Of a stretch of DNA of 64,000 bases, positions 1 to 64,000 are shown in pieces; position 1 is the stretch's first letter, and each line of letters begins with the position of its first letter. A program made the position numbers and the translations under genes. Source of the stretch: Candidatus Latescibacterota bacterium (GTDB lineage: Bacteria; Latescibacterota; UBA2968); contig OZ242195.1 in assembly GCA_965205975.1 (NCBI GenBank), forward strand, positions 352,001 through 416,000, read 5' to 3'. The notes under the pieces are model-generated. The model had not been told where the DNA came from. It did not search any database and saw only the letters and a program-made list of their open reading frames with translations.

Positions 1-3000
1 CGATATATTTTTATCTTGTTTTTTATTTTTCTGATCTCGGAAGCAGGTGTTTTCGCTCAGGCACGTGGTACGATTGTCACGATTGCCGGTGGTGGTTTGG
101 TAGATGGCGATAATGTGCTGGCTACGGATGCTGTGCTCAATCGCCCGCTCGGAATTGCGCTCGATACACAGGGCAATCTCTATATCGCGGATACAGATAA
201 TCACCGCATTCGACGGGTGGATGCAATAACGGGTATTATTACGACGGTCGCGGGTACTGGGGAACCGGGATTCTCGGGCGATGGCGGACCGGCGACAAGT
301 GCGTTGCTCAATACTCCCAATGCTATTGCGATCGATAGCGCAGGCAATATTTATATCAGTAGTGGTGGTGCGAGTGAAAGTGATGTTCACAATCGGCGCA
401 TCCGGCGCATTGATTCTTCTGGTATCATCACTACTGTCGCGGGTACGGGCGAAGGTGGTTTCAAAGATCTGGTACCTGCGCTACAAGCTACGTTCCACGA
501 AATTGTCGCGCTGACGATGTTGGGCGATATAGCTCTTTTAATCTCCGACAGCCTTGATGGGAATGGACAGGGCAACAACCGCGTGCGGCAATTCAATCTG
601 GCGAATAATACCATAGGCACAATTGCGGGCAATGGCAGTGCTCAGGCGTCGAATATTCAGGATGACGGGCTGGCAACTCGGGCGGGTTTTACGCCTGGGC
701 AATTGGCTGTGACGGGTAATGGCGATCTCTTGATTGCCGATTTTAACAACGGACGCATTCGGCGCGTTAGCAGGGCCATACAAGACACAATCGTCGTTGC
801 CGTGATCAATACCGTAGCCGGGCGGAACGCGACCTCTTCGGAAAATCTGTCAGAAGATCTCTATAAGGGCGATGGTGGGCCAGCGACAGGTGCTTTATTT
901 TTTTCTCCTTTGGGCGTAGCTGTCGATGAAGCACGCAATATCTATATCGGCGATACGGGCAATAATCGCATTCGCGTGGTCGAAGCGGAAACGGACCATG
1001 TGTTGACCATCGCGGGAACGGGTATTGCGGGCGCAGGGCCTGATGGTACACTCGGTCTTCTGTCCGATCTGGGGCAGCCCACGCACTTGCTGATTGGTGG
1101 CAATGGAGATCTCATTTTTATTGACGCCGCCAACAATCGCATCCGCAAATTGCGCGATTCCACATTTCGCATGCCCTTGTTCAATGTTCTCTCCGAGAAT
1201 ATCGATTTTGGCGAGGTTAGCGTTGGCGATCCCACCGTGAGCCGTTTGCGCGTTGAAAATCGGGGCAATGTGCCCGTTCGCGTTGACACAGCGATTTCCG
1301 ATAACTCCGCGTTTCGCGTTTTGTCGGCATTGCCCCTCGAAATCGGCATTGCCCAAACCTCCGACATTGAAATTGTGTTTGATCCTGTACAAGCTGGCTC
1401 TATAGATGGGCTTATCACCCTCACTACCGATGATTCGCGCGCCCCTTCTGTCGCTGTCACGGTGCGAGGTCTGGGGGCTGAACCCAGTATCGGACTTTTT
1501 CCTACGGATGTCTTAATTTTTGATCCCACTTTCATCGGACGATCTCAAATATTGTCGGTTCGCATTGACAACCTCGGCGCCGGTGTGCTGATCGTTCCCA
1601 ACGCCACGACGACCGACTCGCAATTTGTGGTGGAACAAACCGATACCTTGCGGATTGACGCGGGGCAAAGCCAGCAGCTTTCCATCGCATTTCGCCCGCA
1701 AGCCGAGGGCCAGCAAGAAGCCACGCTCACCATTTTTAGCAACGCACCTGCCAATCCCACGACCACGCTCCAATTGCAGGGCATTGGGGAAAGTTCCCAA
1801 CCCGGCGGGTTTGTCGATGAGGCCCCCAACGCGAATTTGGGCGATATGGGCGCGGGATTTGGTGCGGCGTGGGCAGATTACGACAACGACAATGATCTCG
1901 ATCTCTACCTCGTGCGTAGCAGAGAACCGAACCGGTTATATCGCAACGATGGGACTGGATTTACAGATATGGCGCCGGCGATGGGTGTTGACGATTCCGG
2001 CGATGGCAGCGCGGGCGTCTGGGGCGATTACGACCGCGATGGCGATCTCGACCTCTACGTCACCAATTTTGGTGGATCGAATCGGTTATATCGCAACGAT
2101 GGGACTGGATTTACAGATGTGGCGCCGGCGATGGGTGTTGACGATTCCGGCGATGGATATGGCGCGGCTTGGGGCGATTATGACCGCGATGGGGATCTCG
2201 ACCTTTACGTCGCCAACTTTGGCGCGAATCGCTTTTTCCAGAACAATGGCAACCGTTTTTCCGAACTGGCGGATAGCCTGGGCCTGAGCGATACAGAAAG
2301 TGGGATTCAACCTGCTTGGGGCGATTTTGACAACGATGGCGACCTCGATCTGTTTTTGGCAAATAGCGGTCCCAACCGTCTCTTTCGCAATGATGGCGCG
2401 CGCTTCACGTCCATAGAAAATATTTTTAATCCCACCGATGAAGGGCCGAGTTTTGGCGCGGCCTGGGGCGATTTTGACAACGATGGCGATCTCGATCTGT
2501 TTATTCCCTATTTTGGCGCGAATAACAGGTGTTATACAAACGAGGGCAATGGCACGTTCAGAGATCGCGCGACGGAGTTGGGCCTCGCCCACGATGGACG
2601 AAGCCGAGGCGCAGTATGGGGCGATTTTGACAACGATGGCGATCTCGATCTCTATGTCACCAATAGGGGCCAGCCCAATTTGTATTACAAGAATGTGGAT
2701 GGGCATTTTGCCGACATATCCGATTCTTTGGGTGTTGCCCTGAATGCGGACAGCCGCGGCGTTGCCCTTGCCGATTACGACAACGATGGGAGACTCGATT
2801 TTTATGTCGCCGTGCAAAATGGCCCGGACGCCCTCTTTCGCAATCGCGAGGCCAATGGCAACTGGATCGCAATTCGGCTTCGCGGTACAGAAAGTAGCCC
2901 CGATGCGATTGGCACGCGTCTCGAAATTGCGTTCAGAGACAGAGATGGCAATAACCGCCGCGCCATTCGAGAAATCACAGGCGGCGCGTCCTTTTTATCG

Positions 3001-3336
3001 CAAGATGCGCTCACGCCCGTGTTTGGTGTGGGCAGAGCCGAATATGTCGAGGTGCTCACACTGCGCTGGCCCAGTGGCATTGTCCAGGAATTTCGCAGTG
3101 AGACCGACGATTTGTCGGTCAATCGCGTTCTCCACATCGTCGAACAACCACTTGCGTCTGCAATAATATCCTACGATTTCAATGCCGATGGTCGATTCGA
3201 CTTCAGCGATTTCACAATCTTTGTCAATGCCTTTGGCTCTGCGGATATGCGTTTTGACCTCGATGCCGATGGTCGGATTGGATTTGGTGATTTTTTGCGT
3301 TTTGTCCAGGTTTATGAGGTGAGAGGTGAGAGGTGA
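1..3336 (+). CDS. Large secreted multidomain protein: NHL repeats, two Ig-like (choice-of-anchor D/ASH-like) domains, FG-GAP/VCBS repeats, ASPIC/UnbV domain, C-terminal dockerin/EF-hand-like tag; 5' end lies before the window
   Basis: Frame is open from base 1 (RYIFILFFIFLISEAGVFAQ, signal-peptide-like); NHL motifs (PLGIALDTQGNLYIADTDNHRIRRVD); repeated WGDYDxDGDLDLYV motifs; AIGTR...GASFLSQ...FGVG...WPSG; DFNADGRFDFSDF..F tail. Confidence 0.88.
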   Translation, partial: RYIFILFFIFLISEAGVFAQARGTIVTIAGGGLVDGDNVLATDAVLNRPLGIALDTQGNLYIADTDNHRIRRVDAITGIITTVAGTGEPGFSGDGGPATSALLNTPNAIAIDSAGNIYISSGGASESDVHNRRIRRIDSSGIITTVAGTGEGGFKDLVPALQATFHEIVALTMLGDIALLISDSLDGNGQGNNRVRQFNLANNTIGTIAGNGSAQASNIQDDGLATRAGFTPGQLAVTGNGDLLIADFNNGRIRRVSRAIQDTIVVAVINTVAGRNATSSENLSEDLYKGDGGPATGALFFSPLGVAVDEARNIYIGDTGNNRIRVVEAETDHVLTIAGTGIAGAGPDGTLGLLSDLGQPTHLLIGGNGDLIFIDAANNRIRKLRDSTFRMPLFNVLSENIDFGEVSVGDPTVSRLRVENRGNVPVRVDTAISDNSAFRVLSALPLEIGIAQTSDIEIVFDPVQAGSIDGLITLTTDDSRAPSVAVTVRGLGAEPSIGLFPTDVLIFDPTFIGRSQILSVRIDNLGAGVLIVPNATTTDSQFVVEQTDTLRIDAGQSQQLSIAFRPQAEGQQEATLTIFSNAPANPTTTLQLQGIGESSQPGGFVDEAPNANLGDMGAGFGAAWADYDNDNDLDLYLVRSREPNRLYRNDGTGFTDMAPAMGVDDSGDGSAGVWGDYDRDGDLDLYVTNFGGSNRLYRNDGTGFTDVAPAMGVDDSGDGYGAAWGDYDRDGDLDLYVANFGANRFFQNNGNRFSELADSLGLSDTESGIQPAWGDFDNDGDLDLFLANSGPNRLFRNDGARFTSIENIFNPTDEGPSFGAAWGDFDNDGDLDLFIPYFGANNRCYTNEGNGTFRDRATELGLAHDGRSRGAVWGDFDNDGDLDLYVTNRGQPNLYYKNVDGHFADISDSLGVALNADSRGVALADYDNDGRLDFYVAVQNGPDALFRNREANGNWIAIRLRGTESSPDAIGTRLEIAFRDRDGNNRRAIREITGGASFLSQDALTPVFGVGRAEYVEVLTLRWPSGIVQEFRSETDDLSVNRVLHIVEQPLASAIISYDFNADGRFDFSDFTIFVNAFGSADMRFDLDADGRIGFGDFLRFVQVYEVRGER
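1933..2156 (+). repeat. Near-identical 74-bp direct repeat with 150-bp period inside the FG-GAP region
   Basis: 1933-2006 and 2083-2156 differ at one base (1969 a vs 2119 g). Confidence 0.9.
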
Positions 3337-3348
3337 GAGGTGAGAGGT
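3316..3348 (+). repeat. Heptamer tandem repeat (GTGAGAG)n spanning the stop codon
   Basis: gaggtgagaggtgagaggtgagaggtgagaggt; shorter copies at 8807-8826 and ~38691-38700. Confidence 0.85.
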
Positions 3349-3407
3349 GTACACCGTCCGTGGTCGCCCGTTCTATTATTGAATATCGATATCAAACGTC
3401 TTTGACT

Positions 3408-4031
3408 ATGATCGCACTCCCAACACCTCAAAATATCAATCAGGCTACCGATATTATTAAAAACGGCGGCTTGATTGCCTATCCGACCGAGACTGTTTAT
3501 GGTCTGGGGGCTGATCCCCATAACGATGAAGCTGTTCAGAGAATTTTCACTGCCAAAGGGCGTGCGGAGGACAAGGGGTTTATTCTCTTGATTCGCGGTG
3601 TAGATGATCTTTCAACGCTTGTTCGTGTGGTATCTCCGACAGCCCAAATACTTATTGAGGCATTTTGGCCTGGACCTCTTACCCTTGTTTTTCGCGCAAA
3701 TACCGATCTTTCACCCACTTTGCTCGGCGGACGCGATACGGTGGCTCTCCGCCATTCGAGTTCGCCTATTGCCACCCAGTTGCTCACTGCACTCGGCGGT
3801 CCCCTCACGAGTACGAGTGCCAATCGTTCTACAGAGCCTCCAGCGCGTTCGGCTTGCGAGGTGGAAAACGCGCTGGGGGAGCATCTCGATTTCATTCTCG
3901 ACGGTGGACCTTCCGACAGTACGCTCCCTTCTACACTTGTTGATGTTTCTACCGACCACGCAATTCTCCTGCGCGAAGGTGCTGTTTCTGCTCAAAAACT
4001 CAGGACGTATATTCAATTTGAAAAAAAATAA
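3408..4031 (+). CDS. tsaC: L-threonylcarbamoyladenylate synthase (TsaC/Sua5/YrdC family)
   Basis: AYPTETVYGLG, KGR, FWPGPLTLV, STSANRS and PST motifs; ATG at 3408 preferred over the GTG inside the repeat. Confidence 0.93.
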   Translation: MIALPTPQNINQATDIIKNGGLIAYPTETVYGLGADPHNDEAVQRIFTAKGRAEDKGFILLIRGVDDLSTLVRVVSPTAQILIEAFWPGPLTLVFRANTDLSPTLLGGRDTVALRHSSSPIATQLLTALGGPLTSTSANRSTEPPARSACEVENALGEHLDFILDGGPSDSTLPSTLVDVSTDHAILLREGAVSAQKLRTYIQFEKK

Positions 4032-4087
4032 AAGGCGAGAAGAAAAATCTCCTCGCCTGATCGCAAACATGGGAAGCAATATTTACT

Positions 4088-5287
4088 TTAAAATGAAACA
4101 TTGCTCATCACATAAGCCCAGTGCATGTTCTCGTTCAATCGGCCCAATGCCTTGATGGCATCTCGCGCCAGAGCAATTGTATAACCAGTGACAAAGGTTA
4201 CATTTTCGCTGTATTGATATGATAGTGTTAAATCGAGTTCATCTGCCAGATGACCCGATTCCAAATTGCCTTTTTGGGCGAGGAAGAACACATGTCCGTC
4301 CGCTGCCAAACGCAACTGCTCTTCTTCATCCAGCGGTACAGATACTTTTATGGCAAAGTCCTGAAGGCCCAGATTTTGAGTGTGGACGGGTATGTTGAGA
4401 AATAAATCGGCAAAACCGTAGTATTTGTGATTGGTTGCAAAGAGCGTGTCAAATGATTTCCATTTGCTGTCTTTCTCATTGCCATCGCCAGACAAATAAT
4501 CATACCACAGGGTCAGACTACCACTGCCCAGTGTTGTGCCCAGCCTGCCGCCAAACATAAATGCCGAGCCGTTTGGCCCGCGTCGTTCGCCCGTTTGGAA
4601 AGAGCCTTCTGCGCGGTAGATCCAGTTCGATTTTTCGCCGTAAATGCGTGCGCCGAGTGTCCATAGCCGCGTATTATCACTTCTGTTGAAGCCCTTGGGG
4701 GATACGTGATGGTAGATGCCGTAAAAATCTGCAGATGTGTTCGTTCCGGTCGCAGTAGCATACAAAGCAGCCAGGTAGGCATTGCCGCTTATACCTTCGG
4801 CTGTGGTATCGGATAGGCGAACGCCAACCCCTTGAACTGTGCCCCATTGGGGTTTGGCAGTTGCGATAATACCGTCGAAGGCACGCCCTTGTTGTGCCCA
4901 TTCGACTGCGCCGATTATCCGCTGTCCGCCCAGTCCTATCGCCTGTCGTCCAATGCGAAGGGATAGGGCTGTGTCGCCCATATCTTTGATGTCCATATAT
5001 GCCTGATGAAAGTCAAAATTGTCGGCATTATAATCGGTGAAGGTATCGCTTTCTTCACCCCACAGCCGAACATCCTGCAATTGGACAAACACACTCACAT
5101 CCTGCTCTAAAGTCGCTGTGATATTCAGCCGAGCACGCATGGATGTGAATACGTCGTGCCCATTGCCAACGGGATCTCGAAATTCCGTGCGAGGTCGAAT
5201 TTGCCCTCCAAACTCGATATCTGTGGCTTCAACACCACTTGATATAATGACAATTATCGCTATACCAACTAACCATCTCGACAGCAT
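4088..5287 (-). CDS. Alginate export family (AlgE-like) outer-membrane beta-barrel
   Basis: Signal peptide; GQIRPRTEFR, VQLQDVRLWG, RIGRQ...GGQRIIG..EW.QQGRAFDG, YDYLSGD, TNHKYYG.AD; C-terminal Phe; GGAGG RBS. Confidence 0.8.
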   Translation of the reverse strand: MLSRWLVGIAIIVIISSGVEATDIEFGGQIRPRTEFRDPVGNGHDVFTSMRARLNITATLEQDVSVFVQLQDVRLWGEESDTFTDYNADNFDFHQAYMDIKDMGDTALSLRIGRQAIGLGGQRIIGAVEWAQQGRAFDGIIATAKPQWGTVQGVGVRLSDTTAEGISGNAYLAALYATATGTNTSADFYGIYHHVSPKGFNRSDNTRLWTLGARIYGEKSNWIYRAEGSFQTGERRGPNGSAFMFGGRLGTTLGSGSLTLWYDYLSGDGNEKDSKWKSFDTLFATNHKYYGFADLFLNIPVHTQNLGLQDFAIKVSVPLDEEEQLRLAADGHVFFLAQKGNLESGHLADELDLTLSYQYSENVTFVTGYTIALARDAIKALGRLNENMHWAYVMSNVSF

Positions 5288-5399
5288 ATTAGCCTCCTGG
5301 ATACAAATTTTTCAACCGGAGATCACCTAAGTATAATATACGATAAAAATTTAGACAATAAACGAGTATCGACATAGATATAAGACAATCATACCCATC

Positions 5400-5426
5400 G
5401 TAGGGGCGGTGCCCCTGTGCCCGCCC
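5400..5426 (+). repeat. GTAG-type REP palindrome
   Basis: gtag-gggcggtgc-ccct-gtgcccgccc. Confidence 0.65.
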
Positions 5427-5468
5427 GTCATCATAAGGGTAGTGTCTTTAAGCTAAAAAATCTGTTTA

Positions 5469-7643
5469 TCACAGCAAAGTTCCCTGAACAGGTTCTTCGA
5501 CAATTCCAGCTCGAATGCGCTGAGATAGGGTCGTGTGTCGCTCTGCAACCCGATTGTTGCGAACAGCCATCCCCAGGGCTTGTTTTGTGCCTACCAGCAC
5601 GACCAGTTCTCGCGCCCGCGTGATGGCCGTGTACAACAAGTTGCGCTGTAACATCATATAGTGCTGCGTGGTCAAAGGCATGACTACGGCGCGAAATTCT
5701 GCACCCTGGCTCTTGTGTACACTCATGGCATAGGCCAGCACCAACTCGTCCAATTCCGAGAACTCATATTCTATGACGCGGTCCTGAAATCGCATGTGCA
5801 ATATATCGTCTTCTATTCCGAGAACGCGTCCAATATCTCCATTAAAAACATCGCGGTCATAGTTATTCCGCACCTGCATCACTTTGTCGCCCACCCGAAA
5901 GCGAATACCGCCCCGCGTCATCTCCTGTCCTTTGGGATTCAACTCGTCTTGCAAGACCTGGTTGAGATTGTTCGCGCCGGTTTCCCCTCGATACATCGGT
6001 ACGAGTACTTGAATATCTTCAATACTGTCCAACCGATATGTGCGCGGCAAACGTGCAGCACACAATCCACAAACCATCTCGACGACCTGATTGGGTTCCG
6101 AGACTTCGATAAAAAAGAAATCCGCATCGCGGTCATTTTGCACGTATGGCATTTCGCCGCGATTGATCGCGTGGGCATTGGTAACAATATGGCTCGTTTG
6201 TGCCTGTCGAAAGATCTCGTTGAGTTCCACGACTTCTACCGTGCCAGATGCAATGACATCCTTCAACACATTTCCCGCGCCAACCGATGGCAACTGATCG
6301 ACATCGCCTACCAGGACTACCGAAGCACTGATTGGTACAGCGCGCAATAGACTGTTCATCAGAACTGTATCGACCATGGATATTTCATCGACAATCAGAG
6401 CATCAATTTCCAGAGGATTATCAAAATTTTTCTCAAACGCCATTTCAGATGGGCTAAATTTTAGCAATCTGTGGATGGTTTTGGCCTCATGCCCGGTTGC
6501 CTCAGACATTCGCTTGGCCGCGCGTCCCGTTGGTGCTGCCAGTGCGATTTTTTTCTTTCGCGCCTCTAAAAGTGCGATCAGCCCTTTAATGGTCGTTGTT
6601 TTACCCGTTCCGGGACCACCCGTCAGGACCAGCAAATTGTGCGACAATGCCTTTTCCAATGCCAATTTTTGACGGGGCGCAAATGTTACCCCATCGCGCT
6701 GTTCTATGGCTCTGACTTCCGCCGGGATATTGCCGAGTTCAATGCGTTGCACCTGGGATAATTGATAGCACCGCGTTGCCGCGCCCTGTTCGGCATAGTA
6801 CAAATGCGGCAAATACACCCGCTCATCATTGGCGACAATCGATTCTTCGGAGAGCAGTTGTGCTACACACGGTGCGATTGCATCGACGGGTACATCGAGT
6901 GCTTCGGCACAAGATTCGATGAGCGCGTCTTCAGGCAAGAATACATGTCCTTCTTTGTCTGCTGCTTCGTTGAGGACATGCAAAAGACCAGCTTGAATGC
7001 GCCGGTCTGAATGCGCGGGGATGCCCATTTTTTGCGCGATGCGGTCTGCTGTCAGAAATCCAATGCCCCAAACATCTACTGATAGGCGATAGGGATTTTC
7101 CCGAATTAATTCAATGGCTTCATGCCCGTACCGTTTCCATATTTTTACGGCGTATCCCGTGCCTACTTCGTGCGATTGCAAGAATAGCATTACATTGTGG
7201 ATCTCGCGCTGGTCTTCCCAGGCTTTGATAATCCACTTTGCGCGTTTGGCTCCCAATCCTTCGACTTCGACTAATCGCTCGGGATCTCTTTCGATGACAT
7301 CGAGAGCTTCTTTGCCAAAGTGATCCACAATCCGCTTTGCCGTGACTGGCCCGATGCCTTTGATCAATCCCGAACCCAAATATCGCCGCATTCCCTCTAC
7401 CGTAGATGGATATACGGTCTGGTAGGATTCAATTTTGAACTGTGCCCCATATTGCTTATGGGTTGTCCATTCGCCTTCCAAAATCACGGTCTCGCCCGGG
7501 TTGATCGACAGCATTTCGCCCACAATGGTCGCCAGACGGTTGTTGTATGCGGTGGATCCCTCTACCTGCAAACGGGCAATCGTGTATCCATTCTCTTCGT
7601 TTTGAAATGTAATGCGATCTACAATTCCGCGAAGCTGAGCCAT
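5469..7643 (-). CDS. recD2: ATP-dependent RecD-like DNA helicase (RecD2/SF1B)
   Basis: N-terminal HhH region (YLGSGLIKGIGP), Walker A GGPGTGKTT, LAAPTGRAAKR, VDEISM, GDVDQLPSVGAG, AYAMSVHKSQGAE, LLYTAITRA. Confidence 0.95.
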   Translation of the reverse strand: MAQLRGIVDRITFQNEENGYTIARLQVEGSTAYNNRLATIVGEMLSINPGETVILEGEWTTHKQYGAQFKIESYQTVYPSTVEGMRRYLGSGLIKGIGPVTAKRIVDHFGKEALDVIERDPERLVEVEGLGAKRAKWIIKAWEDQREIHNVMLFLQSHEVGTGYAVKIWKRYGHEAIELIRENPYRLSVDVWGIGFLTADRIAQKMGIPAHSDRRIQAGLLHVLNEAADKEGHVFLPEDALIESCAEALDVPVDAIAPCVAQLLSEESIVANDERVYLPHLYYAEQGAATRCYQLSQVQRIELGNIPAEVRAIEQRDGVTFAPRQKLALEKALSHNLLVLTGGPGTGKTTTIKGLIALLEARKKKIALAAPTGRAAKRMSEATGHEAKTIHRLLKFSPSEMAFEKNFDNPLEIDALIVDEISMVDTVLMNSLLRAVPISASVVLVGDVDQLPSVGAGNVLKDVIASGTVEVVELNEIFRQAQTSHIVTNAHAINRGEMPYVQNDRDADFFFIEVSEPNQVVEMVCGLCAARLPRTYRLDSIEDIQVLVPMYRGETGANNLNQVLQDELNPKGQEMTRGGIRFRVGDKVMQVRNNYDRDVFNGDIGRVLGIEDDILHMRFQDRVIEYEFSELDELVLAYAMSVHKSQGAEFRAVVMPLTTQHYMMLQRNLLYTAITRARELVVLVGTKQALGMAVRNNRVAERHTTLSQRIRAGIVEEPVQGTLL

Positions 7644-7695
7644 GTAAAACCTCGGCGAACATGTTCTCCCATCACACAATCGGAGGGGTAGAGGA

Positions 7696-7724
7696 ATTAT
7701 ACGACACTTGCCGCGGTTTTACAA
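7696..7724 (-). promoter_or_regulatory. sigma70-type promoter for recD2
   Basis: Minus strand TTGTAA (7724-7719), 17-nt spacer, TATAAT (7701-7696). Confidence 0.7.
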
Positions 7725-7804
7725 GTTGTATCAAATTTGCAGTACACAAAATGTATAAAATCCGTATATTGTTGAAACACAACATTTAACGGCTACGTCA
7801 TAAC

Positions 7805-8109
7805 GGAAAAGAGGTTGGCCCAAAAGCTATTGACACACCGCATGTACCTGTCGGTGTGATCTGGGGTCCTCGCGCCGTCCCGCCAAGAACTCGCGCGAGG
7901 GCCTTTCTTTTTGGTACACGAAATGGTTGCCCTCGGGCCAACCAGGTCACAAATTGAAATTTTTCCGAAAAACAAAAAGCACCTACCCGTCCCTTCACCA
8001 AATCGCCAATTTTGACGCAAGGAACAAGCAGGTGCCTCGTGGACTGGTATGGCAACGCTGCTGAAACGCTGGGCGTTCCGAAAATATTGTTTTTTTTACA
8101 GGCCAGTCG
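7805..8109 (-). ncRNA. Candidate structured non-coding RNA (~300 nt, two domains, pseudoknot); family not recognised
   Basis: 15-bp and 17-bp stems that pair fully only on the minus strand through G-U pairs, two further hairpins, 8-bp loop pairing, dedicated promoter, U-rich 3' end. Confidence 0.65.
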
Positions 8110-8115
8110 GCAGAA

Positions 8116-8144
8116 AATATAGCCAATCTTATATTTGGGGTCAA
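8116..8144 (-). promoter_or_regulatory. sigma70-type promoter pointing into the ncRNA candidate
   Basis: Minus strand TTGACC (8144-8139), 17-nt spacer, TATATT (8121-8116). Confidence 0.7.
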
Positions 8145-8189
8145 GGGAGAAAATGGATTGGGGCTCGTAGATATGATTGAGGATAAAAA

Positions 8190-8810
8190 ATGAAGCGGTT
8201 TCTCATCGTTGTTTTACTCGGATTGATATGGACAGCTCATGCTGAAGAGGATCGCAAGACGGTTTTGTTTTTGGGAGATAGCCTGACCGCGGGTTATGGT
8301 CTGGATAAAACGCAGGCTTTTCCCGCGCTGATTCAGGCAAAGATTGATTCGCTCGGGTGGGCGTTTGATGTGATCAATGGCGGACTGAGTGGCGAAACAT
8401 CGGCGGGAGGGTTGCGGCGGGTCAACTGGTTGCTGCGGCGAAAAATCGATGTGCTGGTGCTGGCATTGGGGGGCAACGATGGCTTGCGGGGGATTCCCAC
8501 GACTGAAATGCAGCAAAATTTGCAGGGGATTATAGATCGCGCAAAAGAGAAGTATCCAGATATTCAGATCATACTTATGGGTATTGAAGCACCGCCAAAT
8601 TTGGGAGATATATATACGACGGCTTTCCGTGCGGTGTTCCCTGCTCTATCTGAAAAGAATCGCGTGCTTTTGATCCCCTTTTTGTTAGAAGGGGTTGGTG
8701 GGATTCCAGAACTGAATCTGCCAGACCGCATTCATCCCAATGCTGCGGGACATCGGATTATAGCGGAAACCGTGTGGCGTGTGCTTAAACCGATTCTGGA
8801 AAAGCGGTGA
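8190..8810 (+). CDS. tesA: Arylesterase / acyl-CoA thioesterase I-like SGNH hydrolase
   Basis: Signal peptide; GDSLTAGYG, SGETSAGGL, LGGNDGLRG, DRIHPN; linked to YbbA/YbbP-like ABC genes. Confidence 0.9.
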   Translation: MKRFLIVVLLGLIWTAHAEEDRKTVLFLGDSLTAGYGLDKTQAFPALIQAKIDSLGWAFDVINGGLSGETSAGGLRRVNWLLRRKIDVLVLALGGNDGLRGIPTTEMQQNLQGIIDRAKEKYPDIQIILMGIEAPPNLGDIYTTAFRAVFPALSEKNRVLLIPFLLEGVGGIPELNLPDRIHPNAAGHRIIAETVWRVLKPILEKR

Positions 8811-8866
8811 GAGGTGAGAAGTGAGACTAAGTACACAACACCCCCGAGTTCCCAGCTCCTCTTTTT

Positions 8867-8895
8867 CATCTGCGTCATCTGCGTCATCTGCGGAT
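8867..8895 (+). repeat. 9-bp tandem repeat (ATCTGCGTC) between convergent genes
   Basis: atctgcgtc atctgcgtc atctgcgga. Confidence 0.7.
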
Positions 8896-11456
8896 CACAC
8901 TTCGCTTCGCAAAATTTCGAGTGGAGGGCGGTCGGCGATGCCCCGGCTATTGAGCATGCCGACAAAGATGGTGAGCGCGGTGACGAGGATAAAGACACCG
9001 GCAATGGCCGCAGTGGGCAGGGCAAAGTGGACGTCAAAAATAAAGATGGTGACAGCCCAGGCACCGCCAATAGAGAGTATGAGTCCAGTCAGGGTAGCGA
9101 GTGCGCCCAGGAAGGTGTATTCCAGCAAGAGTATGCGGCGAATCTGTTTTTGAGATGCCCCCAAAGTACGCAGCAAAACGGCTTCACGAATGCGTTGATA
9201 GCGGCTGGTGGTGACTGCGGCAGTTAGTACAATGAGTCCGGTAATCACACTAAAGAGAGCCATGAAGCGCACGACAAAGGCGATTTGTGAGAGTACATCG
9301 TCAACAGTTTTGAGAATGAGGCCGAGGTCAACAGCCGATACATTGGGGTATTGTTGAACCAGTGTGCGTTGCAGTATAGCTGATTGTTCGGTTGTGTTGA
9401 TGCGCGTGGTCAAGACGTGAAACTGGGGAGCGGTTTCGAGCACGCCTTTGGGAAAGACGATAAAAAAGTTTGGCTGAATGCGCTGCCAATCAACTTCTCG
9501 CAGGCTTTGTACTGTGGTCTGAACGGGTACGCCCTGGATGTCGAAGGTCAGGGTATCGCCGAGCGAGACGCGAAGCGAACGGGCAATGTCGCGCTCAAAA
9601 GAAATGGGGATGGGTTCTTCTGTCCGTTCTGCATCGATCCAGGTGCCGCCTACAAGACGTTCTGAATCGAAGAGGTGATTTCGATAGGTCGAGCGGTATT
9701 CGCGTTGAATTGCCCAGCGCCGCACATCGTGTATTCTGCCATAGGAACGCGCCTCTTGACCTTTGATGCTCTTCAGACGCATGGTGACGATGGGGGCATG
9801 GTGGATGACGGGGAGGCGCTGTTTGCGGAGCAACGCGCTCACGCCTTCAATTTGATCAGTTTGCACATCGACGAGAACAAAGTTGGGACGGTTGTCGCTC
9901 CCCGCGATGGCAATTTGAGCGAGCAGGGCGTGTTGCACAATATAGAGCGTGGTGATGAGGAAGGTACCCAGGCCCAGTGCAAGCATGAGAATTACGGTCT
10001 GATTGTGTGGGCGGTAGAGATTGGCCAGGCCCTGTCGCCACACGTATTGCCAGGTTGTGGGAAAGAAGCGGCGAACGGTTTTGATGATGAGCCACGATGC
10101 GCCTATGAGCAGTCCAAAGGCAATGCCAAACCCGATGGCAATGCCAATTCCAATGAGGATACTGCTGGTTTGCACAATGCCTAATCCCGCGACTATGAGA
10201 CAGATCCCGCCGATGGTCATTAATTGTAGGGGGTCTATTTTGGATCGCACATTTTCAAAAGATGCCCGCAAGGTGTGCAGGGGAGATGTGCGGCGAATGG
10301 GCAATAGGGGGAGCAGGGCGAAGAGCAGCGACAGACTCAGGCCAATGCCTGTGCCCTGAATGATCGCCCAATAGGAAAACTGAATATCGAGTTCAATGGG
10401 CAGGATTTGTGCGAGAATACCGGGCAGGAGATACTGAATGCCCACACCGAGGAGAGAACCGCATCCCGTGCCAATAAGACCCAGCGCGATGGCCTGGATG
10501 GCGTAAATGCAGAGGATCTGATTCGATTGCGCGCCCATGCAGCGCAGGATGGCGACGGTTGTTATTTTTTGGCGCGTATAGACGTGAATAGCACTGGCAA
10601 CGCCGATACATCCGAGTAAGAGGGCGGCAAAGGCGACCAGACTGAGGAAGATGTAGAGATTGTCCAATATGCGGTTGAGGCGTCTTTGACGGCTGGCAAC
10701 GGTTTCAGTACGCAAATTTTGATCCCCGCGATAGGGGCGAAGTTCGCGCTGGATGGATCCGATTCTCGTGCTGCTATCAAACTTAAAATAGGCCACATAA
10801 GACGCCAGACTGCCAAATTTGATGAGACCCGTTTTATCGAGATGCGATAAGGGGATGTACACACGCGGTGCCACTGTGGTAAAGGCCATGGCCTCGCCCG
10901 ATATTTTTGTGATACGTCCGCCTATGACAAAGGTGTGGTTGCCAATTCGCACGGAATCGCCGACCTGAACGCCAAATTGGACGAGCAAGCCGTCGTCGAG
11001 GAGCGCGTGATGGGTATGCTGAAAGGTCTTCGACGCTTGTAGTGGATTGGTTTCAAATGTGCCGTAATAGGGAAAGTCGCCTTGTAGCGCGCGCACTTGT
11101 ACCAGACGGGTTCCGCCGTTTTTGGGAAAGAAGACCATCGAGGCAAAGCGCACTTCTCGGGATTGTTCCCCACCCCATGAGTTGAATAGGGAGTCAACCG
11201 CAGGCGCAAAAGCGCGCTGGCTGCTGACGCGCAAATCAGCACCTAAAAGTGTGCGTGCTTCATTTTCGACAACGCGTTGCAGGTTATCGCCGAGCGCGCG
11301 CACAGCTACGAGGCCACCCACGCCGAGCAATATGCAGGATATAAAGAGCAGCAATCGGCGGCGATACGTGCGGCTATCGCGCCAGGCCATGCGCCAGGTC
11401 CAGGCGTTGAAGAGTGGGCTGGAGGTCTGATTTTTAATGCTGGTGATTCGATCCAT
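8895..11456 (-). CDS. ABC transporter permease, FtsX/MacB-like (YbbP family)
   Basis: WRMAWRD, LLGADL, two FtsX-like halves (AILRCMGA; LLRTLGAS), many transmembrane segments. Confidence 0.9.
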   Translation of the reverse strand: MDRITSIKNQTSSPLFNAWTWRMAWRDSRTYRRRLLLFISCILLGVGGLVAVRALGDNLQRVVENEARTLLGADLRVSSQRAFAPAVDSLFNSWGGEQSREVRFASMVFFPKNGGTRLVQVRALQGDFPYYGTFETNPLQASKTFQHTHHALLDDGLLVQFGVQVGDSVRIGNHTFVIGGRITKISGEAMAFTTVAPRVYIPLSHLDKTGLIKFGSLASYVAYFKFDSSTRIGSIQRELRPYRGDQNLRTETVASRQRRLNRILDNLYIFLSLVAFAALLLGCIGVASAIHVYTRQKITTVAILRCMGAQSNQILCIYAIQAIALGLIGTGCGSLLGVGIQYLLPGILAQILPIELDIQFSYWAIIQGTGIGLSLSLLFALLPLLPIRRTSPLHTLRASFENVRSKIDPLQLMTIGGICLIVAGLGIVQTSSILIGIGIAIGFGIAFGLLIGASWLIIKTVRRFFPTTWQYVWRQGLANLYRPHNQTVILMLALGLGTFLITTLYIVQHALLAQIAIAGSDNRPNFVLVDVQTDQIEGVSALLRKQRLPVIHHAPIVTMRLKSIKGQEARSYGRIHDVRRWAIQREYRSTYRNHLFDSERLVGGTWIDAERTEEPIPISFERDIARSLRVSLGDTLTFDIQGVPVQTTVQSLREVDWQRIQPNFFIVFPKGVLETAPQFHVLTTRINTTEQSAILQRTLVQQYPNVSAVDLGLILKTVDDVLSQIAFVVRFMALFSVITGLIVLTAAVTTSRYQRIREAVLLRTLGASQKQIRRILLLEYTFLGALATLTGLILSIGGAWAVTIFIFDVHFALPTAAIAGVFILVTALTIFVGMLNSRGIADRPPLEILRSEV

Positions 11457-11483
11457 GATAGAAATTAAAAATTAAGAATTAAA

Positions 11484-11641
11484 AACTGATGTGAGGCAGG
11501 TCTGGGTGTTTGTCATGCTGAGCGGAGTGAAACGGAGCCGAAGCATCTGTTCCACCTGCGATGGTTGTAGATTTTTCGACTCCGCTGCGCTCCGCTCAAA
11601 ATGACAGACCCATTATATTGTGCAGATGCATAACATCAGTT
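11484..11641. mobile_element. MITE-like element (158 bp) with 15-bp imperfect terminal inverted repeats and a long internal palindrome
   Basis: AACTGATGTGAGGCA ... TGCATAACATCAGTT (13/15 complementary); internal TGTCATGCTGAGCGGAG...CTCCGCTCAAAATGACA; interrupts an AATTAA(G/A) heptamer run. Confidence 0.6.
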
Positions 11642-11707
11642 AAGAATTAAGCTGATTGTAACGTTTTGCAGTGGTCGAGATAAATAGTGTTAGATTCTTG
11701 TCGTCCT

Positions 11708-11760
11708 GTAGGAGGGAAATCCTTTTCCCGACCTGATCGCGGCAAGGATGCCGCTCCAAC
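11708..11760. repeat. Inverted pair of GTAG-type REP palindromes (REPIN/BIME-like)
   Basis: GTAGGAGGGAAATCCTTTTCCCGA (11708-11731) and the reverse complement of GTTGGAGCGGCATCCTTGCCGCGA (11737-11760); both recur at 61438-61525. Confidence 0.8.
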
Positions 11761-11766
11761 AGCACT

Positions 11767-12453
11767 TCACACTTCATCCTTCACGACGGTGCCACCTTGC
11801 AGATGGATGATGCGCTGCGTGCGTGCGGCGAGGTCGTGATCGTGCGTGACGAGGATGAGGGTTGTGCCCGCTTCTCGGTTGAGGTCAAAGAGCAGATTGG
11901 CGATGGTATGACTGCTGTCGGCGTCGAGGTTGCCCGTAGGCTCGTCGGCAAATAAGATGTGGGGTTGGTTGATAAAGGCGCGTGCAATGCCCACGCGCTG
12001 TTGTTCACCACCCGAAAGCTGGGCGGGATAATGCGTCAAGCGGTCGCCCAACCCCACGCGGTCAAGCAATTCTCTCGCTTCGCCAAATACACCGTTTTTA
12101 CCGCGTAGCTCGAGAGGAATCGCAACATTTTCAATGGCGGTGAGGGTGGGGATGAGTTGAAAGCTCTGAAAGACAAATCCCACGTATTCATTTCGCACGG
12201 CTGCGCGTTGGTCTTCGTCGAGGGTGTCGAGGGCCATGTTGTGAAGGGTGACTGTGCCCGATGACGGACGATCAAGTCCAGCACATAATCCGAGTAGCGT
12301 GGTTTTTCCACTGCCCGAAGGCCCTACTATCGCACAGGTTTGGCCTTTGGGTATGGTGAATGTGACGTTGTCTAAAACGGTGAGTGGATGTCCTCCGCTC
12401 GCGTAGGTGCGGGTGAGGTTTTGAACTGCGAGAGCTGCGTTTGGATGGCTCAA
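11767..12453 (-). CDS. ABC transporter ATP-binding protein (YbbA/LolD-like)
   Basis: [35 protein letters not shown]. Confidence 0.93.
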
Positions 12454-12552
12454 CTGATTACCCCTTGCGTCTCTGGTTCTAATTCTTACCTTTGTGAGAC
12501 CTCAAAACATAACATAGAGTTCCATTATGTGCAAAAAATGAGTGGAGGAGAT

Positions 12553-13737
12553 ATGCAAGCTGAGATTGTGATGATTGGAACGGAACTGTTGCTGGGTGAA
12601 ATTGTAGATACCAATGCCACGATGTTTGCCAAAGCGCTGCGCGATATTGGAATGGATTTGTTGTATAAAACGACTGTGGGGGACAATGAAGATCGGATTG
12701 CTGGCGTTTTGAATATCGCGCTGGATCGATCAGATGTGATTCTGACATCGGGGGGTATTGGTCCTACGGTAGATGATATGACGCGGAAATGTGTGGCGCG
12801 TGCAACAGGACGCAAGCTTGTTTACAGCAAGGTACTGGAAAATCAGATTGCATCGCGGTTTCGCAATTTTGGTCGTGAGATGGCAGATAATAACAAAAGA
12901 CAGGCGTATATTCCCGAAGGCGCTATACCACTGGAGAATCCCAGGGGCACGGCGCCCTGTTTTTTGAGTGAAGATGTTAAAGGGCGCGGCTGTGTGATTT
13001 CGCTTCCGGGTGTGCCGAGAGAATTGGATTATATGTTGCACAAGGTTGTGATTCCAATTTTGATCGACCGCATGGGCGGGCGCAAAATTACAAAGGTACG
13101 CGTATTGCGAACTTGTGCGGTGGGCGAGAGCAATATTGATCGCACAATTGGGGATCTGATGAGTGAGAGCAATCCAACGGTGGGATTGGCGGCGCATGCT
13201 GGGCAGACCGATGTGCGCGTGGCGGCAAAAGCGGATACAGAGGAAGATGCCGATGCGTTGATCGCGCCGATGGAAGCGGAACTCAGGAAACGGCTGGGGG
13301 TTGCGATTTACGGTACGGGGAAAGAGACAGTAGCCGGGGTTGTGGGCGATTTGTTGCGGGAAAAAGGGTTGAAGATTGGGGTGGTGGATACGCTGACAGA
13401 TGGCCAGGTCGTGCGGGAGTTCGAAGAGAATGGCGCAGGTGATGTGGTGGCCACGCAAAGAGATGCTAATATGGGGGGGCAGGATGACCCTCGCGCTTTG
13501 ACCGAAGCGATGGCTCAGGAGGCTGCGCCCGAGGATGGTGTGGGGCTGGCGATAGTTGGTCCTTATGAAGGTGGCGCGACGTTTATGGCTGTTTATGGCT
13601 CTGATCCACAAGCGCGAACATGTATTGCAAGTCGCCGCTTTCAGGATTCGGATCATATCCGACGATGGTTGGTGATTCAGGGTTTGGATCTGGTGCGCCG
13701 GGCGGTGTTGGGCAAGTTGGCTTCGCCAGCAGATTGA
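12553..13737 (+). CDS. cinA: CinA-like competence/damage-inducible protein (molybdopterin-binding/ADP-ribose pyrophosphatase domain plus degenerate C-terminal PncC domain)
   Basis: IGTELLLGEIVDTNA, VGDN, SGGIGPTVDDMT, NPRGTAP, LPGVPRE; GGAGGA RBS before ATG 12553. Confidence 0.88.
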   Translation: MQAEIVMIGTELLLGEIVDTNATMFAKALRDIGMDLLYKTTVGDNEDRIAGVLNIALDRSDVILTSGGIGPTVDDMTRKCVARATGRKLVYSKVLENQIASRFRNFGREMADNNKRQAYIPEGAIPLENPRGTAPCFLSEDVKGRGCVISLPGVPRELDYMLHKVVIPILIDRMGGRKITKVRVLRTCAVGESNIDRTIGDLMSESNPTVGLAAHAGQTDVRVAAKADTEEDADALIAPMEAELRKRLGVAIYGTGKETVAGVVGDLLREKGLKIGVVDTLTDGQVVREFEENGAGDVVATQRDANMGGQDDPRALTEAMAQEAAPEDGVGLAIVGPYEGGATFMAVYGSDPQARTCIASRRFQDSDHIRRWLVIQGLDLVRRAVLGKLASPAD

Positions 13738-13738
13738 G

Positions 13739-14629
13739 TTAAATGAAAGAGCCTCGTTTAAGAGCAGCCTGTGGATCATACCACACAGCATTTACAAAAT
13801 TCTGTATTTCTTGCACGAATTTCCAAACTGTTTCGGCGTCTATCGGGAATTGTTCATGTTGGCGTTTTACTTCGTAATAATTTCCTCTTTTCCCATACGG
13901 GAGTCTCTTTGTTTTTCGCAGCAAAAAAACGTTATCAATCTCGGTCAGTCTGCAATCTTCAGGCTCCATATCTAAATATTCCACCAAAGCGTAATATTTA
14001 GCAATAGGACACCCTTGTTTTAATCGGGCGGCTGTACCTGCACATTCTTGAAACATGGTTTTATCATAATTCACTTTGATCTCTGCTGCAAGCACAGCCA
14101 AATAAAAGCTACCAGAAGTCGTGCGTTCTGACTCAAAACCTGTACTTGGCGAGAATATATAATGAATCGTTTTGCCGAGCGCGAAATCTTGATTTTTATG
14201 CTTTATAACGACCTTAGGTTTTCCGCTCAAATTATTTATACTTGGAGGGGCAAAAGATAAAGACATAAATGCTGTATGCGGTCCAACTTCCAAGTCATAC
14301 ACAGGCAATCCGTGCAGAATCGAAGGATCTATGACATGGATGAAAAATTCTTCCAGCACTGAATTATCGAGTTTTAATTGTCCTTTTTGTCTTTTTATAA
14401 ATTCAGACCCGTGCTTGGCAACCAATTCTACTTCAAGATAATTTTTGTATTCGTTTAAAAGGTCAACCATTTCCTCAATTTTCTGTTTACCGTTCGAATT
14501 TAGGGATCTCATACTTGAAATCCAATACTCGTAGGCACTATAAGCTTCTTCCAGTATTGATTTATCACCAATACATTTTGGATTTCTCAATGCCGCCAAC
14601 AATTTTTCTCTATGGGGTGTTTTTGCCAT
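13739..14629 (-). CDS. Type II restriction endonuclease, Bpu10I family
   Basis: RQKGQLKLDNSVLEEF, QDF, EIKVNYDKTMFQE, KYYALVEYLDM; coupled to an MTase; AT-rich. Confidence 0.85.
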   Translation of the reverse strand: MAKTPHREKLLAALRNPKCIGDKSILEEAYSAYEYWISSMRSLNSNGKQKIEEMVDLLNEYKNYLEVELVAKHGSEFIKRQKGQLKLDNSVLEEFFIHVIDPSILHGLPVYDLEVGPHTAFMSLSFAPPSINNLSGKPKVVIKHKNQDFALGKTIHYIFSPSTGFESERTTSGSFYLAVLAAEIKVNYDKTMFQECAGTAARLKQGCPIAKYYALVEYLDMEPEDCRLTEIDNVFLLRKTKRLPYGKRGNYYEVKRQHEQFPIDAETVWKFVQEIQNFVNAVWYDPQAALKRGSFI

Positions 14630-15839
14630 TCTGAAAAACTTCCTTTGAAAAAAATAAGGGAGATGGGTGGACACTATAAATGTCAGAAATGACATCTTGG
14701 ATTTCGGGTTTTATACCGTCTTCAGCCTGTGAAATAGACGCTTTTAGATGCTTGCGTGCTATCTTTCGCGCTTCAATTTCCTCAGGCGGGCTTTGATCCT
14801 TTTTTGCAACGATAATATCCTCTTTAATTTTTGCACCAAATCTATTGATGAAATGCCTTTCGTAAGTTGCAATATCACAGAAGCCACCGGCTTTCAACAG
14901 GAGGTCTTTTATGATTAAACCATTGTAAAATGGTACACGTCGTACGCGGGATTCGCGTCCTACGACTAATACGATTATTCCATTTCTTTCTAATGTGTGC
15001 CAAAAATTATGAAGACTTAGATTCATCTCCAGGCAATATTGTACGACAGTTCTAAATCGATTGCTACGATTCTTCCTGTTAGAACCAATTTCACTGTGTG
15101 CAACTTTTAGGAGATTCCAACCGAGAATTTCCATCACAGCCCTGTGATTCTGGTGATAGTTAAATACGTTGATATAAGGCGGGCTGGTTAAAATCAAATT
15201 AGCTTTGGTTGGAGAATTTTCGGATAAGCATCTTGCATCTCCTAAAAATGCCCGTATCGGTGCATCTGTAAATGGCAGGCTCAGTACCGCCTGCTTAATA
15301 AAGTGAAAAGATGACAAAATGGCGGAATTTAGGTCCTTGTATTTTTTATTTTCAGCAGAAAAAATGACGTTTAAGGCAATCACCATTTCATCCTTATCTG
15401 AGATCGAAGCGATCAACTCTTTTGAAAAGTCAATTAAATTCTCGTAGCGGCTTCTGTATTCACGACAATTTTTGAAAAGTGGCAGCCCTCCAAAATTGTG
15501 AAGCAGATCGTGAATTTTTCCCTGTAGATTACTGACTATTACTTCGCGATCTTTCATACATTTATTTGCTAAAGAGAAAAATTTTGACATCGCATAAGCC
15601 GCTGGATTGATTTCATAGCCATATCCACTCAGGCCCTTGCGTGCACAGGCCTGAAGCACTGTTCCACTGCCCGAAAAAGGATCAATTACAGTGAATCCTT
15701 TTCTTGAGAATCTATCTATAATATAATCAACAAATTGAGGCGTAAATTGTCCGCGCCAAGCAAATAAATTCGCCCGTTGTTTTTCTTTTACATTCAGTTT
15801 ATCTTGTTCTAATATAATTTTGCTTTTTGTACTATTCAT
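14610..15839 (-). CDS. Amino DNA methyltransferase (probable N4-cytosine, alpha motif order)
   Basis: DPFSGSGT (motif I) precedes TSPPY (motif IV); overlaps the start of the endonuclease gene. Confidence 0.87.
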   Translation of the reverse strand: MNSTKSKIILEQDKLNVKEKQRANLFAWRGQFTPQFVDYIIDRFSRKGFTVIDPFSGSGTVLQACARKGLSGYGYEINPAAYAMSKFFSLANKCMKDREVIVSNLQGKIHDLLHNFGGLPLFKNCREYRSRYENLIDFSKELIASISDKDEMVIALNVIFSAENKKYKDLNSAILSSFHFIKQAVLSLPFTDAPIRAFLGDARCLSENSPTKANLILTSPPYINVFNYHQNHRAVMEILGWNLLKVAHSEIGSNRKNRSNRFRTVVQYCLEMNLSLHNFWHTLERNGIIVLVVGRESRVRRVPFYNGLIIKDLLLKAGGFCDIATYERHFINRFGAKIKEDIIVAKKDQSPPEEIEARKIARKHLKASISQAEDGIKPEIQDVISDIYSVHPSPLFFSKEVFQNGKNTP

Positions 15840-15948
15840 CTTCTTCTCCTATGCTTTGCGTAGTATATGGAAATCACGAATAAATATAGTATCCATTTGT
15901 TTACTGATCAAGGGGGAATTTATTCCTATTTTAAGTGGGAGAGATGCT

Positions 15949-16992
15949 GTGGCAAACGATGAGTCTTTGTCTTATTCGAAGAGTGGTGTCAATATCGATG
16001 AAACAGATGCTGTTAAAAGAGATATGGCTTCAAATATCGGGCGCGGCGATTCGAGAGTGCTCAATAAATTGGGGGCCTTCGGCAGTCTGGTTGATGGCCG
16101 TTTTGAGGGGTATGAGCATCCCCTTCTCGTGCTGAAAACCGAGGAGCCTGGTTCGAAGCAAAAGTTGGCGTTTGAACACGGAAGCGTCACGTCTATTGCC
16201 TATGATCTGGTCAATCATTTGATCAACGATATTATCGTTATGGGGGCTGATCCTTTTTATCTGCAAGATTGTATCGTTTGCGGCAAACTCGATCCCCCTG
16301 TTGTCAAGGCACTCGTCAGTGGGATTGCCGATGCGTGTGAGGCACAGGGATGTACTTTGACAGGTGGGGAAACATCTGTTCAGCCTGGGGTTGTAGAAGA
16401 TGGGGTGTATATTTTAAGTGCTTCGGCTATTGGGGTTGTCGATAAGGACAATATTATTGATGGCTCTGAGATTGAGGAAGGGGACGCGGTTCTCGCGCTT
16501 GCATCCAATGGGCTTCATACCAATGGCTATACGCTTGTCAGGGCACTGTTGAAGAATAAGCCAGAGTTGAAAGATCGAGATATCCAAGGGGTGTCTTTTC
16601 TCGATATGATTTTGCGCCCGCACCAGTGTTATTATCAGCCTCTGAAGGGTCTGTTTAAGGACGAAGGGTTGAAGGGGATGGCACATATTACCGGTGGCGG
16701 TATCCAGGATAATCTATCTCGCATTCTTCCCGAAACCTGTCAGGCTGTGATTGACCTTTCGTTACTCCAGGTTCTCCCTATCTTCAAAACGATTCGCGCA
16801 GAGGGTCTGGTTCCAGAAGACGATATGCTGAGGACTTTTAATATGGGGGTGGGGATGACGCTTGTGTGCGCCCAGAATTCTGTGGCGAGGATTAACGCAC
16901 ACCTGCAAAGTGCGGGATGCCAGGCGTATCCAATTGGGCGTATTGTCAAGGGTGAGAGAGGCGTTGTGTTCACGGGAAAACTTCGGTGGTGA
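15949..16992 (+). CDS. purM: Phosphoribosylformylglycinamidine cyclo-ligase (AIR synthase)
   Basis: SYSKSGVNID, GGETS, SNGLHTNGYTLVR, AHITGGG, RTFNMGVG; GTG start after GGGAGA. Confidence 0.93.
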   Translation: MANDESLSYSKSGVNIDETDAVKRDMASNIGRGDSRVLNKLGAFGSLVDGRFEGYEHPLLVLKTEEPGSKQKLAFEHGSVTSIAYDLVNHLINDIIVMGADPFYLQDCIVCGKLDPPVVKALVSGIADACEAQGCTLTGGETSVQPGVVEDGVYILSASAIGVVDKDNIIDGSEIEEGDAVLALASNGLHTNGYTLVRALLKNKPELKDRDIQGVSFLDMILRPHQCYYQPLKGLFKDEGLKGMAHITGGGIQDNLSRILPETCQAVIDLSLLQVLPIFKTIRAEGLVPEDDMLRTFNMGVGMTLVCAQNSVARINAHLQSAGCQAYPIGRIVKGERGVVFTGKLRW

Positions 16993-17005
16993 AAGGATAT
17001 AAATC

Positions 17006-17851
17006 ATGACACCATATCGCATCATTGACGTGAAGCCCCTATCTGGGGCACTCGGTGCTGAAATTGAAGGCGTTGACATTGCGTCGGATCTCGACGATGA
17101 ACAATTCGCTGAAATTCATCGGGCCTTTGCGGATTATAGCGTGATTCTCTTTCGCAATCAGTCCCTCACGCAGGAGCAACACATCGCATTTGCCCGACGC
17201 TGGGGGGATATCAATGTCAACCGATTTTTTACGGGCGTCGCGGAAAATCCCATTATTGCCGAGGTGAGAAAAGAACCCGATCAGGAAACCAATATTGGTC
17301 GCAACTGGCATACCGATCATTCTTACGATACCATTCCCGCTCTCGGCTCGATTCTCTACGCACGGGAGGTTCCCGAGGTTGGTGGCGATACGATGTTTTC
17401 CAGTATGTACAGGGCGTACGAAACCCTTTCGCCGGGGATGCGGAAGACGCTTGAAAGCTTAAATGCTCTGCACTCCAGCCGACATGTTTTTGGCGCAATG
17501 AACGGCAGAAAGCCCGATCAAAGCGGTCGCATTGGCAATCCCGAACTCGCCACGCAGGATGCTGTCCATCCCCTGATCATAAAGCATCCCATTACAGGTC
17601 GCAAAGCACTTTACGTTAATCCTATATTCACCGTTCAAATTGAGGGATGGACAAAAGAGGAATCTCAACCTCTGCTTCAGTTTTTGTACCAGCACGCTTC
17701 CCAACCGGATTTTACATGCCGCATTCGCTGGGAAAAAGATGCCCTCGCTATCTGGGATAATCGCGCGACCTGGCATTGCGCTCTCAATGATTATCAGGGA
17801 CAGCGACGCCTCATGCACCGCATCACGGTTGAGGGTGTGCCGTTGGATTAA
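17006..17851 (+). CDS. TauD/TfdA family Fe(II)/2-oxoglutarate dioxygenase
   Basis: PLSGALGAEI, WHTD, GGDT, HP...HP..GRKALYVN, WDNR.T.H. Confidence 0.92.
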   Translation: MTPYRIIDVKPLSGALGAEIEGVDIASDLDDEQFAEIHRAFADYSVILFRNQSLTQEQHIAFARRWGDINVNRFFTGVAENPIIAEVRKEPDQETNIGRNWHTDHSYDTIPALGSILYAREVPEVGGDTMFSSMYRAYETLSPGMRKTLESLNALHSSRHVFGAMNGRKPDQSGRIGNPELATQDAVHPLIIKHPITGRKALYVNPIFTVQIEGWTKEESQPLLQFLYQHASQPDFTCRIRWEKDALAIWDNRATWHCALNDYQGQRRLMHRITVEGVPLD

Positions 17852-17869
17852 AGTTAGGAGAGCCCATTG

Positions 17870-18790
17870 ATGGCATCCGTAACCTTTAAAGGCGTCTTTC
17901 CCATCCTCGTCACCCCATTCGATGACCAGGGCAACCTCGATCTGGAATCCTTTGATCGAACAGTACGCTTTATGGCCGATATCGGTGTAAACGGCGTTAC
18001 CATCATTGGTGTACTCGGTGAATCCAACCGAATGCTGGATGCCGAACGGGAACAGCTTATTAAAACTGCTGTGGGCGCTGCAGGTGGGCGCATCCCCGTT
18101 ATCGTGGGCACGAGCTATAGCGGCACACAGGCGACCCTTGAACTCAGCCGGATGGCCGAATCTCTCGGCGCCGCCGGTGTGATGGTCACTCCTTCGCGGG
18201 AATCCGTGCCCAACGAAGACCGCATTTTCGAATTTTTCCAGCAGGTGGCCGAAGGCATTTCCATTCCCATCGTCGTACAGGACCACCCCGCCTCCACCCA
18301 GGTCCACATGTCCGTCCCCCTCATCCTGCGCCTCGTCCGCGAAATTCCGCTCGTCGCCTGCATCAAAGAAGAGGCCGTGCCCACCCCGCCCAGGATTACC
18401 GCTCTCTTGAACGGCATTGGAGACCGTGCGGTCACCATTCTCACCGGCCTCGGCGCTCTCTACGGTGCCTTTGATCTGGCCCGCGGCGCACACGGTTTTA
18501 TGACCGGCTTTGCCTTTCCCGAAGTTCTGCTCGCCCTGATCCGGAGCGCTGAAAATAAAGACTTTGACACCGTAAACGACATCTATCACCGATACCTGCC
18601 GCTCATTGTGTACGAACAGCAGCCCGGGGTGGCCATCCGCAAAGAGATTTTCCGCCTGCGCGGCCTTATCGCCAGCAGCTACGTGCGCCATCCCGGCGCA
18701 AATATCGACCCAACCACTGCCGACCACTTGAAATCACTCTTGCGCAAAATGCTGCCCGGCGTGGATATTACGAGGCCTATCGAGGTGTGA
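17870..18790 (+). CDS. Dihydrodipicolinate synthase (DapA)-family class I aldolase/dehydratase
   Basis: GVFPILVTPF, GVLGE, Schiff-base Lys in IKEE. Confidence 0.88.
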   Translation: MASVTFKGVFPILVTPFDDQGNLDLESFDRTVRFMADIGVNGVTIIGVLGESNRMLDAEREQLIKTAVGAAGGRIPVIVGTSYSGTQATLELSRMAESLGAAGVMVTPSRESVPNEDRIFEFFQQVAEGISIPIVVQDHPASTQVHMSVPLILRLVREIPLVACIKEEAVPTPPRITALLNGIGDRAVTILTGLGALYGAFDLARGAHGFMTGFAFPEVLLALIRSAENKDFDTVNDIYHRYLPLIVYEQQPGVAIRKEIFRLRGLIASSYVRHPGANIDPTTADHLKSLLRKMLPGVDITRPIEV

Positions 18791-18834
18791 GATGTGGTTC
18801 CTTGTGACGTAAACTTTCTATCAGGTCTTTTCTT

Positions 18835-19593
18835 ATGCACACCAGCACCCTCTTAATCTCTCAGGATTTTGAATACTGGCAATCTGGCGAAAACGGCCTC
18901 ACTTGCGTCGATTTTGAGACCTTCTGTCCGGACTACCACGAATTGGACCGCATGGGTGTCATCTCTCCCCATCTTGAAGACGGCATACTGCACGCCGGAT
19001 ATGCACTTCTGGCACTGACCACCGCCTTTTACGATATCTGGCGCGCACGCACGGAGGATTTTTTTATCTATCCCCAGCACTTTGCCATCCTGGACATCAC
19101 CCGAGAAGGCGTCAACTCGGGATGCGGACGCCTGCCACTTGAGAAAAATACGCTGGGCGGTCCCTGGGGCAACTTAGATGTCTGGCCCGACTCAAAATGG
19201 ATTTCCACCCACGGCAGCGTTTCCGGCATGCTCAAGAAAGCGTTTGATCTCCAGATCAACCGCCTATTCTGGCCCGAAGACTTCCGCCCAAATCGCGAAG
19301 AAAAATCTCTACCTGCTTATGCGGTCAAAATGCTCCGTACCCACCTGAAAGCTGTCTATTATTACAACACCTCCGAACCCAATATCGAAATCCATACCGC
19401 ACAAAACGTGCAGGATCTCCTTCAGACGAGCCTCAATAGACTGTCCGACATAGATGGTCTATCAATACAACACTCTCTTCGGCGACAGGTTCTCGAAAAC
19501 CCACAGACCGATCATCGTTACGTCGAACAGTATCGCAAAGTAGATCTGGATCATTTTCTCAACGACATGGCAGATTGCTTTGAAAATGCCTGA
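18835..19593 (+). CDS. Hypothetical protein
   Basis: 252-aa ORF in operon context with protein-like composition; no family recognised. Confidence 0.7.
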   Translation: MHTSTLLISQDFEYWQSGENGLTCVDFETFCPDYHELDRMGVISPHLEDGILHAGYALLALTTAFYDIWRARTEDFFIYPQHFAILDITREGVNSGCGRLPLEKNTLGGPWGNLDVWPDSKWISTHGSVSGMLKKAFDLQINRLFWPEDFRPNREEKSLPAYAVKMLRTHLKAVYYYNTSEPNIEIHTAQNVQDLLQTSLNRLSDIDGLSIQHSLRRQVLENPQTDHRYVEQYRKVDLDHFLNDMADCFENA

Positions 19594-19629
19594 TTGAGCC
19601 TCTCATAATTTTTTCTTGCGAGGAATTCT

Positions 19630-20990
19630 TTGGCCAACGGTCAACTCCTACACCTGCTAACCGCCCGCGCCGAGTCTAAAAATCCTCTTCGCGTGGGCCT
19701 CATCGGCGCTGGAAAATTCGGCACCATGTTCCTGGCTCAGGCTCGCCGCGTTGCGGGTCTGCACGTCCTGGGTGTGGCCGATCTATCCCTGCACCGGGCG
19801 CGTGAAGCCCTCAGGCGTGCTGAGTGGCCGCCCGAACAATTTGCCGCAATCCCACTGCGATCACGCCCTCAAAACCGGCGCCACCATCTCACCGATGACG
19901 GCGATGCCCTCATCCGGGCGGACGGTCTGGACGTTCTGGTCGAAGCCACTGGCAATCCTCTCGCAGGCATCCACCACGCCCTTCAAGCCATCGAACACGG
20001 GCGCCACCTGGTCATGGTCAATGTCGAAGCAGACGTCCTGGTCGGTCCCATTCTGGCTCAACGTGCAGCATCTGCTGGCCTCGTGTACACCCTCGCCTAT
20101 GGCGACCAACCGGCTTTGATCTGTGAACTGGTTGAATGGGCACAGACCAATGGCTTCGACATTGTCTGCGCTGGCAAGGGCACCAAATACCGGCCCGCGT
20201 ACCACACATCCACTCCTGATACTGTCTGGGAGCACTACGGTTTCGATGCTAAAACCGCTGCAAAAGGCGGTCTGAATCCCCGTATGTTCAACTCCTTTTT
20301 GGACGGGACAAAATCCGCCATTGAAATGGCCGCTGTCTCAAATGCCACTGGCCTGAATCCTCAGCCCGAAGGCCTGAAATTCCCACCCTGCGGCATTGAC
20401 CATCTACCCGATATTTGCCGGCCTCATAGCGACGGGGGGCAACTTTCCCACAAAGGAACCGTCGAAGTCGTCTCCAGCCTGCAACCAGATGGAACCCTGT
20501 AGATCGGGATCTGCGCTGGGGTGTTTACATCACAATCGAAGCTCCCGGCGACTACATCCGCCGCTGCTTCTCCGAATACGGCCTTCCCACTGATTCCACT
20601 GGACGTTACACGGCCATCTACCGCCCCTACCACCTGGTTGGCATGGAACTCACCACCAGCGTCTTGCGCGCTGGCTTGCGCGGCGAAGCCAGCGGCGCGC
20701 CCGTTGTTTTTAATGCAGACGTTGTCGCCATTGCAAAACGCGATCTCTCCGAGGGAGAAGTCCTGGACGGCGAAGGTGGCTACCGCGTGTACGGCAAGCT
20801 CATGCCGGCTGGCCAAGCTCGTACATCCAACACCCTGCCCATCGGCCTGGCTCACAATCTCAAGCTAAAACACAAAATCGCAGCGGGACAACCCATACAC
20901 CAATCCGATGTCGAATTGGACGAAGACAACGCCATTCTCCGCCTCCGCCGGGAAATGGTACAACGCTTTGCAGAATCCCTGCGCCGTTAA
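19630..20990 (+). pseudogene. Frameshifted homoserine-dehydrogenase-like NAD(P)-dependent oxidoreductase with C-terminal SAF domain (pseudogene or sequencing errors)
   Basis: GLIGAGKFG, VEATG, NVEAD, GDQP, DGTKSAIEMAAV; adding one C at ~20498 restores DGTPVDRDLRWGV...YRPYHLVGME...AKRDL..GEVLDGEGGY; a second local frame excursion at ~19850-19886. Confidence 0.8.
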
Positions 20991-21018
20991 ATTAAAAATT
21001 AGGAAAGGGAGCAAAATA

Positions 21019-21348
21019 ATGAACAATGAACAATCGCTTTTGCCGCCGAAAATTTCATTTTTTGAAAAACGATTGACGATAATTCTCGCTCGAGATGATG
21101 CGATGGTATGCGCTTTCTGCCCCGAATTGGATTTGGTGACTGAAATGGCAACGCCTGATGAAGCGCTGGAAGATATGCTGGAATCCATGCAGGATTATGC
21201 TGAGGAATATTTAGAGGACTTAGAAATTTATGAAAACAGTCCCAATCGCGCCCACCATTTGCCTTATATCCAGGCGATTGCTGCATGTAAAGATGTCTGG
21301 GATATTCGCATGCTAATTGAAATTCACCATGGCCGTGTACAGGTTTGA
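21019..21348 (+). CDS. HicB-like antitoxin
   Basis: CAFCPELDLVTEMATPDEALEDM matches the HicB partial RNase H pattern; acidic; overlaps the next ORF. Confidence 0.65.
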   Translation: MNNEQSLLPPKISFFEKRLTIILARDDAMVCAFCPELDLVTEMATPDEALEDMLESMQDYAEEYLEDLEIYENSPNRAHHLPYIQAIAACKDVWDIRMLIEIHHGRVQV

Positions 21349-21553
21349 TCAATTTCGCAAAGTGTTGCGCGTTTTGGGATTCGCAAAAATTCGATCTCGG
21401 AAACACGAGACTTGGCGCAAAGTGCTCGTAAACGGAACGATTTTGCGCGTTCGCATTAGCCACAAACATGGACGAGATATTCCGCGGTGGCTATTTTATG
21501 AAATGCTGAGACAGGCGGGAATTAATGAAAAGAAATTTCGAGAATTGATGTAG
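21329..21553 (+). CDS. HicA-like mRNA interferase toxin
   Basis: 74 aa, basic; KVLRVLGF...KHE...ISHKHGRDIP...MLRQAGI pattern. Confidence 0.65.
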   Translation: MAVYRFDQFRKVLRVLGFAKIRSRKHETWRKVLVNGTILRVRISHKHGRDIPRWLFYEMLRQAGINEKKFRELM

Positions 21554-21631
21554 AATGGCTCCCCTTAAACAATCCAAGCCCCAGAGAACTGCACCACTGT
21601 CTATAAACTGACGCTTCCATACTGAATAAAA

Positions 21632-21830
21632 TCATTTCAGCACATGCTTGGACAGACTCACCGGATGCACAGCGTAAACACGAGCGATTTCTGCATGCTC
21701 TTTGTCCGAAGTCAGTGCTTCTAACACGACCTATAATTTGAGTTTAGCGGAATAGGACTTCTTGGTTTTCTTCGACATGGTATCTCCTCCTGTTAGGTGA
21801 GAAAATACCACGCTGATAGCCCTAATGTCA
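21632..21830 (-). mobile_element. IS3-family transposase OrfA remnant with probable left end
   Basis: GGAGG RBS then MSKKTKKSYSAKLKL*VVLEALTSDKEHAEIARVYAVHPVSLSK (HTH_Tnp_1-like) from 21778; in-frame TAG at 21733-21731; truncated; no OrfB. Confidence 0.7.
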
Positions 21831-21846
21831 CAGCCTTTATACCGGG

Positions 21847-22227
21847 TCAATTTTCGGGATGCACCTCATGAAAACCATTATCAATAAGATCATTATAACT
21901 AACAGGTTCTTGGATAGACTCAGCGAACTCTAACGCTTCGTTACGAGAAGGAAATTTCTTAACTAAATAACGATGAATATGAAAAGGAGAAAATCTTGAC
22001 CGACGATCAACTTCTACTTCTACTATATGATCTTTTGGTGGATCTTTAAATCCATATATTGTAATTTTACATTTGTCGGCTAAAGCATCCCTATTAGGCC
22101 AATCATCGTCTATCGGTAAGGGATGAGAAAGCGCACAGTAACGAAGTCTCCGAACTTGTGCTTTTTTTTGATCAAATGTAAATCTACATCTATTCCTACG
22201 AGAATAAGAACTTCTTCTTCTAGCCAT
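21847..22227 (-). CDS. Hypothetical protein (AT-rich, 126 aa)
   Basis: ATG ORF with G-rich RBS, located next to the IS remnant. Confidence 0.55.
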   Translation of the reverse strand: MARRRSSYSRRNRCRFTFDQKKAQVRRLRYCALSHPLPIDDDWPNRDALADKCKITIYGFKDPPKDHIVEVEVDRRSRFSPFHIHRYLVKKFPSRNEALEFAESIQEPVSYNDLIDNGFHEVHPEN

Positions 22228-22334
22228 GAGAGAACCCCCTTTTCAAATTTTATGTCGCCAATCAATCTGCACATTTTCACAGTTGAATCTGCTGTCTCCC
22301 ATTTACATTGGAGCCTCTAATATTTCAACTAAAA

Positions 22335-23237
22335 TCAGCACAATACCCTCGTGCGGAATAGAGGGTGAAGTTTTGCGAGAATGGCGTCGAGTTCGCGGTG
22401 GTCGTCGTCGTCCAATTGTGTGCTGCCGGGCGCGCGCATGCCGCTCGTTTTGAAGATGCCTCGGCGAATGAGTACTTCTTTGACCAGACGGAGACCGAGG
22501 ATCTGGATCAGGTTGGTGAGTGGAAGGAGTTGATCGAAGAGATCGCGTGCTCTGTCTTCATCGCCTGATTGAAAAGCATCCCAGATATCAACGTGAATAT
22601 CGACAACCGGGGCGCCGGGCATAAAGCCACTGGCGCCTCGTCGCATTTCTGAGATCATCCAGCGGCACCACGCCCCGCCAAAAACGCCCTGACAGTGGTC
22701 ACCGGCTTCGGCGACGATGGCACTGATGTGATGTGCGCTGGGGTTGGCTTCTTCTTTGACGTAGATGAGGTGCTCGACTTCGGTGAGCAGGCGAACGAGT
22801 GCGGGAGGTTGCATGCCAGTACCTGCGTTCTGGATGAAAATGGGCAATTGTCCCGCGCTGGAAATGGCCTCGAAGTAGCGGAGGTTTTCGTCGGGTCCTC
22901 CGCTGCCCATATAGGGGGGCATGGCGATGACGGCATCGGCACCTGCGCGTCCGGCATGGGCGGCGTGTTCGGTGGCTGTGGAGATATTGGTACCGGCCAC
23001 ACCGGTGATGACGGGCGTGCGTTTGTCGGTTTTTTTGACGACGATTTCGACCAGGGTTTGTCGCTCTCGGTCGGAGAGATATTGAAATTCACCCCCGAGC
23101 ACGGGAAAAACCAGGCCACCTGCACCTGCGGCGATGCAGAAGTCGATTTGCCGCTCCAGGCTTTCGATGTCGAAGTCACCGGATTCGGCAACAGGTGTTT
23201 GTAATACGGGCAAGATACCGCGGATGGGATCGCTCAC
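22335..23237 (-). CDS. DapA-family aldolase/dehydratase (second paralogue)
   Basis: GILPVLQTP, VLGGEF, YVKEE; AGGAG RBS with GTG start. Confidence 0.88.
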   Translation of the reverse strand: MSDPIRGILPVLQTPVAESGDFDIESLERQIDFCIAAGAGGLVFPVLGGEFQYLSDRERQTLVEIVVKKTDKRTPVITGVAGTNISTATEHAAHAGRAGADAVIAMPPYMGSGGPDENLRYFEAISSAGQLPIFIQNAGTGMQPPALVRLLTEVEHLIYVKEEANPSAHHISAIVAEAGDHCQGVFGGAWCRWMISEMRRGASGFMPGAPVVDIHVDIWDAFQSGDEDRARDLFDQLLPLTNLIQILGLRLVKEVLIRRGIFKTSGMRAPGSTQLDDDDHRELDAILAKLHPLFRTRVLC

Positions 23238-23269
23238 GGTGGTCTCCTGTAGGTTAGAATTGCTGGCTG

Positions 23270-25939
23270 CTAATAATCGTACGATAGCGAAATATTCCAG
23301 CGGCGCGATAGGCCGAGGAATACGCGGGCACTCGCTGCGTCGTGATTGTTGCCGTCATCTGCATCGGACACGTAGCGTTCGTCAAATAAATTGAAGACGT
23401 GTAATTGCAGTTTTACTTTGCCATTTCCAAATGTATCGCCGGGCAGGGTGTAGCCCGCATGCAGGTTTACCAGGTTGTAATTTGGGAGTTGCCAGGACTG
23501 TTCTCGGTCGCTGGCATCTGTTCGATTGGCGGGATCGAATTTGGCGTAGTGATCCATAAAACGCCGCAGATTCAGCGAGGCGTAGAGGCCGCGTTTGGGA
23601 AATACTGTACCGCTTAGCGCAAGGGTTTTTTGCGCCGAGTCACCCACTTTTAGACCTTTGGCATAGACTTGAAAATTGCCGATAACAGATGGGTCTTCTT
23701 CCGGTGAAAATGTGACATTGGCATCGTTGAGCCATTCCCAATTGCCCAGCGATAACATGCCGCGTACTTCCAGCATGGAATGGGGGCGCGCTTTCAGGTC
23801 GAACTCTATACCTGTGTGCCGCGCGTCAATGCCGTTTAGCAAAAACCGAAAGCTCTGGTCGAGTTTTTCGCTGTAAATGCTCTTGGGCCACGAACGGTCT
23901 ATCCATCTGGTGTAATAGAAATTTGTGTTTGCTGTCACTACGCCGCGTTTGAAATAACCGGTGCCCAGTTCAAAGGAGGCTACTTTTTCATTGAATGTGG
24001 GATCGTAGAGGCTGTTGTCGTAGTGATAAACGGAGTCGAATTTGGGTGCTGTTGAAAGCCAGCCGATGTTGGCATATATATTTACTGCGGGGGTTGCATT
24101 GTAGTTGCCGCCCACTTTTGCGGTGTAGCCTTTGAAGTTTTCCCAGTCTGTCTGATCCCAGTCGCCGTTGACCTTTGTGCGGAAATAGTCGATGCGTTTA
24201 TAACCGGTTATGGACGCAGATGTGCTCAGAAATGCCGTAAAGTTGTTAAACCGGCCTTCGAGTTGTGCAAAACCGCCACCCCAGCGCGTAAGACCATCGT
24301 TGTGGTATGAGACTTTGTCACCCAGTCGCTTGACGGAGGTCGTGGCATTGTTGTCCCAGGGGAAGACGTAATAATCGGCACCGAGCAGATTGCGTACTTC
24401 GCGCCAGTGTTGCCCTCTGTAATAGCGCAAATCTATACCAAAGGCCAGCGTATAGATGTTGCTTAAGCGGTATTCGGCCGTGCTCAAATAACCATACCAG
24501 AAGTGTTGGTTGACCGAGTTTCGGATGACGGTTCTTGCCGCAATTTCACCGCTGCTCACTTCGCCTGTACCCACGAGGTCGGGATGGGCTTCCGATGCTG
24601 TTTGGGTGTTTAATTCATCGGCAACGCGTTGCCAGTTGATGCTGCCATCGGGTAGTGCCCTCGGGTTGGTACCCAAACGCCCTGTGCCACCGCCTTTGCC
24701 GCGCGAAAAATAAAATACGTTGGACAGGATAAATTGCTCGTTAGGAGTCCAGTACCAGTTCAAATTGACCTGGGGTTTGTGGTAAAAATTCTCGCGTTCC
24801 ATGATGATTTTGCTATCGCGCGCGTCGTGTACCTGACCGTTGTAGTACTCCTGATACGATGAAAATGGCGAGCGTCCCCAGTTGGGGTTGTAATCAATGC
24901 CGTAGTTTATAGCCTCCGAAACATCAATGCCCAGAGATCGGGCGTAATCGGCATCAAAGGTTGCGATAGATTGCTTGTAGAGGCGGTGTCCGTGACGTTG
25001 TGGCGCGCCTACGACAAACAGATCAATTTTGTGTGTCTCGGATGCTAAAAAGCTCAGTGCGCCGAAATAGGACCACGCCGATGTCCATGCTTGATCGGGC
25101 AGGCCATCGCCAGTTTTGCGCGTGAGGCCCAGGGTGAAAGCGGTTTTGCCGTTCATCAAACCCGATGAAAAATTGACTGTGGTTTTATAAAAGGCGTTGT
25201 TTCCCGCCTCCTGTTTGATTTTGAATCCGCGCTGTTGACGGGCGATGTCGGTGACAATGTTCATGGTGCCACCCACTGAGGCTATTGCCAGATTTGAGGC
25301 GCCCAATCCGCGCTGTACCTGAATTGATGATGTGACATCGCTCAGGCCATCCCAGTTGGACCAATAGACCCAGCCGTTTTCCATATCGTTGACTGGCACA
25401 CCATTGATCATGACGGCGACGTTGCGCTGGTCAAATCCCCTCACATTGATACGAGAATCGCCAGGGCCTCCACCTTGCTCGGTTGCATAAACACCTGGCG
25501 TATCATTCAAAATCATCGGGAGATCGCGCGAGCCGAGTTTGCGCTCCATATCGGCTTTTGGAACGTCTGAGAAGGCAACGGGTGTTTCGCGCAGTTTGGC
25601 GCGGTCGGCAACGACGGTGACTTCTTTGCCCCGAAATGCTTCGGGCATGAGTTCTACAATTAACTCGGCAGCATCCGCTTTTACAACAATGGCGTTGCGA
25701 TATTCTTTGTATCCTACAAAACTTATGACGAGTGTATAGCTGCCCTCGCCGACTCTGCTGATCTCAAATTGTCCATCGAGGTCAGCAGTAGTTCCTCGCC
25801 CAACACCATCTAAATACACGTTTGCGCCCGGCAGGGCTTCACCGGTTTCGGCATCGCGTACTTTGCCTTTTAATTCGACAGCAGATAGGGTTGAGTGGGC
25901 CAGAAAGAACAGAGCAAAAAACATAATCAGTTGCTTCAT
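23270..25939 (-). CDS. TonB-dependent receptor with N-terminal carboxypeptidase-regulatory-like domain
   Basis: Signal peptide; GKVRDAETGEALPGANV; plug domain RINVRGFDQ...INGVPVND; C-terminal VFNLFDERY...ISLSYDY. Confidence 0.92.
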   Translation of the reverse strand: MKQLIMFFALFFLAHSTLSAVELKGKVRDAETGEALPGANVYLDGVGRGTTADLDGQFEISRVGEGSYTLVISFVGYKEYRNAIVVKADAAELIVELMPEAFRGKEVTVVADRAKLRETPVAFSDVPKADMERKLGSRDLPMILNDTPGVYATEQGGGPGDSRINVRGFDQRNVAVMINGVPVNDMENGWVYWSNWDGLSDVTSSIQVQRGLGASNLAIASVGGTMNIVTDIARQQRGFKIKQEAGNNAFYKTTVNFSSGLMNGKTAFTLGLTRKTGDGLPDQAWTSAWSYFGALSFLASETHKIDLFVVGAPQRHGHRLYKQSIATFDADYARSLGIDVSEAINYGIDYNPNWGRSPFSSYQEYYNGQVHDARDSKIIMERENFYHKPQVNLNWYWTPNEQFILSNVFYFSRGKGGGTGRLGTNPRALPDGSINWQRVADELNTQTASEAHPDLVGTGEVSSGEIAARTVIRNSVNQHFWYGYLSTAEYRLSNIYTLAFGIDLRYYRGQHWREVRNLLGADYYVFPWDNNATTSVKRLGDKVSYHNDGLTRWGGGFAQLEGRFNNFTAFLSTSASITGYKRIDYFRTKVNGDWDQTDWENFKGYTAKVGGNYNATPAVNIYANIGWLSTAPKFDSVYHYDNSLYDPTFNEKVASFELGTGYFKRGVVTANTNFYYTRWIDRSWPKSIYSEKLDQSFRFLLNGIDARHTGIEFDLKARPHSMLEVRGMLSLGNWEWLNDANVTFSPEEDPSVIGNFQVYAKGLKVGDSAQKTLALSGTVFPKRGLYASLNLRRFMDHYAKFDPANRTDASDREQSWQLPNYNLVNLHAGYTLPGDTFGNGKVKLQLHVFNLFDERYVSDADDGNNHDAASARVFLGLSRRWNISLSYDY

Positions 25940-26030
25940 ACTGTACCTCCTTAAAAAATGGGACACATACGCTATGTGCGGCGTATTGGACGATGTTGTT
26001 GTGCTAATATATACAATTTTATGTTAAAAA

Positions 26031-26297
26031 TTAAAATTTGCGGTCTGGCACTTTCCAGTTGGCGTACCAGACAGAGTCTTCTGGAAGCGTGGCGTCGTCT
26101 GACCAGGCTGTTTGCATCGTGCGGAAGTTGGGTAGTTCGGGGCGGATAACGGTTTCCCAGATGTGTTCGACCTGGTCAAAGGTGCGTAGTTGTTGCGTGG
26201 GTTTTTCCGATTCATACGCGGCGAGCAGTTCTCTAACTTTGTTGCCGAGCCACTCTATTTCGTCATTGACCAGGTGCTCCCAGCGTACGTCTCTCAC
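26031..26297 (-). CDS. Small hypothetical protein (88 aa)
   Basis: AAGGAG RBS before GTG; co-oriented between the two larger minus-strand genes. Confidence 0.6.
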   Translation of the reverse strand: MRDVRWEHLVNDEIEWLGNKVRELLAAYESEKPTQQLRTFDQVEHIWETVIRPELPNFRTMQTAWSDDATLPEDSVWYANWKVPDRKF

Positions 26298-26331
26298 GGC
26301 GGAGTACTCCTTTTGAAAAATTGGAATGAAG

Positions 26332-28695
26332 CTATGATTCCAAATCGTGGTGCAGTTTTAGTTTGGCGATAAATTCTGGTGTGAGTGTGGTTCCCGAGTT
26401 TTTGAGATGATTTATGACATCATTCCCAAGTGCTGTGTTGAGATGGTAGTGTTGTACAGATTCGTTGATTTTTATGAAGCCCAGGCGGTTCATCAGGTCC
26501 GGGTTCATTGTGCCGTTGACGATGGGCGTGTGAAGGGTGCAGTTGGTGAAGCGCGTGCCCAGTGTGCTTTGGACAATGTAAAATTGCTCTGGTATTTTTT
26601 TTACGTCGGGTTGGAGACGGCACTCGGTAAATACGAGTTCGCCCCGCAAATTGGGTGCGGCTATGGTGTTCAGACTACACCGTTCAAAAGTCGCGCTGGC
26701 AATGCAGTTGCCCAGATATGCGCTAATATTTTCACAGTCGATAAATCGCATTTTGGGATAGAGGGCGAGTGCATCGGTATAGTCGGTCGTTGATTCTCCA
26801 CCGATCAGGATATGTACCTGTTCGTCATCGTCGGCAATTTCCTGGATGAATTTTTCGAGTTGGACATTGTCGCAGATGAGGGTGCTGTTGGCGTGGAGTT
26901 GCGTGTCATCATAGCCGCCATTGCGGCGCAGGTCGTAGTGGTGTGGATTGGGTATGCGGATGAGGCGAACGCCTTGCTTTCGGCCTTCGACGGTGATGTT
27001 TCGAAATTCAATGCGATGGGGAAAGAAGAGGCGGGTATTGTTTTTGGTTTTGGAAAAGGGGACAGTGTCCATCAGCCAGCACGGTGCAGTTGATGCAGGT
27101 GCAGCACTGTAATCGATGAGCAGGTCTTCGATTGTGACCGTGCGTGCAAATCCTATGGGATACTGGTAATCGAAATCGGACGGATGATAGGATAGGACAG
27201 AAACGCGGCCATTGCTACTGGGCATTAACCGGCAGCCGCGGATGCGTATGTGCCCGTCCCATTTGGCTCCATAGTCACGCCGGAAATTGACGAATTGGTT
27301 GCCGTGGCGCGTGGTGTTTTCGATTACCAATTCACCGCCGCCTGTAAGCGCGATGCCTTTGAAGCCAATGGTGCAATTGCTGATGTAGAGGTTCCAGCAG
27401 TGAAAATGCACATCGATGCGGTTGAGACGACAGTTTTCAAAGCGGAAGTTTTTGTTGAGGTTGGTGCCAAAAACGCCCCAGGCTACCCAGCCACCTTCTG
27501 CTGTGATGTTGCGAAAGGTGCAATTGAGCATCCGCGCGCCCCCAATACCATAGGTGCCCGCGCCGAGGACTTTGCCTTCTTCTTCGCGATTTTTCTCCCA
27601 GGGCATTGCGCGGATATTTTCCAGTGTGACGTCGTAAACACCGCTGAATACGTAAAAGCCGCGACGGGGATGCATGGAGATATCTCGGTTCCCTTTTTCC
27701 AGGCCCATCCATTGTTCGCGGATGATGGTGCGGCTGCGTTTTATAGAGATGCCGTGGTGGTGATACCTCCAGGAGCTACCGCTGCCACTGTCGCCAGAAA
27801 AGTAAAATCCGCCGCCTTCGACGATGAGGTAATTGTCATTGCAGGGTATGGCGGTGATGTCGGTGAAGTTTTTGAATTCCCAGGCAATGTCGCCAATGAT
27901 GCGGCCCTCTTCTTCGATGTAGAACAATTCTTCGCGCCCCCATCCCGCCTTTGAATAATTACCTGCCCGGATACCAATGCGGTCATCGTCATCTTCGGCG
28001 ATGATAAGATGTCCCGCATATTGCGACAGTTCGGGAATGAGTTGCACGCCGGGTTTTAATTTTTCCAATAAAGCCGCTTTGATGGTTTCGTCTCGCGTGA
28101 GTTTTTTTGACGGGTGATCGTTGAGAATTTCAAAGCGTGGCTCCCTTTGGCTGTTGTACTGTTCATCGATGTGAAAAATTGTTTGTCCCCATGAGACGTT
28201 GGTTTTGATGGGTATGTCATTGGTTTGCGCGATCCAGTATTCGCCGCTTAAATTCACAATTGGGACTTTGCGCGCATTGGCGTATTTATGCGCCAGGGTT
28301 ATTTGTACGCCATCGTCGTTTTTACCGTCGCCAATCGCCCCAAACATTTTGTAGTTCACGGCTTTGTTTTCGTGTAAAATGGCGACTGATCCATTGTCCA
28401 GTGCGATTATGTCGGCATCGTTTGGCAGGATATTTGCATCCATTTTTTCGATGTGATACAGGGCTGCGCCACCATCGCCAGGGATGTAAAAACCCGCGGT
28501 TTCTACCCATTCGCCTTCGCGGATTTCGGGCGAGGATTTCATAGCTTGTACGGTGGGGTAGCGCGTTATGGTTGCACTATTTGTTGTGTTCACGGTGGTC
28601 TCCTGAGACAATGCGTGCTGTGTGAGGACAATGCCACTGATACCAATGCCAGCGATTGCTTTGCGTCTGGATAATTTATTTGGTTGTTCAGACAT
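26332..28695 (-). CDS. Tat-exported putative right-handed beta-helix (tailspike/pectate lyase-like) protein
   Basis: SRRKAI + hydrophobic stretch; TAGFYIPGDGGAALY and VNYKMFGAIGDGKNDD motifs; repeated T(L/F)EN(I/C)-type rungs. Confidence 0.65.
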   Translation of the reverse strand: MSEQPNKLSRRKAIAGIGISGIVLTQHALSQETTVNTTNSATITRYPTVQAMKSSPEIREGEWVETAGFYIPGDGGAALYHIEKMDANILPNDADIIALDNGSVAILHENKAVNYKMFGAIGDGKNDDGVQITLAHKYANARKVPIVNLSGEYWIAQTNDIPIKTNVSWGQTIFHIDEQYNSQREPRFEILNDHPSKKLTRDETIKAALLEKLKPGVQLIPELSQYAGHLIIAEDDDDRIGIRAGNYSKAGWGREELFYIEEEGRIIGDIAWEFKNFTDITAIPCNDNYLIVEGGGFYFSGDSGSGSSWRYHHHGISIKRSRTIIREQWMGLEKGNRDISMHPRRGFYVFSGVYDVTLENIRAMPWEKNREEEGKVLGAGTYGIGGARMLNCTFRNITAEGGWVAWGVFGTNLNKNFRFENCRLNRIDVHFHCWNLYISNCTIGFKGIALTGGGELVIENTTRHGNQFVNFRRDYGAKWDGHIRIRGCRLMPSSNGRVSVLSYHPSDFDYQYPIGFARTVTIEDLLIDYSAAPASTAPCWLMDTVPFSKTKNNTRLFFPHRIEFRNITVEGRKQGVRLIRIPNPHHYDLRRNGGYDDTQLHANSTLICDNVQLEKFIQEIADDDEQVHILIGGESTTDYTDALALYPKMRFIDCENISAYLGNCIASATFERCSLNTIAAPNLRGELVFTECRLQPDVKKIPEQFYIVQSTLGTRFTNCTLHTPIVNGTMNPDLMNRLGFIKINESVQHYHLNTALGNDVINHLKNSGTTLTPEFIAKLKLHHDLES

Positions 28696-28715
28696 GGTTT
28701 TTCCCTATATGTTTT

Positions 28716-29762
28716 TTATCGCACTTTACCGCGCCCGACAACTTTCCATACGTGTTCTACATTGCCATTTCGCACGGCATAGACTTCGTCGTGGAGGTTG
28801 GTGGTCATGCCCTGGTGCAGGGGGATGACAGAGAGGCGGTCGCCTACGGTGAAGGTGTGATTGCATTCTGAGATATCGATGTGACCGTGTTCGACGGACA
28901 TGCCGTAGATTTTGGCATTGGGGTGTTCAACGATGTATCCATAAGGTGTGGGGGCATAACTGGTGAATGTTTTTTGCCCGCCATCGATGATGACGCGGTC
29001 GGGTGTGGGTGTGCTGACGATGGTGACTATCATGCGTTCGGCACAGGTGATGGGGTTAGGTGGGTTGTTTTCGCGGTTGATGCGGCGCAGGCCTTCAAAG
29101 ACATAGGATCCAATGCGGGTTTCAGTGCAGCCGATGGCTTTGGAGACTTCGGCAGTGCCCGTGCCACCTCCGCTGATGGTGTTGAGTGCGATGCCCGCGC
29201 TTTGGAGCAGGTCGCGCGTTTGGTCGATGAAGGCTTTGGCGCGTTCGTGACTGGGATAGGTCATGACGCCCTGGAACTGAAGGCCGGGCATGTTTGTAAC
29301 TTTTTGCGCGAGTTCAAGCGCGGCTTTGGGCGATTGTACGCCGCAGCGATTGCCACCGGTGTCGCATTCGATGAGGATGTTGATGGTGGCGTTGTTTTCT
29401 GTTGCGCCATCGGATAGACCACGCGCGGTGATTTCCGAATCGACAGCAACGGTCATGGTGGCGCGTTTACACAGTTCGGCGAGGCGTTTGACTTTGATGG
29501 GTCCGACGATGTTATAGGGGATTAGGATGTCGGGAATGCCCGCTTTGACCATGGCTTCGGCTTCGCCCACTTTTTGGCAGACAATGCCAGTGGCCCCCGC
29601 AGCGAGTTGCATTTTGGCGATTTCGGGGATTTTGTGGGTTTTGGTGTGTACGCGCAGGGGAATGTCGCATTTGTCGCACGCTTCTTGCGTTTCTCGAATA
29701 TTTTTTTCGAGGATGTCGAGGTCGATGGTGAGTGCAGGTGTGTCGAGGTCGTGTATGGTCAT
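28716..29762 (-). CDS. PLP-dependent fold-type III enzyme, D-threonine aldolase / D-serine dehydratase family
   Basis: LDTPAL.IDLD, RVHTKTHK, RCGV, SGGGT, IDGGQK, SVEHG. Confidence 0.9.
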   Translation of the reverse strand: MTIHDLDTPALTIDLDILEKNIRETQEACDKCDIPLRVHTKTHKIPEIAKMQLAAGATGIVCQKVGEAEAMVKAGIPDILIPYNIVGPIKVKRLAELCKRATMTVAVDSEITARGLSDGATENNATINILIECDTGGNRCGVQSPKAALELAQKVTNMPGLQFQGVMTYPSHERAKAFIDQTRDLLQSAGIALNTISGGGTGTAEVSKAIGCTETRIGSYVFEGLRRINRENNPPNPITCAERMIVTIVSTPTPDRVIIDGGQKTFTSYAPTPYGYIVEHPNAKIYGMSVEHGHIDISECNHTFTVGDRLSVIPLHQGMTTNLHDEVYAVRNGNVEHVWKVVGRGKVR

Positions 29763-29980
29763 GGCAATATCTGTTATTACAAGGTGAAAGATGGTGTTGT
29801 GCAGGAATAGGCAATGTACGTTGGTCTGAACAGGGCGTCAAGCGGTTGTAAATAGGTTAATCGCGCCGATAGCGAAAGAGGTCTGCGTTGACAAGGTGAA
29901 AGACGTTGTGTTATTTATGTGGTCAAGATTTACTGGCGTTGTAATGTTGGGGTGATCGTTAACTTAACTGAGGAGGCAAA

Positions 29981-31060
29981 ATGGCAGATAAATTGAAGGT
30001 GGGTATTGTCGGAGTGGGAGGTATTGCGCGGACGCATATTCCGGGTTGGCAGGCTTCAGAACATGCCGAATTGGTGGCCGGAAGCGATATTAGCGAAGAA
30101 GTATTGAAGAATTGGGGTGAACAATACGGTGTGAAAAAGCTGTATGTGAATCCTGAAGATTTGTTTGCCGATCCAGAGATCGATATTGTAGATGTTTGTA
30201 CACCAAACAATTATCACGCGCCTTTATCCATCGGTGCGCTGGATGCGGGCAAACACGTGATTTGTGAAAAGCCACTGGCGCCCAGCCCCCAGTTGGTGAA
30301 AAATATGATTGCTGCACGCGACCGGTCGGGTAAGTTGTTGATGTGCGCGCAGTCGTCGCGGTTTGCGGGGTCATCTCTGGCGATGAAGCGAGAATTGGAT
30401 ACCGGGGTTTTGGGAAATGTGTATCACGCGCGATGCTGGATGTTGCGGCGGTCAGGGGTGCCCGCGCGACCGGGTTTTATTATGAAAAAGCACAGTGGTG
30501 GCGGGCCGTGTATCGATATTGGTGTTCACGTTTTGGATTTGACTTTGTGGTTGATGGGCAATCCCAATCCCGTAGCTGTAACAGGTGTGGCGAAGGCGGA
30601 GTTGGCACATCAGGAAGGTGCGTTCAGTACGATGGGGCGCAGCGGTGGTGCGATTCCCAAAGAATTTGATGTGGAGGATTTTGCAGCGGCTTTTGTGCGG
30701 TTTGAAAATGGGGCTTCGCTTATTCTGGAGACGAGTTGGATGTTATATCAAGGTCCCCCGTCAGAACGGCAGATATGGCTTTACGGCACGAAGGGTGGGG
30801 CGCATTTGCCGAGTTGTGAGATTTATTATTCGGATTCCAAAACGCAGCAACATCACAAATACGCATTGCAAGATACGGGCGATATTGCCAGAGCGCACGC
30901 GCTGGAATGCATGACGTTTGCCAGGGCGATTACAGAGGGCAAACCGTCGCCAGTGCCGGCTGAGCAGTCGCTTCAGGTGATGGCGATTTTGGATGGGATT
31001 TATCGCAGTGAGGAGGAGGGGCGTGAAGTGGATATAGCGCGAGATGCAACCGTTGATTAA
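29981..31060 (+). CDS. Gfo/Idh/MocA family oxidoreductase
   Basis: GIVGVGGIA, VCTPN..H, GKHVICEKP, GGGPCIDIGVH.LD. Confidence 0.93.
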   Translation: MADKLKVGIVGVGGIARTHIPGWQASEHAELVAGSDISEEVLKNWGEQYGVKKLYVNPEDLFADPEIDIVDVCTPNNYHAPLSIGALDAGKHVICEKPLAPSPQLVKNMIAARDRSGKLLMCAQSSRFAGSSLAMKRELDTGVLGNVYHARCWMLRRSGVPARPGFIMKKHSGGGPCIDIGVHVLDLTLWLMGNPNPVAVTGVAKAELAHQEGAFSTMGRSGGAIPKEFDVEDFAAAFVRFENGASLILETSWMLYQGPPSERQIWLYGTKGGAHLPSCEIYYSDSKTQQHHKYALQDTGDIARAHALECMTFARAITEGKPSPVPAEQSLQVMAILDGIYRSEEEGREVDIARDATVD

Positions 31061-32370
31061 TAAACTTTGTCGTCTTCGTTTTTCTTTTCAAGGGTATTTT
31101 CCCATCGGCGTTCGGGAGATTGAGGGGCGCGATCGATGAGTTTGTTGGGTTTGCCCATTTGTTTTACCAGATCAAAGGCATCGTAGAGTTCACCCACAAC
31201 GGTCATTGCGCGGTAGTGCAGAGTGTCGTCTGAGACTGTGATGACCTGATAAAGTTGTGTGTTTTCCCCACCGCGCGTCATCCAGCGGTCTTTTCTGAGT
31301 TTGTATTGTTTGGGACCGCTGACCGATACGACGTACACGGTGCCTTTGGTTGAGTCGCGCACGGTTACGCCGCTGCCGATGTTATTCCCTCTGGCATACG
31401 TGTGATCGTGACCCTGGAGCACCAGATCAACGGCGTATTTGTCAAAGATGGGTTTCCATGCTTCGCGCAGGTCTTTGTTGTCGCGGCCATCAGATGCCGA
31501 ATAGACGGGGTGATGGAATGTGACAAAGGTCCATTTATTGGGATTGTTTTTGAGCACTTGTTCCAGCCAGTGTGCCTGTTCTTCACGACCTTCATTGGAA
31601 TTGAGGGAGATGATGCGCGCACCCTGGTAGTCTGTGTAATAGGTGGTTTCCTCAAAGCCTTTGGGGCCATTTTCGGGCAGGGTGAAATGCGGACGCCATA
31701 GAACAGATAGACGGCGTGTGACCCCATTTTTATAGTATTCGTGATTCCCCGGCGTAGATATGCTGGGGATTTTTGCATGGATCCAGTCGCCAGATTCAAA
31801 CCATTCCTCCCATTCACTATCCCTGTTGGCACGATTGACGAGGTCGCCTGCGTGGAGGATAAAGTCGGCATGGGGCGCGTCGAGCACAGCGGTTCGTATG
31901 GTGCGTGCCCAAAGAGCGAGCAGGTTGTTTTGGGCATCGCCAAAGTAGATGAAGGTGAAATCATCCGGTTCGGCAGAGGCTGTGCGAAATTGATACCAGG
32001 AACTCCAGATTTTGTCGCTGCCCACACGATAGGCATAGAGGGTGTTGGGCTTGAGGTCCTTGAATGTGACCGAATGGAAATGGGCAGTATTTCCATCGTG
32101 TTCCCATTTTTCAGTGCGCGCTGTTTCGCTTTTGGCCCATGTCGTAAAATTGGCCGAGGCTTTGGCTTCTGCGATCTGACCTTCGGCTTGTGCGATGCTC
32201 GTATTGGTGCGCCATGTGATTGATGCTGTGGTGGTGGGGTCTCCCGACCAGTTGAGTACAATGCGGTCGGGAATTTTTGAGGGAATGGAATCTACGGCTG
32301 CACGGTAATGCTCGTTTGCATAAATCGGGGTTGTGAACAGGAGCAGGAGGATGAGGCAAATCGGGCGCAT
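31057..32370 (-). CDS. Secreted purple acid phosphatase-type metallophosphoesterase with FN3-like N-terminal domain
   Basis: FGDAQ, HAGDLV, GNHE, FHHP, GHDH motifs; signal peptide. Confidence 0.9.
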   Translation of the reverse strand: MRPICLILLLLFTTPIYANEHYRAAVDSIPSKIPDRIVLNWSGDPTTTASITWRTNTSIAQAEGQIAEAKASANFTTWAKSETARTEKWEHDGNTAHFHSVTFKDLKPNTLYAYRVGSDKIWSSWYQFRTASAEPDDFTFIYFGDAQNNLLALWARTIRTAVLDAPHADFILHAGDLVNRANRDSEWEEWFESGDWIHAKIPSISTPGNHEYYKNGVTRRLSVLWRPHFTLPENGPKGFEETTYYTDYQGARIISLNSNEGREEQAHWLEQVLKNNPNKWTFVTFHHPVYSASDGRDNKDLREAWKPIFDKYAVDLVLQGHDHTYARGNNIGSGVTVRDSTKGTVYVVSVSGPKQYKLRKDRWMTRGGENTQLYQVITVSDDTLHYRAMTVVGELYDAFDLVKQMGKPNKLIDRAPQSPERRWENTLEKKNEDDKVY

Positions 32371-32461
32371 GGTGGTCTCCAGGTGAGGATGTGGGAAAAA
32401 TGTTTCTCTTACAAAGATATACAATGCGTGCCAAATTAAAAAGGCGAAACGCAACTTTTAT

Positions 32462-33211
32462 TCAATCAATTTCAAGAGAGATTTCGTTGTTGAGTTGTTC
32501 GCGTTCGGATCGAGAATCGTTTGTGGCATAGTGGAGGATGAGCGCTTTGCGCCATGTGTTTGTGTGATTGATTTCGCTGTGGTGCAGGGTGCAGCCGTGA
32601 TGAAATATGACAGATCCTGTGGGCACGGGACAGGCGACGGATTCGGGAAGGTCGATATTTCTCGTATCGGGTACGTGATGCACGGGGCGGTCCGGGTCAT
32701 GGGTGATGTCGAAGATGCCGTGTCTGTGTGAGCCGGGTACATAACGCATACAGCCATTGGTATCTGTGGCCTCGTCTAAGGCAATCCAGGCTGTGACGAG
32801 GCCGTTGATGGGTTGTACGCGAAAATAGCTCTGGTCCTGGTGCGCTGGTTTTGCCTGACCGCCCGGTGGTTTGAGCAGCATCTGGTCGCGAAAAACGCGA
32901 ATGCACGGTCCGATCAGGCCGCGCACGAGTGCGAGTAATTTGGGATGTTTGGCAATGGGATGATAGGCGGGGTCAAAGCGTACGACAAATGCGAGAACGC
33001 GCACACTTTGATTTCGCGCTTCTGGATTTGATTTGTCTGTTACGGTATTGCCTTCAAGGCCAATTGAGACGCCCTCAGGTGCTCGATCCGGGTCGGCTAC
33101 AATCTCGTCGGTGCGATGAATAACGTCGGCGAGTTCTTCTTTTTTAAAGAGGTTTTTTACGATGAGGTAGCCATGGGTGTCGTAAAATGTTTTCATACTG
33201 GGTTCAAACAC
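32462..33211 (-). CDS. Phytanoyl-CoA dioxygenase (PhyH) family protein
   Basis: GYL, HQD, AWIALD, NGC..VPGSH, H.S.N...R; AAGGAG RBS before GTG 33211. Confidence 0.9.
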   Translation of the reverse strand: MFEPSMKTFYDTHGYLIVKNLFKKEELADVIHRTDEIVADPDRAPEGVSIGLEGNTVTDKSNPEARNQSVRVLAFVVRFDPAYHPIAKHPKLLALVRGLIGPCIRVFRDQMLLKPPGGQAKPAHQDQSYFRVQPINGLVTAWIALDEATDTNGCMRYVPGSHRHGIFDITHDPDRPVHHVPDTRNIDLPESVACPVPTGSVIFHHGCTLHHSEINHTNTWRKALILHYATNDSRSEREQLNNEISLEID

Positions 33212-33327
33212 GGTGTTCTCCTTTGACGCGGAAAATACAGGTTTAAACACAGTATGTCAAGTGCGTGAACCGATAATGATACAGTGGTGTCCTTTTTCGG
33301 ACACTTGGCACACAGATAATCTATGTC

Positions 33328-33377
33328 TTGACATTAAACTATTTTGAAGTAAATTCCAAAATAGTTCAACTAATTTG
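33328..33377 (+). promoter_or_regulatory. Promoter overlapped by three 10-bp operator-like half-sites
   Basis: TTGACA at 33328; AACTATTTTG (33337-33346), CAAAATAGTT (33357-33366), AACTAATTTG (33368-33377). Confidence 0.6.
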
Positions 33378-33391
33378 GAGGAAAGTTCAAA

Positions 33392-34558
33392 ATGGTACAC
33401 TATTCTCGGCGTTTAAAAATTGATTTGCCCAACCGACAATCGGCTTTTTTGTGGGGACCGCGAAAAACGGGTAAATCCACATATCTCAAGCAGGTGTTTC
33501 CCAACAGTCTGGTCTATGATTTCCTGAAGACGGATTTGATGCTGGATTTCAACCGGCGGCCAGTCATGTTGCGCGAGCAAATTCTCGCCCAATCCGAAGC
33601 ATTATTGGAACATCCGATTATCCTGGACGAGGTGCAGCGCGTACCGCTTTTATTGGATGAGGTGCATTGGCTGATAGAAAATAGGGGATTGCGTTTTATT
33701 TTATGTGGTTCCAGTGCGCGAAAACTCAAGCGGGGACGGGCCAATTTGCTCGGTGGACGCGCCTGGCGATATGAAATGTTTCCATTGGTGACAGATGAGT
33801 TGCCTGACGGCGATATAGATCTCTTGAGGATTTTGAATCGCGGCCTGATTCCCGATCATTTTGCCAGCACGCAATATCGCCGTTCTCTAAATGCTTATGT
33901 GCAAGATTACTTAAAAGAAGAAGTTTTTGACGAGGGATTGACGCGCAATATTCCGGCATTTTCCAGATTTTTTGATGCGATGGGATACTCTCACGGCGAG
34001 TTGACTAATTTTTCCAATATTGCCCGAGAGTGTGGCGTGAGTTCCAAGACTGTAAAAGAGTATTATCAAATTCTCGTCGATACGCTTTTGGGCAAAATGG
34101 TTGAACCTTTTAAGAGACGACAAAGCAGGCAGGTTATTTCCAGAGCGCCCAAGTTTTATTTATTTGATGTGGGTGTGGCTGGTGTACTTGCAAAACGGCA
34201 TTTGGAGGATGCCCAGGGCATAATTTTTGGCAAAGCGTTTGAGCATTTTATTTTTTCCGAATTGATGGCACACGCTTCTTATAGTGCGTTGTATTACGAT
34301 GTTCATTTTTGGCGCACGAAGTCGGGGTTAGAGGTTGATTTTGTACTGGGCAATGGCGAGGTGGCAATTGAGGCCAAAGGTACAAGTCGGGTAGATAACA
34401 GGGTTCTTCAACCTATGCGTGCATTTATCGATGAATTCGCGCCCAGAAAAGCTATAGTTGTTTGCAATGAAACGGCGGAACGCGTTGTTGGCCCAATTCG
34501 CATTGTGCCCTGGAAAGAGTTTCTCCAATCTCTATGGGCAGGTGATGTGATTTCATGA
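33392..34558 (+). CDS. AAA_14 ATPase with DUF4143 and C-terminal PD-(D/E)xK-like domain
   Basis: GPRKTGKST, LDEVQ, GSSA, PKFYLFDVG, FWRT..G.EVDF...IEAK. Confidence 0.9.
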   Translation: MVHYSRRLKIDLPNRQSAFLWGPRKTGKSTYLKQVFPNSLVYDFLKTDLMLDFNRRPVMLREQILAQSEALLEHPIILDEVQRVPLLLDEVHWLIENRGLRFILCGSSARKLKRGRANLLGGRAWRYEMFPLVTDELPDGDIDLLRILNRGLIPDHFASTQYRRSLNAYVQDYLKEEVFDEGLTRNIPAFSRFFDAMGYSHGELTNFSNIARECGVSSKTVKEYYQILVDTLLGKMVEPFKRRQSRQVISRAPKFYLFDVGVAGVLAKRHLEDAQGIIFGKAFEHFIFSELMAHASYSALYYDVHFWRTKSGLEVDFVLGNGEVAIEAKGTSRVDNRVLQPMRAFIDEFAPRKAIVVCNETAERVVGPIRIVPWKEFLQSLWAGDVIS

Positions 34559-35899
34559 AGGACGCAGGGTCCCCAGTTGAAACCGGCGGGGGTCGCCGAG
34601 GCGTTTTTCCAGGGCCTCGGGTGTCCAGTTGGTGTGGGTGAGTGCCCAGTCGATTTCACTGGCGAGTGGGCTGTCGAAGATGCCGGGGTCGTCTGCGCCG
34701 ATGACGAGGTTGACATTTGATTTGAGGAATGTGTGGATGGGGTGATGAGCGGGATCGGGCACGCCGCCGATGCGGAGATTGGAGGTGGGGCACGTTTCGA
34801 TGACTGTGCCGAGTTTTGTGAGGCGGTTTAGAACAAATTGCTGGCGGTTGCGGATTTCTTCGAGGCGTTGGGGATTATATGGGCGCTCGACTATTTCGTC
34901 GGGTGCTCGATTTTTCAGGGTTTGTCGTTCGGTTTGGAGTGCGCTGGCGTTCACTTCGATATCGAAGGCCGAAAGTTCTGGGGCGTACATGAGATCGTAG
35001 GCGATCTGGTCGAGGCGTTCGCTTGCTCGTTCTCCTACGTGTGCATTTGGACGGCGCGCAATCGCGACTGCCGGGTCGAGGCCGAGCGCTATGGCATGAC
35101 CCACTCGCCTGACACCCATTTCGGCGGCTTCGTGACACCAGCGTATCGCGCTTTCGAGGGATTTGTCAAAATAGCTTTCGCCTACGTGGTAGGTGATTTC
35201 GAGGGCGCGTTCGGGGCGTTGCTGGTTGTTTTTGTGTACGCGTTGGAAGAGTTCTCGGTTGTCTTTGGGGGGATAGCCTTCTTCGATGTCGGCAAAGTCA
35301 ATGCCGACGATGGTGGGTATGAGTTCGGGATTTTCATCTATGAGGTCTTGCACCCATTCGTAGTCTTGCTGCGCGGTCGAGCGGCGCAGGGTGATGATGT
35401 AACGCGCGGTTGTGTTGTTTTGCGATGCGTTTGAGAGGACTTGGGCATTTGTGCGGTGAAAGTCGATGAATGACGCTCGCATTTCACCACCGGCACTGCA
35501 ACGGTATTCGATAAAGGTGATACCTTCTTTGCGATGCCGGTTATGTGCTTTGAAAAACGCCTTGATCAGGAGTTCCTGTCTTTTGGGCGGGTGCCTCAAA
35601 AGGCTGGTGATGAGGTTAAATTTGGCTTTAAACCGGCCAAAGTCGCCCCCGTCTTTTTCGGTGTAGATGTAGTGTTCCTTAAATTTGGCAAGTCCCACGG
35701 TTGGATTGGATATGGCATCGCGGTAGAGCGCGATGGGATCGGGGTGAATGCCATAAGCTTCTTCGTAGGCGTCTGTAAAAGGCGTCCAGTCAATGTCTTC
35801 GTAAAGGTCTTTGCCGAGTTCTATGAGGTCTTCGGCAGTCAAGCATCCGCCGGGGTGGACGTGGAGTTCACAAGTTTTGGCTAAGTGGAGTGGGGGCAT
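34553..35899 (-). CDS. Adenosine/AMP deaminase-like amidohydrolase
   Basis: ELHVH, HVGE, RVGHA, ETCPTSN, ADDPGIF. Confidence 0.8.
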   Translation of the reverse strand: MPPLHLAKTCELHVHPGGCLTAEDLIELGKDLYEDIDWTPFTDAYEEAYGIHPDPIALYRDAISNPTVGLAKFKEHYIYTEKDGGDFGRFKAKFNLITSLLRHPPKRQELLIKAFFKAHNRHRKEGITFIEYRCSAGGEMRASFIDFHRTNAQVLSNASQNNTTARYIITLRRSTAQQDYEWVQDLIDENPELIPTIVGIDFADIEEGYPPKDNRELFQRVHKNNQQRPERALEITYHVGESYFDKSLESAIRWCHEAAEMGVRRVGHAIALGLDPAVAIARRPNAHVGERASERLDQIAYDLMYAPELSAFDIEVNASALQTERQTLKNRAPDEIVERPYNPQRLEEIRNRQQFVLNRLTKLGTVIETCPTSNLRIGGVPDPAHHPIHTFLKSNVNLVIGADDPGIFDSPLASEIDWALTHTNWTPEALEKRLGDPRRFQLGTLRPS

Positions 35900-36024
35900 A
35901 TATTGTTCCTTTGGATTCGCGCGTTTTAAGCCTGTTACACACAGAAAAGTTAAGAGAATTTGCAGAGTGAGACAAGCTCCTATTTACAGATTGAAAAATG
36001 TCTCAAATTAAGGCAATTCACCGC

Positions 36025-36053
36025 TTGACGCGGCTTGTTATTTGTGATATTTT
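36025..36053 (+). promoter_or_regulatory. sigma70-type promoter
   Basis: TTGACG, 17-nt spacer, TATTTT upstream of the small ORF. Confidence 0.55.
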
Positions 36054-36087
36054 ATGAAGTGAAATAATCGCGCAAATGGAGGCTTAC

Positions 36088-36318
36088 ATGACCGCACAGT
36101 TGTTGATTTTTATGGGTGCAATGGTTTACCTGGGTTGGGTGTTTGTTCGATATTGGAAACGTCGCAATCGCAAAGATGTCCCGTTTATTGAAGTGGTTGA
36201 AGATAAGCCCGTGAGTAAGCCGTATAGACAGAGACGTATTCAAAAGAAGAGGGAATCCGATGCCGACCGCGAGTGGCGCAAGCGCGTGCGTGACGAAATT
36301 GAAGATATGACAAAATAA
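36088..36318 (+). CDS. Small single-pass membrane protein
   Basis: GGAGG RBS; N-terminal hydrophobic helix then highly charged tail; flanked by a promoter and a terminator. Confidence 0.7.
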   Translation: MTAQLLIFMGAMVYLGWVFVRYWKRRNRKDVPFIEVVEDKPVSKPYRQRRIQKKRESDADREWRKRVRDEIEDMTK

Positions 36319-36376
36319 AGTCGCGGGTCGAAATCCATTTGTTTAAGGCAAGCGCAGTCTTTTTTATGACACCAAG

Positions 36377-36404
36377 AAACCTCATCCTTATCGGATGGGG
36401 TTTT
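36377..36404 (+). terminator. Intrinsic terminator
   Basis: aaacctcatcc-ttatc-ggatggggttt followed by a T run. Confidence 0.7.
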
Positions 36405-36481
36405 TATTTGTACTTGCTCTTGAGCGATTTGCGTGCTACGTTATCCACGAGCGAACAAACCTTTGAATTGGGATATTGAAT

Positions 36482-37609
36482 ATGCGCGAATATTTGATTA
36501 TTGATGGTCATCTCGATATGGCGTTTAATGCGCTGTTTTATCGCCGGGATCTCACGCAGTCTGTATATGTGTTGCGCGATCGAGAAGACAGTATGGTGGG
36601 GGGATTGTCGGCCCATCCGGATTCGCTGGAGAAACGCTTGGGACCACAGCCCAAGCGGTTTACGCCAACTGTTTGTTTGCCCGAGATGCGCAAAGGGCGC
36701 GTGGGGATTATGCTTTCGACCATTATGTGTCGCGTGCAAAATCCACAGGACAATACGCACAATGCGGTGCGTACACAGGATGTGGCTTATGCGCGGGGGC
36801 AATCTCATCTGGCGTATTATCGGGCACTGGAACGATGTGGAGAGATTCGGTTTATTAAATCTGTAGCAGATCTCAATGCCTGTGTTGCTGACTGGGAGGA
36901 TCCATCTGACGATACACCTGTGGGGCTTATTTTGTCGATGGAAAGTGCCGATCCGATTCTGGGTCCCGATCAGGTGGGCGAATGGTATGAGGCCGGCTTG
37001 AGATCGGTGTCTTTGACGCATTTTGGCGCCAATACGTATGGACACGGTACGGGTACGGTGGGCGGGCTATATCCACCGGCATACGCGCTGATGGACGCGT
37101 TGTCTGAGACCGATATTGCGCTGGATCTGACCCATGCTGCAGATCTCACTTTCTGGCATATTCTCGATTATTGGAAGGGGCCAGTGCATGCCAGCCATTG
37201 CAATTGTCGCGCTTTGGTGCCGGGGCAGCGGCATTTGTCGGACGATATGATCCGCGCGATTACAGACCGAGGGGGCGTAATCGGGATGGTTTTTGCCGAG
37301 CAGATGTTGTCTCCGGCATGGAATTGGGATGATCCGAGTACGCATTATACCACGGCAACCCGACCTATGAAGGCGGTGCTCGAACACATTGATCACATCT
37401 GCGAACTGACCGGCAGTACAGATCATGTGGCTTTTGGCACAGATCTGGATGGTGGATTTGGGCTGGAGCTTTCGCCCACAGATTATCACACGATTGACGA
37501 TTTGCAGCGTTTTCTAAATATCATGCGCGATCACGGCTATGGAGAAGACGATGTGAAGGGTTTTGCGCATGGGAATTTGGTTCGATTTTTTAATACAGCT
37601 TGGGGATGA
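36482..37609 (+). CDS. Membrane (renal-type) dipeptidase, peptidase M19 family
   Basis: IDGHLD, MESADPI, DLTH, ASHCN, GTDLDG. Confidence 0.9.
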   Translation: MREYLIIDGHLDMAFNALFYRRDLTQSVYVLRDREDSMVGGLSAHPDSLEKRLGPQPKRFTPTVCLPEMRKGRVGIMLSTIMCRVQNPQDNTHNAVRTQDVAYARGQSHLAYYRALERCGEIRFIKSVADLNACVADWEDPSDDTPVGLILSMESADPILGPDQVGEWYEAGLRSVSLTHFGANTYGHGTGTVGGLYPPAYALMDALSETDIALDLTHAADLTFWHILDYWKGPVHASHCNCRALVPGQRHLSDDMIRAITDRGGVIGMVFAEQMLSPAWNWDDPSTHYTTATRPMKAVLEHIDHICELTGSTDHVAFGTDLDGGFGLELSPTDYHTIDDLQRFLNIMRDHGYGEDDVKGFAHGNLVRFFNTAWG

Positions 37610-37610
37610 C

Positions 37611-38696
37611 ATGGCCGATCATACTTACTTTATTGTCGATAGCCACTTAGACCTTGCCTTTTGCGCCATTCAAGTCAATCGCGATCTCACGCAACCTGCA
37701 GCAACCGTGCGGGTACACGATTCGGAATCGACCAGACGCAGTTTTGGATCGTGTACGACCACGTTTCCCGAGTTGCACAAAGGGCGGGTCGGGATTGTGT
37801 TTGGCACGGTGATGTCGCGTATTGATACCAATGATCGGTGGACGCGCACGGGGATGTGGGATCAGACGCAGTGTTATGGTGTAGGGATAGGGCATTGCGC
37901 TTTTTACAAGGCGATGGAACGGCGTGGGATTATTCGGCAGATTCATACGGTTGAGGATTTGGATGAATGCGTTGCGGCGTGGGCGCAGCCTGCGGCAGAT
38001 ACCCCCATCGGGTTGGTGCTGGCGATGGAAAGTGCCGATCCGATCCTCGATCCCGATCATGTGTCCGAATGGCGCGATCTGGGCTTGAAAATGGTGAGTA
38101 TTTCACATTATGGCGTGAGTTCCTATTGCCACGGGACAGGGACAGAGGGGGGATTGCTGGATCGAGGCAGGCCATTGCTTGACGCGCTCAAAGACGCTGG
38201 TATTATTGTTGATATGACACATACGACTGATCAGGCTTTCTGGGAAGTTCTCGATTATTACGATGGGCCGGTGGCTGCAAGCCATCACAATTGTCGGGCA
38301 CTGACGCCGGGGCAGAGACAGTTGACTGATGATATGATCCGCGCGATTGTAGAACGAGGCGGGGTTATTGGCGCGGCTTTTGATGTGTGGATGCTCGATC
38401 CAGAGTGGAAGCGGGGCGTGCCGTGTTATGAGCAGACGACAAAGGCGACGCTCGAGACTGTGGTCAATCACATCGATCATGTGTGTCAGCTTGCTGGCAA
38501 TGTGAATCATTCTGGCATTGGGACAGATCTCGATGGTGGGTATGGCCAGGAACAGTCGCCGCGAGATTTAAATACAATTGCCGATTTGCAGAATCTGGTG
38601 CCCATTTTTGAACGGCGCGGATATTCAGAAGAGGATATTCAAAAGGTGTTGTCGGGGAATTGGGTGCGGTTGTTGAAATCGGTGTGGGAAAGGTGA
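37611..38696 (+). CDS. Peptidase M19 family dipeptidase (tandem paralogue)
   Basis: VDSHLD, MESADPI, DMTH, ASHHN, GTDLDG. Confidence 0.9.
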   Translation: MADHTYFIVDSHLDLAFCAIQVNRDLTQPAATVRVHDSESTRRSFGSCTTTFPELHKGRVGIVFGTVMSRIDTNDRWTRTGMWDQTQCYGVGIGHCAFYKAMERRGIIRQIHTVEDLDECVAAWAQPAADTPIGLVLAMESADPILDPDHVSEWRDLGLKMVSISHYGVSSYCHGTGTEGGLLDRGRPLLDALKDAGIIVDMTHTTDQAFWEVLDYYDGPVAASHHNCRALTPGQRQLTDDMIRAIVERGGVIGAAFDVWMLDPEWKRGVPCYEQTTKATLETVVNHIDHVCQLAGNVNHSGIGTDLDGGYGQEQSPRDLNTIADLQNLVPIFERRGYSEEDIQKVLSGNWVRLLKSVWER

Positions 38697-38708
38697 GAGG
38701 ATACAAAT

Positions 38709-40166
38709 ATGTCAGAGAGACCAAATTTGTTGTTGATTACAACAGACCAACAGCGCGGAGATTGTCTCGGGTGTGATGGGCATCCGGTGCTGGAGACACC
38801 GTATCTCGATGAAATGGCCGAGCGGGGGGCGCATTTCCCCCACGCATATACGTCGGTGCCGTCGTGTACGCCTGCACGCGCGGGGATTATCACGGGGATG
38901 GATCAATGGAATCACGGGCGGTTGACAATGACGGGAAGCCATCCGCTGGAATATCCGGCGACATTGCCGGGGGAACTCGCAGCAGCGGGATATCACACGC
39001 AGGCTGTGGGCAAGATGCACCATGCCCCGCAGCGCAGGCTATATGGCTTTCACCACATGGTGCTGGATGAAAGTGGCCGGCGGATGGGAAACTTTATCAG
39101 TGATTACCATTTGTTTTTTGATCAGCACAAAGAAGGTGCTTACGGATACCGGGATCACAGTATCGATTGGAATTCATGGATGGCGCGGCCCAGCCATTTG
39201 CCCGAGCATTTGCATCCGACGCACTGGACGGCGAGCGAGGGGATTAAATTTTTGCAGCAGCGAGATCCGACCAAACCATTTTTTATGTGGCTTTCATTTG
39301 CGCGGCCCCATTCGCCTTATGATGCGCCCCAGGCGTATTGGGATATGTATATCGACAATGATAATATCCCAAAAGCCGCTGTGGGAGACTGGGCTGCTGA
39401 GTTCGACAAAAAAATCGCAGATGTCAATGCGCCGCGTTCGCACCGTTCCGATGCCGAAACGCACAGGGGACGTGCGGGGTATTACGGCAATATCACGTTT
39501 ATCGATCACCAGATTGGGCGCGTGCTGTACGAGTTGCGCCACCGGGATCCGCAAGCATACCGCAATACTCTGATTATTTTTACATCTGATCACGGCGATA
39601 TGATGGGCGACCATCACCACTGGCGGAAGACGTATGCATACGAAGGGTCTGCGCGCATTCCATTTATTGTGAAGTATCCCGATACATGGCGGGATGTGGC
39701 GCGAGGGGTGAAGTACGATCATCCCGTGGAGTTGCGCGATGTGATGCCCACATTGCTCGATGCTGCCGGAGTCGATATACCAGCGTCTGTAGATGGGCGG
39801 TCTCTTCTGGATATTGCGCGGGGGGATGACGAGGGATGGCGTGCGTTTGTGCAGGGCGAGCATACGTCGTGTTATACGAGAGAACACGGCATGCAATATG
39901 TGACTGATGGGCACGAGAAGTATATCTGGTTTCATCACACGGGAGAAGAACAGTTTTTTAATCTGGATGACGATTCATTGGAATGCTGCGAGTTGTCCAA
40001 AGATCCGGCGTATGAAACGCGCATTGCGATGTGGCGCAGGCGATTGGCAGAGGTGAATGAAAACCGGGGCGATCCGAGGGGGCAAAATGGAGAACTCGTG
40101 CCGCAGCCCGATGGCGCGCTGAGTCTGTCGCCAAATTATCAGAAATGGAAAGAAGCCGCACAATAA
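38709..40166 (+). CDS. Formylglycine-dependent sulfatase (choline/aryl sulfatase-like)
   Basis: PNLLLITTDQQR, CTPAR, GKMH, SDHGD. Confidence 0.92.
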   Translation: MSERPNLLLITTDQQRGDCLGCDGHPVLETPYLDEMAERGAHFPHAYTSVPSCTPARAGIITGMDQWNHGRLTMTGSHPLEYPATLPGELAAAGYHTQAVGKMHHAPQRRLYGFHHMVLDESGRRMGNFISDYHLFFDQHKEGAYGYRDHSIDWNSWMARPSHLPEHLHPTHWTASEGIKFLQQRDPTKPFFMWLSFARPHSPYDAPQAYWDMYIDNDNIPKAAVGDWAAEFDKKIADVNAPRSHRSDAETHRGRAGYYGNITFIDHQIGRVLYELRHRDPQAYRNTLIIFTSDHGDMMGDHHHWRKTYAYEGSARIPFIVKYPDTWRDVARGVKYDHPVELRDVMPTLLDAAGVDIPASVDGRSLLDIARGDDEGWRAFVQGEHTSCYTREHGMQYVTDGHEKYIWFHHTGEEQFFNLDDDSLECCELSKDPAYETRIAMWRRRLAEVNENRGDPRGQNGELVPQPDGALSLSPNYQKWKEAAQ

Positions 40167-40179
40167 TTGCGAGGATGCT

Positions 40180-40659
40180 ATGGACCCAAAATACTGGCTT
40201 GTAAAGTGCGAATACGATGTGTGCTCTTTTGAAGAATTGAGCAATCGGCCCAGTGGCATTGGGTACTGGCGGGGGGTGCGTAATTATCAGGCGCGCAATT
40301 TTATTCGCGACGAAATGCAAAAAGGCGATCAGGCGCTTTTCTATCAGTCGAATTGTAAAAATCCCGGTGTTGCCGGTATTGCCAATATTGTGCGTGCGGG
40401 ATATCCCGATCCATCGCAATTCGATGCGCAGCATGAGTACTACGACGAGAAGGCTTCCGGAGAAGATCCGCGCTGGTTTTCTTTTGATGTGCAGTGGTCA
40501 AAAGCATTTGAGCCTTATGTCAGCCTGCAAGACCTCAAGAATAATCCCCTGCTCAAAGACATGAAGGTGGTTCAGCGCGGGCAGCGATTATCAATTCAGC
40601 CGGTGACAAAGGAGGAGTTTGAGATTGTGTGCGAGATGGGCGGGCATTTGGCGAGATGA
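40180..40659 (+). CDS. EVE domain protein (Thy28-like)
   Basis: YWLVK.E, GVRNYQARNF, GD..LFY.S, PD.SQFD....YYD, RLSIQPV. Confidence 0.92.
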   Translation: MDPKYWLVKCEYDVCSFEELSNRPSGIGYWRGVRNYQARNFIRDEMQKGDQALFYQSNCKNPGVAGIANIVRAGYPDPSQFDAQHEYYDEKASGEDPRWFSFDVQWSKAFEPYVSLQDLKNNPLLKDMKVVQRGQRLSIQPVTKEEFEIVCEMGGHLAR

Positions 40660-40722
40660 AAAGGCCAAAGTGCAGAAATTGAAATTCTTCAAAGACTATT
40701 CGTTGCAGATAAAAGGTACATC

Positions 40723-41316
40723 ATGCCGCGTAAAAACAGAGTTCTTAGCATAGGCGATACCGCCCCCTTATTTACTCTCCCTTCGCATCAGCGGCAAGAC
40801 GTATCGCTCGTATCGCATCGGGGTAAAGAACATGTCATCCTGACGTTTTTTCGAGGGACCTGGTGAAAAAGAAGTCGTCGTCAGTTGGCGGTAGTGCAAG
40901 AACATATAGATGCTTATACCGAACGCAATGCGACATCTATTGCTGTCGCAGCAGGACAGCAACTCTGTAAACTGCGCGAATACGCCGAACGGAGTGGTAT
41001 CACCTATCCGCTTCTGGTGGACGAAGATCGAAGTGCCATCAAAAGCTATGGGGTCTATCATTGGTACAGCCTGGCAATTGCTCACAATCTCATTTACAAC
41101 ATTTTGCGTCCGGCAGAATTTTTCATCGACAAACTCGGCTATTCGTTATATAACTGGCTCGGTCTGCCGGATCACTATCTCAGCAACAGTATTGCCCACC
41201 CTGCGACGTTTATCGTCGATAAACTCGGCATTATTAGATATATGTATATTGGTTCGAATCAGTTTGATTTAGCCGAACAGGAAGAAATTCTCGATCACTT
41301 GAAATTGCTACCATAA
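40723..41316 (+). CDS. AhpC/TSA peroxiredoxin-like protein, probable selenoprotein (TGA at 40864-40866)
   Basis: ATG 40723 gives IGDTAPLFTL...VILTFFRGTW-(TGA)-KRSRRQL in frame with the 40885 ORF; TGA occupies the first Cys position of the CxxC motif. Confidence 0.82.
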
Positions 41317-41457
41317 TTCAGGTTAAAAAATAAATAAAACTTGACAAAAAATTGGTGGTGTTCAAATATTCTTTTTATCTTAAGAAGTTTTTTTAAGACT
41401 TAAACAAGGTGTCCCGTTACCTGACCTCGATAATTTAGGTTAAAATGAGGTGATAGA

Positions 41458-42633
41458 GTGCAGATACCTTCTTCATATCAACCCGGGTATGAAAAAGCAC
41501 TTCTGACCGATCCCGATCTCGCCAAAACGTACATCCAGCACACGCTCATTGGCGATCCCGATGCCGATGCCCTGATCGATGGATTAGCCGACATTGACGA
41601 GAAGCAACAGGGCGAATTCATCAGGGCTGGGATGGACCTGGATGAGGAAAAACTGCGTGATGCGCCTCAGGTAGTACGAGCGTTTTTTGAGAAGGTCGGG
41701 ACGCCGCCCGCGTGGTTTGATCCCGAGTCAGTATATCCCGGATGCCGTGGCTTCCAGGCCTATTCAGATCTGTTTCTTACCTCGTTTGTCGTGGATATTA
41801 TTGTACAGGGTTTCACGACGCTGATCAGCCAATCGTTTTTCACCACAGGAAGGCTGACCGATCAGGGGGTGCGGCGGCTAAAGCAAAATATACTTCACCT
41901 CTTAGAGATTATGTTGCCGGGTGGCCTGGAGCGATATGGCGAGGGCTGGAAACTGTCTGTCCGTCTGCGGCTGGTGCATGCACAGGTCAGGCGGCATCTT
42001 CTCGCTTCTGAGGTGTGGGACTATGAAGCCCACGGCATGCCGATCAGTACTGCCCACATCGCGCTCGCGTCCTGTAATTTCTCCGGGATGCTGTTGCGGT
42101 CAGCCACGCGAATTGGCGCACGTCTAAACGATGAAGAACGCGACAGTTTTATGCAGATATGGCGCTATACCGCTCATCTGATGGGTGTGCCCGAGGCACT
42201 CTTGTTCAGCAATGAGACCGAAGCCTGTGAAATATACCGCGTGGGTTACATTTGCGAACCGCCCCCCGGTCTGGAAGCTATTGCTATGGCAAACTCGGTG
42301 ATTGCCTCGGCTCCTTATGTGATCGGTATTAAAGACGAGAAAGAGCGAGATAATCTATCTGGTTTTGGGTACCGCCTTTCCCGAGCGTTGATTGGAGACG
42401 AACTCGCCGATCAACTCATGTTCCCCAAAAGTCGGACATCTGGGCCTGGGACACTGGTATATTTGCGGCTGAGGCGCAGAATCCAGGAGATCCTCGATGT
42501 CCTGCTATGGTGGAGACCGGGTCATCGTACCCAAAGCTTCATGGCCTTGCTCGACGTATCTACGCTCGAAGAACATAAAATCAGTTACCGATTACCCGAC
42601 AAGCTACACGCAGACGAGGCGAAGCCGTGGTGA
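41458..42633 (+). CDS. MpaB'/Lcp-like (DUF2236) heme oxygenase-family protein
   Basis: GDP.AD, F..TGRL....RR, VRLRLVHAQVR, W....GMPIS, WRY.AHLMGV. Confidence 0.8.
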   Translation: MQIPSSYQPGYEKALLTDPDLAKTYIQHTLIGDPDADALIDGLADIDEKQQGEFIRAGMDLDEEKLRDAPQVVRAFFEKVGTPPAWFDPESVYPGCRGFQAYSDLFLTSFVVDIIVQGFTTLISQSFFTTGRLTDQGVRRLKQNILHLLEIMLPGGLERYGEGWKLSVRLRLVHAQVRRHLLASEVWDYEAHGMPISTAHIALASCNFSGMLLRSATRIGARLNDEERDSFMQIWRYTAHLMGVPEALLFSNETEACEIYRVGYICEPPPGLEAIAMANSVIASAPYVIGIKDEKERDNLSGFGYRLSRALIGDELADQLMFPKSRTSGPGTLVYLRLRRRIQEILDVLLWWRPGHRTQSFMALLDVSTLEEHKISYRLPDKLHADEAKPW

Positions 42634-42712
42634 GGTATGACGGTCTTTATCCACCAATATATAATGAGGGAAATCATTCGCTCGGTGAACGCGTCGCCGC
42701 ACTTAATCCGAA

Positions 42713-45016
42713 ATGGTCGAAGGAGTGTTTCTTTTGCAATTAGAACGCTACACCGCTGTCATTTTGCGCTATCGATGGTTGGTCGTTGCGCTCGCAACGC
42801 TGGTCATGCTGGCTATCGCGGCAGGTGTTCGCTTCATTACTGTCACAAACGATTACCGCATTCTGTTTGGCGAAGACAATCCGCAACTCCTCGCTTTCGA
42901 CGCTCTGGAGAATACGTATTCGGCCTCCAATGCGGCACTGATTGCCGTTGCGCCCCGAGATGGCTCGGTGTTTACCCGCGAGGCACTTGGCGCGGTTGAA
43001 GAATTGACCGAAGCCGCGTGGCGCGCGCCTTATTCCAGTCGCGTCAATTCCCTTACCAATTATACCCATAGCGAAGCATTCGAGGACGATTTGGTTGTCG
43101 CTCCGCTCGTTGACGACGCATCTTCTCTGAGCGATGCCGATGTGGTGCGTATCGAGAAGATCGCGCTGGACGCAATCGAAATTGCCGGGCGTCTGGTGTC
43201 TCATGATGGGCGCACGGCCGGGGTGGCTATTAATTTTATCCTGCCCGAAAATCACGACCAGGCAGTAATCGAAATTACCGATTATCTCAATTCGGTCCTC
43301 AATCAAGCCCGTACGAGCCGTCCGGATATCGATTATTACATGACCGGCGATGTCGTCATGAATCAGACTTTTGCCGATGTAACGAAGAGCGACATGGAGA
43401 CCCTGACACCTGTTGTGTTTCTCATCATTGTAGGTGCCACAATTATTCTCCTGCGTTCGATTCTCAGCACTTTGGCCATTGTTGCCGTGCTCGTGTTTGT
43501 CATCAATACGACTATGGGATTCGCTGGCTGGAATGGCGTGGTGTTCAGCCCCACCAATGCCGGTGTGCCGATTATTGTCATGGTGATCGCCATCGCGGAT
43601 TCGATCCACGTTGTCACGAGTGTTTTATTGGGGATGAGGCGCGGTCTGGACAGAAATGCGGCGATTGTCGAGTCGATCCGCATCAATGCCTATCCGGTAT
43701 TTATTACTTCCGTCACGACGGCGATTGGATTTCTCAGTCTGAATGCCTCAGATTCGCCACCTTTTCACGTCCTGGGCAATTACGTGGCATTTGGTGTATT
43801 ATGCGCGCTTGTTTACACTATGACGCTATTGCCGGCAGTGCTTTCGATTCTGCCATTGCGTGCGTCTTCTGCCCAGTCCGAGGGGACTGTCTTTTTTGAC
43901 CGCTTTGCCGACTTTGTCATCGCCCGCCGCAAATTTTTGCTCTGGTTCGTCACTGCGGTTGTCGTTGTTCTGATCCTCGGCGTTCCCCGCATTGAGCTGA
44001 GCGATAATATGGCGCAGTATTTTGATGATCGCTACGAGTTCCGGCGCGATACGGATTATGTTATCGATAATCTGACAGGTCTGGATAAGCTGGAATATTC
44101 GCTGAGTGCAGGACGCGAAGGGGGTATTACCGATCCGGATTATCTGCGCCAGGTTGATGCTTTTTCCGAGTGGTACCGGGAACAACCCGAAGTGACCCAT
44201 GTCCAGGCATTTTCGGATATTATGAAACGTCTCAACAAAAATATGCACGGCGACGATCCAGCTTTTTATCGCTTGCCCGAAGATTCAGACCTCGCGGCGC
44301 AGTATCTGTTGCTCTACGAGTTTTCGCTTCCTTTTGGCAGCGATCTCAACGACCGCATAGATGTCGCCAAATCCGCTACGCGCCTGAGTGTCGTGACTAA
44401 GAATGCGTGGTCGCGAGATCTGCGTGAACTCGATAAACGCGCACAGGTCTGGCTCCGCACCAATGCACCCGCTTTTGCACACGAGGCATCGGGTCTGAGC
44501 ATTGTTTTTGCCCATCTGTCCCTGCGAAATATCAATAGCATGTTGCGCGGTACGATCACTGCGATGGCACTTATTTCGTTTATTTTAATCTGGATTTTCA
44601 AGAGTGTTCGGGTCGGTCTCCTCAGCTTGTTGCCCAATTTTATCCCCGCGATTATGAGCTTCGGCCTGTGGGGCTATCTCGTCGGTCATGTGGGCATTGC
44701 CTCTTCGGTGGTGATCGCTGTTGTTTTTGGAATTGTCGTGGATGATACGATTCATTTTTTGAGCAAATATCTGAAGGCCCGGCGCGAGGGCCTTCCCGCA
44801 CCCGAGGCCGTGCGCTATACTTTTAACACGGTGGGCCATGCGTTATGGACGACGACCGCAGTGTTGTCAGTGGGCTTTCTGGTGTTTGCCACATCGGGAT
44901 TTGAGGTGAGTTGGGCACTCGGCCTTTTGGTCACGGTTACGATTGTCTTCGCGCTTGTTGCCGACTTTTTACTTTTGCCAACTCTACTGATTGCTATTGA
45001 CCGGAGAAATTCATGA
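42713..45016 (+). CDS. MMPL/RND family lipid transporter
   Basis: Two repeats with IAIADSIH and GIVVDDTIH; TSVTTAIGFLSL; many transmembrane segments. Confidence 0.9.
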   Translation: MVEGVFLLQLERYTAVILRYRWLVVALATLVMLAIAAGVRFITVTNDYRILFGEDNPQLLAFDALENTYSASNAALIAVAPRDGSVFTREALGAVEELTEAAWRAPYSSRVNSLTNYTHSEAFEDDLVVAPLVDDASSLSDADVVRIEKIALDAIEIAGRLVSHDGRTAGVAINFILPENHDQAVIEITDYLNSVLNQARTSRPDIDYYMTGDVVMNQTFADVTKSDMETLTPVVFLIIVGATIILLRSILSTLAIVAVLVFVINTTMGFAGWNGVVFSPTNAGVPIIVMVIAIADSIHVVTSVLLGMRRGLDRNAAIVESIRINAYPVFITSVTTAIGFLSLNASDSPPFHVLGNYVAFGVLCALVYTMTLLPAVLSILPLRASSAQSEGTVFFDRFADFVIARRKFLLWFVTAVVVVLILGVPRIELSDNMAQYFDDRYEFRRDTDYVIDNLTGLDKLEYSLSAGREGGITDPDYLRQVDAFSEWYREQPEVTHVQAFSDIMKRLNKNMHGDDPAFYRLPEDSDLAAQYLLLYEFSLPFGSDLNDRIDVAKSATRLSVVTKNAWSRDLRELDKRAQVWLRTNAPAFAHEASGLSIVFAHLSLRNINSMLRGTITAMALISFILIWIFKSVRVGLLSLLPNFIPAIMSFGLWGYLVGHVGIASSVVIAVVFGIVVDDTIHFLSKYLKARREGLPAPEAVRYTFNTVGHALWTTTAVLSVGFLVFATSGFEVSWALGLLVTVTIVFALVADFLLLPTLLIAIDRRNS

Positions 45017-45816
45017 TACCAATACGACCAATATACCTGTTTTTCGCGCTTTGTCAGATCTTGGCGGCGTGTCTGCCTGTGTATGCAGACGACGCCACCC
45101 CTGAGGAAACCGGGTTGAAAATTGCACAGGATGCCCAGGATCGCGAGAAGGGGTTTGGCAATTTTACGGCTCAGCAAACCATGGTGTTGCGCAATAAACA
45201 CGGGCAGGAGAGCCGGCGCCAACTTCGAGTAAAGGTTCTCGAAGTCTCCGAAGATGGCGACAAGAGCCTATTTGTATTTGACCAGCCGCGCGATGTCAAG
45301 GGAACGGCGTTGCTTATTCACGCGCATAGGGAAAGCGCGGACGACCAATGGCTTTATTTGCCCGCTCTGAAGCGCGTCAAGCGCATTAGTTCGTCGAATC
45401 AGTCCGGTTCTTTTATGGGGAGTGAGTTCGCTTATGAGGACCTGACCCCTCAGGCTGTGGAGAAATTTACCTATCGTTACCTGCGCGACGAGGCATATGG
45501 CGATTTGACATGCACGGTTACAGAACGCTTTCCCGTAGATAAGAAATCGGGCTACAGCCGGCAGGTGGTCTGGCGCGATAAGGATGAGTTGCGCGTCTGG
45601 AAAGTGGCGTATTACGACCGCAAGGATGCCCATCTGAAGACACTCACTCTGGGAAATTACGCGCAGTATCTGGAGCGTTATTGGCGTGCTGGTGAGATGA
45701 CGATGGTCAATCATTTAACCGGGAAAAGTACGGTTCTGACCTGGACGGATTTTGAGTTTCAGACTGATCTCAACGATCGCGATTTCACACAAACTGGGCT
45801 GAAACGGGTGCGTTGA
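45013..45816 (+). CDS. Outer-membrane lipoprotein-sorting (LolA-like, DUF1329-related) periplasmic protein
   Basis: P.DVKGTALL, DDQWLYLPALKRVKRI, SFMGSEFAYED; ATGA overlap with the RND gene. Confidence 0.88.
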   Translation: MIPIRPIYLFFALCQILAACLPVYADDATPEETGLKIAQDAQDREKGFGNFTAQQTMVLRNKHGQESRRQLRVKVLEVSEDGDKSLFVFDQPRDVKGTALLIHAHRESADDQWLYLPALKRVKRISSSNQSGSFMGSEFAYEDLTPQAVEKFTYRYLRDEAYGDLTCTVTERFPVDKKSGYSRQVVWRDKDELRVWKVAYYDRKDAHLKTLTLGNYAQYLERYWRAGEMTMVNHLTGKSTVLTWTDFEFQTDLNDRDFTQTGLKRVR

Positions 45817-47084
45817 TGCTACGCCGTACTGCTCTTCATATTTTACCTTTCGGCGCTGTCTGGATTTTGGTTCTGGTCTTTGCTGTTGGCGCACATGCCG
45901 AAATTGGGATTGACCGCGATTTTTCCGGGCGCGTGAATGTCGAAAGCCGATGGTTTCCCAAATCCGGTGCCTTTTCCGGTCAGGGGGCGCATGCCATCGG
46001 CTTTGTTGTTGTGCCCAACCTCTATCTCGCAGACGCTGAGGGTAGGAGTTTCACGCTATCGCCGTTCTTTCGCTACGACAACGCGGATCCACGCCGCACC
46101 CATGCCGATCTGCGAGAAGCCTATTTTCTGGTATTCGGAGAGATCGGCGATGGTGAATGGGAGTTGCGCGTGGGTATTGACCAGGTTTTCTGGGGCGTTA
46201 CGGAATCGCAACATCTGGTGGATATTGTCAATCAGATCGATCTGGTGGAACATCCAAATGGAGAGGCTAAGCTGGGGCAGCCGATGGTCAATATTACCTG
46301 GTCCAGCGATTGGGGAGTAGTGGAATTTTTTGTTTTGCCGTATCACCGGGTGCGCACGTTTCCGGGCGAATCCGGCCGCCTGCGCCTCCCGCTCGTGGTG
46401 GAAGATGAGCAAGTTGAGTATGAGAGCGAGGGGGAGGAGTGGCATCTGGATTTCGCTGCACGGTACAGTCAGAGTTTTGGTGCTTTCGATGTTGGCCTGA
46501 GTGTGTTTAACGGCACCAGTCGAGAGCCTTTTTTGATGCTGGGCGTGAGTAGTAATGGGGCGCCGGTATTGGTTCAGCAATACGATCAGATCCGTCAGTT
46601 TGGGCTGGATGCGCAACTGACTGTCGGTTCCTGGTTGTTCAAGGTAGAAGCGATTCAGCGTGCGGGTGCCCGAAATCTGCTGGGTATGGAAGAGGATTAT
46701 GTGGCTTCCGTTTTTGGGGGAGAATACACGTTTTATTCCGCGTTTGGTTCGGCTGTTGATGTCAGTTTGCTCGGCGAATGGAATTATGATGGGCGGGGGC
46801 GTAATGCGACTCCGAGTCGCTCGCCCAATACGCTCGAGAACGATTTCTTTTTTGCCACGCGCCTTGCATTCAACGATGTTCAGAGTACTGAGATTGTCGC
46901 GAGTATTCTGGGGGATGCGGGTCGTTCTACACGCGCACTATCTGTCGAATTGGACCGGCGCATCTCTGACAGGTTGTCTCTGAATATAGAGGCGATTTAT
47001 CTTCTCAGTATTGATAGAGCGGATATCCACTATGATACGCGACGCGATAGTTTTATTGATCTGAGCCTGATTTACAATTTTTAG
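45816..47084 (+). CDS. Putative outer-membrane beta-barrel associated with the RND/LolA-like genes
   Basis: Signal peptide; DLREAY, G...VFWGVTES..LVDIVNQ.D; C-terminal Y-x-F; TGATG coupling. Confidence 0.75.
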   Translation: MLRRTALHILPFGAVWILVLVFAVGAHAEIGIDRDFSGRVNVESRWFPKSGAFSGQGAHAIGFVVVPNLYLADAEGRSFTLSPFFRYDNADPRRTHADLREAYFLVFGEIGDGEWELRVGIDQVFWGVTESQHLVDIVNQIDLVEHPNGEAKLGQPMVNITWSSDWGVVEFFVLPYHRVRTFPGESGRLRLPLVVEDEQVEYESEGEEWHLDFAARYSQSFGAFDVGLSVFNGTSREPFLMLGVSSNGAPVLVQQYDQIRQFGLDAQLTVGSWLFKVEAIQRAGARNLLGMEEDYVASVFGGEYTFYSAFGSAVDVSLLGEWNYDGRGRNATPSRSPNTLENDFFFATRLAFNDVQSTEIVASILGDAGRSTRALSVELDRRISDRLSLNIEAIYLLSIDRADIHYDTRRDSFIDLSLIYNF

Positions 47085-47115
47085 TTGTTGCACAATCTCT
47101 AATTAAAAAACAAGA

Positions 47116-47147
47116 TCCCCGCCCGGAATGACCAGGCGGGGGTTTGT
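47116..47147. terminator. Probable bidirectional terminator between convergent operons
   Basis: ccccgcccgg-aatga-ccaggcgggg flanked by A-rich and T-rich tracts. Confidence 0.65.
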
Positions 47148-47168
47148 TTGGTTGTATAGAAGGAATGA

Positions 47169-48488
47169 TTACGTTACCACAGGTTCCATACCGGGTTCGC
47201 CCGCGTGGTAAGACGCCAGACACCAGGGGTCTCGGGTTTCTTTGCGGAAGGTGCGAACTTTTTGTCGCATGGATTCGGCGATGTCCCGAACTGCGGGATC
47301 GTCGATGATGTTGGTGGATTCCATGGGATCGTTTTCAATGTCGAAGAGGGCTTCGGCATCCTGGTGCAAAAATTTTTCCGTGCGGCGTTTGCCCATTTCC
47401 AAGTTTTCTCTGCGAATGGCCTGCCAGGTGGGCGAGGCCCACAGGTCACTGGGCAAAGGGGTGGTGATTTCGGGATAGAGATTGCGCACGTATTTGTATT
47501 TGCGTCCGCGTAAAACTCGGTAGGGATAGTAGTTGGTGACTTCGTGAAAGGTGTGAGAAAAGAAGGTTTCGTCAAATCCCTCGGGATGTGCCTCGTCGAG
47601 TATGGGGACGAGAGATTTTTCGGGCAGGCCTTCAGGGGGTTCAATGCCGCACCATTCAAAGACGGTCGGGGCGATGTTGTTCCAGTTGACAAGGGCGTCG
47701 CTGATAACGGCTTCGGCGTTTGGGCGCGCAATGATGAGCGGGCAGTGATGGCCCGTGTCAAAAGAAGAGGCTTTGCCGCCGGGGAAGGGCATGCCGTGAT
47801 CGCTCATGACAATGATCATGGTGTCATCGGCGCGGCCAGCGTCTTGGAGTGCTTGCACGGCCATGCCAATGCCGGTGTCGAGGCGAGAGACGGATTGGTA
47901 GTATTCGGCAAATTCTCGTCGTACGTCTGGATGGTCGGGCAGAAAATCGGGGATGATGACTTCGTCGGGTGAGTATGTGGCTTCGGGAACGCCGGGATAG
48001 GTTTGTTTGTTGCCGAAGTCACGGTGGGGATCGGAATAACCGACGTGTAGATAGAATGGCTGGTCGCTGTCAATGGTTTCAAAGAATTTTGAGATGTTGT
48101 CTGCAATACCGCGCACATTGCGCCCTCCGCCAGCTTCGTAGTTCCAGGGATAGACAGATTCGGGTTGTACATGGAGTTTGCCGACAACGCCGGTTGTGAA
48201 TCCAGCGGATTGTAGGGTTTTGGGAATTGACGGCATGTTGAGTTGTGTGTGGAAGTTGTGGATGCTGTGTGAGTGACCGTATTGCCCGTGCGTGTGGCTG
48301 TAGTGCCCGGTGAGCAGGTTGGCGCGGCTGGCTGCACACGATGGGGTGGTGCAAAAGGCGTGCTTAAATAAGGTGCCTCGCGCAGCAAGGGCATCTACGC
48401 TGGGCATTTTGATGATGTCATTGCCATAACATCCGGCAATGGGGCTCCAATCGTCGGCAATGAGTAAGAGGACGTTGCGATAGGACAT
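47169..48488 (-). CDS. Sulfatase, N-sulfoglucosamine sulfohydrolase (sulfamidase)-like
   Basis: NVLLLIADD, CAASR, GKLHV, DPHR, SDHGMPFP..K, FHEVT.YYP.R. Confidence 0.87.
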   Translation of the reverse strand: MSYRNVLLLIADDWSPIAGCYGNDIIKMPSVDALAARGTLFKHAFCTTPSCAASRANLLTGHYSHTHGQYGHSHSIHNFHTQLNMPSIPKTLQSAGFTTGVVGKLHVQPESVYPWNYEAGGGRNVRGIADNISKFFETIDSDQPFYLHVGYSDPHRDFGNKQTYPGVPEATYSPDEVIIPDFLPDHPDVRREFAEYYQSVSRLDTGIGMAVQALQDAGRADDTMIIVMSDHGMPFPGGKASSFDTGHHCPLIIARPNAEAVISDALVNWNNIAPTVFEWCGIEPPEGLPEKSLVPILDEAHPEGFDETFFSHTFHEVTNYYPYRVLRGRKYKYVRNLYPEITTPLPSDLWASPTWQAIRRENLEMGKRRTEKFLHQDAEALFDIENDPMESTNIIDDPAVRDIAESMRQKVRTFRKETRDPWCLASYHAGEPGMEPVVT

Positions 48489-48499
48489 AAGATCTCCTT

Positions 48500-49816
48500 T
48501 TAATTTTTTATTGAACTGTTGTCGCGTTTTCGCTCACCGGCTATTTGTTCGAGCATGCGATGCACGCGGTCGAGTTGTGTAGATGTTATATTTGCCGTTT
48601 CGTAAGGATCGGAACCGATGTGAAAAAGTTCGGTTTCTTCGGGGGTTTGGCCTTCTTCGTAGATCAATTTCCAATTGCCCGTTCGCATGCCAAAGGACGA
48701 TCCTCTAAAATTCCAGAAGATAGACCGTTCTTCGGGTATAGCGATGTCGCCCGTGAGCAGGGGCCAGATGTCTTGGCCATCCCATTGGGGATCGCTGTTG
48801 GGCGTATAGTCAATGAGATTGGTCAGGGTTGGCATCCAGTCGGTTATGTGCAAGGGGTGAAAGCATTTGCCGGGTTGCAGATGAAAAGGCCAATTAATCA
48901 GGGATGGCGTGCGGATGCCGCCTTCGTAGAGTTGAGATTTTTGACCTCGCAGGGGCAAGTTGTTGCCCAGGCGCGGCATGTCTTCGTGTCGGCCCGGGTA
49001 TTTGTCCGTGTCGTGAAGGGGACCGGCAGGGATGGCACCGTTGTCCGATGAGAAGATGATGATGGTGTTTTCGCGCTGGCAGGTGCGGGCAAGGGTCTCG
49101 ACGAGTTGACCGATGGCGTGATCCATCTGGCTGGCGTACGCGGCATAGGTTTTGAATGAGCGGTCTTTGTTGTCGTCGGGGTCGTAGCGCCGGTCTGAAT
49201 AGCGGTCTATCCAGTGTTGCGGCGCTTTGATGGGGGTGTGAACAGCGGTGAAAGGAACATAGCAAAACCAGGGGGCTGTTTGCGCTTCGATCCACTGGGT
49301 GGCTTCCCGAGCGATGAGGTCGGTGACGTGGCCGCGTTCTTCAATGAGTTCGCCATTGCGGTGCCAGGTGACGCTGAATGGTCCCGATTTGTAGCGGTGG
49401 TTATACGGGTCAACGCCACCGGCAAGGCTCCCATAAGCTGTATTGAAACCAAAGTGGTTGGGGCCGTATTCGGGGGAGGATCCCAAATGCCATTTTCCAA
49501 AGAGGCCGGTTTCGTAGCCCGCATTGCGGAAGGAGGAGGCGAGTGTTTCATATCCATCTGGCAGTACAGGGGCGTTAGATGGAACGGTGGCGTGGCGTCC
49601 AAAGCGACCGGGATGACGGCCCGTCAGTAGGCAAGTGCGGGTGGGAGTACACATGGGACAGACGTAGTGCTGGTCGAGTTCGATTCCCGTGGCTGCGAGG
49701 CGGTCAATGTTGGGTGTGCGAATGTGTGAGCCGTGATAGCTGACGTCACCCCAGCCCATGTCGTCGGCGAGGATGAAGAGAATATTGGGTTTTTCAATTT
49801 TTCCAGATTTGGTCAT
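48500..49816 (-). CDS. Arylsulfatase (ArsB-like)
   Basis: PNILFILADDMGWGD, CTPTR, GKWHLG, SSDNG, YEGGIR. Confidence 0.92.
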   Translation of the reverse strand: MTKSGKIEKPNILFILADDMGWGDVSYHGSHIRTPNIDRLAATGIELDQHYVCPMCTPTRTCLLTGRHPGRFGRHATVPSNAPVLPDGYETLASSFRNAGYETGLFGKWHLGSSPEYGPNHFGFNTAYGSLAGGVDPYNHRYKSGPFSVTWHRNGELIEERGHVTDLIAREATQWIEAQTAPWFCYVPFTAVHTPIKAPQHWIDRYSDRRYDPDDNKDRSFKTYAAYASQMDHAIGQLVETLARTCQRENTIIIFSSDNGAIPAGPLHDTDKYPGRHEDMPRLGNNLPLRGQKSQLYEGGIRTPSLINWPFHLQPGKCFHPLHITDWMPTLTNLIDYTPNSDPQWDGQDIWPLLTGDIAIPEERSIFWNFRGSSFGMRTGNWKLIYEEGQTPEETELFHIGSDPYETANITSTQLDRVHRMLEQIAGERKRDNSSIKN

Positions 49817-49838
49817 GTCAGGTATCCTGTTAAATAGT

Positions 49839-50258
49839 CTATAAAATCCACTGTCTGATTTTGCCGTGTTCCCTGTGTTTTGCATACCACAATAATAGGA
49901 TTATGATTGCGATACCTGTGCCATCCCACACCACATCGGTCCAAATGCCAGTGCGGCTGGGTACAAAGGATTGATGGTATTCGTCCAATATCGCATAGAG
50001 AATCGATATCAGGACGCTCCACAATACACAGGGGGCAAATCGGTTCTTTGTCCATAGAGAACGGAAACACAGATAGGTCAAAATAGCATATTCTGCTATG
50101 TGTGCAAATTTGCGCGCCGCATGGTGTATTCGTTCACTGAAAAAGAAAAACCTTTCTGTATTCTCGAATGATAGCAGGCCACTTGAACCAATAAAAATTA
50201 AGAGTAGCCAGATAAATAGGGCGATGCGCCAATGCGTTGTTGTCATGACTTTTTCCAC
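49839..50258 (-). CDS. VanZ-like membrane protein
   Basis: RKFAHIAEYAIL, YAILDEYHQSFVPSRTG..DV. Confidence 0.9.
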   Translation of the reverse strand: MEKVMTTTHWRIALFIWLLLIFIGSSGLLSFENTERFFFFSERIHHAARKFAHIAEYAILTYLCFRSLWTKNRFAPCVLWSVLISILYAILDEYHQSFVPSRTGIWTDVVWDGTGIAIIILLLWYAKHREHGKIRQWIL

Positions 50259-50259
50259 C

Positions 50260-51000
50260 CTATTGTGCAGTTTTGAGGGCTTGTATCGCGTCGTCGGTTG
50301 CGTCTATGACGTGGGTGCCCGAGGGTACGATAAATTCAAACCATTTGTCTTTGACGTCCGGATTGATGCTCAAATTGTGAAAGGTTTGTGTGATGATCTC
50401 ATTGTCTTCGGCATCAAAAAAGCCAATCCGGCGCAACAGGCCATCTTCGGGATTGATGAGTAATTGTGCTTTGACAGGGGGGTTAGGCAGTTGTGCGTGC
50501 AAGAGATTGACTTTGATCTTTGCTTCAAAGACGCGGTGGGGGCGTTCTTCAAATATTTCGTCTGCGGTGTAGCGAATGCTCGTCCATTCCAGACCTCTAA
50601 AGGGACGCAGGGGGTCGGCCTGGTCTGCATCGGCTTCGAGGTTGGTTATGCGATAGACGCGCCCCAGGTTCACTTTGGAGACGATTTTTTCTTCGCGGTC
50701 ATAGGTCCACATCAGGCCGCCGTCAGACAAACGTTGTGAAATAATCACCTGATCTTGCACGGTGTCGAGGCGCATCAGGTTGGGGCGCTTAAAGGTTGCG
50801 CTGGCATTGAGCGTCAGTTTCTGATCCATTACGCGAATGACTGTCGTCTGTTCGGCCTTACAGGTGGCGATTTCTCTGGCATTTTTTTGAATTTCGACCA
50901 TTATTTCATCGGTTTTCCCGTCCCCTGTTGACATTTTGTTTTTATTTTCCGCGCTGACCTGAGCTGTGAGGATCAGCATTGCGACCACCCAGCGTTTCAT
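50260..51000 (-). CDS. LolA-like outer-membrane lipoprotein carrier protein
   Basis: Signal peptide; FKRPNLMR, SDG..MWTYD, F.FIVP.G..VID; AAGGAG RBS. Confidence 0.75.
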   Translation of the reverse strand: MKRWVVAMLILTAQVSAENKNKMSTGDGKTDEIMVEIQKNAREIATCKAEQTTVIRVMDQKLTLNASATFKRPNLMRLDTVQDQVIISQRLSDGGLMWTYDREEKIVSKVNLGRVYRITNLEADADQADPLRPFRGLEWTSIRYTADEIFEERPHRVFEAKIKVNLLHAQLPNPPVKAQLLINPEDGLLRRIGFFDAEDNEIITQTFHNLSINPDVKDKWFEFIVPSGTHVIDATDDAIQALKTAQ

Positions 51001-51012
51001 AACTTGCTCCTT

Positions 51013-51609
51013 ATGAGAAATTTTATTCTTCGCGCTCGCAAAGGCCCGACCACACCAGATTTTTCGCTGGATGATTTGTGCCGAGTTGGACGATTGGAGA
51101 TTGTGGCGCATTGTTTGGCTAACGCGCTTTTTTATTCTCAAAATATACGAACCAATACTACTGTACATTTCGTTTTTGATGGACCTTCGGATCCGCCGAA
51201 AACCGTGCGTTTTGAAAGCGATCATTTACCCTATTTGGGGGGATTTGATGAACGCACTTTGGCAGGAGTGGTACAAAAAGCACTATCTGTTGGCAAAGGT
51301 CTGTCATTGGGCGAAGAGCGACAGGTTGATAACGGCCTGTTTGTGGCAAAAAAGGGATTTGAACGCGTTGTGCAAGATCACACGGAATCGCTCTATGTAC
51401 TCGAGCGCAGAGGTGTTGACATCCGTGAGGTGACATTTCCCCAGGATGTGACGTTTGTTTTTTCAGACCATCTCACAATGCCAAAAAAAACGGCTAAATA
51501 TTTGCGCCGCCTCGGTGCCAAACCAATTAGCGTGGGGCCTCGGATGTTGTTTGCTTCTCAGTGTATTGTGTTGCTACACAATGAATTAGACCGGCAATAT
51601 GTTTGGTAA
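51013..51609 (+). CDS. trmY: tRNA (pseudouridine(54)-N1)-methyltransferase, SPOUT family
   Basis: MRNFILRARKGPT..DFSL.DL...GRL, NALF.S...R, FDER, FVFSDH, ISVGP..LFASQCI...HNELD. Confidence 0.85.
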   Translation: MRNFILRARKGPTTPDFSLDDLCRVGRLEIVAHCLANALFYSQNIRTNTTVHFVFDGPSDPPKTVRFESDHLPYLGGFDERTLAGVVQKALSVGKGLSLGEERQVDNGLFVAKKGFERVVQDHTESLYVLERRGVDIREVTFPQDVTFVFSDHLTMPKKTAKYLRRLGAKPISVGPRMLFASQCIVLLHNELDRQYVW

Positions 51610-51615
51610 AGTAGT

Positions 51616-52113
51616 TTACTGAAAGAGTTTGAATGTCGCGCCGATGTGTCCGGAAAATCCACTGACAACATCATTTTGATCTTCGACAAATTTAATCCTG
51701 GCAAATAGCCCGAGTTTTTCACCTATTGGAAATTTGTATCCCAATTCCCCACCTATAAAACGTTCAGAAGCACCATCGGATAGTACAAGTCCAATACTCG
51801 GCCCAAAAAACAGCTTGTGGGTTTCAAAGTCGCGCATGCCAATTGCATAATTGAGACTCGTGCCCAGAGTATGCATCATGGGGCTGGCAAAACTTATGTC
51901 GTAAAACGGCGCGAATATGAATGATCCAGGCAGGTTGACATGGACAGAGGTGTGCAGGGCAATCCCGCCAGCTGAATCAAATCGCGGGCGAATACTGTCG
52001 TTCCACATAAAGCCTCCACCCAGGTTTACGCCATCGATAAATGCCGCATCGGCAGTGCCCATATTAGAAGACAACACACATAGCGCGAGACAAAAACTTT
52101 TTAGAATCTTCAT
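51616..52113 (-). CDS. Small outer-membrane beta-barrel protein
   Basis: Signal peptide, alternating beta-strand pattern, GGAGG RBS. Confidence 0.65.
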   Translation of the reverse strand: MKILKSFCLALCVLSSNMGTADAAFIDGVNLGGGFMWNDSIRPRFDSAGGIALHTSVHVNLPGSFIFAPFYDISFASPMMHTLGTSLNYAIGMRDFETHKLFFGPSIGLVLSDGASERFIGGELGYKFPIGEKLGLFARIKFVEDQNDVVSGFSGHIGATFKLFQ

Positions 52114-52141
52114 AAAACCTCCTCTAAAGTTTGATTCCAGA

Positions 52142-53206
52142 TCACACGTATCGCTCGTCCAATGCCGCGACCACATCTTTTACGCGTTGAGAGCCATCGC
52201 GGGGTACAATAAGCAGGGCATCGCCTGTATCGACTACGATTAAATTCTCGACATCGACCAGCGCGATTATTTTGTCCTTGCCGCCATAAACTGTTGTGTT
52301 TTTCGCATTGAGCGATAGCACATTGCCATGCAGTAAATTGCCATTTTCATCTACGGGCAAGACATCAGTCAAAGCGCCCCACGCGCCAATATCGCTCCAA
52401 TCGATATCTGCTTGCAGGGTCGCAATATCTGACGCACGTTCGATAATCGCATGATCAATGGCGATGTTTTTCATCTGCGGATAGACCTCGTTAATGACAT
52501 CTGCTTCTCGTCCTTCTTTGGCAGCGGTGCCAATTTGTTCGAGCAGGATATACATCTCGGGTTCAAATTTTGCAAAAAGATCCAGCATTGTTCTGGCTTT
52601 CCACACAAACATATTGCTATTCCATAGATATTGACCGCTTTCCAGATATGTTTTTGCGGCTTCTGCATCGGGTTTTTCTGTGAATGACTCTACGGCATAA
52701 ACTGGTTCATTGTTTATCTTTGCAATCACATCGCCCTTTTGTATATATCCAAAGCCCGTGTCTGCGCGCGTTGGTTTTACACCGAGTACAAACAGGGTCT
52801 CGGGACGATCCGCCAGCGCGTCTGCTGCAACTTTGAGCAATCGACAAAATTCCTCTGGTTTGCCAATATGGTGATCAGAACCCAAACTCGCAATTGTACA
52901 TCCGGGAAAACGGGCTTCCAACAAAGCGCATTCAAGCCCCACCGCAGGCCCTGTGTTGCGAAGTGTTGGTTCTAAAATTGTATTTTCAGGAGGTAATTCG
53001 GGCAATTGCTCTCGAACGCTATGCAATAGTTTTACGCCCGTGGATACAAAAAGATCATCTATTTTAGCCAGTGAATTGAGGCGATTTACCGCCTCTTGCA
53101 ACATCGTGTATTCACCTGTTAAAGCGTGAAATTGTTTGGGCCTGTTTTGGCGACTCAAAGGCCACAGCCGCGTGCCAACACCACCCGCGCGAATTACAAA
53201 TTTCAT
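52142..53206 (-). CDS. manC: Mannose-1-phosphate guanylyltransferase
   Basis: AGG.GTRLWPLSR...PKQF, EP..RNT, SDH, GFGYI, FTEKP, WSDIG.W. Confidence 0.9.
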   Translation of the reverse strand: MKFVIRAGGVGTRLWPLSRQNRPKQFHALTGEYTMLQEAVNRLNSLAKIDDLFVSTGVKLLHSVREQLPELPPENTILEPTLRNTGPAVGLECALLEARFPGCTIASLGSDHHIGKPEEFCRLLKVAADALADRPETLFVLGVKPTRADTGFGYIQKGDVIAKINNEPVYAVESFTEKPDAEAAKTYLESGQYLWNSNMFVWKARTMLDLFAKFEPEMYILLEQIGTAAKEGREADVINEVYPQMKNIAIDHAIIERASDIATLQADIDWSDIGAWGALTDVLPVDENGNLLHGNVLSLNAKNTTVYGGKDKIIALVDVENLIVVDTGDALLIVPRDGSQRVKDVVAALDERYV

Positions 53207-53360
53207 ATTCCGTATCCAGATATTACAAAACAAAAAGTAATGTCTCTTGCCAGAGGGCACAACCGAAACCTTGCAGCAAAGGCCGTCTTTTTATATCTTT
53301 ATTCAAATACGCGCGAAATATCCTCAGGGGATTGTTTCCCCACAACAGGAGCTGACTGCT

Positions 53361-54410
53361 ATGGCACTGACTGCCACTACTTTGGAAGAGACCTATCAAC
53401 AGATGGCCGAGCGATTAGAGGGCATTGTGCCCGATATCGAATTGCGCTACAAAGCCGAATTGGCTTACGAAATTAATAAGCTTAAAAAAGAGCGCGGAGC
53501 CATTATCCTCGGGCATAATTACATGGAGCCGGCACTTTATCACTCTGTGCCAGATGTCGTGGGTGATTCGCTCGAGTTATCGCGTAAAGCCGCAGAAACC
53601 GACGCTGATCCCATTGTTTTTTGCGGCGTGCGTTTTATGGCCGAGACCGCAAAAATTCTCAACCCCGACAAAACCGTGCTCTTGCCCGCGCGCGTTGCGG
53701 GCTGTTCGCTGGCTGCGAGCATTACTGCAGAAGACGTTCGCAATCTACGCGGACAATATCCGGGCGTTCCCATTGTCACGTATATCAATACCTATGCCGA
53801 TGTCAAAGCCGAATGCGATATTTGCTGCACATCGGGGAATGCCCACAAGGTTGTTGAATCGCTTAATTCGGATACCGTTATCTTTTTGCCCGACGAATAC
53901 TTAGCCGCCAATGTGGCGCAAGAGACCGACAAACGCATTATTTTTCCCACGGTAACGGGATTTGTCGATCCCAAACCCGGTCTTGAATACGAAATGATCG
54001 GCTGGCATGGTCGGTGCGAAGTACACGAACAATTTACCGTTCAGGATATTGAAAATGTGCGCGAGCAGTTTCCAGATGTCGTTGTTCTCTCCCACCCGGA
54101 ATGCAGTCCTGAAGTGGTCGTTGCATCCGATTTTTCGGGCAGTACCTCTCGCATGGTTGATTATGTGCGCGAAATGGATGCCGAGCGCTATTTGCTGCTT
54201 ACAGAATGCAGCATGGGCGACAACATCGCTGCGGAAAACCCGGATAAGGAAATGGTTGGCCTGTGCAGCATTCGCTGTCCACATATGAACGAAATAACAC
54301 TTGAAGATACGCTCAATGCCCTTGAGTTTGACGAGCAAATCATCGAAGTGCCCGAAGACATTCGCGTACGCGCATTAAAAGCGGTGGAACGCATGCTGGA
54401 AATTGTATGA
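53361..54410 (+). CDS. nadA: Quinolinate synthase
   Basis: GHNY, GDSL.LS, FCGV.FMAETAK, GCSLA, YINT, C.VH, HPEC, SGST, CPHM. Confidence 0.95.
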   Translation: MALTATTLEETYQQMAERLEGIVPDIELRYKAELAYEINKLKKERGAIILGHNYMEPALYHSVPDVVGDSLELSRKAAETDADPIVFCGVRFMAETAKILNPDKTVLLPARVAGCSLAASITAEDVRNLRGQYPGVPIVTYINTYADVKAECDICCTSGNAHKVVESLNSDTVIFLPDEYLAANVAQETDKRIIFPTVTGFVDPKPGLEYEMIGWHGRCEVHEQFTVQDIENVREQFPDVVVLSHPECSPEVVVASDFSGSTSRMVDYVREMDAERYLLLTECSMGDNIAAENPDKEMVGLCSIRCPHMNEITLEDTLNALEFDEQIIEVPEDIRVRALKAVERMLEIV

Positions 54411-54439
54411 TCGTTCAAAAAATACAGTTACGCGATACC

Positions 54440-54467
54440 AAAGGCCCGATACATCTCGGGCCTTTTT
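54440..54467. terminator. Bidirectional intrinsic terminator
   Basis: aaaggcccga-tacatc-tcgggccttttt between convergent genes. Confidence 0.75.
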
Positions 54468-54518
54468 GCATTTTGATATTGAGTATTAGACCTGTGCGTT
54501 TTTGGTCAACGCCCCATC

Positions 54519-55850
54519 TCACTCACCATCATAAACTTCTGTTTGGAACAGGTTATTTTGAAAATCGAGGTACTGCTCTTTCGTCATCTCTGGCTTGTAA
54601 TTTGCAAGGACGGCTTTTGCTTCTGCCGCGCGGTCGTATAGTAGATCCACTGCCATCAATGCCAATGATTTGGCCGGTTCTACATATCCCATCTCTTTAT
54701 CGGAAATATGCCATTCGACGCTGTGTCCTGGTCCCGTAGCCCCCGACATATAAGGATGAATCGCGGGCATAATGCAGGATATATCGCCCATATCCGTTGA
54801 TCCAGTTCTATGGCCAACTGTACAAAACTCATCTTTTCCCAGACGCGCTCTGGCATTTTTTCCATAGAGTGCCTGCAAATCCGCATTGTTTTTTAGTGGC
54901 ATATATCCCGGTAGTGTTTCTATTTCTACTGTTGCGCCAAGTGCCATTGCACCGGCTCGCAGTGCGCGATCTACTTTTATGCTGGCATCGAGAATTGCTT
55001 CTGCTGTGCGCCCCCGAACATAAGTTTCCATACAAACTTCGTCGGGTATAACGTTGACTAACTCTCCGCCTTTGGTGATGATGGGGTGTACTCGAACCGC
55101 ATCGTGGTCCTGGAATGTTTCACGCTGTGCATTGATGGCACTCAGAGCAATTTGAGCGGCATTTAGAGCATTGATGCCCCGGTGAGGTGCGCCTCCCGCG
55201 TGTGCGGCTTTGCCCACAAACCGAATCATCTTTGCCACAAATCCATTAGATGAGGCGGAGGCCGCGGCTTTGGTCAATGAATCATCACTATGTGTATGAA
55301 TCATAACCGCCATATCGATATCATCAAAATGCCCGTGCTTGATCAATTCGGGTTTGCCGCCCAAAAAGCTGAGTTTACCAGATTTTACCAGATTTAGACG
55401 GTATTCAACCTCCACAAATTCCTCTGCTGGCACGGCAAAAAAGATGACTCGGCCCGCCAAATCGTCAATCACGCGCGCATCCACCATGCCCATCATTGCT
55501 CCCATCAATCCCGCGATCTGTGCATTGTGACCACAAGCATGTGCGGCACCTGTATCGGGATTGGCATTGGGATGGCCGGAGACCACGAGCGAGTCGAGTT
55601 CGCCAATCAGTGCAACGGTTGGGCCAGGTTCAGTTCCCTGCAATACGCCCTTTACACCTGTAATCGCCAACTCGGTTTCACATGGCACACCAAACTCATC
55701 CATTGTTTGCGATACCAGCTTTGCTGTCTCAAATTCCTTAAATCCCAACTCGGGATTCACCATAATGTGATCGCCAATGCGACAAATCTGATCTCGACGT
55801 CGATCTATGGCTTCACAAATGCGTTTCTTGAGTTCGGCTTTTGTAGGCAT
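54519..55850 (-). CDS. M20 family amidohydrolase (Acy1L2/AbgB-like)
   Basis: PELGFKE, ELD, HACGH, PAEE, GKAAHAG..P..G.NAL, GSTDMG. Confidence 0.9.
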   Translation of the reverse strand: MPTKAELKKRICEAIDRRRDQICRIGDHIMVNPELGFKEFETAKLVSQTMDEFGVPCETELAITGVKGVLQGTEPGPTVALIGELDSLVVSGHPNANPDTGAAHACGHNAQIAGLMGAMMGMVDARVIDDLAGRVIFFAVPAEEFVEVEYRLNLVKSGKLSFLGGKPELIKHGHFDDIDMAVMIHTHSDDSLTKAAASASSNGFVAKMIRFVGKAAHAGGAPHRGINALNAAQIALSAINAQRETFQDHDAVRVHPIITKGGELVNVIPDEVCMETYVRGRTAEAILDASIKVDRALRAGAMALGATVEIETLPGYMPLKNNADLQALYGKNARARLGKDEFCTVGHRTGSTDMGDISCIMPAIHPYMSGATGPGHSVEWHISDKEMGYVEPAKSLALMAVDLLYDRAAEAKAVLANYKPEMTKEQYLDFQNNLFQTEVYDGE

Positions 55851-55869
55851 ATTTTCCTCCGTTTACTTC

Positions 55870-56928
55870 TTACCTGATTTTTAGTAATAATATTAGCAAA
55901 AGAGGCGTTACAATGGCTTGTAAAAGCGTAAATCTGACCAGTACCTGTGTATTGGACCAGCCCCATTTTTGACGGACGTGATCGTGCAGGGGATAACGCA
56001 CCTGTTTGAAAATGCCGATTTTAAAAAAGCGCAATAAAGCGACTTTCAGAAGGCCTGTTGCGCCATTGACCAGCACCACTCCGGCAACTACGATAATCAA
56101 AAACGGATTGCCACACGCCAGGACCAGCATACCGAGTAATAAGCCCAGAGGACGAGATCCGGCATCACCCATCAATACGGCACTTGGATTGGCATTGTGC
56201 CACAAGTAGCCCACTAAACACCCGGTCATGACAAAAGCCATCACGGCCCAATTCGCGCCCTCTTTGTAGTGTGGCACAAGCAGGTATTGAGCGATATCCC
56301 GATGTCCCACAATGCCGTACAGTGCGCCACCTAAAAAAATAAATGCCAGCATGCACAAACTGCCCGATAGGCCATCCACGCCGTCTGTACAATTTGTGGC
56401 GTTAATAGTCATCCACAACAGGCAGGTGGCAATAGGGATATAAATCCAGGGCGGAACAATGACCGGTGTCTTAATGAGCGGCAGCCACACTTCAACCGGT
56501 GCCATCTGGCACACTACCACAGCGCCAAAAATAGAGATGATCAGATCGAATAACCCCATGCGGTATTCACTCCACTCATAGCGGTCATCGAGAAATCCCA
56601 CCACCATCGCCAAAAACAGGCATCCCAATGCGGCCAGATAGCGCGTTCCAAGCGGCACAAATAGAAATCCGACGACAATAAAAATAGAAATGAAAATAAC
56701 ACCTGCCCCTACGGGTTTGCCCTTATTTTGGGCGGCACCAACAGCATGCGCTCGCCCCTGGTCGCGCGGTAATCGGTGCCACAATTTGGGCAAAATTCTC
56801 CAGGTGAACACGCAGGCGAGCGCGGTACCTGCACCAACTAAAAATAGATGAGAAGTAAAGAGGCGAAATGGCCCATAGACGTTCAAAAGTTGCTCCCCCA
56901 GCCAGTAGAGCACAGCACAATCTCCCAT
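55870..56928 (-). CDS. mraY: Phospho-N-acetylmuramoyl-pentapeptide transferase
   Basis: GFLDD, NATNCTDGVDGL, YL.VP, MGDAGS, PLHDH. Confidence 0.85.
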   Translation of the reverse strand: MGDCAVLYWLGEQLLNVYGPFRLFTSHLFLVGAGTALACVFTWRILPKLWHRLPRDQGRAHAVGAAQNKGKPVGAGVIFISIFIVVGFLFVPLGTRYLAALGCLFLAMVVGFLDDRYEWSEYRMGLFDLIISIFGAVVVCQMAPVEVWLPLIKTPVIVPPWIYIPIATCLLWMTINATNCTDGVDGLSGSLCMLAFIFLGGALYGIVGHRDIAQYLLVPHYKEGANWAVMAFVMTGCLVGYLWHNANPSAVLMGDAGSRPLGLLLGMLVLACGNPFLIIVVAGVVLVNGATGLLKVALLRFFKIGIFKQVRYPLHDHVRQKWGWSNTQVLVRFTLLQAIVTPLLLILLLKIR

Positions 56929-57030
56929 GTGATATGATTTGAAAAACGAAACAAATCAAGACCAATGTAAGGTCTCTATGATTAAAGGGCAAGTCTGAAC
57001 TCATAGCTGGTTCCATTTGAAAGAAAAACC

Positions 57031-57059
57031 TTGACGCGAAAACAGAGACTTTCTATTTT
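57031..57059 (+). promoter_or_regulatory. sigma70-type promoter of the his leader
   Basis: TTGACG (57031-57036), 17-nt spacer, TATTTT (57054-57059); ATG follows 7 nt later. Confidence 0.65.
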
Positions 57060-57066
57060 GTGTACT

Positions 57067-57216
57067 ATGAACGCATTGATCAACAATCCGGTTATTTTTT
57101 CAAATCCAAACACAATTTTGGCCGGGGATGCGTTTGCCCATACTGCCCAGCATCATACCCATCATGCTACGTCTGCGACTTTTTGCATGATATGCTCGGC
57201 GGTGGATATGTCATAA
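57067..57216 (+). CDS. Histidine-rich leader peptide (attenuator peptide)
   Basis: 49 aa with HTAQHHTHH (5 His in 9 codons) upstream of a terminator and hisI. Confidence 0.75.
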   Translation: MNALINNPVIFSNPNTILAGDAFAHTAQHHTHHATSATFCMICSAVDMS

Positions 57217-57238
57217 CAGTTTGTCCAATGAAATGAAT

Positions 57239-57273
57239 AAGCCCGCTGTCGAGAGACAGTGGGCTTTTTTTTT
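57239..57273 (+). terminator. Attenuator terminator hairpin upstream of hisI
   Basis: aagcccgctgtc-gaga-gacagtgggc followed by a long T run, just before the hisI RBS. Confidence 0.85.
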
Positions 57274-57286
57274 ACGGAGAATGACA

Positions 57287-57715
57287 ATGTCTATTAATCG
57301 TCAACTCGAAGAAGGCACGGATATCTATCTCGATTTTGAAAAGCTACGCAAGGTTGCACAAACCGATCATCCCGTCATTCCCGTTGCTGTGCAGGATGTG
57401 GATAGCAAAGCCGTTCTCTTGATCGGCTATGTCAATGAACTTGCGCTCGAATATGCACTTGAACACCGCGTGGCAACTTTTTGGAGTACTTCGCGCAATG
57501 AACTCTGGATTAAAGGGGCTACGTCTGGCGATATGCTCGAACTGGTCGACGTGCGCATCAACTGCGAGCAAAATTCACTGCTTTATCTCGTGCGCCTCAA
57601 AGGCGATGGATCGTGCCATACAAAAGAAAATGGTCGGGCGCGGTACGGTTGTTATTACCGCAGTATCGATGATGGAAAATTGATATTTGTAAATCCTAAA
57701 ACCATACCAGAGTGA
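57287..57715 (+). CDS. hisI: Phosphoribosyl-AMP cyclohydrolase
   Basis: IPVAVQD, FWSTSR.ELWIKGATSG, NCEQNSLL, SCHT...CYYR. Confidence 0.92.
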   Translation: MSINRQLEEGTDIYLDFEKLRKVAQTDHPVIPVAVQDVDSKAVLLIGYVNELALEYALEHRVATFWSTSRNELWIKGATSGDMLELVDVRINCEQNSLLYLVRLKGDGSCHTKENGRARYGCYYRSIDDGKLIFVNPKTIPE

Positions 57716-57721
57716 TGAGTT

Positions 57722-58222
57722 ATGTCATTACAGGTCGTTACTCGAATCCGTTCAGATCAATGGCAAATTCTCAGGGATGTGCGTCTTCGCGCACTTGAAG
57801 ATGCGCCTTATGCTTTTGGTACAACGCTGGCAGAAGGTGAAAAAAGAACCGATAGAGACTGGCAGGATGTGGCGAGAGACCATGCTACTCTATCGGATCG
57901 CGCATATTTCATGGCTTATGTGGGGGGTAATCCCTGTGGGATGGCGGGGTGTTATCGCACGACATCAGATACGGTAGTGCTCACCGCGATGTGGGTTGCA
58001 CCCGAATTTCGAGAACAAAAGATCGGTGAGCAGATTGTGCGCGCTGTCATAAAATGGGCACGAGAGGGTGGGGCCACCACGCTCGAAGCCTGGGTTAGTG
58101 AAAATAATCCAGCGCGTTTCTTTTATGAAAAAATCGGATTTAAAGAGACCTGTTCAACCGAACCGCTTCGTCCAGATTCTAAAATTCAGATCATTTTGAT
58201 CAGGCGCGATATTTCACTCTGA
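57722..58222 (+). CDS. GNAT family N-acetyltransferase
   Basis: LRDVRLRAL.DAP.AF, MWVAPEFR...IG, N.PA..FYEK.GF. Confidence 0.9.
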   Translation: MSLQVVTRIRSDQWQILRDVRLRALEDAPYAFGTTLAEGEKRTDRDWQDVARDHATLSDRAYFMAYVGGNPCGMAGCYRTTSDTVVLTAMWVAPEFREQKIGEQIVRAVIKWAREGGATTLEAWVSENNPARFFYEKIGFKETCSTEPLRPDSKIQIILIRRDISL

Positions 58223-58340
58223 AATCCGGGTTGATTCACACTCTTCTCAATACTATATTGCTCATATGATAAATAGTGTACAAATGCCGCAGCAATTCAT
58301 TCGGGCAAATCAGAGCACCCGACGACAGGAGGGAGAAAAC

Positions 58341-59315
58341 GTGGGTTACGATCTCAAAGTTTTTTCGGGCAATACCAATCGGCCATTGGCAGAAGATATT
58401 TGCAATATTCTCGACACTCGGCTTGCCGAAGCCACTGTGACTCGTTTTTCCGGTGGTGAAACACATGTGCAAATTGATGAAAATGTGCGCGGCTGTGATG
58501 TTTTTATTGTTCAACCTATTTGTGCAAACGAAGAAGAAGGCATCTCGCCCAATGACGCCTTGATGGAACTTCTCATCTTGATTGATGCTGCGCGACGCGC
58601 CTCTGCGCGACGCATCACAGCGGTTGTGCCCTATTATGGCTATGCACGGCAGGATCGCAAAGACCGTCCCCGCGTGCCTATCACGGCTAAACTGGTCGCC
58701 AATATGATTTATACCGCTGGAGCGCGGCGAGTTTTAACTCTGGACCTGCACGCCAATCAGATCCAGGGTTTTTTTGACATACCTGTTGACCACCTCTACT
58801 CCATTAACATTTTAGGAGAATACTTCAGGCTAAAAAATTTCAAAGATCTCGTTGTTATGGCACCCGATGTCGGCGGGATAAAAATGGCGCGCGCTTATGC
58901 CGAATTGCTCGGTGCGCCGTTGGCTATTGTAGATAAACGCCGCTGGAGTGGTCAAAAAACCGAGGTTCTGAACGTCATTGGCGAAGTAAAAGACAAAAAT
59001 ATCGTCATTGTTGACGATATTATCTCTACGGGTAGTTCCCTAATCGAAGCCGCCTCTGCACTCAAAGACAAAGGCGCGCGCGATATATGCGCTACCATCG
59101 TCCACCCGGTGCTGGCAGATCCCGCCGTTGAGCGCGTGGAGAATTCCATTCTTACAGAGCTTGTTGTTTCCAATTCTATTCCCGTGCCCAAACGCGCCCA
59201 AAATGGCAAGATCAAAATCCTGTCAGTCGCTCCCATTCTCGCCGAATCCATCCGCCGCATCAACAACGATGAATCCGTCAGCAATCTCTTTGCGAATGCG
59301 AGGGTTGAGGGATGA
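58341..59315 (+). CDS. prs: Ribose-phosphate pyrophosphokinase
   Basis: VPYYGYARQDRK, DLHANQIQGFF, PDVGG, DKRR, VDDIISTG. Confidence 0.96.
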   Translation: MGYDLKVFSGNTNRPLAEDICNILDTRLAEATVTRFSGGETHVQIDENVRGCDVFIVQPICANEEEGISPNDALMELLILIDAARRASARRITAVVPYYGYARQDRKDRPRVPITAKLVANMIYTAGARRVLTLDLHANQIQGFFDIPVDHLYSINILGEYFRLKNFKDLVVMAPDVGGIKMARAYAELLGAPLAIVDKRRWSGQKTEVLNVIGEVKDKNIVIVDDIISTGSSLIEAASALKDKGARDICATIVHPVLADPAVERVENSILTELVVSNSIPVPKRAQNGKIKILSVAPILAESIRRINNDESVSNLFANARVEG

Positions 59316-59404
59316 AATGCGATAGATACAAGGGATTGTGAAAATCCCGCCAGAAAATCTATCCTGATGGGATGGAAAGGTGTTTATAGCGGTGGGGCGC
59401 GGCA

Positions 59405-59716
59405 TCAGGCCAGACCTTTTGCCTTTAAACGTTTGACTAGGGAGGACGGTGAGGTTGCTTTCTGTATTTGATCAACAGATTCCAGCCGCTCTTCAATATC
59501 CCGGTCGAGTTCTGTTTTATGATCCCAATAATATGCCAATGCTGAATGGATCTGGCCCATGCTCAAATAGGGATGTTGGAAATGCAGTTCTTCAGGGCTC
59601 CAGCCATAAGCGAGATGGTTGGTAATTAGTTCAACCACTTTCATTGTTGTGCCTACAATCATTGGCACTTGATCTTCGGTGACCTGAATATGCTCATATT
59701 TCGTTTCGGTTAGCAC
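59405..59716 (-). CDS. DUF433 domain protein (antitoxin-like)
   Basis: P.I.GT.MKV, G.SPEEL...HP.L...QIHSALAYY.DH. Confidence 0.87.
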   Translation of the reverse strand: MLTETKYEHIQVTEDQVPMIVGTTMKVVELITNHLAYGWSPEELHFQHPYLSMGQIHSALAYYWDHKTELDRDIEERLESVDQIQKATSPSSLVKRLKAKGLA

Positions 59717-59775
59717 ACGAGGTTCCCCTCATTAGTACGATTTCTTAATCAACTTTCCTTGAAAAGTCCTGAGAC

Positions 59776-60312
59776 TCATGGTTTGCCGATGTTAAAGCCA
59801 ATCCCCACGGCTGTGCGCAGGGCACTTGCGTCTTCTTCCTCGCCAATGACCCAGCGAACCTCGAACAAAATCTCCATCTTGTTGCCCAACAAGTGTTTTT
59901 CCATGCCGACCATAATAAAGTGAAGCGAGGCCTGGTATTCGTTTTGAAATTCGTTGATGATCAACCGTTCGCGTCGCACCCGATTTACCCCCAACCCACC
60001 GCCCATATACGCATACGCAGTCCCCGATTTATGCGGCCATAAATACTTTAGAAAAGCCCCACCACCTCTCGCTTGAATTTCCGTACCGTCAAGATCCGTT
60101 CCGCTTCCTGTCTCAGCGCCTATTTCGAGGCGGAGATTGGGTATAAATACGGTTGCGATATCTGCTTGAAGCACAAAGAAATGCCGCGTGTCGTTTGCCT
60201 GTACAACGTCTAAACCCACCTTGGTCGCCAGATTGTAGAGCTTAAAACCGGCCTGAGCACTCGTTGTAAAAAAAAGTAAGACCAAAAGTCCGACACCAGC
60301 TAATATCCTCAT
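59776..60312 (-). CDS. Outer-membrane beta-barrel protein
   Basis: Signal peptide; Y.GGGLG motif; C-terminal GIGF. Confidence 0.65.
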   Translation of the reverse strand: MRILAGVGLLVLLFFTTSAQAGFKLYNLATKVGLDVVQANDTRHFFVLQADIATVFIPNLRLEIGAETGSGTDLDGTEIQARGGGAFLKYLWPHKSGTAYAYMGGGLGVNRVRRERLIINEFQNEYQASLHFIMVGMEKHLLGNKMEILFEVRWVIGEEEDASALRTAVGIGFNIGKP

Positions 60313-60356
60313 AATACACTCCTTGCAGCACTTTTTGGCAGTGCCGGATAAATTTT

Positions 60357-60674
60357 CTATCTACGCGACGCCAGTGCTAATTGTTTGAGATAAGAGTAGG
60401 TATAAATTCCCGTATCGTGTCCATCTGTCCACCGAATTTGGATGGCATAATTTCCGACTGGAATAACATCCGACAGATCAGCCGATGGCGTTTGATCCGC
60501 AGTAATCATCTGCAATTGCTCGTCTTGCTTTGCCCGCAGGTCTGCACACAATGCACACGGACAGGCTTTTCGCACGTCGGGCAGTTTCACGCGCAAAATC
60601 CCATCGTCTGCCCAATCCATTTCGAGCCATCCCTCTGCGCGGTCAATGCGAATCCGTCTGGGTTTTTCCGCCAC
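60357..60674 (-). CDS. DUF971 / gamma-butyrobetaine hydroxylase-like N-terminal domain protein
   Basis: R..CPCA.C, VGNYAI...W.DGH.TGIY...YL. Confidence 0.9.
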   Translation of the reverse strand: MAEKPRRIRIDRAEGWLEMDWADDGILRVKLPDVRKACPCALCADLRAKQDEQLQMITADQTPSADLSDVIPVGNYAIQIRWTDGHDTGIYTYSYLKQLALASRR

Positions 60675-60684
60675 GACCTGCCCC

Positions 60685-61377
60685 CTAACGCTTCAACCGA
60701 TGCCTCAACCCCAATTCCTGAAGCAAAATACCATATTGTTCGCGCAGATCGCTTTGCAGGGCAAAGGCGCGGTTATAGGCGATGGCCGCATCTTGAAAAA
60801 AACCCTGAGCAGTCAGAGCACGTCCCATTAAAATATAATTGAGCGCGTGATGGGGCATGCGTTCTGTGGTCTCGCTGGCCATGTCAAGTGCACGCTCTAA
60901 TCGCCCCGTTTTCAGATAAATCCAGCCCAAACCCTGATAGGCTGCGATGATATCGGGGTTCAGGACAAGCCCTTGCTGGTAATATTGCTCTGATAGAATT
61001 ATATCGCCTATTCGCTGATATAAATATCCAAGCGCGACCAGTGCGCTTGCATCGGTCGAGTCGCGGGCAGCCAACTGCTGGCAGGCGTCAATTGCGCGCT
61101 CGAAATTTTCCATTCGCAAATAAGAAGAGATGAGGAGGCGCAATGCTTGTGTGTGTACAGGGTTTTGTTCTAAAATATCGCGCAACGCGACAGCAGCAGC
61201 ACCGGGATTGCCAGCTTCTAGGGAATCGACAACACTTTTCAATGCGGGGTCGAGAATTACAGTCATCGAGTCATCCGAAACCACAACTATCGGTTCACTG
61301 CTTTCAAACATCTCTTGGGCATTGGAATTCTCTGCACCCAAAAGCATAACAACGATTATTCCCAGTCGCAGTATCAT
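60685..61377 (-). CDS. Secreted tetratricopeptide repeat protein
   Basis: Signal peptide; repeated A...LG..Y...G...A TPR units. Confidence 0.85.
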   Translation of the reverse strand: MILRLGIIVVMLLGAENSNAQEMFESSEPIVVVSDDSMTVILDPALKSVVDSLEAGNPGAAAVALRDILEQNPVHTQALRLLISSYLRMENFERAIDACQQLAARDSTDASALVALGYLYQRIGDIILSEQYYQQGLVLNPDIIAAYQGLGWIYLKTGRLERALDMASETTERMPHHALNYILMGRALTAQGFFQDAAIAYNRAFALQSDLREQYGILLQELGLRHRLKR

Positions 61378-61437
61378 ATACTTTCCTGACAGTACCTAAA
61401 AATCGCGTAACGCTTTAGATATGCCCACTCAGCAGAG

Positions 61438-61525
61438 TCGGGAGGCGATGTACAACTGGTCGTTAGACCAGTTCAAAGGATTTCCCTCCTACCATATATC
61501 TGTAGGAGCGGCATCCTTGCCGCGA
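61438..61525. repeat. Pair of GTAG-type REP palindromes, one interrupted by a hairpin insert
   Basis: GTAGGAGCGGCATCCTTGCCGCGA (61502-61525, 23/24 identical to the reverse complement of 11737-11760); minus strand GTAGGAGGGAAATCCTT[insert]TCCCGA (61492-61438). Confidence 0.75.
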
Positions 61526-61533
61526 TCGATTTT

Positions 61534-61855
61534 CCTCTATAGATACGAGGGGCGTCCAGAGTAAGGCCATTGAACGGATGACTTTGGCAAACTCAGTCGA
61601 GTCGTCGCAGTTGTATCCCACACAAAAGGATCGACTATGGGGTACTCAGTAGAGGTATGTGGCAAAATATTATTTGTGCGATATAAGCGCAGGCTTTGGC
61701 GTATAGAAAGGCCCGGCTCGTAAATTTCAATGGCCGGGCGATTGCACCACATCACAAGAACAAGGTCGGGGTCGATCTCGATTCGCTGACAAACCAATTT
61801 GAGTATCAAGTAAACACTCGCCATAAATTTGGTCATAGAGGCCTTTTCTTTTTTT
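61534..61855 (+). ncRNA. Candidate structured non-coding RNA (~310 nt); family not recognised
   Basis: Closing stem CCTCTAT/ATAGAGG followed by a T tract; nested stems with plus-strand G-U pairs; perfect 10-nt long-range complement. Confidence 0.5.
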
Positions 61856-61866
61856 AGCTTCAATCA

Positions 61867-62712
61867 CTAACCGCTCTTGCTGCCAAACGCGGCGACAAAG
61901 TTGAGAAAATCTGTAAAATCAATTGTCCCGCTGCTATCCAGATCCATACTGGCATTAAAACCGTCATCAGATGAAGACTTGCCAAATTGCGCGACAAAGA
62001 GGAGAAAGTCTTGAAATTCAACTTCGCCACTGCTGTCAAAATCACCAGGTAGCATAGTCGGCGGTGGTGGCGGTGGTGGCGGTGGTGGTGGCGTTCCTGT
62101 ATCCGTTGCTTTCGCGAAAGTGATTACGATCCTGATTGGATCATCTGGCGAAACGAACTGAGAAAGCACATTTTGTGCGAGAGGTCTCACACCTTCAGAT
62201 AATGACGCTAATAATTCATCTAAAAGAAGTGGGCGTATGATCTGTAGTGAATCCGCCGTCGCTGTGTACGTATAATTAAGTGGATCTTCATTTTCGCGCG
62301 TTATAGTGAGTGCATGGGTATCAGACGAGACCGTGTAATTGCCTGTGTATTGGCTTGTATCGAGTACAGCGACCGTAAGCGGAACCAATAATACCGCAGA
62401 GATATTGGTCTCTGTCCTGTAGTCAGATTGCACGCTGCCATCTGAACCAAAAGTTATTGTGCCGTTGATTTCGCCTTCAACTGTAAGAGGCTTTACAGCT
62501 TCCACGAGCGCGGCTGGAACATAAGCGTTCAGCCCGATCTTCTCAGCTACCCAGGAGCCGACGATCTCGCCACCTTGCGGCGTGGGCGTTTCTGGTATCA
62601 GTCCCGCATCTGCCTGTCCAAATGTTATGAACGCCGTTATAAGTAAAACGCAGTTTCTCAATACCTTAAACTGCCATTTTTTGACCGCGACGCCAAATTT
62701 TGACCCTTTCAT
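61867..62712 (-). CDS. Secreted protein: lipocalin-like beta domain, poly-Pro linker, C-terminal dockerin/EF-hand-like tag
   Basis: Signal peptide; IVGSW; 11 consecutive Pro; GDFDSSGEVEFQDF..F...DLDSSGTIDFTDF..F. Confidence 0.8.
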   Translation of the reverse strand: MKGSKFGVAVKKWQFKVLRNCVLLITAFITFGQADAGLIPETPTPQGGEIVGSWVAEKIGLNAYVPAALVEAVKPLTVEGEINGTITFGSDGSVQSDYRTETNISAVLLVPLTVAVLDTSQYTGNYTVSSDTHALTITRENEDPLNYTYTATADSLQIIRPLLLDELLASLSEGVRPLAQNVLSQFVSPDDPIRIVITFAKATDTGTPPPPPPPPPPPTMLPGDFDSSGEVEFQDFLLFVAQFGKSSSDDGFNASMDLDSSGTIDFTDFLNFVAAFGSKSG

Positions 62713-62863
62713 ATCCCTCCTCCAGTGTTTATTCGGTTCTTCTAAAACGCACGATTACTTTTCAATTTACGCAATTCGCGTGTCTCCTGCAATACTTAAC
62801 TCATGTTGTGAAATTTTTCATCGCGTGCTATCTTGCAAAACAACACTTGCGAAAGGAGCGCGT

Positions 62864-63808
62864 ATGCAATATCGAGTTCTCGTCGATGTCGATCTTCCAG
62901 ATGAAATTCCAGATATGATGAATAATCGCTGTGAACTTTACATTTTGGCGCACGGCGATGTTTCAGATGATAAATTCGCGTCTGCACAAGGGCTGCTCAC
63001 TTATGGACACCCGATTATCGATGGTGATTTTATGGATCGCATGCCCAATTTGAAAATTATCAGCAATTTTGGTGTTGGCGTAGATCACATTGATCTATCA
63101 GCGGCCAAACAGCGCGGGATTCCAGTGGGCAATACACCCAATATGCTCGATGGCGCGACAGCCGATATGACCTTTGCAATGCTCATGGCTGCCGCCCGCA
63201 ATATCGTTATTGGTGACCGCTTTGCCCGTAGTGCGGCTTTTTCGCACTACGATCCGCGCATTTTGATCGGTCACGAAATCCACGGTACAACATTGGGTAT
63301 TATCGGTATGGGCAATATCGGCAGGCAGGTTGCGCGACGATCGCAGGGGTTTGACATGAATGTGCTCTATCACAATCGAAAACCCGATCCCAAAGCCGAG
63401 ATTGAGTTAGGCGCGACTTATGTATCTCTCAATGATTTGCTCGAACAATCGGATTTTGTCACTTTGAATGTGCCGCTGACTGAGGAAACGCGAAATATGA
63501 TTGGTCGAGAGCAACTCAGGCGGATGAAAAGAACCGCCATACTGGTCAATCTGGCGCGCGGAGGTGTTATCGATCACGACGCACTCGTAGAAGCTCTTGA
63601 GAATAATTGGATCGCGGTTGCCGCGCTCGATGTGACCGAGCCAGAACCGCTTCCACGCGATCATCCGCTTCTGTCTATGGACAATGTGGTTATCGTTCCC
63701 CACCTGGGCAGTGCCACACGCCAGACGCGCATGGCAATGGCCCAGCGTACGGTAGATAATCTTATAGCTGGACTCACAGATCAGCCATTGATCACTTATG
63801 TAGTGTAA
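62864..63808 (+). CDS. D-2-hydroxyacid dehydrogenase (glyoxylate reductase/D-glycerate dehydrogenase)
   Basis: GVGVDHID, GIIGMGNIG, N.ARG, LDVTEPEP, PHLGSAT; AAGGAG RBS. Confidence 0.93.
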   Translation: MQYRVLVDVDLPDEIPDMMNNRCELYILAHGDVSDDKFASAQGLLTYGHPIIDGDFMDRMPNLKIISNFGVGVDHIDLSAAKQRGIPVGNTPNMLDGATADMTFAMLMAAARNIVIGDRFARSAAFSHYDPRILIGHEIHGTTLGIIGMGNIGRQVARRSQGFDMNVLYHNRKPDPKAEIELGATYVSLNDLLEQSDFVTLNVPLTEETRNMIGREQLRRMKRTAILVNLARGGVIDHDALVEALENNWIAVAALDVTEPEPLPRDHPLLSMDNVVIVPHLGSATRQTRMAMAQRTVDNLIAGLTDQPLITYVV

Positions 63809-63879
63809 GATAGGTGCTATTAGGGGGCGTGAGGAAGGTATATCAATCAGAAGGAAGAGGATGTTCGGAGGAGGTGCCT

Positions 63880-63999
63880 TCACATCTCACTCAATTCAAT
63901 GCGTTGACCGGTATCATTTGACCTGTATGCCGCTTCAATGATTCTGGCGACTTTTAAGGCATCTTCTCCAGTGGTTGGGGCCGTACCTTTACCCGCAGT
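63880..63999 (-). CDS. C-terminus of a probable Gfo/Idh/MocA oxidoreductase (partial; continues beyond the window)
   Basis: ...PTTGEDALKVARIIEAAYRSNDTGQRIEL..* pattern. Confidence 0.65.
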   Translation of the reverse strand, partial: TAGKGTAPTTGEDALKVARIIEAAYRSNDTGQRIELSEM

Positions 64000-64000
64000 A

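What the first reader, a model, noticed from the sequence alone, without database searches (positions are those of the whole stretch)
7805..8144. Stand-alone ~300-nt pseudoknotted ncRNA candidate with its own promoter, upstream of recD2
Seen (minus strand): promoter TTGACC-17-TATATT (8144-8116). 5' domain: outer stem 8084-8076/7970-7962 and a 17-bp stem 8035-8019/7995-7979 (GCACCUGCUUGUUCCUU/AAGGGACGGGUAGGUGC, 4 G-U). 3' domain: 15-bp closing stem 7943-7929/7827-7813 (3 G-U) enclosing hairpins 7900-7893/7875-7868 and 7858-7852/7840-7834; the loop of the latter (GGUACAUG) can pair with single-stranded CGUGUACC (7920-7913), an 8-bp pseudoknot. It ends in UCUUUU. All non-canonical pairs are G-U on the minus strand and would be A-C on plus, which indicates selection on RNA. 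recD2 has its own promoter (7724-7696), so this looks like an independent transcript rather than a leader. I see no hallmark of tmRNA, RNase P, SRP or common riboswitches. Inference: an unrecognised ncRNA class, a highly divergent 6S-like RNA, or the RNA part of a trans-acting system.
Basis: partly seen in the sequence, partly recalled or inferred. Interest (0 to 1): 0.85.

Follow-up and report, generated by a model that had tools for sequence, protein, structure and literature searches.

The report
Two-module regulatory leader RNA, Latescibacterota
The flagged stretch is a real, conserved, folded RNA with its own promoter. It is built from two separate RNA modules that, in related uncultured bacteria, sit directly in front of antibiotic-resistance-like and stress-response genes, so it looks like an undescribed RNA switch rather than a housekeeping RNA.

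Summary
The RNA is real, but it is not one new 300-nt fold. It lies on the minus strand of a Candidatus Latescibacterota genome and has two independently conserved modules. No search against Rfam matched either module.

**Module A (about 8110-7966)**
- It starts at a conserved TTGAC-17-TATATT promoter.
- It has an invariant closing helix, an A-rich strand and a covarying hairpin.
- It is mostly single-copy, in 34 of 151 sampled genomes of the phylum.
- In relatives it abuts start codons of GNAT, ABC-exporter and small helix-turn-helix (HTH) genes. Chloramphenicol-phosphotransferase-like, TyrRS and MacB-like genes lie a few hundred bases further down.

- It recurs in this genome before an ECF sigma operon.
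- In relatives it precedes APH(6), ABC-F-like and other genes.
- It was found in 30 of 151 sampled genomes.

**What held and what did not**
- Covariation supports both modules.
- The pseudoknot is limited to part of the genus.
- The closing stem is specific to the genus.

**Reading**
- Most likely this is a signal-responsive attenuator cassette, signal unknown. In this genus it has lost its original gene and now lies upstream of recD2.
- A stand-alone, trans-acting role for this orphan copy is not excluded.
- It is not 6S-like.

The parts
8116..8144 (-). Sigma-70-type promoter: -35 TTGACC (8144-8139) and -10 TATATT (8121-8116). The inferred transcription start is about 8111-8108.
   Evidence: Scan, 10 of 12 matches. 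A TTGAC box and a -10-like hexamer stand at the same distance before module A in most genera shown, while the spacer diverges; G054 has TTGCC. One RNA-library contig ends at 8096.
7966..8110 (-). Module A, a promoter-proximal structured RNA ending in an intrinsic terminator.
- P1: GACUGG 8108-8103 with CCAGUC 8047-8042.
- Conserved A-rich strand: 8099-8085.
- Covarying hairpin: 8079-8073 with 8069-8063.
- AGCAG 8062-8058 and UGCC 8054-8051, a possible antiterminator strand.
- Terminator stem: 8038-8019 with 7995-7976.
- U-run: to about 7966.
   Evidence: Alignments A2 and A6. In 26 sequences, 96% of cells are paired and 17 of 30 pairs change on both sides; 0 of 500 shuffles reach this (the alignment was fitted to the model). 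Model R2 hits 34 of 151 phylum genomes, mostly one copy each. Identity within the genus is 0.934, against 0.80 at recD2 third codon positions.
7944..7965 (-). Variable linker between the terminator and the 3' domain.
   Evidence: Identity 0.77, about the neutral level. Its length ranges from about 60 nt to 220 nt between genera.
7813..7943 (-). Genus-specific closing stem (7943-7929 with 7827-7813) that encloses motif B.
   Evidence: The 11 inner pairs (3-13) are kept in 17 of 17 genus sequences, and pairs 1-2 in 15 and 16 of 17. Five positions vary with pairing kept, and none changes on both sides. It is not evident in two other genera.
7834..7903 (-). Motif B.
- P1: 7903-7894 with 7874-7865.
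- Internal loop: CGA opposite GG.
- P1a: GUUC 7890-7887 with GGAC 7880-7877, capped by the conserved loop UUGGCG.
- Conserved linker.
- P2: CACACCG 7858-7852 with CGGUGUG 7840-7834, with the conserved loop start ACAGGUA.
   Evidence: A second copy lies at G000:C1:2320236-2320314, at 91% identity, before an ECF sigma operon. In 32 sequences, 86.6% of cells are paired and 12 of 21 pairs change on both sides; 0 of 500 shuffles reach this (fitted alignment). Model R1 hits 30 of 151 genomes. Identity within the genus is 0.995.
7807..7812 (-). UCUUUU run after the closing stem, a possible 3' end.
   Evidence: Seen in the sequence. A U-run also follows the stem in the most distant genus member. RNA-library contigs of two studies end at 7797, which is a weak hint only.
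7745..7805 (-).
   Evidence: Shared with another genus, where it precedes a truncated GNAT-like ORF, and with the most distant genus member. Identity 0.916. Its function is not studied.
7696..7724 (-). Promoter-like site TTGTAA-17-TATAAT before recD2.
   Evidence: Scan, 10 of 12 matches.
5469..7643 (-). recD2 helicase gene. The start is probably the ATG at 7643 (MAQLRGIVDRITF...), not 7679.
   Evidence: Pfam hits AAA_19, HHH_RecD2, OB_YrrC and SH3_13. Homology to sister species begins at 7643 in two and at 7653 in the third. The ATG was located.

Best explanation
The region encodes a promoter-driven composite leader RNA. It is made of two regulatory RNA modules that were found only in Latescibacterota-labelled records in the searches run.

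**Module A** works like a terminator-type riboswitch or attenuator.
- A structured sensor domain starts at the transcription start.
- A strong conserved terminator hairpin follows it directly.
- The hairpin's 5' strand (GGCA.CUGCU) can pair instead with the sensor's 3' strand (AGCAG...UGCC).
- With the terminator formed, a short RNA of about 135-145 nt results. With the alternative pairing, transcription reads on.

**Motif B**, about 70 nt, is a second recognition element for an unknown ligand or protein. In mRNA leaders it is usually preceded or overlapped by a short translated reading frame.

**Context in relatives.** A, B, or A followed by B stand before several gene types:
- drug-modifying enzymes: APH(6), GNAT, chloramphenicol-phosphotransferase-like;
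- ABC-F-like, ABC and MacB transporter genes;
- a spare-looking TyrRS, small HTH regulators and ECF sigma operons.

The signal is therefore probably a xenobiotic or translation stress.

**In this genus** the cassette has lost its original downstream gene and lies, as part of an inserted block, upstream of recD2. It is still under strong selection.

**Shown:** the structures, their conservation, the promoter, the gene contexts in relatives, and presence in RNA libraries.
**Inferred:** termination and antitermination, the nature of the signal, and any control of recD2.
For: **Structure and conservation**
- The fold is strand-specific.
- Module A: 96% of cells paired, 17 of 30 pairs with changes on both sides, 0 of 500 shuffles as high, and slid controls at 40-50% paired.
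- Motif B: 86.6% paired, 12 of 21 pairs with changes on both sides, 0 of 500 shuffles as high.
- Identity in the genus is 0.934 for A and 0.995 for B, against 0.80 at recD2 third codon positions and 0.77 in the linker.
- The promoter boxes are conserved across families.

**Leader position in relatives**
- Start codons with Shine-Dalgarno (SD) sequences follow the module A U-run within 11-60 nt.
- Pfam names for genes downstream of A are: GNAT, ABC_membrane(+ABC_tran), CPT, MacB_PCD/FtsX, PcfJ and TyrRS.
- Downstream of B are: ECF sigma, APH_6_hur (4 loci), ABC_tran+ABC_tran_Xtn and Glyoxalase.
- The tandem A then B recurs in four genera and in one metagenome contig. Degenerate A-like terminators precede B at APH(6) loci.

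**Alternative pairing**
- The alternative pairing is possible in about 20 of 26 sequences, and one position covaries (U-A or C-G).

**Transcription**
- Contigs from four RNA-library runs of two studies cover 7692-8096 and cross the module A terminator.
- None of those contigs covers the divergent GDSL gene.
Against: - In this genome no ORF follows the cassette closely. recD2 starts about 165 nt after the U-run at 7807 and has its own promoter-like site.
- Three sister species have recD2 without the element, so control of recD2 is not ancestral.
- The closing stem plus U-run, and contig ends at 7797 in two studies, fit a discrete RNA.
- The antiterminator is only suggested. Its bases are mostly invariant, and 6 of 26 sequences mismatch at the covarying position.
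- The terminator scan did not list the hairpin.
- Contigs cannot show strand, ends or single molecules, and DNA can be present in RNA libraries.
- The pair counts come from alignments fitted to the models and from related genomes, so they overstate independence.
- No ligand or binding protein is known.
- The resistance-like gene names are Pfam family names, not tested functions.
Confidence: 0.55

Rival explanations
1. Stand-alone trans-acting small RNA. In this genus the orphaned cassette is kept as an RNA of its own, either about 140 nt ending at the first terminator or about 300 nt ending at 7807. One possible role is a decoy that titrates whatever binds motif B in the ECF sigma leader. Another is base-pairing through the A-rich strand.
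For: - It has its own promoter and two terminator-like ends.
- No adjacent ORF follows, and the element is absent upstream of recD2 in three sister species.
- Motif B is almost invariant, at 0.995.
- The same motif occurs in the highly covered ECF leader.
- The closing stem plus U-run is genus-specific.
- Contigs of two studies end at 7797.
- In two genomes of another genus the next full-length gene is convergent.
Against: - Elsewhere both modules are plainly leaders that abut start codons.
- In the other genus a truncated GNAT-like ORF still follows.
- One RNA-library contig runs on into recD2.
- No target or binding partner was identified.
Confidence: 0.3
2. Leader-peptide (ribosome-mediated) attenuator, or a small protein gene. 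On this reading, the conservation of motif B reflects a translated peptide such as ..ERPSRE(S/F)LAGRREDP.SHRQV...
For: - ECF-operon copies in the family have a conserved SD plus ATG 35 nt before the motif core. Their differences from the window copy in P1 are synonymous in that frame.
- Other leader copies also carry SD plus short ORFs before or into the motif.
- The window copy has an in-frame GTG (ATG in one species) 10 nt after GAGGG or GAAGG.
Against: - Frames and stop positions differ between lineages. There is an early TGA in three species, another frame in a second family, and 1-nt indels. Even so, the nucleotides stay conserved.
- The window-type copy lacks a start in 2 of 16 genus sequences (L003, L013), and in L003 a stop follows at once.
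- Module A has no conserved start codon.
- Compensatory changes and G-U pairs fit an RNA structure.
Confidence: 0.08
3. Divergent 6S-like or other housekeeping RNA.
For: The 6S model RF00013 finds nothing in this genome even at E up to 1, so 6S is unaccounted for. The RNA has its own promoter.
Against: - There is no rod-with-bubble fold. Two separate modules occur with different distributions, in 34 and 30 of 151 genomes.
- Motif B is multi-copy and both modules sit as leaders before ORFs.
- Three species of the same genus lack it.
- SRP RNA is found elsewhere in the genome.
- The 6S model rang in only 5 of 14 control genomes, so its silence says little.
Confidence: 0.03
4. Functionless remnant of a leader whose gene was lost, or a DNA-level element such as operator palindromes.
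For: The cassette sits in an indel block, and its original gene appears to be lost.
Against: - Identity is 0.93-0.995 against about 0.80 at neutral sites, over 15 species.
- The G-U pairs and fold energy are strand-specific.
- The region is covered in RNA libraries.
Confidence: 0.04

Closest known systems
Terminator-type riboswitches before detoxification or efflux genes, such as guanidine-I (ykkC). This comparison is recalled from memory, not from a call.
   Same: Module A is a conserved structured domain at the 5' end of the transcript. An intrinsic terminator follows it directly, and it stands before varied transporter and modifying-enzyme genes.
   Different: It has no sequence or structure match to any Rfam family. 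The ligand is unknown. The terminator sequence itself is strongly conserved, which is unusual for an expression platform. There is usually only one copy per genome.
Ribosome-mediated attenuation leaders of antibiotic-resistance genes, such as erm, cat and ABC-F leaders. Recalled from memory.
   Same: The gene contexts are similar: APH(6), ABC-F-like, phosphotransferase and acetyltransferase. Short SD-led reading frames lie before or across motif B in the mRNA leaders.
   Different: Motif B has an invariant loop and linker sequence across families while the peptide frames differ. Module A has no reading frame. No stalling motif was identified.
Tandem, different-class riboswitch arrangements, and riboswitch-derived small RNAs such as Listeria SreA/SreB. 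Recalled from memory.
   Same: Two unrelated structured modules lie in series on one leader, and the first ends in a terminator that would release a short RNA.
   Different: Neither module has a known ligand. In this genome no regulated ORF follows closely.
6S RNA (Rfam RF00013)
   Same: It is a non-coding RNA of a few hundred nucleotides or less with its own promoter.
   Different: There is no model match and no rod-and-bubble fold. It is not universal in the genus or phylum. Its parts recur as mRNA leaders.
Leader switches before small DNA-binding regulator genes in Latescibacterota, noted earlier in this scan (e1-6794216, e1-6846517). These are unchecked AI notes.
   Same: I saw module A directly before a 57-67 aa helix-turn-helix-like ORF in seven genomes of another family.
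   Different: Those notes describe a tiny translated frame. I found none in module A. I could not compare the sequences: the look-up by sequence found no look-alikes.

Membership tests
6S RNA | Match to the Rfam 6S covariance model | tested here: not met
   There is no hit in the window at gathering score or at E up to 10. There is no RF00013 hit in the whole genome at E up to 1. The control rang in only 5 of 14 genomes.
6S RNA | Long rod with 5' and 3' ends paired and a large central bubble | tested here: not met
   The MFE and consensus folds give two side-by-side domains. The first closes on itself and ends in a terminator hairpin.
6S RNA | Housekeeping gene present throughout the lineage | tested here: not met
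   Module A is in 34 of 151 sampled phylum genomes and motif B in 30 of 151. Module A was not found in 4 of the 19 other genus members, three of which have single-contig assemblies 97-99% complete.
Riboswitch with terminator expression platform | Conserved structured domain supported by covariation | tested here: met
   For module A, 17 of 30 pairs change on both sides and 96% of cells are paired. For motif B the figure is 12 of 21 pairs. Both alignments were fitted to the models.
Riboswitch with terminator expression platform | Sits in the 5' leader directly before the controlled ORF | tested here: inconclusive
   This is met in relatives, where start codons lie 11-60 nt after the U-run. In this window the next ORF, recD2, starts about 320 nt after module A, behind motif B and a promoter-like site.
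Riboswitch with terminator expression platform | Mutually exclusive terminator and antiterminator pairings | tested here: inconclusive
   AGCAG..xGCC can pair with GGCy.CUGCU in about 20 of 26 sequences. One position covaries, but 6 sequences mismatch there, and most bases never vary.
Riboswitch with terminator expression platform | Direct binding of a small-molecule ligand | not testable with these tools
   This needs in-line probing or a similar assay.
Intrinsic terminator | G+C-rich hairpin followed directly by a U-run | tested here: met
   The stem 8038-8019/7995-7976 is followed by UUUUUGUUUUU. The hairpin plus U-run is kept, with compensatory changes, in all 26 aligned sequences. The consensus scan did not list it because its loop is longer than 8 nt.
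Leader-peptide (ribosome-mediated) attenuator | Conserved short ORF with an SD whose translation reaches the switching structure | tested here: inconclusive
   This is present in the ECF, APH(6) and other leader copies of motif B. The window copy has only a GTG without a strong SD, and it is missing in 2 of 16 genus sequences. Module A has none.
Leader-peptide (ribosome-mediated) attenuator | Conserved peptide or regulatory codons | tested here: not met
   Frames, stops and indels differ between lineages while the nucleotides stay conserved.
T-box leader (considered because of the TyrRS context) | Match to the T-box model or its conserved T-box sequence | tested here: not met
   There were no Rfam hits at E up to 0.5 on nine diverse loci, including a TyrRS-linked one.
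Dispersed repeat / MITE | Many copies per genome in either orientation, unrelated to genes | tested here: not met
   The whole element occurs once and motif B twice in this genome. Copies always point towards the next gene.

The most novel reading that the evidence does not exclude
Module A and motif B are two new classes of sensor RNA. They could be riboswitches, or binding sites for a so far unknown protein. They would switch on antibiotic-modifying enzymes, ribosome-protection-type and export genes, and an ECF sigma regulon in response to a translation-targeting compound or to translation stress. In this genus, the orphan A-then-B transcript has been kept as a trans-acting decoy that tunes the motif-B regulon. 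That would resemble CsrB/CsrA, but be built from a leader cassette.
Probability: 0.15. Interest if true: 0.85.

Novelty: new member of a known kind. Interest (0 to 1): 0.62.

Why it matters
Latescibacterota have no cultured member, and my two literature searches turned up no paper on RNA regulators in the phylum.

This finding offers two compact, well-conserved RNA modules with clear covariation, a defined promoter and terminator, and a coherent set of downstream genes. Those genes include aminoglycoside and chloramphenicol phosphotransferase-like enzymes, GNATs, ABC-F, exporters, an EF-G/TetM-like remnant, TyrRS and ECF sigma.

If either module binds a small molecule, it would be a new riboswitch class tied to antibiotic or translation stress. 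It could be tested directly in vitro without growing the organism.

If the orphan copy acts in trans, it would show how a leader cassette can turn into a small RNA.

If it proves to be only a protein-dependent attenuator, it is still a useful annotation for some 30-35 of 151 sampled genomes of the phylum.

Tried and rejected
- **Rfam.** The whole window at gathering score gave 0 hits. The region at E up to 10 gave only CRISPR-DR60 and an L19 leader at E about 9, which is noise. The second-copy locus gave a Thr_leader-like terminator at 33 bits, below the 55-bit cut-off, and not at the motif. Nine diverse loci gave 0 hits.
- **tRNA/tmRNA scan** of 7000-9000 found none.
- **6S and SRP in the genome.** 6S was not found. 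SRP was found elsewhere.
- **Peptide reading of motif B.** I considered it seriously and then set it aside as the main constraint.
- **Metagenome scan with the 20-nt motif-B core.** Most of the 80 fetched loci were chance matches. Only 6 gave strong full-length matches to model R1, and 6 more were partial or weak.
- **RNA-library contigs.** They show cover and bridging only. The missing cover of 8157-8400, and the contig ends at 8096 and 7797, are weak hints and no proof of transcript ends. The high-depth pieces at 7835-7913 belong to the ECF-operon copy, not to this locus.
- **Small helix-turn-helix protein as a possible partner of module A.** It was not found in this genome with one 57-aa query, which does not show absence.
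- **Earlier notes of this scan.** Nothing was recorded near the place or by sequence.
- **rRNA mimicry.** An idea that motif B mimics part of 16S rRNA came from inspection by eye. I dropped it because the words are not complementary or colinear, and the genome-wide DNA search found only the two copies.
- **Nucleotidyltransferase reading.** Reading the ORF after the tandem in one genome as a nucleotidyltransferase rests on a motif seen by eye. Pfam gave only a weak DUF4037 hit at E 0.004.
Full report
**Setting.** The window is G000:C1:352001-416000 of a single-contig 5.56-Mb genome with 51% G+C. Relatives carrying the same sequence are labelled Candidatus Latescibacterota MAGs. The finding lies in a 546-nt spacer between two genes. 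One is a plus-strand GDSL lipase gene (8190-8810). The other is the minus-strand recD2 gene, whose real start is most likely the ATG at 7643.

**Checking the observation.**
- The promoter TTGACC-17-TATATT (8144-8116) is found, and so is a second promoter-like site at 7724-7696.
- The minus strand 8110-7805 folds to -121.3 kcal/mol with z = -4.27. The plus strand gives z = -1.99.
- The 17-bp stem, the two small hairpins and the 15-bp closing stem are all in the MFE fold.
- Rfam gives nothing at gathering score for the whole window, and only E about 9 noise in the region.
- No tRNA or tmRNA is found.

**The region is two modules, not one fold.** A DNA search of 61 related genomes showed that the full 361-nt stretch is conserved at 90-98% in 15 species of the genus. 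Two further genus members hold only parts of it.
- A 79-nt piece of it (7913-7835) also occurs a second time in this genome, at G000:C1:2320236-2320314, with 91% identity. That second copy is present in most relatives.
- The second copy lies about 65 nt before a 65-aa ORF, which is followed by an ECF sigma factor gene.
- The 5' half has its own, wider set of homologues.

I call the 5' half module A and the recurring piece motif B.

**Motif B (7903-7834).** An alignment of 30 copies gives this layout:
- a 10-bp helix P1;
- an internal loop (CGA opposite G-purine);
- a 4-bp helix capped by the near-invariant loop UUGGCG;
- a conserved linker;
- a second hairpin, CACACCG/CGGUGYG, whose loop starts with the conserved ACAGGUA.

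Supporting counts and distribution:
- After a model search over 31 loci, 32 copies show 86.6% of cells paired and 12 of 21 pairs with changes on both sides. None of 500 shuffles reaches this, and slid controls give 34-49% paired. The alignment was fitted to the model and the genomes are related, so this overstates independence.
- Model R1 finds the motif in 30 of 151 sampled genomes of the phylum, mostly in one family (25 of 29), at 1-3 copies each.
- A stricter 24-nt pattern from the same core, scanned over 185,579 species genomes, hit 41 loci. Forty are labelled Latescibacterota or Latescibacteria and one only 'bacterium'.
Of the 80 loci fetched, only 6 were strong full-length matches to R1.

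**Is motif B a small gene?** I tested this because the ECF copy has AAGGAG-7-ATG and reads M.SVQTERPSRESLAGRREDPRSHRQVHAVFRII. The P1 differences between the two copies in this genome are all synonymous in that frame.
- The peptide does not hold up across lineages. Three species stop at a TGA between the hairpins.
- The ECF copies of a second family start from their own SD-ATG in another frame, and end before the motif or in the loop of P2.
- Several copies have 1-nt indels. All the while the nucleotides stay conserved.
- The window-type copy has only a GTG 10 nt after GAGGG or GAAGG. There is no start codon in 2 of the 16 genus sequences examined, and in one of these a stop also follows at once.

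So the constraint is on the RNA. A short translated frame before or across the motif is a recurrent feature of the mRNA-leader copies.

**Module A (about 8110-7966).** It begins at the inferred transcription start.
- A TTGAC box and a -10-like hexamer keep the same distance before it in most genera examined, while the spacer differs; one locus reads TTGCC.
- In 26 sequences from five families, 96% of cells pair and 17 of 30 pairs change on both sides. This includes A-U to G-C and C-G to U-A changes in the closing helix. None of 500 shuffles reaches this, and slid controls give 40-50% paired. The same caveat about a fitted alignment applies.
- Model R2 finds it in 34 of 151 sampled genomes, usually once per genome.
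Its 3' arm is in the only stretch that evolves at the neutral rate.

**What follows the modules elsewhere.** Open reading frames and Pfam searches support a leader role. Where an ORF starts 11-60 nt after the module A U-run, often with its SD right behind it, there is no room for another promoter. Transcription must therefore read through the hairpin.
- Genes after module A, abutting the U-run: GNAT acetyltransferases, two ABC exporters of the ABC_membrane type, a PcfJ-like gene, an ECF-sigma-like ORF (recognised by eye), and a 57-67-aa helix-turn-helix-like ORF in seven genomes.
- In three of those seven, a tyrosyl-tRNA synthetase gene follows the helix-turn-helix ORF.
- Further down lie a chloramphenicol-phosphotransferase-like gene (384 nt, behind an unnamed ORF) and a MacB/FtsX permease gene (207 nt).
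- Genes after motif B: the ECF sigma operon, the commonest case; APH(6)-type kinases at four loci; an ABC-F-like ATPase; and a glyoxalase-family gene.
- The tandem A then B recurs in four genera and in a metagenome contig. Downstream lie, respectively:
  - an unnamed 374-aa ORF;
  - a truncated GNAT-like ORF;
  - an internally deleted EF-G/TetM-like gene followed by a MacB-like gene.
- Degenerate A-like terminators also precede motif B at APH(6) loci.

The common thread is genes of the kind that answer antibiotics or translation stress. These are family names, not tested functions.

**The switch idea.** The strand AGCAG...xGCC, just inside module A, is complementary to GGCy.CUGCU, the 5' strand of the terminator.
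- The pairing is possible in about 20 of 26 sequences.
- The x-y position is U-A in this genus and in one genome of a distant family. It is C-G in most others, but mismatched in six.
- This fits an antiterminator but does not prove one.

**This genome in particular.** Within the genus, identity to the window is as follows:

| Region | Identity |
|---|---|
| recD2 third codon positions | 0.80 |
| Linker | 0.77 |
| Module A | 0.934 |
| Closing-stem arms | 0.92-0.95 |
| Motif B | 0.995 |
| Block 7812-7760 | 0.916 |

The element is therefore kept by selection.
- Three species of the genus lack it and have recD2 directly behind the MacB/FtsX permease gene. The GDSL gene plus the RNA (about 7644-8895) is thus an insertion or deletion block, and recD2 does not need the element.
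This suggests the cassette once served such a gene.
- The closing stem is specific to the genus. Its 11 inner pairs hold in 17 of 17 sequences and the two outermost in 15 and 16 of 17. Five positions vary with pairing kept, and none is compensated on both sides.
- The 8-bp pseudoknot is intact in 12 of 16 genus sequences. It is broken in four without compensation, is absent in the most distant genus member, and is absent from the other copies.

**Transcripts.** Four runs on record as RNA, from two studies and labelled sponge metagenome, hold contigs on the region.
- One contig spans 7500-8096 and ends 13 nt inside the predicted start. Others span 7692-8003, 7797-8060, 7797-8044 and 7948-8156.
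- Four of these five contigs cross the module A terminator.
- None of the contigs covers the GDSL gene.
- Two contigs from different studies end at 7797, just past the UCUUUU run.
- Contigs cannot show strand, ends or single molecules, and DNA may be present, so these are hints only.
- Much deeper contigs (34-100x against 3-10x) match only 7835-7913. They continue into the flanks of the ECF copy, so that leader is well represented.

**Other checks.**
- SRP RNA is found elsewhere in the genome. The 6S model finds nothing, but it also fails in 9 of 14 control genomes.
- The small helix-turn-helix protein was not found in this genome with one query.
- Two literature searches for Latescibacter* with 'riboswitch', or with 'noncoding RNA' and 'sponge', listed nothing on RNA elements of the phylum. 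I saw search listings only.
- Earlier notes of this scan describe leader switches before small DNA-binding regulator genes in other Latescibacterota. They may concern the module A arrangement, but I could not compare the sequences.

**Verdict.** It is a promoter-proximal attenuator-like module ending in a terminator, followed by a second, independently recurring motif.
- The family behaves as a cis-acting regulatory leader of stress and resistance-type genes.
- The copy in this genus is an orphan that is still under strong selection.
- It either feeds conditionally into recD2 or acts as an RNA in its own right. I put about 0.55 on the attenuator-cassette reading and 0.3 on a stand-alone trans-acting role.

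Noticed in passing
L021 1440-2460 (G000:C1:2320175-2321195): The ECF sigma operon has a long leader. An SD-ATG upstream ORF of 34 codons runs through the second copy of motif B. A 65-aa membrane-like ORF follows, then the sigma gene, then a 70-aa ORF with a weak MqsA-like zinc-finger hit. RNA-library contigs cover this leader at 34-100x.
   Followed up: partly
window 7644-8895: The GDSL lipase gene plus the RNA element is an insertion or deletion block. In three species of the same genus, recD2 follows the MacB/FtsX permease gene within about 30-60 nt.
   Followed up: partly
window 7643-7679: recD2 probably starts at the ATG at 7643, with GAGG 6 nt upstream. The longest ORF begins at the TTG at 7679, but homology to sister species starts at 7643 in two species and at 7653 in the third.
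   Followed up: partly
whole genome G000: No 6S RNA is detected with RF00013 even at E up to 1, so the 6S gene of this lineage remains unidentified.
   Followed up: no
L205 1083-700 (minus strand of the locus): After module A and two copies of motif B lies an EF-G/TetM-like gene reduced to its first 43 codons and its last 56 or so codons, in another frame (an internal deletion). A MacB-like permease gene follows.
   Followed up: partly
L025 (G052:C1:4144500-4149300): Here a 534-aa PcfJ-like gene separates module A from motif B, and an IS605 OrfB/TnpB-type gene follows the motif. This suggests a mobile insertion into the cassette.
   Followed up: no
L136 1656-1829, L139 1659-1847, L142, L268, L269: A family of 57-67-aa helix-turn-helix-like proteins (..ERVAR.Y.SNK.AS.ALGI....F.R.CR...I.TP..) sits directly after module A in another family of the phylum. 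A second paralogue occurs in one locus. In three genomes a TyrRS gene follows. Pfam gives no match apart from a weak RWP-RK hit.
   Followed up: partly
L183 862-1041, L022 about 1930-2110: A truncated GNAT (RimJ/RimL-like, ..VY.DPEV..) ORF of about 59 aa lies after the tandem cassette in another genus. This was recognised by eye only; Pfam finds nothing.
   Followed up: no
L021 2664-2788: There is a weak Thr_leader-like Rfam match (33 bits, cut-off 55) after the ECF operon. It is most likely just an intrinsic terminator.
   Followed up: no
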